From Candidatus Woykebacteria bacterium RBG_16_39_9b (GTDB lineage Bacteria > Patescibacteriota > Microgenomatia > Woykebacterales > RBG-16-39-9b): a stretch of DNA of 25,348 bases. The position numbers and the translations under genes were made by a program. The stretch lies in assembly GCA_001816695.1 (NCBI GenBank), contig MHCR01000002.1:10353-35700 (forward strand), written 5' to 3'. Below are positions 1 to 25,348 of the stretch, one piece after another. The stretch's first letter is position 1. Each line of letters opens with the position of its first letter. A model generated the notes under the pieces. That model searched no databases. It was not told the origin of the DNA and was given only the letters and a program-made list of their open reading frames with translations.

Positions 1-40
1 AGAGCTGTTCAAATCTAAATTGGGTTTCGTTGATGGCCAT
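1..40 (-). CDS. 5' fragment of an ORF running off the window (MAINETQFRFEQL...), possibly PilO-like
   Basis: ATG at 40-38 on the minus strand, 3 nt after the pilN stop, and open to the window edge. Product is guessed from position only. Confidence 0.3.
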   Translation of the reverse strand, partial: MAINETQFRFEQL

Positions 41-43
41 AAT

Positions 44-631
44 TTATTGGATCTCCAAATCCTTCTCGAAAGCTTGAGGAACAATAGTTACCTTTGCACC
101 GAATGTAAAATTTGGGTTTTGAGTGCTGGGTGTGGTCAGAGTAGATATATCCAGATCGACCAGTTTATTAGAGGCATTGAAAGAATCGATCAAAGTTTGC
201 AGACCGCTGGTGGTTTGAAAAGTACCATTAAAGTTGGCTGCATCTTTATCAACTTTAAGTTCTGTTAACTTAACTTCAGTTGGAAGTAACTTTAACATCT
301 CCGAAAGAACTAAGTTGGTTGGAAATTGAGCCTCTTTAAGTTGCCGTATTTGGTTAAGCCTATTTTGGGTTTGTACAAATTCTGTGACGAAGCCTCTCTC
401 GTTTTCAATAGTTGTTTGTTTGTCTCGGATGGATTTCTCTAAATTGTTCTTTTGTGTCTGTAAAATAATCGCCCAAAACAATATTACTAGGGCTGCAACT
501 TCGGCAAATATAATTAGAAAACGTCCTACAGTTAAAAGCCAATGAAGACCTGTATTTACAGTTCCCTCAGGCCCCTCTTTAGGCAAGAGGTTTATATTGA
601 TGTTGGAAGATTTAGGGGCAGATTTAGGCAT
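44..631 (-). CDS. pilN: Type IV pilus assembly PilN-domain protein
   Basis: N-terminal INLLP motif, one TM helix, a coiled coil, then a PilN-like ferredoxin-fold segment (VLSEMLKLLPTEVKLTEL). Confidence 0.75.
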   Translation of the reverse strand: MPKSAPKSSNININLLPKEGPEGTVNTGLHWLLTVGRFLIIFAEVAALVILFWAIILQTQKNNLEKSIRDKQTTIENERGFVTEFVQTQNRLNQIRQLKEAQFPTNLVLSEMLKLLPTEVKLTELKVDKDAANFNGTFQTTSGLQTLIDSFNASNKLVDLDISTLTTPSTQNPNFTFGAKVTIVPQAFEKDLEIQ

Positions 632-644
632 ACTTTACCTTTTA

Positions 645-673
645 AATATAGCACTAGCGGTTTTAATTGACAA
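645..673 (-). promoter_or_regulatory. Sigma70-type promoter for pilN
   Basis: On the minus strand: TTGTCA-17 nt-TATATT with extended -10 TG, followed by AAGG upstream of the ATG. Confidence 0.6.
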
Positions 674-684
674 TCTAGTCGACG

Positions 685-978
685 TTATTTGGGTTTATTT
701 ATTTTTTTCCGTTTCGCGGTGGGTTTTTTTGTGATAGGTTTGTCGGATTTAAATTGTTTAGCTAGATTTGACTTTTTTCTGCTAGCTGTATTTTTGTGGA
801 TAATACCTCTTTTGGCAGCTTTATCTAAGGTGGAATAAGCTTTTATTAAAGCCTCTGGTTTAGATGAAGAAATAGCTTCTTTCAAAGCAACTTTTAGAGT
901 TCGTTTAATGCGTTTGTTATGTTCAGTTTTTCTTTTATCGACCCGAAGTTTTTTAACTGCCGAACGTGTTATTGGCAT
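685..978 (-). CDS. rpsT: 30S ribosomal protein S20
   Basis: MPITRSAVKKLRV...LDKAAKRGIIHKNTASRKKS is the S20 signature. Lys-rich C-terminal tail. Confidence 0.95.
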   Translation of the reverse strand: MPITRSAVKKLRVDKRKTEHNKRIKRTLKVALKEAISSSKPEALIKAYSTLDKAAKRGIIHKNTASRKKSNLAKQFKSDKPITKKPTAKRKKINKPK

Positions 979-985
979 GCACGGA

Positions 986-1014
986 ATAATATCAGACTGT
1001 TGTTACAAGCGCAA
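986..1014 (-). promoter_or_regulatory. rpsT promoter, leaderless geometry
   Basis: On the minus strand: TTGCGC-17 nt-TGaTATTAT, then 7 nt to the ATG. No Shine-Dalgarno. Confidence 0.6.
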
Positions 1015-1029
1015 GCCTTCTGTTATACT
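1000..1029 (+). promoter_or_regulatory. murJ promoter, divergent from and overlapping the rpsT promoter
   Basis: TTGTTA-18 nt-TATACT with extended -10 TG (TGtTATACT, 1021-1029). ATG at 1051. Confidence 0.55.
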
Positions 1030-1050
1030 TTGCTTACTCCAAGACAACAT

Positions 1051-2733
1051 ATGGTTAAAAGATTTCTCCGGAACGGTACCTCCTGGCTTACATCCAGACA
1101 AACGTCGATTTTATCAGCGGCAGCTATAATGATGGTTTTAATGGTAGCTTCAAGGATTCTGGGGTTACTTCGGAACTGGTTCTTGGCAGGTCATTTTGGA
1201 GCAGGTGGCGAGCTTGATGCCTATACAATCGCTTTTGTCTTTCCGGACATATTGGCCAATATATTAATTACCGGTGCATTATCAGTAGCATTTATTCCTA
1301 TTTTCGCTTCTTTTATAACACGAGGTAGTAAAGACGAGGCTTGGGATTTAGCATCATCAGTCTTAAACCTTTCTCTAATCACGTTCTTCATATTCGGAAT
1401 AATTATTTTTGTGTTCGCCCCATATTTTCTGAATTTATTTGGCTTGGAACCAGAATTTGTTCCGCTAGCAGTTACATTAACCAGAATAATTACTCTTGGA
1501 GAGCTTCTCTTGGTTCTTGGTAGTTTTTTTTCCTCAGTTCTTCAAAGCTATTATCGGTTTATAATTCCTGCTATTGCTCCAGTGCTTTACAACCTTGGAA
1601 TTATATTTGGAATAGTCTTTTTAAGCCCTTTCTTCGGAATAATTGGAGCTGCTTTAGGGGTTTTGGTTGGTGCATTTCTCCATGCTATCTCTCAGATCTT
1701 TGTGCTCCAAAAATTGCAGTTTCACTACAGAATTAGAGTAGATTTGAAAAACCCGGAGGTTCTAAAAGTTTTGAAACTATCCTTACCACGTGCTTTAGGT
1801 GTAGGTGTGTCTCAACTTGAATGGGCCGTAAGTATTTTTTTAGCTTCGCTTTTAGCAACTGGATCGGTTGCGATTTTAAAATTTGCTCAAGACCTTCAAA
1901 ATTTTCCGATTGGGATTTTTGGACTCACACTAGCTACCGCTGCTTTACCTACTCTTTCAACCGAATGGGCCTCCAATAAACTAGAAGATTTTAAGACAAC
2001 TTTTTTATCTTCACTGCATCAGATATTATATTTATCGGTTCCAATGAGTGTGATTTTGGCAGTGTTAAGAATACCAATTGTACGCTTGGCTTTAGGTACA
2101 GGAAAATTTGATTGGCCCGCGACGGTCGCAACTGCTACGACAATGTCCTATTTTGCAGTAGGTATTTTTGCCCAAGCAGCCTTTTTGCTAACTGCTCGAG
2201 CCTTTTATTCCATGCACGATACTGTAACCCCGTTTAAAATTGGTTCAATAAGTCTTATTATTCACGTGATTTTAAGTAGTAGCTTACTGTTTATATTTGG
2301 CGAAACTGCGGCAATAAAAGTTTCTTTTATTGGACTTTCTGCAGCAATCTCAGGAATCTTTAGCTTTTTAACATCTTTATATCTTCTTGATCGACGAGTA
2401 GGGAAGTTTGACAGGGTTAAACTTTTTTTGCCCGCATTAAAAATAATTATAGCTTCTGGGGCAATGGCAGTTTTACTATACTTACCCCTACACATTAAAA
2501 TTAATGGCCATTATATAATTGATTTAATTATTGATACAACACGAGCAGTCAATTTACTCTTTTTAACTGGTGCAGTTGCAACCGCTGGTTTAGGGGTTTA
2601 TATACTTCTAACCTGGTGGTTTAAATCAGACGAATTGAAAGCCTATCTTCGGTTAGTACCAGATATTACCAAATTTAAAGGATTTGTAGCCCTAAAAGAA
2701 ACTATTCAAACCACTAAAACCACCCCTACTTAA
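1051..2733 (+). CDS. murJ: Lipid II flippase MurJ (MviN)
   Basis: SRILGLLRN...DAYTIAF..PD and LQNFPIGIFG motifs, with many TM helices. Start moved from 919 to ATG 1051 because 919 overlaps rpsT and the promoter. Confidence 0.93.
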   Translation: MVKRFLRNGTSWLTSRQTSILSAAAIMMVLMVASRILGLLRNWFLAGHFGAGGELDAYTIAFVFPDILANILITGALSVAFIPIFASFITRGSKDEAWDLASSVLNLSLITFFIFGIIIFVFAPYFLNLFGLEPEFVPLAVTLTRIITLGELLLVLGSFFSSVLQSYYRFIIPAIAPVLYNLGIIFGIVFLSPFFGIIGAALGVLVGAFLHAISQIFVLQKLQFHYRIRVDLKNPEVLKVLKLSLPRALGVGVSQLEWAVSIFLASLLATGSVAILKFAQDLQNFPIGIFGLTLATAALPTLSTEWASNKLEDFKTTFLSSLHQILYLSVPMSVILAVLRIPIVRLALGTGKFDWPATVATATTMSYFAVGIFAQAAFLLTARAFYSMHDTVTPFKIGSISLIIHVILSSSLLFIFGETAAIKVSFIGLSAAISGIFSFLTSLYLLDRRVGKFDRVKLFLPALKIIIASGAMAVLLYLPLHIKINGHYIIDLIIDTTRAVNLLFLTGAVATAGLGVYILLTWWFKSDELKAYLRLVPDITKFKGFVALKETIQTTKTTPT

Positions 2734-2739
2734 ATTTTG

Positions 2740-4506
2740 ATGAGCAAGATTAGGAATTTCGCAATTTTAGCCCATATTGATCATGGCAAATCTACTCTCG
2801 CAGATAGATTTTTGGAAATTACAAACACAGTCCCTAAAGAAAAGCTATCGCCCCAGTATTTAGATAGGTTGGAATTAGAGCGTGAAAGAGGTATTACAAT
2901 TAAACTTGCGCCTGTTACGATGAAACACCAGGGATTTGTTTTTAACTTGATTGATACACCGGGCCACGTTGATTTTTCTTACGAAGTTTTCCGCTCTTTA
3001 GCAGCTGTCGAAGGAGTTATTTTGTTGGTCGATGCCACAAAAGGAATTGAAGCTCAGACCTTAAGTAACTATTTTTTAGCAACAGAGGCGAGGTTGAGAG
3101 TAATAGCAGCAATAAACAAAATAGACCTTGCAAATGCACAGATAGAAGAAGTGAAAAATCAATTGGTAGACAATCTTGGGTTTGGCGAGAATGATATTTT
3201 TAAAGTAAGCGCAAAAACTGGTCAAGGGGTCCGTGAATTACTGACAGGTTTGCTTGAAAAGATCCCAGAGCCAGTTGGAGCTTGGGAAAAGCCCTTCAAG
3301 GCTTTGGTTTTTGACTCTTTTTATGATCAGTTCAGGGGCGTAGTGGCATATATACGAGTTTTTGATGGTAGTGTACGTAAATTGGAAAAAATTAAATTTT
3401 TAGGAACTGGAGGTAAATGCTTTGCGGATAGTGTAGGTTATTTTTCACCGGAGTTGGAAGAGAAAGAGGCCTTGTCGTTTGGAGAAATTGGTTGGATCGC
3501 CACTGGCTTAAAGGAAGTTCAAAAGGTGCAGGTTGGAGATACAGTAACAGCTTCAGGAAAAGAAGCGTCGCCGCTGCCTGGTTACAAAGAAATTAAACCG
3601 ATGGTTTACGCCGGTATTTTCCCTGTGAATAGGGACGATTTTCCTAGACTTAAGAATGCATTAGAGAAGGTGAGACTAAATGACGCTGCTCTTACTTATG
3701 AGCCAGAAAATTCTCCTGCTCTAGGTTTTGGAGTTCGTGCGGGGTTTCTAGGCATGCTTCATATGGAGGTAATACAGGAAAGGTTGGAACGAGAATTCGG
3801 TTTAGAACTAATCATCTCTTCGCCCACAGTGCGTTATAAAGTGATCAAAACGAACGGCGAAGAAATATCTGTTTCCAACCCAAGTACTTTGCCGTCAGAT
3901 CAATCAGTTAAAAATATATTAGAGCCTTGGGTAGAAGGAATCGTAGTTAGTACCAATACCTATATCGGGCCTATTACCCAGCTGGTAGTGTCAAAGCGGG
4001 CAAACATTATAAACCGGGAATATTTAGGAGATAAGGTAAAAGTGTTCTGCCAGTTACCTTTGGCTGAGGTGATCGGCGATTTTTACGACAAGCTCAAAAG
4101 CGTTTCTTCGGGATTCGCGAGTTTTGATTACGAACCAGCCGATTACAGACCAGTCGAGGCAGTGAAGATCGAAACTTTGGTGGCGAAGGAACCAGTCGAT
4201 GCGCTCTCTCAAATAGTTCCAAAAGAAAAGGCTTACTACGTGGGGAAAGCTTTAGTCCAAAAATTAAAAGAAGCAATTCCCCGCCAACAATTTGAAATTT
4301 CTCTGCAAGCTGCAATTGGCGGAAAAATAATTGCTGCCGAACGCATTCCGGCCTTTCGCAAAGACGTCACTGCCAAACTTTACGGCGGAGACAGAACAAG
4401 GAAAGATAAATTGCTAAAGAAACAAGAAAAGGGCAAAAGCCGCATGAAAATGGTTGGTCGTGTCCAGATTCCCCAAGAAGCATTTCTAGCCGTTTTGAGA
4501 CTTTAG
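2740..4506 (+). CDS. lepA: Elongation factor 4 (LepA)
   Basis: IRNFAILAHIDHGKSTLADR, DTPGHVDF and RKDVTAKLYGGDRTRK motifs. Confidence 0.97.
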   Translation: MSKIRNFAILAHIDHGKSTLADRFLEITNTVPKEKLSPQYLDRLELERERGITIKLAPVTMKHQGFVFNLIDTPGHVDFSYEVFRSLAAVEGVILLVDATKGIEAQTLSNYFLATEARLRVIAAINKIDLANAQIEEVKNQLVDNLGFGENDIFKVSAKTGQGVRELLTGLLEKIPEPVGAWEKPFKALVFDSFYDQFRGVVAYIRVFDGSVRKLEKIKFLGTGGKCFADSVGYFSPELEEKEALSFGEIGWIATGLKEVQKVQVGDTVTASGKEASPLPGYKEIKPMVYAGIFPVNRDDFPRLKNALEKVRLNDAALTYEPENSPALGFGVRAGFLGMLHMEVIQERLEREFGLELIISSPTVRYKVIKTNGEEISVSNPSTLPSDQSVKNILEPWVEGIVVSTNTYIGPITQLVVSKRANIINREYLGDKVKVFCQLPLAEVIGDFYDKLKSVSSGFASFDYEPADYRPVEAVKIETLVAKEPVDALSQIVPKEKAYYVGKALVQKLKEAIPRQQFEISLQAAIGGKIIAAERIPAFRKDVTAKLYGGDRTRKDKLLKKQEKGKSRMKMVGRVQIPQEAFLAVLRL

Positions 4507-4549
4507 AAAATTACAACCAATATATCAAACTAAGACAAGGCAAGAGCGT

Positions 4550-5236
4550 TTAATTAATTGGTTTGGATCTTGCTTCTGTAAGAAATTCATAGATAGGACC
4601 AATGAACATTCCAAACGTCATAAACCACGCCACATCTTCTATAGGAACCCCGATAATTATAAAACCTGAAAGATTTTCTAACTTAAACCAGCTATATATA
4701 AATCCAGGTTGAAAAAAATTAAGAAGCTGGTAACCGGCAATTCCGATTAGAACCATAAGCACACCACTTACTAAAGAGTTAAAGATTAGATCAGATCTGA
4801 GTGAATAGATAAAAAGAGTTGTTATGGTTGTAGCAATCGTCCAACTCATCCATGAGCTCAGCCCAAAAATGTAGTAAGCGATACTATGGAGTGCTATAAA
4901 AATAAAAGCTAGCAGTGCGATATTTCTAATAGAAATATTGGGTTGGTGTTTATAAAAAGACAAACCTTTACTAAAGATTGTTCCATAAATTACAGACGAA
5001 ATGCCCCCAATTCCAAAGAGTCCTAAAAAATCTTCAGGACCTAAAATTGTTCCAGTCATGGTTTCTGGATGCCACCAATCTTTTGTCCAGAAGAAATACT
5101 GCAATATCATTCCAGAAAAAAGCACCACAGTACTAATAACCAACATTTCGCGTCTCAAGTCCTTACGGAAAAGAAATAGGATTAGCCAAAAAGAAATTAA
5201 AAGCAAGGAGCCTAGAAGATATGTGTAGTTTGGCAT
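4550..5236 (-). CDS. Lycopene cyclase domain-containing membrane protein
   Basis: Multi-TM protein with two repeats ending ILGPED and GVPIED, resembling the G-x-P-x-E-[DE] motif of lycopene cyclase domains. Confidence 0.6.
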   Translation of the reverse strand: MPNYTYLLGSLLLISFWLILFLFRKDLRREMLVISTVVLFSGMILQYFFWTKDWWHPETMTGTILGPEDFLGLFGIGGISSVIYGTIFSKGLSFYKHQPNISIRNIALLAFIFIALHSIAYYIFGLSSWMSWTIATTITTLFIYSLRSDLIFNSLVSGVLMVLIGIAGYQLLNFFQPGFIYSWFKLENLSGFIIIGVPIEDVAWFMTFGMFIGPIYEFLTEARSKPIN

Positions 5237-5287
5237 ATTTCTATAATACTACAAAATCACGCCCTGCTTTATTGGTTCTAAGCACAC

Positions 5288-5324
5288 TTGACATCTTTTA
5301 GCACTCGTGCTAAATTGTTGCTAC
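5288..5324 (+). promoter_or_regulatory. hrcA operon promoter with an overlapping CIRCE-type operator
   Basis: TTGACA (5288-5293)-17 nt-TAAATT (5311-5316) with extended TG. TTAGCACTC (5298-5306)-N9-TGTTGCTAC (5316-5324). Nested palindrome TTTAGCAC-TC-GTGCTAAA (5297-5314). Confidence 0.8.
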
Positions 5325-5346
5325 CATAAAGGGTAGGACAGCAAAT

Positions 5347-6078
5347 ATGGTAGAGTTAACTACTCGTCAAAAAGAATTACTGCGTGCTATCACCGAAGAG
5401 TACATCGAATCTGCCGAACCAATCGGTTCTGACCTTATTGTTAAGAAATATTCTCTTGGCGTCTCTCCCGCAACTATTAGAAATGAAATGGTTCAATTGA
5501 CGGAAACGGGGTTTCTTAAACAACCGCACACCAGTGCTGGTAGAGTTCCTACTTCACTTGGGTTAAAGTTTTATATAAACGAGCTAATGCGAGAAGCGGA
5601 CATTCCAGTTAAAGACGAAGTTTCTGTTAAAGAAGCTCTTTGGGATCAACGCTTCCACATACACCGCTTACTAAAAGAAGCGGCTAAGGAACTTGCCACC
5701 CGAACAAAATCTTTGGCAGTTACAGCTAGTGAAGAAGGAGATGTTTACTACGCTGGGGCACACAACATTTTAGATATGCCTGAGTTTTACGATATCGATT
5801 TAACAAAAGCAATTCTGATGATGTTGGATAGAACTGAGATGTTAGACGAGCTTTTTAGTAAAGCCGTTGGGGATGAGCCGGTTCATATTTTGATAGGAGA
5901 TGAGTTGGGAGCAGATTATCTTGAATACTGTGGGTTGGTTTATTCCCCATTTGGAGCGGGTAAGAAAAATGCTGGAGTGGTTGGCATAATTGGTCCTTCC
6001 AGAATGCCTTACGACAGAGTAATTCCAACAGTTAAATACTTCGGAAGTTTACTGGATGAACTCTCTGTAAATTGGTAA
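5347..6078 (+). CDS. hrcA: Heat-inducible transcription repressor HrcA (short form)
   Basis: EYIESAEPIGS, SPATIRNEM, QPHTSAGRVPT and IIGPSRMPY motifs. Lies upstream of grpE-dnaK. Confidence 0.93.
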   Translation: MVELTTRQKELLRAITEEYIESAEPIGSDLIVKKYSLGVSPATIRNEMVQLTETGFLKQPHTSAGRVPTSLGLKFYINELMREADIPVKDEVSVKEALWDQRFHIHRLLKEAAKELATRTKSLAVTASEEGDVYYAGAHNILDMPEFYDIDLTKAILMMLDRTEMLDELFSKAVGDEPVHILIGDELGADYLEYCGLVYSPFGAGKKNAGVVGIIGPSRMPYDRVIPTVKYFGSLLDELSVNW

Positions 6079-6091
6079 AAAATAGCTATTT

Positions 6092-6544
6092 ATGAAAAGG
6101 GCAAAGAAAGGTGAAAGCGACCTTAGTGAAAAAGTTGAAAATCTTGAAACACAGTTGAAAAGAAGCCTAGCAGACTATGCTAATCTTCAGAGAAGAGTCG
6201 AAGAAGATAAGAAAAAACTAATCGAGTTTGCCAATATATCTCTTTTAACTAAATTCTTACCAGTTATAGACAGCTTGGAAAAAGCCACTGCGGATATAAA
6301 AAATAAAGGATTAGAATTAATTGGGAAAAAATTTAGAGAAATTTTGTTTAGTGAAGGGATAAGAGAAATAGAGACAAACGGATACTTTAATCCATCGTTG
6401 CATGAAGCAGTTGAAGCTGTACAGGGTGAAGAAGAAGGTAAAATTTTAGAGGTTGTCCAAAAGGGATATATTATAGGAGATAAAGTTTTAAGAGCTGCGA
6501 AAGTTAAAGTAAGTAAATCTAAGATCGAACAGCCAGAAACCTGA
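6092..6544 (+). CDS. grpE: Nucleotide exchange factor GrpE
   Basis: ADYANLQRR, FNPSLHEAV and VVQKGYIIGDKVLRAAKVKV motifs, plus operon context. Confidence 0.93.
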   Translation: MKRAKKGESDLSEKVENLETQLKRSLADYANLQRRVEEDKKKLIEFANISLLTKFLPVIDSLEKATADIKNKGLELIGKKFREILFSEGIREIETNGYFNPSLHEAVEAVQGEEEGKILEVVQKGYIIGDKVLRAAKVKVSKSKIEQPET

Positions 6545-6561
6545 TTAAAAAGGATTTATAA

Positions 6562-6819
6562 GTGATACGTATTTTTTACTTGATTTGGACATTGATATCC
6601 TCTTTACTTACAACAGGTCTTTCGTTCTTTTACATAAGGAATGAAATAAATAGAGGATTCCCATTCTCTTTCGCCAAGGAAGTTTTAGGACAGGGCGGTG
6701 GACAGGGAATTTCATTTGAATTTAATACATTTGTAGTAGCATTTGATATTATATTTTGGTGGCTTATTTTTAGCATGCTTTTAGTGATTATAAAAAACTA
6801 TATTTTTGAAGCCGAATAG
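6562..6819 (+). CDS. Small two-TM hypothetical protein (85 aa)
   Basis: GTG start after AAAAGGA. Two hydrophobic segments flank an RGFPFSF...FDIIFW loop. Fills the grpE-dnaK gap. Confidence 0.7.
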   Translation: MIRIFYLIWTLISSLLTTGLSFFYIRNEINRGFPFSFAKEVLGQGGGQGISFEFNTFVVAFDIIFWWLIFSMLLVIIKNYIFEAE

Positions 6820-6832
6820 AAAGGATTAAGTT

Positions 6833-6901
6833 ATGAGCAAAATTATAACTAGCTGCGCTAGATGTAATCTCCGACAAGAGCATATTTTAGAGAGGAGTTA
6901 A
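6833..6901 (+). CDS. Candidate 22-aa uORF MSKIITSCARCNLRQEHILERS, in frame with dnaK
   Basis: AAAGGA upstream, ATG 6833, TAA 6899-6901. dnaK ATG follows at 6905 in the same frame. Confidence 0.35.
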   Translation: MSKIITSCARCNLRQEHILERS

Positions 6902-6904
6902 TGT

Positions 6905-8869
6905 ATGTCGAAAATTATTGGAATAGACCTTGGAACAACTAATTCAGCAGTTGCAGTAGTGGAGGGAGGTCAACCTCGTATTATCCACAGTGCTGAGGGT
7001 GAAAACGTAATACCTTCTGTTGTAGACCCGATTAAAAGGGTTGTGGGACGTGTAGCAAAGAGGCAATCTGTTGTGAGCCCAAAACAAACAATATTTTCAA
7101 TAAAACGGTTGATGGGACATCGATTCAAAGACGCGTCAGTAGCCGAAGATATAAAGTGGCTCCCATACAGTATAAAGGAAGGAAAGGATGGAATGGCGGT
7201 TATAGAAGTTGAAGGTAAAGAATATACACCTCAAGAAATATCCTCCATGATTTTGCAAAAAATAAAAGCAGATGCAGAAAGTTACCTCGGAGAAAAAGTT
7301 ACCGAAGCGGTTATAACAGTTCCTGCCTATTTTGATGATTCCCAACGCCAAGCGACAAAACAAGCAGGCGAGATTGCCGGCCTAGAAGTTAAGCGAATTA
7401 TCAACGAACCAACCGCAGCGTCTCTTGCTTACGGGCTTGATAAAAAGAAAGCCCACACAATTGCGGTTTATGATCTTGGTGGCGGAACTTTTGACATTAC
7501 CATTTTGGAACTTGGCGATGGAGTATTTGAAGTAAAATCCACTGCCGGTGATACGCATCTAGGTGGAGACGATTTTGACCAAAAAATTATTAGCTACCTT
7601 ATAGAAGAATTTAATAAAGAACAAGGTGTTGATTTAAAAAATGATAAACAAGCCTTACAGAGATTACGTGATGCTGCCGAAAAAGCAAAAGTAGAACTTT
7701 CTTCCACCACTGAAACTGAAATTAACATACCCTATATTACAGCCGACTCTTCTGGACCAAAACACTTGGTGATGAAACTCACCCGCGCTAAGTTGGAAGG
7801 TTTAGTCTCTGATCTTATCGAAAAAAGTTTTAAGTCGGTTGAACAAGCTATTAAAGATGCAAAAATTGAAGCGTCAAAAGTAGACGAGGTTGTTTTAGTT
7901 GGCGGTCAGACCAGAATGCCGGCGGTTCAAGAAAAGGTAAAGAGCTTCTTTGGTAAAGAAGCCCACAAAGGAATTAATCCCGATGAAGTGGTCGCGATTG
8001 GTGCGGCGATTCAAGGGGCAGTTCTTGCCGGGGAGATGAAGGATGTTGTTTTACTTGACGTGACACCTCTTTCTCTCGGAGTCGAGACTCTTGGTGGAGT
8101 AAAAACTGCTTTGATCGAAAGAAACACCACCGTTCCGACGAGCAAAAGCGAGACCTTTTCCACCGCTGCTGACAACCAAACATCGGTAGAGATTCACGTT
8201 TTACAGGGGGAACGGCCAATGGCCGTTGACAATAAATCTTTAGGTCGTTTTATTCTTGATGGTGTTCCGCCCGCTCCTCGTGGTGTGCCGCAGGTAGAAG
8301 TAACCTTTGACATTGACGCCAATGGGATTCTCAATGTGACGGCAAAGGAAAAGGCGACCGGCAAAGAGCAATCGATAAAGATTACTGGTTCTACTGGTCT
8401 TTCTAAAGATGAAGTGGAAAAAATGCAAAAAGAAGCTGAGAGTCACTCCGCGGAAGATCAGAAAAAGAAGGAATTAATAGAAGCGCGCAATATCGCTGAT
8501 TCTCTTGTTTACACCGCTGAAAAATCTTTAAAAGATGCAGGTGACAAAGTACCGGCTGATATAAAAAATGAAGTAGAAGAAAAAGTAAAATTAGCGAAAG
8601 AAAAAATATCCGGTGAAAGCCTTGAAGATATTCGCAAAGCTACAGATGAATTGGGAGCCGCCCTTCAAAAAATTGGTCCAGCGATGTCACCTAGATCTCC
8701 AGGTTCAGATACCACCGCTGCCGGTGTACAAGAAGAGATAAAAGACTCTGGTGCTGAGCAAGCCGAAGGCGCGTCGAAGCAAGGCGAGAAAAAAGACGAG
8801 GAAAAGAAAGAAGGCGAACCAGTCGAAGGCGAAGTAGTCGACGAAGGTAAAGAAGAAAAGAAAGATTAA
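6905..8869 (+). CDS. dnaK: Chaperone DnaK (Hsp70)
   Basis: [27 protein letters not shown] and [11 protein letters not shown] motifs. SD AGAGGAG. Confidence 0.98.
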
Positions 8870-9065
8870 GCAAGTAACCTTCCTATAGTCACCAGCAAAA
8901 TTGGAAGACAACTACCCGGTGTTAATTTTTACTGTGCTACTACATGTAACTAGTTAAATAGAGTAAGCTTTCAAGTCTAATTGCATAATTAGGTTAAGAG
9001 TTAAACTTTTTTATCTTTTTTATCATTGTCCTTTTTCTACTTTGCAGTCGCTCTCAAATAACGGA

Positions 9066-9095
9066 TTAGCAAATATTTGGTAGATTTGCTAAAAT
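9066..9095 (+). promoter_or_regulatory. CIRCE-like operator and extended -10 upstream of dnaJ
   Basis: Perfect inverted repeat TTAGCAAAT-N9-ATTTGCTAA (9066-9092). Its right arm overlaps TGcTAAAAT (9087-9095). Confidence 0.7.
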
Positions 9096-9211
9096 TCTCA
9101 TCATCCTACGGCTAAGAAATATTTGGCCCATGAAGTGGTCGCGGGGTTTTTTGCCATAGCCAAAAAAGACTTGATTGTACTTAGTAAAACACAAGATTTT
9201 GGAGGAGTAAA

Positions 9212-10303
9212 GTGACGAAGAAAGATTATTATGAAATATTAGGAATATCTAAAACCGCTTCAGATACTGAGATAAAAAGTGCCTACCGGAAAAAAGCAAG
9301 AGCGCATCATCCTGATGTGGATAAAAGTGCTGACGCGGAAAAGAAGTTCAAAGAAATAAATGAAGCTTATCAAGTGCTTTCTGACCAGCAAAAAAGAGAA
9401 GCTTATGATCGGTTTGGTCATGATGCATTTGGTGGTGCCAGGCGGGGCACACCAGGCGGTTTTAGCTATCAATACGGCCCAGGAGTAGATGTAAACTTTG
9501 ATTTTGGCGGCTTTGCCGATCCGTTTGAAATATTCGAGCAGTTTTTTGGTGCTCGTTCTCCTTTCGGTGGTTCAGCAAGACGTGGCCCAAGAACTGGCGC
9601 AGATCTTCATTATGAAATAACTATCCCTTTTGAACAAGCTGCCTTTGGAACGGAGAAAAATATTGAAATTCCCAGACACGAAACCTGTTCGGAGTGTTCT
9701 GGCAGCGGTGCCGAAAAGGGTAGTAAGCCGGTTATTTGTCCGACTTGTCAGGGAAAAGGCCGTGTGCAACAGACAGCACAGTCAATATTTGGCAACTTTG
9801 TAACCGCAAGAACTTGCCCAACATGTGGCGGCAGTGGTGAAATTGTTGACAAGAAATGCCCTCTCTGTAAAGGTTCTGGAAGGATTCGTAGCCACAAAGA
9901 AACTACGATCAGGATCCCAGCCGGAGTTGATGATGGTGATACTATTCGCTTCCAAAGTCTAGGAGAAGCTGGAGAAAAAGGAGGCGGTTATGGCGATTTA
10001 TACCTTACAGTAAGAGTAGTTCCCCATAAAGATTTTAAGCGTCGTGGTTATGATATTTACTACGAGCAGCCTATTTCTTTTACCCAAGCAGCTGTTGGTG
10101 GTGTAGTGGAAGTGCCCACACTAGATGGAAACGTGAAGTTAAAAATTCCAGAGAGCACACAAACTGGAACAGAATTTAGACTTCGCGGAAAAGGTATAAA
10201 ACACGACAGCTCTAGAGGAGATGAGTTTGTTCAAGTCAAAGTAATTACTCCCAAAAATCTTTCCTCCAAACAAAAAGAAGCCCTAAAAGAACTAGAAAAA
10301 TAA
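9212..10303 (+). CDS. dnaJ: Chaperone DnaJ
   Basis: J domain with HPD, G/F-rich region and four CxxCxGxG repeats. SD GGAGGAG before the GTG start. Confidence 0.97.
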   Translation: MTKKDYYEILGISKTASDTEIKSAYRKKARAHHPDVDKSADAEKKFKEINEAYQVLSDQQKREAYDRFGHDAFGGARRGTPGGFSYQYGPGVDVNFDFGGFADPFEIFEQFFGARSPFGGSARRGPRTGADLHYEITIPFEQAAFGTEKNIEIPRHETCSECSGSGAEKGSKPVICPTCQGKGRVQQTAQSIFGNFVTARTCPTCGGSGEIVDKKCPLCKGSGRIRSHKETTIRIPAGVDDGDTIRFQSLGEAGEKGGGYGDLYLTVRVVPHKDFKRRGYDIYYEQPISFTQAAVGGVVEVPTLDGNVKLKIPESTQTGTEFRLRGKGIKHDSSRGDEFVQVKVITPKNLSSKQKEALKELEK

Positions 10304-10424
10304 AAAACGAGGCACAGTCAATTAAATGGTTGGTTGATGGCCAATCAAGTAAACGACATATGCCTCGCCCAAAGGGAGGTTTGAGCACAGTAAACGGCGG
10401 AAAGCCGGTTGATCTCTTTGTTGA

Positions 10425-10496
10425 AGCGGACGACGGGACTCGAACCCGCAACCCTCAGCTTGGGAAGCTGATGATCTACCATTGATCTACGTCCGC
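10425..10496 (-). tRNA. tRNA-Gly (anticodon CCC), CCA not encoded
   Basis: Full cloverleaf on the minus strand: GCGGACG/CGTCCGC acceptor, GATC/GATC D-stem, TCAGC-TTCCCAA-GCTGA, GCGGG-TTCGAGT-CCCGT, discriminator U. Confidence 0.95.
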
Positions 10497-10507
10497 TCTT
10501 CCGTTTT

Positions 10508-10583
10508 TGGTCGAGGGGAGCAAGTTAGAACGACAGACTTACGGTATGCAAGCCCAATGCTCCCCCCGCTGATTGTCTGGAGG
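10508..10583 (-). pseudogene. Degenerate tRNA-Ala(UGC)-like relic with encoded ACCA
   Basis: Gapless 76-nt tRNA register: D-loop AGCGGGGG, GAGC, anticodon loop CTTGCAT, variable AAGTC, G-TTCTAAC T-loop and ACCA at canonical spacing. The canonical stems no longer pair. Confidence 0.6.
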
Positions 10584-10916
10584 CCCGGTGGCACACTGGA
10601 TCTCAAATCCCCGCGAGCTAAACCACCAGGCCACGAAGCGGTTGCGATCATGGATATTGCGTCACCACCTTGCAATGGTGAGCACAGACCGCAACCGCCA
10701 GCAGAACAGCCCACAGAGTTGACCCACCGAGGCCCCGCTTGCCCGGAAGATCTTTGGTAGCACCCCAAGACTCTGTGGGTTTGTCCTCGAGTAGGAAATG
10801 AACCTACCGAATAATTGCTGGAGGCAGTGGACGAGCCTTAGGTGTTCGGGATACCTTCGCAGCTGCTGGGGGGAACAGCCGATCTCCGGTCCCTATGCGG
10901 CAACCCGTTCACTGCC
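10582..10916. ncRNA. Candidate structured non-coding RNA(s): tandem long GC-rich hairpins
   Basis: Stems 10582-10591/10623-10632, 10638-10646/10690-10698, 10710-10719/10770-10779, 10791-10795/10803-10807 and 10823-10829/10910-10916. About 58% GC over 10501-10920 by hand count. No credible ORF. Confidence 0.55.
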
Positions 10917-11014
10917 ATAACTTGAAAAGTTCTTTTGCCCTCTTCTTTGCTTCAATAGAAGCACTATTTTGCTTGCCTGTCAAGATATCCTTAACAAACA
11001 AGTTTTTATTTGTC

Positions 11015-11043
11015 TTGACCGGCGGTAACTAATAGTTTATGAT
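11015..11043 (+). promoter_or_regulatory. nusA operon promoter
   Basis: TTGACC-17 nt-TATGAT. Confidence 0.7.
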
Positions 11044-11070
11044 TGGGGTACTTAATTTTTTAATTATAGA

Positions 11071-11103
11071 CTAATAAAGTGGGTTAAAATCCCACTTTGT
11101 TGG
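11071..11103 (+). promoter_or_regulatory. rimP/nusA-leader-like hairpin (attenuator)
   Basis: CTAATAAAGTGGG-TTAAAAT-CCCACTTTGTTGG, a 13-bp stem followed by TTTT. Resembles the AGTGGG...CCCACT leader hairpin of rimP-nusA operons. Confidence 0.6.
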
Positions 11104-11117
11104 TTTTGAGGAGGAAA

Positions 11118-12176
11118 ATGGCTTTAAGAACGGAATTTGCAGCTGCTTTAAATCAGGCTGCAGCTGAACGTGGGGTTGAACCGGAAGAAATTTTAAGAAT
11201 TATAGAAGAGGCTATAAAAGCCGCCTATAAAAAAGATTACGGTGGTGAGACTGAAGATTTGACTGCTGAAATTGATCCAGAAAGTGGAGAAGCTAAAGTT
11301 TTCAAAGAAGACAAAGATGTGACACCTCCGGGCTTTGGTCGAATTGCCGCTCAAACCGCAAAGCAAGTTATCCTACAAAGGATAAGAGAGGCCGAAAAAG
11401 AAGCAATTTTTGCGGAGTATGAAAAGAAGGTTGGTGCAGTGGTCAACGGAATGGTCCAAAGAATCGAGGGGGTAAATACAGTAATTGATTTAGGTAAAAC
11501 AGAAGCAATTATGCCGGCCCCCGAGCGTATGTCGGGTGAGGATTACCGGTTAAATCAGAGGTTAAAATTTTATATTGTTGGAATTCGTGAAAGTTCCAAG
11601 GGACCGGAAATTGTTGTTTCAAGAAGTCACAACGGGCTGGTGGAAGGATTATTTAAATTGGAGGTTCCAGAGATTGGAACAAGTATTGTTGAAATAAAAT
11701 CTATAGCTCGTGAGGCTGGAGCAAGAAGTAAAGTTGCAGTTTCAAGCAGACAGGCAGGTGTTGACCCAGTAGGGAGTTGCGTGGGTCAAAAAGGAGTTAG
11801 AGTTCAAGCTGTAATTGCCGAGCTTGGACACGAGAAAATTGACATAATTGCTTACAGTGATGATTCAGCCAAGTTTGTTTCAGCTGCACTTTCACCAGCG
11901 TCGGTGGATAAAGTTTCGATAGATGAAAAAACTAAGACAGCCCATGTTGAAGTTCCTGAGGATCAATTGTCTCTTGCAATTGGAAAGGACGGCCAAAATG
12001 TGCGTTTAGCAGCAAAATTAACTGGCTGGCGTATTGATATTAAGGGGGCCGAAAGAGTACAGGAAGTCGAAGAAGAAAAAGGAGCAAAACAAGAACCAAA
12101 AGATAAATCAAAATCTGCAAAAAAGAAAATCTTAAAAAATAATAGAAAAAAGAATGAAAAACCAAAAAAGAATTAG
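11118..12176 (+). CDS. nusA: Transcription termination/antitermination factor NusA
   Basis: FGRIAAQTAKQVI, REAGARSKVAV, ACVG-like SCVGQKGVRV and AIGKDGQNVRLAAKLTGWRIDI. Start moved to ATG 11118 after SD GAGGAGG. Confidence 0.97.
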   Translation: MALRTEFAAALNQAAAERGVEPEEILRIIEEAIKAAYKKDYGGETEDLTAEIDPESGEAKVFKEDKDVTPPGFGRIAAQTAKQVILQRIREAEKEAIFAEYEKKVGAVVNGMVQRIEGVNTVIDLGKTEAIMPAPERMSGEDYRLNQRLKFYIVGIRESSKGPEIVVSRSHNGLVEGLFKLEVPEIGTSIVEIKSIAREAGARSKVAVSSRQAGVDPVGSCVGQKGVRVQAVIAELGHEKIDIIAYSDDSAKFVSAALSPASVDKVSIDEKTKTAHVEVPEDQLSLAIGKDGQNVRLAAKLTGWRIDIKGAERVQEVEEEKGAKQEPKDKSKSAKKKILKNNRKKNEKPKKN

Positions 12177-12194
12177 CCTTTCGCTAAAATTCTT

Positions 12195-13655
12195 ATGGAA
12201 AAACAGAAGAAACAAATTACAGTTGAAAATACTCTTACAGTAAAACCTCCGGTGGTCACTATTCTAGGTCATGTAGACCATGGGAAGACTACTCTTTTGG
12301 ACTATATAAGACAAACGAAAGTAGCTGAAAAAGAGCATGGAGGTATTACTCAGCATATAGGTGCATATCAAATAGAATTACAAGGAAAGAAAATCACATT
12401 TATAGACACTCCAGGTCATGAAGCATTTTCCCAAATGAGAAGACGAGGGGGACAAGTCGCTGATATAGCTGTTTTAGTAGTAGCAGCAGATGATGGAGTT
12501 ATGCCCCAAACTAAAGAATCAATTTCGCATATAAAAGCTGCCCAAACCCCTCTTATAGTTGCAATAAATAAAACTGATATCCTCGGAATAAGCGTTGAGA
12601 AAGTTAAAAAACAATTGGCAGAAAATGGAGTTTCGGTTGAAGGCTATGGTGGGGATGTAGTAGCTGTTAATATTTCGGCGAGAACTGGTCAAGGTGTTGA
12701 CGAACTTTTGGAAATGATTTTGCTAACCTCAGAGCTTATAGAACTAAAGACGAATCTAAAGGTAGCATTAAAAGCGATTGTGATTGAATCTAGACTTGAT
12801 AAATACAGAGGTCCGATTGCGACATTACTTATTAAAGACGGGATTTTAAAATTAGGTGAAACAATTTATGGCCAGACAAGTTTTGGTAAGGTGCGAACTA
12901 TGGTTGATTCGAATAATAAACTAGTAAGAGAAGCTCTTCCTTCCACGCCTGTTGAAGTTTCAGGTTTAGAAAAAGTACCTGAGGTTGGTGATATGTTCAC
13001 TACAGTTGAAAGTAAAGCTGTTGCAGTTGAAGCTGAAAAGAAAAAAGTTGACCTCCTGAAATCTATGGAACAAGCGCCGAAGGGAGTAATTAATCTGATT
13101 TTGAAAGCTGATGCAGCCGGTAGTTTAGAGGCGATAGAAGCTTCAATTTATGAGTTATCTAGCGAAAAGCAATCTATAAATATTATTCACAAAGGGACTG
13201 GAGATATTACTGAATCAGACGTTTTATTAGCAGTCCCTACAAAGTCCATTGTTATTGGTTTTAATGTGGAAATAATGCCTTCAACCCAAAAACTAGCTGA
13301 AGAGGAATCTGTTATGATTCGCAGGTTTAATTTGATTTACGAGCTACTAGATGAGCTGAAAGAAGGAATTGCCGATGTTGAGCACAAAAGGAAAGTCAAA
13401 GCTACGGCCGTTATCTTGGCTCGCTTCGAAACAAAGGAAAAGCGTGTACTGGGAGTTAGAGTGAAAAGTGGAATTCTTGAGGGAGACGATCAGATCACTG
13501 TGTATAGGAATAAAGAACCTATAGGAGAAGGTAAAGTTATTTCCATAAAACAAAAAGCAGAAGCTGTAAAATCTGTTTCTAAAGGTGAAGAGTGTGGTAT
13601 AATGCTCGACACTAATGTTGATTTTCAAGAAGGAGATACAATCGAGGCAACATAG
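12195..13655 (+). CDS. infB: Translation initiation factor IF-2 (short, lacking the N-terminal domain)
   Basis: PPVVTILGHVDHGKTTLLD, GGITQHIGAY, DTPGHEAF, GVMPQTKE and ECGI motifs. Confidence 0.96.
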   Translation: MEKQKKQITVENTLTVKPPVVTILGHVDHGKTTLLDYIRQTKVAEKEHGGITQHIGAYQIELQGKKITFIDTPGHEAFSQMRRRGGQVADIAVLVVAADDGVMPQTKESISHIKAAQTPLIVAINKTDILGISVEKVKKQLAENGVSVEGYGGDVVAVNISARTGQGVDELLEMILLTSELIELKTNLKVALKAIVIESRLDKYRGPIATLLIKDGILKLGETIYGQTSFGKVRTMVDSNNKLVREALPSTPVEVSGLEKVPEVGDMFTTVESKAVAVEAEKKKVDLLKSMEQAPKGVINLILKADAAGSLEAIEASIYELSSEKQSINIIHKGTGDITESDVLLAVPTKSIVIGFNVEIMPSTQKLAEEESVMIRRFNLIYELLDELKEGIADVEHKRKVKATAVILARFETKEKRVLGVRVKSGILEGDDQITVYRNKEPIGEGKVISIKQKAEAVKSVSKGEECGIMLDTNVDFQEGDTIEAT

Positions 13656-13682
13656 AACGTCTACTGGCCAGCAAACGAACTT

Positions 13683-14498
13683 ATGAGAATTAATATTGCT
13701 GCCCCTCAAATTAAGGATCTAATCGAAAAATCAAATAAAGTACTACTTCTTACCCGCGCAAACCCATCAGTTGACGGAGTTTGTTCAATGATTGCTTTAT
13801 ATGATATATTAGCTTCGTTAGGAAAGAACCCAACCTCTGCTACTACTGGAAGAGTTCCCGAAGAAGTAAATCACCTGCCTCATATCAGTCGTTTAATGGA
13901 TAGAATTGAGCCGAAGAATTTAATCATATCTTTTGATTATGTCGAAGGTATGATTGATAAGGTTAGCTACAAAATAGAGGGCAATAAATTTAAACTGATT
14001 ATTAGTCCGAAAGAAAAGAGGATTAATCCCGAGCAGGTTGAATATTCATATAAAGGTACAGATTACGACTTAGTTTTCATTTTAGATTCACCAGACTTAG
14101 AATCTTTAGGCAAGCTTTTTGCGGACCCAGAATTTTATTCCACCGCGACAACGGTTAATATAGATAGGCGTGTAAACAACACTCAATTTGGTAAAGTCAA
14201 CATTATTGAGCCCAGAAACGACTCTGTTTGCGCAATTATCACAAAATTATTAGCAGATTCCAATATTAAGCTGACTTCTGTTGCCGCTGACGCATTACTT
14301 TTCGGTTTAAGGGCCTCTACCAGTAATTTTACTAAAGTGAATAATCCGTCTACTTTTGAGGCAGCTTCAATTTGCGTCGCGTCGAGCGGTAGATTTGGAA
14401 CCCAATCTGAAATGAAAATAGCTAATGAAGAATCAATAAAAACTTCAGAGAAAAATTTCTTTGCCCCCAAGATATTTAAAAGCAGCTCTTCTGATTAA
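13683..14498 (+). CDS. DHH-family (NrnA-like) protein with degenerate catalytic motifs
   Basis: RANPSVDG, FILDS, NIDRR and GLRASTSNF align with DHH motifs 1-4. Sits at the usual nrnA position after infB. Confidence 0.7.
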   Translation: MRINIAAPQIKDLIEKSNKVLLLTRANPSVDGVCSMIALYDILASLGKNPTSATTGRVPEEVNHLPHISRLMDRIEPKNLIISFDYVEGMIDKVSYKIEGNKFKLIISPKEKRINPEQVEYSYKGTDYDLVFILDSPDLESLGKLFADPEFYSTATTVNIDRRVNNTQFGKVNIIEPRNDSVCAIITKLLADSNIKLTSVAADALLFGLRASTSNFTKVNNPSTFEAASICVASSGRFGTQSEMKIANEESIKTSEKNFFAPKIFKSSSSD

Positions 14499-14506
14499 TT
14501 TTCAGC

Positions 14507-14536
14507 TTGCAGGTTCAAATATTTCTCTGATATACT
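14507..14536 (+). promoter_or_regulatory. rpsO promoter, leaderless geometry
   Basis: TTGCAG-18 nt-TGaTATACT, then 6 nt to ATG 14543. No SD. Confidence 0.65.
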
Positions 14537-14542
14537 AAAAAT

Positions 14543-14812
14543 ATGGCGTTGGAAAAAGAAGAAAAGCAAAAGATACTGAAAGAATTTGCTCAACATGAGG
14601 GTGACACTGGGTCGCCAGAGGTCCAAATTGCACTTTTAACCGAAAGAATTAAGCGATTGACAGATCATTTGAAAGATCATAAAAGTGACGTTCACTCTCG
14701 TCGTGGTCTTCTCCAAATGGTAAATAAAAGAAGACGGATATTAATGTATCTTACAAAGAAAGATCCGGACCGTTACAAAACTGTAGTTGGTAAATTAGGC
14801 TTGAGTAAGTAA
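14543..14812 (+). CDS. rpsO: 30S ribosomal protein S15
   Basis: [13 protein letters not shown] and [20 protein letters not shown] motifs. Confidence 0.98.
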
Positions 14813-14880
14813 TGATGATAAATGTTTTATCCTGTACATATAAAATAAAACTTGCTTTATTAGTGTAAAATATTAAGGAG

Positions 14881-14971
14881 GTCGAAGATTTGGTGATCAG
14901 GGAACGGTGAAACGCGGTTATAATTTAATCACGATTCACGGCTCCCCGATTACTTTTTCAAAACCTTTGAC
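14881..14971 (+). promoter_or_regulatory. Long imperfect stem-loop in the rpsO-pnp spacer (pnp leader)
   Basis: Nested stems GTCGAAG/CTTTGAC, GGTGATC/GATTACT, GGGA/TCCC, TGAA/TTCA and CG.G/C.CG. The inner stem is followed by a U-tract. Confidence 0.55.
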
Positions 14972-14984
14972 GGTCTAAGTCTAA

Positions 14985-17075
14985 ATGACTCAACAAAAAC
15001 AAATGAAAAAAATTTCAAATAAGGAAATACAATGGGCTGATCGTACCCTTTCGCTGGAAGTTGGGAAAATGGCTTCCCAAGCCGACTCAGCCGTATTAGT
15101 TAAGTATGGTGATACCCTTGTTTTAGTCACGGTTGTAGAAGCACCTCCAAGAGAAGACGTCGACTATTTTCCACTAGTGGTGGATTATGAAGAAAGGCTT
15201 TATGCTGCCGGTAGAATTTCAACCTCTAGATTTATTAAACGAGAAGGAAGGCCAAGTGAGAGTGCAATACTCAACGGCCGTTTAATTGATAGATCAATTA
15301 GACCTCTTTTCCCAAAAGATTTATTTAATGAGATTCAAGTAATTGTGACAGTTTTGTCTTACGATCAAGAAAACGATCCAGATATAGTCGCGTTGATTGG
15401 TGCTTCAGTAGCGCTTTCGATTTCCTCGATACCATGGGATGGCCAAGTTGCTGCTGTAAAAGTAGGCTATAAAGATGGTCAATTTGTGCTAAACCCAACT
15501 AGGAGTGATGAGGAGTCAAGTGACCTTTCCCTTACTATCTCCTTCAATAAAGATAAAGTGGTTATGATTGAGGCGGGGGCCAATCAGGTAAGTAAAGAAA
15601 TTTTCTACGAAGCGATACAATTTGCTAAAAAATCTGTCGAGCCAGTATTTGCTCTCATAGAAGAGCTTACTAAAGAAGTTGGGTTGAAAAAACACAAAAT
15701 ACTAGTTGAAGAAATCGACCTAAAAGTTAAAAACGAGATCGTTAATCATATAAAGGAAAATTTTAAAGCTAAGCTTTTTAACCCAGAAAAAGGGGCCGAA
15801 GAATCGGCGTCGGAAGATTTTAAAGAGGAAATTTACGCTAAATTCGAGGGTAAATTATCTAAGACTGAGATGGGCCGAATCTTTGAGAAAACGGTTAAAG
15901 AGATGGTTAGAGAAAGAATTGTTGATGAGGAAACAAGACCAGACGGTAGAAAATTAGACGAAATAAGACAAATCGACTCAGAAGTTGGACTGTTACCGAG
16001 AGCTCATGGTTCGGCGCTTTTTCAAAGAGGAGATACTCAAGTTCTAACTGTTGCGACGTTAGGTTCAACTTCATTAGAGCAACTGATAGAGGGTATGGAA
16101 GGAGAAGCCACTAAAAGATTTATGCATCACTATACTTTTCCACCCTTTTCAACAGGCGAGGTTCGGCGTCTCGGAGCACCAAGCAGAAGGGAAATTGGTC
16201 ATGGCGCCTTGGTTGAGAAAGCATTGCGATCTGTTATTCCAAACGAAGACGATTTTCCCTACACAATACGGTTAGTATCCGAGGTTCTGTCATCTTCCGG
16301 CTCTACGTCTATGGCAGCGACTTGTGGTGCTACCTTATCTTTAATGGATGCAGGTATACCGATCATTTCTCCAGTTTCCGGTGTTGCGATAGGTTTAGTC
16401 GAAGAAGGAGATAAGTTTAAGATTTTAACAGATATACAAGCACTTGAGGATTTTTATGGTGATATGGATTTTAAAATAGCTGGGACTGAGGAAGGGATTA
16501 CTGCTGTACAGCTTGATGTCAAAATCGATGGTTTAAACGATGAGATGTTAAAGAAAGCACTAGAAAGCGGAGAGAAGGGACGGGCATTTATATTGAGTAA
16601 GATGCTAAATGTATTGCCGCGATCAAGAAAAGAAATCTCGAAGTACGCTCCTCAAGTTACTGTTTTGCATATACCACCAAAGAAAATAGGCGAAGTAATA
16701 GGTGCCGGGGGTAAAACTATTAATAAGATTATTTCAGAAACTGGTGTTGCAATTGATATTGAAGACGATGGATCAGTTATGATATCAAGTACAGATGAAA
16801 ACGGTGCAAAGCGGGCAGCTGATTGGATAAAAGCGTTGACTCATGATGTAAAACCTGGTGAGATTTATGAGGGAGTGGTGAAAAGAGTGGTGGATTTCGG
16901 CTGCTTTGTAGAAATTTTGCCTGGCAAAGAAGGATTGGTGCACATCTCCCAGCTAGCCCCTTATCGTGTTGAAGATATTAACAAAGAAGTTAAAGTCGGG
17001 CAGAAAATGAAAGTCAAGGTTGTCGAAGTGGATAATCAAGGGCGGATAAACCTAACCCACAAATCTGTTACTTAA
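14985..17075 (+). CDS. pnp: Polyribonucleotide nucleotidyltransferase (PNPase)
   Basis: FFPLVVDYEER, RSIRPLFP, RREIGHG, GDMDFKIAG, plus KH and S1 domains. Confidence 0.98.
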   Translation: MTQQKQMKKISNKEIQWADRTLSLEVGKMASQADSAVLVKYGDTLVLVTVVEAPPREDVDYFPLVVDYEERLYAAGRISTSRFIKREGRPSESAILNGRLIDRSIRPLFPKDLFNEIQVIVTVLSYDQENDPDIVALIGASVALSISSIPWDGQVAAVKVGYKDGQFVLNPTRSDEESSDLSLTISFNKDKVVMIEAGANQVSKEIFYEAIQFAKKSVEPVFALIEELTKEVGLKKHKILVEEIDLKVKNEIVNHIKENFKAKLFNPEKGAEESASEDFKEEIYAKFEGKLSKTEMGRIFEKTVKEMVRERIVDEETRPDGRKLDEIRQIDSEVGLLPRAHGSALFQRGDTQVLTVATLGSTSLEQLIEGMEGEATKRFMHHYTFPPFSTGEVRRLGAPSRREIGHGALVEKALRSVIPNEDDFPYTIRLVSEVLSSSGSTSMAATCGATLSLMDAGIPIISPVSGVAIGLVEEGDKFKILTDIQALEDFYGDMDFKIAGTEEGITAVQLDVKIDGLNDEMLKKALESGEKGRAFILSKMLNVLPRSRKEISKYAPQVTVLHIPPKKIGEVIGAGGKTINKIISETGVAIDIEDDGSVMISSTDENGAKRAADWIKALTHDVKPGEIYEGVVKRVVDFGCFVEILPGKEGLVHISQLAPYRVEDINKEVKVGQKMKVKVVEVDNQGRINLTHKSVT

Positions 17076-17081
17076 AAATTG

Positions 17082-18149
17082 ATGAACCAGAAAGTGAAAA
17101 AAATCCTCACCAACAGCCCGTGGACACCAATTTTTGTGCTCCTTTTTTTGCTGGTGATCTCTCTTGCTTTACTCCTCAATCAGAAAGATCAAAATTTAAA
17201 TATCTTTGCATCATTTGCAAAAACTAAAATTGAAGGCGATTCAATAAAGGTTGAAGTTAGTTTAAGCCCGCCTGATAAAAAACCATTGGAGGAATTTGTT
17301 AAAGGTCTCGGATTCTCTTGGTCTGGCGAGGATTTCTTAATCAAATTAGACAAACAAAGTGTCCAAGAAATAAAAGATTACGATTTGCTACAAATTGGAT
17401 TTAAACCAACAGTAAAAACATTTCATTTCGGCGGTCTGATAAAAAAACAAATAGGTAGTGATCAATTACTTTGGAAATACGCTAAGCTTATACCAAGCGA
17501 AGCTTTTGTGTACTTAGAAGGGGAGAATTTAACAAAATTCATTGACTTGCCTGGATTAAATGTGTTTTCAGCAGGTTCTACTTATCAAGCGCTATTGGTG
17601 GAATTTAGTGAAGAAGTTAACTTTGCTCTTATTAGTGAGTTAAATTCAAAGGAGAAATTTGCCGAGGAAATTTATAAACTTTCAGAATTGCCAAAAAAAG
17701 GTGAAAAACAAGTGAGGACTGAAGGAGCATCCACCGGTTATACAAAGGGTGTTATTGAAAATACAGAAGCCCATACTCTAACAGTCCCCGGAAGCAACTT
17801 ATCACCCACTTATTCTGTGTACGATGAGAATATAGTTTTATCCTCTCGACCGGATTTCTTTAAAAAAATAATTATAGATATTAAAAAGGAAAATGTTTTG
17901 CCAAACAATAATATTTTCAAAGATATTATTATAAATCTACCAACTAAGGGTACATTTGCGATGTTTGTTAATTTTAAGCAACTGAAAGAAATCTCATCTG
18001 GTGATTTAGAAAAATACTTGGACCCGTATGTTGCAGTTAGTTTCAATGAAAGATTTGATAATGTCCTCTCGATCCTTAAAAAATCAGAAGCCGTTGGACT
18101 GACTGTAAATGAGAATGGTTATTTCGAAGGTTTTTATATAATTCCTTAG
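17082..18149 (+). CDS. Hypothetical membrane-anchored protein
   Basis: One N-terminal TM segment, then a soluble alpha/beta region. Tightly coupled to pnp and udg. No motif recognised. Confidence 0.75.
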   Translation: MNQKVKKILTNSPWTPIFVLLFLLVISLALLLNQKDQNLNIFASFAKTKIEGDSIKVEVSLSPPDKKPLEEFVKGLGFSWSGEDFLIKLDKQSVQEIKDYDLLQIGFKPTVKTFHFGGLIKKQIGSDQLLWKYAKLIPSEAFVYLEGENLTKFIDLPGLNVFSAGSTYQALLVEFSEEVNFALISELNSKEKFAEEIYKLSELPKKGEKQVRTEGASTGYTKGVIENTEAHTLTVPGSNLSPTYSVYDENIVLSSRPDFFKKIIIDIKKENVLPNNNIFKDIIINLPTKGTFAMFVNFKQLKEISSGDLEKYLDPYVAVSFNERFDNVLSILKKSEAVGLTVNENGYFEGFYIIP

Positions 18150-18150
18150 T

Positions 18151-18765
18151 ATGGATAAAGAAAATCTTTTAAAATCTCTTTCGATGAAAATTAATGAATG
18201 CAAGCGGTGCGGTTTATGGAAAAACGCTTTTCATGCTGTGCCTGGCGAAGGAAATCCAGACGCTAAGGTCCTATTTTTAGGAGAAGCGCCTGGTTTTCAT
18301 GAGGATCAGCAAGGCCGCCCTTTCGTTGGACAGGCTGGAAAACTGCTGACCTCTCTATTAGAGCTAATCGGAATGAAAAGAGATCAAGTTTTCATCACAA
18401 ATGTTATTAAACACCGCCCACCAGATAATAGAGACCCAAGCCAAAACGAGATCGGCTCTTGCAATATTTGGGTTGACTCTCAGATAGAAATTATAAAACC
18501 AACGGTGATTGTAACTTTAGGTAGGTACTCTCTAAACAAATTTTTGAAAGGAGCAAAAATTTCAAATGCTCATGGCAAACCGATCAGACTTTCTAGTAAG
18601 GTTATATTACCTATGTACCATCCAGCGGCAGCTCTGAGATCAGAATTTATAGCAAGCCAATTCAAGCGCGATTTTCAGATCAACGAGGGTCTTTTAAAAG
18701 ATCCAGATAACGAAATAGAGAAAATTTCAAAAGAAGCAGATGAAAATCAGATGAGTTTATTTTGA
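18151..18765 (+). CDS. udg: Uracil-DNA glycosylase family 4 (Fe-S)
   Basis: CKRC, GEAPG..ED..GRPFVG.AG, TNVIKHRPPDNRDP and MYHPAAALR motifs. Confidence 0.9.
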   Translation: MDKENLLKSLSMKINECKRCGLWKNAFHAVPGEGNPDAKVLFLGEAPGFHEDQQGRPFVGQAGKLLTSLLELIGMKRDQVFITNVIKHRPPDNRDPSQNEIGSCNIWVDSQIEIIKPTVIVTLGRYSLNKFLKGAKISNAHGKPIRLSSKVILPMYHPAAALRSEFIASQFKRDFQINEGLLKDPDNEIEKISKEADENQMSLF

Positions 18766-18768
18766 TTT

Positions 18769-20466
18769 ATGATGAACGAGACTGAAGAAAGACAACAAGA
18801 TATAAAAATGCCAAGATTAAAATTCATTCCTTTAGGTGGCAACGGATTGGTAACCAAAAATATGTTTGTTTATGAATATGGAAACGACATTATTATTGTT
18901 GATTGCGGTATGGGTTTTCCATCGGAAACGATGTATGGCGTTGATATGGTTATACCTGATATAAGTTATTTGAGAGATAAAAAACACAAAATTAGAGCTA
19001 TCTTAATTACCCATGGTCATGAGGACCACATCGGAGCACTCCCGTTTATAGTGCAAGAACTTTCAGCTCCAATTTATGCGACGCGGCTTACCGTTGGTTT
19101 GATAACAGTTAGATTGAAAGAACAAAACGCTTTGCGTTTTGCACATTTAAACACAATTGATCCAGATAAAAATGTACAATTAACCTTTGGGAATTTTATT
19201 GTAGAGCCCTTTCGAGTTACACATTCAATACCTGATTCAGTTGGTTTCTCAATTAGTACACCAATCGGCACAACAGTACATACGGGGGATTTTAAATTAG
19301 ATTCCTCGCCTCTTGATGGTAAAAAAACTGATTTCAATAAATTAAATAGAATTGCAAATAAAGGTGTCTTGGCCTTAATGAGCGATTGTTTGCGCAGTGA
19401 AAAACCAGGGAGCACTCTTTCAGAGGCCACTATTCAAGAAAAATTTGATAAGGCATTTGAAACTGCACCGGGTAGAATATTAATCACAACATTTTCTTCA
19501 AATATATCTAGAATTCAACAAGCAATTAACGCTTCCATAAAATTTCACCGAAAAGTAGCTGTGGTGGGTCGGGCAATGGAAAATAATGTTCTGACCGCCA
19601 GTAGGCTGGGTTATCTAAGCGTGCCAAAGGAGGTCTTAATAAAAAACCAAGATATAGGTAAATATCCCAATCGATTATTGACACTAATCGTTTCTGGAAG
19701 CCAAGGGCAGCCAGGCAGTGCCTTATCAAGAATTGCCAATGCCGACCATTCCCATATTTCAATTCAACATAATGACCAGGTAATATTTTCGGCTGATCCA
19801 ATCCCAGGTAATCAAGATGCCGTCTATGAAACGATTGATGGTCTGACTCGTTTGGGGGCAAGTATTACCTATTCAGATATTACTAGCGACTTCCATGTTA
19901 GCGGACATGGTGCACAAGAGGAGTTATTACGAATGATATCTCTTGTTAAGCCTCGCTACTTAGTTCCGATATCAGGGATGTATAGACAAATGCGACAATA
20001 TGCAAACATTGCTGCTTCTGAGGGATTTAATCCTGGAAATATAATCATAGCTGACGAAGGCGATATTGTGGAATTTGACAAACAAAACGGCCGGTTAAAA
20101 GGCAAGATTGATACAACTAATATTTTTGTTGATGGTCTTGGGGTTGGTGATGTCGGGTCAATAGTTTTAAGAGATCGAAAGGTTATGGCGGAGGAGGGAA
20201 TTGTTGTTGTTGTTGTTACGGTTAGCAAGAGACAAGGACGTCTGTTAGATGAGCCAGAAATTATCTCCAGAGGGTTTGTTTATATGAAAGAATCCGCCGA
20301 TTTAATTAAAGAAGCAACAAAAATGGTTGTAGATTCGATTGGTCCGGATAGAAGAGTTAAAAATTGGTTGGCTGTAAAAGAAAAGATAACAAGCGATCTA
20401 GAAAAATTCCTCTTCAAAAAAACACAACGTCGTCCAATGGTACTCCCGGTAATCATTGATATATAA
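18769..20466 (+). CDS. rnj: Ribonuclease J
   Basis: THGHEDHIG, THSIPDS, HTGDFK, SGSQGQP and HVSGHG motifs. Confidence 0.95.
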   Translation: MMNETEERQQDIKMPRLKFIPLGGNGLVTKNMFVYEYGNDIIIVDCGMGFPSETMYGVDMVIPDISYLRDKKHKIRAILITHGHEDHIGALPFIVQELSAPIYATRLTVGLITVRLKEQNALRFAHLNTIDPDKNVQLTFGNFIVEPFRVTHSIPDSVGFSISTPIGTTVHTGDFKLDSSPLDGKKTDFNKLNRIANKGVLALMSDCLRSEKPGSTLSEATIQEKFDKAFETAPGRILITTFSSNISRIQQAINASIKFHRKVAVVGRAMENNVLTASRLGYLSVPKEVLIKNQDIGKYPNRLLTLIVSGSQGQPGSALSRIANADHSHISIQHNDQVIFSADPIPGNQDAVYETIDGLTRLGASITYSDITSDFHVSGHGAQEELLRMISLVKPRYLVPISGMYRQMRQYANIAASEGFNPGNIIIADEGDIVEFDKQNGRLKGKIDTTNIFVDGLGVGDVGSIVLRDRKVMAEEGIVVVVVTVSKRQGRLLDEPEIISRGFVYMKESADLIKEATKMVVDSIGPDRRVKNWLAVKEKITSDLEKFLFKKTQRRPMVLPVIIDI

Positions 20467-20472
20467 AATTGT

Positions 20473-20502
20473 TTGCTAAGCAAGACCATATACAGATATA
20501 AT
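20473..20502 (+). promoter_or_regulatory. ftsK promoter, leaderless geometry
   Basis: TTGCTA-18 nt-TATAAT, 8 nt before ATG 20511 (5 nt before TTG 20508). No SD. Confidence 0.6.
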
Positions 20503-20510
20503 TAGCTTTG

Positions 20511-22592
20511 ATGAGACTTCGAAAGCCGTATAAAAGAGGTCATCTTAAATTGAAACTAAAGAAAAATACCGTTCAATCTCTAGTTGGTCTTTTTTTGCTT
20601 CTTTTGGCTGGGATTAGCTTAATTTCCTTGTTTGGGGTCAGCGATCCTGTGGTGAGATTGAGAGAATTTATTTATTATTTTTTGGGTTGGGGTAATGTCC
20701 TTCTCCCGGTTGTGTTTCTTTTATCTGGTCTTCTACTGCTTAATTTTTCCTTACCATTCGTATCTTCCAATTCAGCTGCTGGTTCTGCTGCTTTGCTAGT
20801 TTCATTGATTAGTTTGAGTGCCTTTATTTCTGATGATTCGTCCGGGGTTGTTGGCAGAACCGTTTCGGATGTTTTGTCTTCCCTTCTGTCAATATTTGGG
20901 GCAATTTTTGTTTTGCTAATTGCTTCAATTGTTTCAATTATTATTATGTTCAACACTTCCTTGGAAGGATTAATTGCTTTCATTCAGCAGGTGAATAAGG
21001 TTTTTGTTGCTGTTATAAAACAAGTTTTTTCTCGAGAAGAAAAGAAAGAGGGATCAAAAAAGGAGGAGCCAGTTTTTACAACCCGGGGTATAAGTGAAGA
21101 TTCTGGTGCTGAGGAAAAAGCTGATAAAGAAATAGGGCCTGTTACAAGTAGCATTTCAGGCCCGAACGAGGTTTGGGAATACCCACCACTTTCAATTTTG
21201 AGTGATTCTTTGGGATCAAAGGCTAATAGAGGGGATGTTAAACAAAATGCGGGAATTATCGAAAGAACCCTTGATAATTTCGGTATTCAGGCAAGGGTGG
21301 TTGAAGTTAATATGGGTCCTGCTGTAACTCAATATGCTTTGGAGATTGCTTTAGGTACAAAATTGACTAAAATAACGGCCCTTTCCAACGATATTGCATT
21401 AGCTCTTTCCTCACCGAATGGTATGGTGAGAATTGAAGCACCGATTCCTGGTAAATCTTTAGTCGGCATTGAAGTTCCGAATATTGCTCCTGAAACCGTG
21501 CCGCTGAAATCCATTCTAACCTCGTCTCAGATGCAAAAATCAGAATCCAAACTTTCCTTGACCCTTGGGTTAGATGTTTCTGGTTCGCCCATTATCGATG
21601 ATTTAGGTAGAATGCCACATATGCTAGTTGCTGGTTCAACCGGTTCTGGTAAGAGTGTAGCAATTAATTCCTTTATAACAACGCTACTTTTTAGATCAAC
21701 ACCAGAAGAAGTTAAATTTATTTTAGTTGATCCGAAGCTGGTAGAACTTTCCCAATGGGCTGGGATCCCACACCTTCTCACCCCGGTTATCACCGAACCC
21801 GAAAAAGTTCTTTCCGCGCTGAAATGGGCTATTTCTGAGATGGATAGGAGATATAAACTTTTTAAAGAAGTTGGGGTAAGAAATATTAACTTGTACAATG
21901 AAGCGGCTGGCTTTCAAACTATGCCGTATATAGTAATTATTATTGATGAGTTTGCTCATCTAATGCATTTTGCTCCAGTTGAGGTGGAAGATGCTGTAAC
22001 AAAATTAGCTCAAATGTCCAGAGCTACTGGGATTCACATGATATTGGCGACACAAAGACCAAGCGTAGATGTAATAACTGGATTAATAAAAGCAAACGTT
22101 CCTTGCCGACTAGCGTTTAATGTTACGAGTAGAGTTGATTCACAAGTAATAATAGATCAACCAGGAGCGGAAAAGCTACTTGGTAGAGGTGATATGCTTT
22201 ATGTTCCACCGGATGCCTCTAAACCACAACGGATACAAGGGGTGTTCGTCTCAGAACCTGAAATAAAAAAATTAATCGACTTTTTAACAAAAAGTGGGGT
22301 TGAACCACAGTACACAGAAGAGGTTATTAGCATGCCGGTTGGCAGAGTATCTGGAAAAACTGAAAACCAAGATGAGCTATTTGATGAAGCTGTTAGGGTT
22401 GTCTGCCAGTACGACAGGGCCAGCGCGTCTTTACTGCAGAGAAGACTGAGAGTAGGTTATGCCAGAGCCGCTCGTCTTCTTGATGAATTAGAAACTGCCG
22501 GTGTTGTTGGTGTACAAGATGGTTCAAAAGCACGAGATGTATTAGTAAAGGATCCTGCCCGCGTTTTAGGTGGCGCTGAGGAAGAAAATTGA
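20511..22592 (+). CDS. ftsK: DNA translocase FtsK/SpoIIIE
   Basis: N-terminal TM domain, Walker A AGSTGSGKS, IIIDEFA, ATQRPSVDVITG, AEKLLGRGDML and gamma domain LLQRRLRVGYARAAR. Confidence 0.97.
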   Translation: MRLRKPYKRGHLKLKLKKNTVQSLVGLFLLLLAGISLISLFGVSDPVVRLREFIYYFLGWGNVLLPVVFLLSGLLLLNFSLPFVSSNSAAGSAALLVSLISLSAFISDDSSGVVGRTVSDVLSSLLSIFGAIFVLLIASIVSIIIMFNTSLEGLIAFIQQVNKVFVAVIKQVFSREEKKEGSKKEEPVFTTRGISEDSGAEEKADKEIGPVTSSISGPNEVWEYPPLSILSDSLGSKANRGDVKQNAGIIERTLDNFGIQARVVEVNMGPAVTQYALEIALGTKLTKITALSNDIALALSSPNGMVRIEAPIPGKSLVGIEVPNIAPETVPLKSILTSSQMQKSESKLSLTLGLDVSGSPIIDDLGRMPHMLVAGSTGSGKSVAINSFITTLLFRSTPEEVKFILVDPKLVELSQWAGIPHLLTPVITEPEKVLSALKWAISEMDRRYKLFKEVGVRNINLYNEAAGFQTMPYIVIIIDEFAHLMHFAPVEVEDAVTKLAQMSRATGIHMILATQRPSVDVITGLIKANVPCRLAFNVTSRVDSQVIIDQPGAEKLLGRGDMLYVPPDASKPQRIQGVFVSEPEIKKLIDFLTKSGVEPQYTEEVISMPVGRVSGKTENQDELFDEAVRVVCQYDRASASLLQRRLRVGYARAARLLDELETAGVVGVQDGSKARDVLVKDPARVLGGAEEEN

Positions 22593-22598
22593 TTCCTC

Positions 22599-22627
22599 TT
22601 GCTAACACTAGACCGTTCCCGTATATT
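22599..22627 (+). promoter_or_regulatory. Promoter for the rodZ-like gene
   Basis: TTGCTA-17 nt-TATATT. ATG lies 20 nt downstream. Confidence 0.55.
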
Positions 22628-22647
22628 ATTCCATACCACTTGTCGGT

Positions 22648-23559
22648 ATGAAAACAGTCGGGCAGATATTAAAAGAAGAAAGAGCCAAAAAGAATCTTAG
22701 TTTAGAAGATATCGAACGAAACACAAAGATTCGCAAAAAGACGCTTGAAGATTTGGAGAATGGTAATTGGAAATCTCTCCCTTCGAACCCCTTTGTCAAA
22801 GGTTTAATTAAAAATTACGGTAGTTATTTAGGTTTGAATGTTAACTCACTAGTGGCATTTTATAGACGAGAATTTGATGAAAGAAAATCTTCTTCAAAGA
22901 CTCATCCTCAACAACTAAAAAAACCAATATTTAGACTCACCCCTCAAATAGTTGTAGGCTTGGTAATAGCGATTTTAGTTGTTGGCGTTTCTGCGTATCT
23001 TTTTACACAGTACAGATCATTAACAGCAGCACCCTTGCTTGAGATAGAAGAACCAAAAGATAATATAAAGGTGACAACCTCAGAGGTTAACGTTGTTGGT
23101 CGTACCTGGCCAGATGCAATACTAAAAATAAATGGTCAGGATATTGAGCTTTCTCCAGGTGGGACATTTTCTGTGGCTGTAAATCTAAATCCCGGAGCCA
23201 ACGTAATAACTATTAGTTCTGCTAATCGATTTGGGAAAATTACTACAAAAAACCGAACAGTAATGGTTGAGACTAGTACAGAATTTGGTGATGGGGAAGC
23301 CACAGCTTCAGCTGAAAAAGCTAATAAACTTGAGATTTTAGTAAAAATTGGTCCAGGATCGGCAAATCTTAGAGTTGAGATTGATGGGAACAGGAGTTTT
23401 GAAGGTGTGTTACTCGCTGGAGTTAGTAGAAAATTTGAAGGAACAAAGAAAATTAAAATTACTACAAGTAATGGAGGCTCAACTAGGGTTTTGACCGATT
23501 CAAAAGAGGAACTTTTAGGTGGAGAAGGTGAAAAAGTTCAAAAAGAATATACTCGTTAA
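22648..23559 (+). CDS. RodZ-like protein: HTH, TM, Ig-like domain and C-terminal beta domain
   Basis: GQILKEER..NLSLEDI..TKIR..LEDLENG..FVKG.IKNY..YLGL is a RodZ-type HTH. One TM helix follows. Position after ftsK matches the Firmicutes arrangement. Confidence 0.75.
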   Translation: MKTVGQILKEERAKKNLSLEDIERNTKIRKKTLEDLENGNWKSLPSNPFVKGLIKNYGSYLGLNVNSLVAFYRREFDERKSSSKTHPQQLKKPIFRLTPQIVVGLVIAILVVGVSAYLFTQYRSLTAAPLLEIEEPKDNIKVTTSEVNVVGRTWPDAILKINGQDIELSPGGTFSVAVNLNPGANVITISSANRFGKITTKNRTVMVETSTEFGDGEATASAEKANKLEILVKIGPGSANLRVEIDGNRSFEGVLLAGVSRKFEGTKKIKITTSNGGSTRVLTDSKEELLGGEGEKVQKEYTR

Positions 23560-23589
23560 AAAGAGCCAATACGTTATAATTTGACTCCC

Positions 23590-23618
23590 TTGACCGCTTA
23601 TTACCCGTATGTTATATT
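23590..23618 (+). promoter_or_regulatory. Promoter for the ytxG/ytxH-like genes
   Basis: TTGACC-17 nt-TGtTATATT. Confidence 0.7.
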
Positions 23619-23620
23619 AA

Positions 23621-23682
23621 GCCCCCTAGCGTTGAAAGAGCTGCCCCCGCCGGGCAAGCCCTTTGCCTAGTAGGCTCTGTTT
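23621..23682 (+). promoter_or_regulatory. GC-rich structured 5' leader (candidate cis-regulatory RNA)
   Basis: 39/60 GC over 23621-23680. AGAGC/GCTCT encloses TGCCC/GGGCA. Alternative pairings GGCAA/TTGCC and GCCT/AGGC. Confidence 0.45.
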
Positions 23683-23970
23683 ATGGATACAACAACCTTC
23701 CTGATCATTATAGTAGTTTTGATCGCTTTGATTTTGCTTGCTGTAGGCATTTATGTAATTTTAGTGTTGCATGAAGCAAGACAAAGTTTGCAGCGAGCAA
23801 ATAGAATTCTTGATAGAGTTGATTCTATAACAGAGATCATTGATAGCAAGCTAGTTCGGCCAGCAACAACGATATCAGGTGTGTTTTCTGTTGCGAAAGA
23901 TTTATTAACTATTATCCGAGAATTTACTAAAAAAGAGAAAACGGTGGCGGAGAAAAATGGTGAGCAATAA
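23683..23970 (+). CDS. DUF948/YtxG-like small membrane protein
   Basis: N-terminal TM helix followed by an amphipathic coiled segment. Paired with a YtxH-like gene. Confidence 0.55.
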   Translation: MDTTTFLIIIVVLIALILLAVGIYVILVLHEARQSLQRANRILDRVDSITEIIDSKLVRPATTISGVFSVAKDLLTIIREFTKKEKTVAEKNGEQ

Positions 23971-24244
23971 TAACAATCATGAAACAAATGAAAGCCATTT
24001 TTATAAAGGTCTGTTCTTTGGTTTGTTGCTTGGCATTGGTGCCGTTTGGTTTATGAGAACAGAGACCGGGAAGAAATTAAAAGATAAATTACAAAAACAA
24101 GGCGATGATATGTCTGAGAATTTAAAGCGCAAGATCGACGCCGCTTTAGGTAAGGAATTTATTGAAGATGAGCTTGACGAAGATGAATTAGAGAAAGAAA
24201 AAAAACCCTCACTCAGAAAACGCTTCTTTAAGAAAATAAATTAG
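23957..24244 (+). CDS. YtxH-domain-like protein
   Basis: FYKGLFFGLLLGIGAVWF..TETGKKLKDKL matches the YtxH pattern of a Gly-rich TM followed by G..lR..l. Overlaps the upstream gene by 14 nt. Confidence 0.65.
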   Translation: MVSNNNNHETNESHFYKGLFFGLLLGIGAVWFMRTETGKKLKDKLQKQGDDMSENLKRKIDAALGKEFIEDELDEDELEKEKKPSLRKRFFKKIN

Positions 24245-24293
24245 CTATCTTCAGAATCAAGTATCTCACCTTAATAATAACAGTAAGCTGTTG

Positions 24294-24299
24294 TATAAT
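24294..24299 (+). promoter_or_regulatory. -10 box, leaderless geometry
   Basis: TATAAT 8 nt before ATG 24308. No SD and no clear -35. Confidence 0.4.
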
Positions 24300-24307
24300 C
24301 ATTTTCT

Positions 24308-25348
24308 ATGTTTGTCCGGTACAAAAAGGCGTTTTTCATAATTATAGCGGTAGCAATTTTAGCAGCAATTGCCGTTGCAGTTTTTAACCAGCTTGAAACT
24401 CAATCAAAACGATTGCAGAATTTACCAGAAGCAACACCTATAACAACACCTTCCGCTAAAACAAAGACTGAGTTACCAGCCATCACTACTATTGCCACCA
24501 AACTTGAAATACCTTGGAGCATAACCTTTTTACCAGACAAATCAATTATTGTTACTGAACGCCTTGGGAGAATTCGTTTTATAGATCAAAACGGCGTTCT
24601 TGATTCAAAGCCGTTATTAGAGTTAGGTGATTCTTACCACTCCGGTGAAGGAGGTTTACTTGGGGTGACAGTACACCCAGATTTTGAAAAAAATAATCTG
24701 GTTTATTTTTACTATACTTACAAAGAAAAGGGAAAGATTTTAAATAGGGTAGTTAAATATGCTTTTAAAAGAAAGAGTTTTTCTGATCGCAAGATAATAA
24801 TTGAAAATATTCCAGGGAATCTTTTCCACAACGGCGGTAGAATAAAGTTTGGTCCAGATGGATTTTTGTACATAACTACTGGCGATGCTCAAAATGAATC
24901 GTTTGCCCAAGATAAAAGTTCTTTAGCCGGAAAAATATTACGATTGAAAGACGATGGTTCTATTCCAAAGGATAATCCTTTCAGTAATGCGGTTTATTCA
25001 TACGGACACCGTAATCCTCAAGGATTGGCTTGGGATGACAAAAACAGACTTTGGGAGACTGAGCACGGTCGCTCAGGTTTAAAAAGCGGATTAGACGAAC
25101 TCAATTTAATTGAGAAAGGAAAAAATTATGGCTGGCCGATTATCCAAGGTAGCGAGCAGACGTTAGGGATGGAAACTCCCATAGTAAACTCTGGGTCAAA
25201 CATAACTTGGGCACCTTCTGGATCAGCCTTTTACAAAGGTTCGATATTTTTTGCTGGTTTGAGAGGAATAACACTGTATGAAGCAATAATAAAAAACAAG
25301 GCGGCGATATTAAAGGAACATTTCAAAGGTAAGTTTGGTCGACTTCGT
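24308..25348 (+). CDS. PQQ-dependent sugar dehydrogenase (GSDH/YliI-like), 3'-partial, absent from the ORF track
   Basis: Hand translation: MFVRYKKAFFIIIAVAIL (TM)...LEIPWSITFLPD...GEGGLLG...HPDF...FHNGGRIKFGPDG..YITTGDA...YGHRNPQGLAWD...NYGWP. Open to the window end. Confidence 0.9.
   Translation, partial: MFVRYKKAFFIIIAVAILAAIAVAVFNQLETQSKRLQNLPEATPITTPSAKTKTELPAITTIATKLEIPWSITFLPDKSIIVTERLGRIRFIDQNGVLDSKPLLELGDSYHSGEGGLLGVTVHPDFEKNNLVYFYYTYKEKGKILNRVVKYAFKRKSFSDRKIIIENIPGNLFHNGGRIKFGPDGFLYITTGDAQNESFAQDKSSLAGKILRLKDDGSIPKDNPFSNAVYSYGHRNPQGLAWDDKNRLWETEHGRSGLKSGLDELNLIEKGKNYGWPIIQGSEQTLGMETPIVNSGSNITWAPSGSAFYKGSIFFAGLRGITLYEAIIKNKAAILKEHFKGKFGRLR

Follow-up and report, generated by a model that had tools for sequence, protein, structure and literature searches.

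A tRNA-derived remnant predicted to fold as the last hairpin of a GC-rich leader upstream of tRNA-Gly(CCC) in a Candidatus Woykebacteria genome

The tRNA pseudogenes that occur beside working tRNA genes in bacteria resemble the remnant described here, in which the loop nucleotides, the spacing and the CCA end have been kept while the stems have been lost, and which lies uncalled in a tRNA operon. Unlike those pseudogenes, the remnant is GC-rich, has a stable alternative fold and is not a copy of the neighbouring tRNA. Neither is a mobile-element gene located near it, the only GIY-YIG match of the genome being a 426-aa frame elsewhere. With the minihelix and microhelix substrates of AlaRS and the tRNA-like domain of tmRNA, the remnant shares G3.U70, G2-C71, G4-C69, A73 and a single-stranded CCA. 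It differs from them in its C1-G72 pair and in having no T loop on a 12-bp stack, and any processing or charging of it is hypothetical.

The leader that ends in the remnant can be compared with two further kinds of RNA. As with the mascRNA of MALAT1 and MEN-beta, a tRNA-shaped element comes directly after a long structured RNA, whose 3′ end may be set by RNase P. Here, however, the signal would be a real tRNA-Gly gene and the organism is a bacterium, so that the likeness holds by analogy only, and the Rfam mascRNA model had no match in the window. Like the leader, an ncRNA of other Woykebacteria (L108, L189, L188 and L024) has the promoter, a position divergent from nusA, a high GC content and multiple hairpins. 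Unlike the leader, it ends in its own terminator and has no tRNA-like 3′ end.

The dnaJ-nusA gap and its relatives

The window analysed here is a stretch of 25,348 nucleotides from Candidatus Woykebacteria bacterium RBG_16_39_9b, a member of the Patescibacteria with a genome of ~0.6 Mb (92% complete), whose NusA and DnaJ are 76–83% identical to Candidatus Woykebacteria counterparts. Between dnaJ (9212–10303, plus strand) and nusA (11118–12176, plus strand) lies a gap of 814 nt that holds the remnant and in which tRNA-Gly(CCC) is the sole annotated feature. The GC content of this gap is 50%, and that of the leader and remnant 50–58%, versus 39% for the window. Read on the minus strand, the promoter is followed by the leader with the remnant as its last hairpin, the spacer, tRNA-Gly and a terminator-like hairpin with a T run (Table 1). 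The five ORFs of the leader island had no Pfam match, and Rfam searches at gathering thresholds and at E ≤ 10 matched known RNA families at tRNA-Gly only. An ordinary tmRNA and the RNase P RNA are encoded on other contigs of the genome, the latter scoring 72.8 bits against a gathering threshold of 100. With Rfam models, SRP RNA (RF00169, RF01854), 6S RNA and 16S rRNA were not found in the whole genome.

Table 1. Features of the locus, with positions in the window (for the ncRNA of relatives, in the respective contigs) and strand
Feature	Positions	Strand	Remarks
tRNA-derived remnant, 76 nt	10508–10583	−	tRNA register traceable between about position 12 and the CCA end; cloverleaf broken
Hairpin of 61 nt with single-stranded ACCA tail	10508–10568	−	predicted fold; MFE −28.7 kcal/mol, z −3.9
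11-bp helix, 5′ arm: former D loop and D-stem 3′ strand, CGGGGGGAGCA	10558–10568	−
11-bp helix, 3′ arm: former T-stem 3′ strand and acceptor 3′ strand, U at 70	10512–10522	−
Inner 8-bp hairpin with three G.U pairs and AUACC loop, including the former anticodon loop	10535–10555	−
A-rich 11-nt spacer, from ACCA to the first base of tRNA-Gly	10497–10507	−
tRNA-Gly(CCC), cloverleaf intact, 3′ end UCA instead of CCA	10423–10497	−
Leader of ~450 nt, GC-rich, about six long hairpins, the remnant being the last	10498–10948	−
Promoter-like TTGACA-N17-TTCTAT with TGn before the second hexamer	10955–10983	−	conserved in four other genera
Weaker of the two tRNA-like remnants; T arm good (GTAGG-TTCATTT-CCTAC)	10783–10863	−
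Likely terminator of the leader-tRNA unit: hairpin with a long loop and a T run behind it, abutting the dnaJ stop codon	10296–10366	−	by eye from sequence
ncRNA of relatives	L108:2147–2552 (−); L189:2324–2507 (+); L188:2270–2409 (+); L024:2371–2514 (−)

The 20 contigs of the NusA and DnaJ clusters and the four sequencing runs in which the locus was found all represent one near-clonal population, and the public runs that hold the locus are all DNA. The remnant was identical in all 12 population contigs that reach it and no variants of it were found in Logan contigs, while eight population contigs ended inside the leader. Background divergence within the population was 0.1–0.4% on the nusA side. 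Because nusA and infB themselves were equally invariant (0.1–0.4%), the invariance of the remnant is uninformative on selection, and low divergence was rejected as an argument for it. As a separate observation, dnaJ (9212–10303) differed by ~6% from its counterparts in contigs L201–L207, as opposed to 0.1–0.4% for nusA, infB and the intergenic RNA region. Judged by this sequence comparison, dnaJ is a recombinant patch with a putative mosaic boundary near the terminator, at ~10304–10422. Contigs L200 and L209–L216 ended at differing points inside the leader and L215 switched to unrelated sequence after the promoter, which suggests either structural variants or assembly trouble at this locus.

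Outside this population, none of 25 loci from other genera of the family contained a homolog of the remnant. Neither BLAST nor a structure model built on the last three leader hairpins detected a homolog among 21 genomes of the order; the only match, antisense to a tRNA in genome G015 (E 0.07), was rejected. At the same site, other genera carry tRNA arrays (Ala, Val, Thr, Trp, Pro, Gly, Asn), odd tRNA-like elements or ORFs. In G015, the place that is taken here by the remnant is taken by a tRNA, located 3 nt upstream of the tRNA-Gly counterpart as matched by its flanks.

The tRNA register and the lost cloverleaf

An earlier note on this DNA, made from the sequence alone, had described the minus strand of 10583–10508 as a relic of tRNA-Ala(UGC). 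The sequence quoted there and all of its sub-coordinates matched the window exactly, and the gapless identity of 42/76 to the E. coli tRNA, as stated in that note, was confirmed against the fetched alaT sequence. Across the whole genome, this level of identity to alaT was reached by 6 of 1,184,554 windows of 76 nt.

A gapless position profile was derived from 31 of the genome's own tRNAs and scored on ~1.18 million 76-nt windows. The remnant obtained +1.4 bits and ranked first of the non-tRNA windows, the next of which scored −10.4, and all 28 windows that outscored it were real tRNA genes. All other offsets within the leader scored −45 bits or lower. An nhmmer search of the 463-nt leader with the same profile yielded a single match (E = 0.044) in the same register, with GAGC at positions 22–25 and GTTC at positions 53–56. 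The tRNA signal stems from approximately positions 12–76 (TCAG, G18, G19, GAGC, U33, A37, GTTC, A58 and ACCA) and is absent from positions 1–9. Among the universal nucleotides in this register, A14, G18, G19, U33, G53-T54-T55-C56, A58 and CCA have all been kept, while U8, A21, R57 and C61 are gone. The loops keep most universal nucleotides and, in agreement with the earlier description, TGC occupies positions 34–36 (10550–10548) and the stems are broken, with 2/7 pairs left in the acceptor stem, 2/4 in the D stem, 3/5 in the anticodon stem and 3/5 in the T stem.

Pairing in this register is thus near random level and, because all four stems of the cloverleaf are gone, the remnant cannot work as a tRNA. 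The weak match to tRNA models that had been anticipated did not materialize: the Rfam tRNA model (RF00005) did not match the remnant at E ≤ 10, and ARAGORN left it uncalled even at 60% of its thresholds (-ps60). Profile rank, nhmmer register and alaT identity nevertheless support its origin well, and the remnant comes from a tRNA but has ceased to be one. A second tRNA-like remnant within the leader (Table 1) was called by ARAGORN only at relaxed thresholds, and is also an antisense match of Rfam family RF04354.

The hairpin, the leader and the tRNA-Gly unit

The 11-bp helix between 10568–10558 and 10522–10512, which had been proposed from the letters, was present in the minimum-free-energy fold, where it encloses the 8-bp inner hairpin and leaves ACCA single-stranded. 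The predicted 61-nt hairpin likewise agrees with the earlier note, except that its inner loop is AUACC instead of the suggested GUAA tetraloop. With −28.9 kcal/mol (z −3.0) for the 76 nt and the values of Table 1 for the 61 nt, this fold is as stable as the adjoining tRNA-Gly (−30.2), whereas the complementary strand reached only −17.8 kcal/mol (z −1.6). When the upstream 62 nt were shuffled, a 7-bp helix onto positions 66–72 arose in 1.2% of trials, and G2, G3 and G4 came to lie opposite C71, U70 and C69 in ~0.55%. Simulated random decay of the genome's real tRNAs gave an equally stable fold in 2–6% of cases and a helix of at least 11 bp in 1.6%. The hairpin is therefore unusual, yet could be within reach of a post hoc pick from many relics. 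An intrinsic terminator was rejected, as the hairpin is followed by ACCAAAAACGG without a U run and the terminator scan made no call there; the strand asymmetry in G.U pairs (20 versus 14) was set aside as too weak to serve as evidence.

The leader as a whole folded at −193 kcal/mol (z −4.45, versus −2.43 for the opposite strand). The promoter-like sequence in front of it aligned with counterparts in L108, L189, L188/L007 and L024, which represent four genera; a simple promoter scan misses it because its second hexamer lacks an A at position 2. In these four relatives, the predicted promoter precedes an ncRNA of 330–600 nt (Table 1), divergent from nusA, with two helices that display compensatory changes and an invariant CGCCGCACCCCC loop. 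This ncRNA has no Rfam match, and by BLAST it was present in only 3 of 14 genomes of the family. Homology of the leader to it was rejected, since a covariance model of the conserved core gave a best window score of 4.8 bits, on the wrong strand or in the wrong place. A mobile-element origin of the leader was rejected as well, as the genome contains no small GIY-YIG gene and the leader is single-copy in the genome and without internal repeats.

As to the tRNA-Gly that was described as intact, the 11-nt spacer and the cloverleaf hold, but its 3′ end reads GCU-UCA. It is the one exception among the 39 tRNA genes of this genome, the other 38 of which encode CCA, and a second Gly(CCC) gene with CCA is located at C14:20273–20347. 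Searches for a CCA-adding enzyme (PF01743) were negative in this genome and in 15 of the 17 genomes of the family, closed ones included. The tRNA-Gly of the window may therefore itself be crippled. In the haplotype of contigs L206 and L208, tRNA-Gly keeps its CCA, and its T loop is interrupted between nucleotides 57 and 58 (~10437 in the window) by a 35-nt insertion with two hairpins. T-loop insertions at the same site were seen in one tRNA of L106 and one of L007 (about 2225–2300), and such an insertion could represent an intron or a small mobile element.

We favour, with middling confidence, a model in which the tRNA relic has been retained as a structural or processing hairpin at the end of the leader. 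The remnant descends from a tRNA gene of the dnaJ-nusA gap, where the tRNA and ncRNA content changes fast, and as RNA it would fold as the 61-nt hairpin by pairing the G-run of the old D loop with the 3′ strands of the old T stem and acceptor stem. Transcription would proceed from the conserved promoter through the leader into tRNA-Gly(CCC). RNase P, cutting at the 5′ end of tRNA-Gly, would free the leader with its 11-nt tail, and exonucleases might shorten this tail as far as the hairpin. The role left to the remnant would be that of a generic 3′-terminal stability or processing hairpin and not that of an amino-acid acceptor. This model is favoured because the GC content of the leader, its folding z-score and the conserved promoter suggest an RNA that matters and, since the whole leader is rich in hairpins, a structural role of a general kind accounts for this one with no need for AlaRS. 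It is also in line with a significant tRNA register that no tRNA finder or covariance model accepts, and with a hairpin that is favoured on the transcribed strand. The relatives point the same way, as their promoter appears to precede a different structured RNA with compensatory changes and as tRNAs are found at the same locus. Against it, all runs holding the locus are DNA and homologs are confined to a near-clonal population. The missing CCA of tRNA-Gly also speaks against it, as it leaves room for a decay of the whole unit. Moreover, a helix that stops exactly at position 72 and places G2, G3 and G4 opposite C71, U70 and C69, at a shuffle frequency of ~0.5%, is more specific than a generic hairpin needs.

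The main alternative, which we consider rather unlikely, is neutral decay: the remnant would be the wreck of a tRNA gene whose whole operon is dying, and the hairpin a functionless by-product of chance. This would suit a locus that turns over quickly between genera, conservation that is limited to one population, and the simulated decay, which yields folds of this stability in 2–6% and helices of this length in 1.6% of cases. It would also suit a tRNA-Gly that has lost its CCA while a second Gly(CCC) gene exists: as the lineage is mostly without CCA-adding enzyme, the whole unit could be decaying and the hairpin with it be functionless. Neutral decay is harder to reconcile with a remnant and leader of 55–58% GC in a genome of 39% GC, and with folding that is far better than that of shuffles, especially for the transcribed strand. 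A helix that meets positions 66–72 exactly would likewise seldom arise by chance (0.5–1.2%), and the promoter is conserved across genera.

Isoacceptor ancestry and the alanine acceptor set

That the relic descends from a tRNA-Ala, as the earlier note had it, finds support in the TGC triplet, but over the whole length the remnant is closer to Pro(UGG), Arg, Val and Thr tRNAs of the genome and its relatives (38–42/76) than to the Ala-anticodon tRNAs collected from the family (35/76). Only this triplet, the C69-U70-C71 run and a D-loop motif point to alanine, and comparison with 116 tRNAs of relatives gave no consistent isoacceptor assignment. For the 3′ 33 nt, the closest counterpart (24/33) is a tRNA-like element that the relative G010 carries at this locus, and Pro(UGG) tRNAs come next. 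That element, 72 nt long and found at L027:2382–2453 on the minus strand (the same as L186, from genome G010), combines an acceptor stem of Pro type, still intact, with a D arm, a T arm and an ACCA end. Only a stub without an anticodon loop is left of its anticodon arm, and the element sits between GC-rich spacers upstream of tRNA-Gly(UCC).

These similarities raise the alternative that the helix is old, i.e. that a Pro-type tRNA (5′ CGGGGNG, 3′ CNCCCCG-ACCA) lost ~15 nt of its D arm. The seven outer pairs would in that case go back to the acceptor stem of this tRNA, with C70 changed to U, and the 15 nt upstream would have nothing to do with it. The 5′ arm CGGGGGG indeed resembles the Pro acceptor strands of this genome, G72 and A73 are bacterial Pro determinants (PMC9976931), the 3′ part finds its best match in the anticodon-less Pro-type element, and positions 1–9 of the 76-nt register lack tRNA signal. 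However, TCAG falls exactly at positions 12–15 and G18 and G19 are in place, and no other offset comes within 45 bits of the gapless window. With TCAG..GG..GAGC complete in that register, origin by a D-arm deletion is less likely than the gapless register, and we regard it as improbable.

A further alternative is that the hairpin has been exapted as an alanine acceptor. RNase P and exonucleases would release the 61-nt hairpin with ends at 10568 and 10508, AlaRS would charge it via G3.U70, and the product could serve as Ala donor, as decoy or as tmRNA-like tag. In bacteria, the Ala acceptor set consists of G2-C71, G3.U70, G4-C69 and A73 (PMC9976931). All of these, together with CCA, are displayed by the predicted helix, in an arrangement that arises in 0.55% of shuffles, whereas the first pair, which the earlier note had counted among the AlaRS identity elements, is C1-G72 and not G1-C72. 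The remnant furthermore has kept its ACCA while the neighbouring tRNA-Gly has lost its CCA, and AlaRS is encoded in the genome, a short way beyond the window (C2:35982–37268).

The structure, on the other hand, offers 11 bp and then an internal loop in place of a T-loop-capped 12-bp acceptor/T stack, and the 3′ strand is Pro-like. Identity rules in the family are themselves uncertain, and those for alanine may be unusual: a tRNA of L028 with a UGC anticodon, located upstream of nusA, has G3-C70, U5.G68 and G6.U67, and a tRNA with an Ala anticodon at L007:2038–2115 has C3-G70 and a bulged anticodon stem, so that both are without G3.U70. The check for an intact tRNA-Ala(UGC) elsewhere showed that the assembly has no tRNA-Ala at all. 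The rRNA operon usually carries tRNA-Ala(UGC). Since 16S rRNA and tRNA-Ile(GAU) are missing from this assembly too, the absent tRNA-Ala is explained by an rRNA operon that was left unassembled. The genome also has a normal tmRNA elsewhere, the homologs come from one near-clonal population, and the runs that hold the locus are DNA throughout. We accordingly regard charging of the hairpin by AlaRS as very improbable. If it did occur, a bacterium apparently without a CCA-adding enzyme would have a natural minihelix, distinct from tmRNA, that accepts alanine and terminates a structured RNA specific to its lineage.

Least credible of all is that a GC-rich hairpin without tRNA origin resembles a tRNA by chance: although the Rfam tRNA model and ARAGORN reject the remnant, its first rank among ~1.18 million non-tRNA windows, in a register set by the ACCA end, brings this explanation close to refuted, and the remnant lies beside a tRNA gene at a locus that holds tRNAs in relatives.

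As it stands, the element is a well-documented tRNA-gene remnant and an ordinary kind of object. If the hairpin is selected, it would represent a dead tRNA that was recycled into a new fold, with the old 3′ strand re-presenting the alanine identity set, and thereby a natural analogue of the minihelix substrates behind the 'operational RNA code'. The locus in any case offers entry points into the RNA biology of the ultra-small CPR bacteria, of which little is known, in the form of a conserved promoter with different structured RNAs per genus, a tRNA without CCA in a lineage that is mostly without CCA-adding enzyme, and fixed-site T-loop insertions in several tRNA genes.

Follow-up and report, generated by a model that had tools for sequence, protein, structure and literature searches.

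The GC-rich, strongly folded island between dnaJ and nusA in the window (the whole stretch of 25,348 nucleotides of Candidatus Woykebacteria bacterium RBG_16_39_9b that was analysed) probably represents the remains of a tRNA gene array, a dying tRNA operon, rather than a new large RNA gene. The island spans 10508–10916 and comprises five hairpin units, U1 to U5, which lie on the minus strand just before tRNA-Gly(CCC). U5 derives from a tRNA, closing helices followed by a discriminator base and CCA are in excess on the tRNA strand, tRNA-Gly(CCC) itself carries lesions, and sister genera hold tRNA genes at the same locus. We infer that the units are now out of use. An earlier note, made from the letters of this DNA, had offered three readings, namely a novel structured RNA, a very diverged housekeeping RNA, and a decayed and repurposed tRNA array. 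Decay of a tRNA array is the best supported of the three, through the locus, the N-CCA ends, and the tRNA similarity of U5.

Anatomy of the dnaJ–nusA spacer

The GC content of 10508–10916 is 58.4%, compared with 39.3% for the genome, 32.2% for the spacer on the nusA side (10917–11096), and 38.8% for the end of dnaJ (10100–10300). The earlier count for 10501–10920, 242 of 420 nucleotides (57.6%), was exact, and the motifs quoted with it were all found where it had placed them. When 10498–10925 was folded, the minus strand reached −186.5 kcal/mol (z −4.18), a value equalled by none of 100 shuffles, and the plus strand reached −159.2 kcal/mol (z −2.23). The minus-strand fold consists of five independent hairpin domains of 55–113 nt, separated by gaps of 4–11 nt, and the last of them ends 11 nt before tRNA-Gly(CCC). 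In the direction of the minus strand, the features of the spacer are as follows.

10955–10983, minus strand: candidate promoter of the minus-strand unit, predicted from a perfect −35 box TTGACA (10983–10978), a 17-nt spacer, and a weak −10 box TTCTAT (10960–10955)
10819–10916, minus strand: U1, a 94-nt domain with a 7-bp closing helix GGCAGUG/CACUGCC, followed by U-CCA (z −2.07)
10785–10807, minus strand: T-arm-like hairpin (10807–10791), GUAGG-UUCAUUU-CCUAC, with a tail resembling an acceptor 3′ strand
10706–10786, minus strand: U2, a branched hairpin and inverted repeat with a perfect 10-bp closing helix, 10710–10719/10770–10779 (z −3.07 for 10706–10818)
10633–10699, minus strand: U3, a hairpin of ~26 bp with a GCAA tetraloop (z −5.52 on the minus and −3.84 on the plus strand)
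10578–10632, minus strand: U4, with a 10-bp closing helix that includes one G.U pair, followed by U-CCA (z −2.88 on the minus and −0.56 on the plus strand)
10508–10568, minus strand: U5, with a proline-type acceptor (C1-G72, A73, CCA) and the T-loop UUCUAAC, lacking a D-arm and refolded as a hairpin
10422–10496, minus strand: tRNA-Gly(CCC), a canonical cloverleaf with the 3′ end UUCA (C74 to U)
10296–10371, minus strand: likely terminator of the array transcription unit, which stands back to back with the dnaJ stop codon and is predicted from a long hairpin (CGAGGCA...UGCCUCG) and the U-run after it

All five units fold better than their own shuffles, with z values on the minus and plus strands of −2.1 and −2.3 for U1, −3.1 and −3.5 for U2, −5.5 and −3.8 for U3, −2.9 and −0.6 for U4, and −3.9 and −1.6 for U5. 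Units U3 to U5 thus clearly prefer the minus strand, which agrees with the earlier remark that the three 3′-proximal hairpins favour the tRNA strand. The 6-bp helix 10790–10785/10516–10511, suggested there as a long-range closing helix, is present as sequence but is used in neither the minimum-free-energy fold nor the centroid fold. With five separate domains, and with no homologues outside one species, the proposal of a single novel structured RNA of ~410 nt is unsupported.

The Rfam search that the earlier note had recommended was run with Rfam 15, both at gathering scores and at E≤10. It returned tRNA-Gly(CCC) alone (10425–10496, minus strand) and no family on the island. ARAGORN agreed, with tRNA-Gly(CCC) as its sole call; at lowered thresholds it gave only weak, mutually inconsistent calls on the island, and these were discarded. 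Covariance models of catalogued large structured RNAs (OLE, GOLLD, ROOL, HEARO, raiA, and others in Rfam 15) had no match on the island. Protein coding was also considered and rejected: the frames of 92–93 aa on both strands have no Pfam match and are attributed to chance, as such frames are expected in GC-rich DNA.

The candidate promoter was missed by a consensus promoter scan because of its weak −10 box. Its hexamers are unchanged in the divergent strains L037/L038, while adjoining bases vary. The terminator hairpin was not listed by a terminator scan because its loop exceeds 8 nt. On the nusA strand, an AT-rich tRNA-like relic occupies 11026–11103 (plus strand) and ends at the start of nusA. 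It contains a clean T-arm, GUGGG-UUAAAAU-CCCAC, at 11079–11095, and scores 18 bits with RF00005 (E 0.14 genome-wide) and E 0.047 for the T-arm with our own tRNA model R1, described below. Its position recalls the nusA operon of E. coli, which is led by the metY tRNA gene.

Probable tRNA ancestry of the units, and the locus

Of the five long-range helices of the minus strand that are outward-terminal, three, those of U1, U4, and U5, lead into a discriminator base and CCA, and those of U2 and U3 do not. At the local frequency of CCA this excess has a binomial P of 0.0002, a statistic computed after the pattern had been seen; on the plus strand, N-CCA follows 0 of 7 such helices. A 7-bp acceptor helix together with discriminator and CCA is likewise present in U1, U4, and U5 and lacking in U2 and U3. 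The N-CCA ends matter because all 38 other tRNA genes of this genome encode CCA.

For an unfiltered search of the region we built a covariance model, R1, whose training set comprised 20 of the genome's own tRNAs and 2 tRNAs of relatives. The model gave 77.6 bits for tRNA-Gly(CCC), 12.9 bits (E 0.003) for U4, and 11.7 bits (E 0.006) for U5. In U4 the alignment covers the acceptor and NCCA only; in U5 it covers the acceptor, the anticodon region, the variable region, the T-loop, and ACCA, and the D-arm is missing. No island unit reaches the threshold of the tRNA family (29 bits), and both the Rfam search at E≤10 and a genome-wide search with RF00005 were blank there.

The tRNA descent of U5 is clearest in gapped matching to 52 tRNAs. 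Its best four matches were all proline-type, with scores of 28.0, 21.8, 21.8, and 17.8 against a maximum of 13.2 among 100 shuffles; one is an aberrant Pro-type unit from the array of L020, a relative, and the other three are the full set of tRNA-Pro genes in the genome. U5 has C1-G72 and A73, the combination that marks bacterial tRNA-Pro. In a second register, the 76 nt of 10583–10508 match tRNAs without gaps at 40 of 76 positions, about 5 sd above background, and nhmmer gave U5 an E-value of 0.12. An identity as tRNA-Ala was considered. The in-register match is real, but U5 is of the proline type both in its acceptor and in its best gapped matches, so that Pro explains the unit better than Ala, and its G3.U70 pair is most simply a decay product of C70 to U. 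U5 keeps the T-loop and a possible anticodon loop; the other units lack the conserved features of the D-, T-, and anticodon loops.

Residual tRNA similarity is thus above chance in U5, marginal in U4 and the T-arm fragment, and not above chance in U1 to U3. U4 shows marginal similarity to tRNA-Asp in gapped matching. The T-arm-like hairpin at 10785–10807 resembles the 3′ end of the genome's tRNA-Asn at 19 of 24 positions, a local alignment that alone is no better than shuffles; its R1 score (7.2 bits, E 0.12) is suggestive only of a tRNA fragment. The interior of U1 has no tRNA similarity by R1 or by gapped matching to the 52 tRNAs, and neither method found any in U2. Removing a 22-nt inner hairpin from U1 leaves exactly 76 nt, yet by inspection the remainder forms no cloverleaf. 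The first 14 nt of U3 match the variable region and T-stem of the neighbouring tRNA-Gly at 12 of 14 positions (a direct repeat), and its tail CCGC-UUCG matches the 3′ end of that tRNA. These matches are suggestive only of kinship; comparison of U3 with the 52 tRNAs revealed no global similarity.

The locus itself was compared across the family. The order dnaJ–spacer–nusA is kept in 10 of 16 family genomes, with spacers from 107 nt (in one genus) to 1320 nt. The spacers of L014, L019, L020, and L021 hold one to five well-formed tRNA genes (45–87 bits) on the strand opposite nusA, and from this comparison the position, strand, and packing of the island are those of the relatives' tRNA arrays. 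In L025, three tRNA genes lie upstream of nusA. The tRNA-Gly of the window and its flank align (71%, 101 nt) with an L014 array member that has an identical acceptor stem and an intact UCCA.

Some array members of the relatives are odd in their own right. In L014, L020, and L021, tRNAs with Gly-type acceptors (GCGGAAG/GCGGACG, U73) carry the anticodons GGG or CUG and a non-U33; other members are a Pro-type unit with a 4-nt anticodon loop and one 110-nt tRNA with an insert (L021). The dnaJ–nusA spacers of three sister genera also share a conserved element of ~110 nt (L014:2822-2951, L018:2912-3040, L012:889-1021; 72–86% identity). It combines a 12-bp hairpin, in which compensatory and G.U changes favour the tRNA strand, with the invariant tail GUCUCAYCGCCGCACCCCC. 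No Rfam family matches the element, and a model of its own (R2) found no counterpart in the window.

The tRNA-Gly(CCC) next to the island is damaged as well. Its 3′ end is UUCA in seven strains, including that of the window, and it is thereby the sole exception to the encoded CCA of the 38 other tRNA genes. In strains L035/L033, the T-loop is enlarged by a 35-nt insertion, which folds into two small hairpins (one resembles a T-arm) and lengthens the tRNA to 110 nt; L035 retains UCCA, and the L033 contig stops before the 3′ end. Two independent lesions of this gene are therefore segregating within the species. Several metagenome contigs break at the insertion point. A second tRNA-Gly(CCC), with CCA, is encoded at C14:20273-20347. 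A search of this genome for a CCA-adding enzyme (PF01743) was negative, and just 2 of the 17 genomes of the family encode one. The lesions, together with this negative search, indicate relaxed selection on the operon.

Elsewhere in the genome, too, broken tRNA copies adjoin real tRNA genes, a further point in favour of a decayed array. A tRNA-Arg copy without a D-arm lies 3 nt after tRNA-Arg(CCU) (C7:15175-15236). At C9:4701-4891 and C21:5754-5990, an older tRNA-Val is split in its anticodon loop and holds a complete tRNA-Val(UAC) there; a 15-nt GC hairpin marks the junction, immediately ahead of the 3′ piece of the outer gene.

Proposed decay of the array and competing explanations

The relatives identified through NusA are named Ca. 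Woykebacteria (Patescibacteria). In public data, NusA matches fall at 98–100% identity and then at no more than 84%, so that one species of the genus is represented. Its assembly (594,602 bp in 31 contigs, 91.7% complete) is the smallest of the family, the others measuring 0.7–1.1 Mb. The ancestor of the species would have had several tRNA genes between dnaJ and nusA, directed opposite to both, as in several of the sister genera today. In this lineage, with the smallest genome of the family, the array may have become dispensable and its members damaged one by one. The units can be arranged as such a series, which would run from tRNA-Gly(CCC), a cloverleaf without encoded CCA, to the proline-type U5 without a D-arm, then to U4 and U1, which keep an acceptor-like closing helix and N-CCA, along with one T-arm/acceptor fragment, and finally to U2 and U3, hairpins that are no longer recognisable. 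If the unit is still transcribed from the TTGACA box at 10983 to the terminator at 10371–10296, cleavage by RNase P would be expected ahead of every acceptor-like helix and would give by-products, not functional RNAs.

Two observations speak against tRNA relics. Units U1 to U3, about 60% of the island, have no tRNA similarity beyond the closing helix, and the island is still 58% GC, when the genome is at 39% and neutral spacers are at ~32%, and each of its units, U3 most of all (z −5.5), outfolds its shuffles. Substitutions numerous enough to wipe out tRNA similarity should have eroded GC and pairing too, so that the explanation needs either indels or insertions, or else selection on structure. 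The interiors may have become long hairpins through internal deletions, through small hairpin insertions like that in the tRNA-Gly T-loop, or through template-switch 'correction' of imperfect palindromes; template switching can perfect quasi-palindromes. Such events could explain the retained GC and folding without selection. The interiors are less clean than the acceptor-like helices and the CCA ends, a difference that could be due to ascertainment or to selection.

Searches for relatives of the island returned nothing beyond the species. BLAST detected no homologue in 61 relatives, blastn and nhmmer drew a blank on the relatives' syntenic spacers, and a U2+U3 covariance model matched nothing in 150 genomes of the class. 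The genome contains no second copy and no recurrence of any island hairpin, phages and plasmids have no similarity to it, and exact 22–27-mers of its hairpins are absent from 185,579 species genomes. A metagenome scan gave a sole match, from the same species. Six RNA runs that share words with the stretch match the tRNA-Gly part only, through tRNAs of other organisms; three of the six were aligned to it, and no RNA reads on the island were found.

Within the species, ~13 strain contigs carry two SNPs in the island, at 10654 (unpaired) and 10837 (which breaks a weak predicted pair). Two SNPs leave no room for the covariation by which the earlier note would have judged function. The scarcity of SNPs is uninformative on constraint, since the island lies in one recombination tract common to all strains. 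Across 9200–12700, compared with L027-L039 and L064, SNPs are patchy: tracts with 5–8% divergence in dnaJ, nusA, and infB stand beside identical kilobases. This pattern indicates frequent within-species recombination.

The folding that survives in the island might instead mean that the decayed array has been put to new use. It would then still be transcribed with tRNA-Gly, and RNase P together with 3′ trimming would free stable CCA-ended hairpins that have acquired a role. They might serve tRNA-binding enzymes as minihelix substrates or decoys, for instance, or act as stabilisers or insulators between dnaJ, which is convergent, and nusA, which is divergent. Consistent with this, GC and strong, strand-specific folding are kept in all five units, closing helices and N-CCA are intact where interiors have diverged, and a putative promoter with a perfect −35 box and a putative terminator still bracket the unit. 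In the divergent L037/L038, moreover, U1 has 0–1 differences in 72–85 nt and the adjoining 180-nt spacer has 13–14. However, the island has no homologue in other genera, no covariation, and no RNA reads, the co-transcribed tRNA-Gly is damaged in every sampled strain, and the shared recombination tract accounts for the few SNPs. We regard such reuse as unlikely, and it is less likely still that the units are tRNA-derived, CCA-ended hairpin RNAs released by RNase P from a tRNA-like operon and used, e.g. as minihelix ligands or decoys of synthetases or RNase P. It is decidedly unlikely that the island is a stack of small non-coding hairpin mobile elements in and between tRNA genes, with duplicated tRNA ends as the CCA-ended helices. 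This explanation draws on the 35-nt hairpin-forming T-loop insert of tRNA-Gly, present in some strains and absent in others, on the complete tRNA-Val that interrupts another tRNA-Val in its anticodon loop, where a GC hairpin marks the junction, and on the 110-nt tRNA with an insert in L021. Presence/absence polymorphism was seen for the T-loop insert and for no island unit. Taking out candidate hairpins restores no tRNA, although the local covariance-model search allows such skips, and no hairpin recurs in the genome, the relatives, phages, plasmids, or the species genomes, the metagenome match being to the same species. As nothing recurs elsewhere, the explanation lacks its defining feature; it overlaps with the dying operon, for which hairpin insertion is a possible mechanism of damage.

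We give almost no credence to a highly diverged housekeeping RNA (RNase P RNA, tmRNA, SRP RNA, or 6S RNA) or another catalogued large RNA, and this reading of the earlier note was rejected. The size and GC content of the island do resemble those of RNase P RNA or tmRNA, and small SRP RNA, large SRP RNA, and 6S RNA were not found anywhere in the genome. Against it, RNase P RNA was located at C10:11839-12212 and tmRNA at C26:27881-28240, the island has no Rfam family at E≤10, and five separate hairpins are unlike the single long hairpin of 6S RNA. The SRP system was not found in the family: SRP RNA (RF00169), the Ffh M domain (PF02978), and the SRP54-type GTPase domain of Ffh/FtsY (PF00448) were detected in 0 of 17 family genomes, closed ones included, whereas in controls both SRP protein families were present in 14 of 14 genomes and RF00169 in 12 of 14. 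No SRP RNA is expected where the SRP proteins are missing across the family, and an SRP RNA hidden in U2, for which Rfam gives no support, was rejected for the same absence. As an observation in its own right, these results suggest that the family may have lost the SRP pathway altogether, a loss for which a literature search turned up no report. The lack of Ffh, FtsY, and SRP RNA across the family may matter more than the island, and so may the near-complete reliance of the family on genome-encoded CCA.

Significance and comparison with known systems

If the island is indeed what remains of a tRNA array, it would offer a clear case of tRNA gene death in a shrinking genome, with graded stages that lead from a cloverleaf no longer encoding CCA, by way of a tRNA lacking its D-arm, to hairpins reduced to an acceptor. 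It would also serve as a warning for the AT-rich genomes of candidate-phyla-radiation (CPR) bacteria, where a folded, GC-rich island next to a tRNA gene is not automatically a new RNA gene. Should the CCA-ended hairpins be used after all, they would be a natural counterpart of laboratory minihelices, in an ultra-small bacterium of groundwater in which no CCA-adding enzyme was detected.

Several hundred nucleotides in length, GC-rich relative to its genome, and strongly folded, the island is comparable to OLE, GOLLD, ROOL, HEARO, and raiA; GOLLD and ROOL often occur near tRNAs. Unlike these RNAs, it matches none of their Rfam models, lacks one overall architecture, and is not conserved across genera. 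Acceptor-stem minihelices with CCA, known from Schimmel-type work, are the smallest substrates that RNase P, CCA-adding enzymes, and certain aminoacyl-tRNA synthetases accept. U1, U4, and U5 are built alike, as hairpins with a closing helix of at least 7 bp, a discriminator base, and CCA, and U5 adds C1-G72, G3.U70, and A73; the known minihelices are laboratory constructs, whereas the units are known from sequence alone.

Bacterial tRNA pseudogenes and partial copies beside tRNA genes, such as att-site duplications made by integrative elements, also lie in tRNA loci. The island shares with them acceptor-like CCA ends, a T-arm fragment, and one clearly tRNA-derived unit, and the genome has other partial copies. 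Unlike att-type copies, the units are found on the upstream, not the downstream, side of the intact tRNA and are not repeats of its 3′ end; most of their interiors are unrelated GC-rich hairpins, and there is no integrase or cargo. The arrays of L014, L019, L020, and L021 differ from the island in that their members score as tRNAs in the range given above and the units score at most 13 bits. In other respects they are alike, with the same locus and strand, tight packing (spacers of 3–11 nt), and encoded CCA. The L014 array shares a GCGGACG-type member with the window, and L020 has a Pro-type unit similar to U5.
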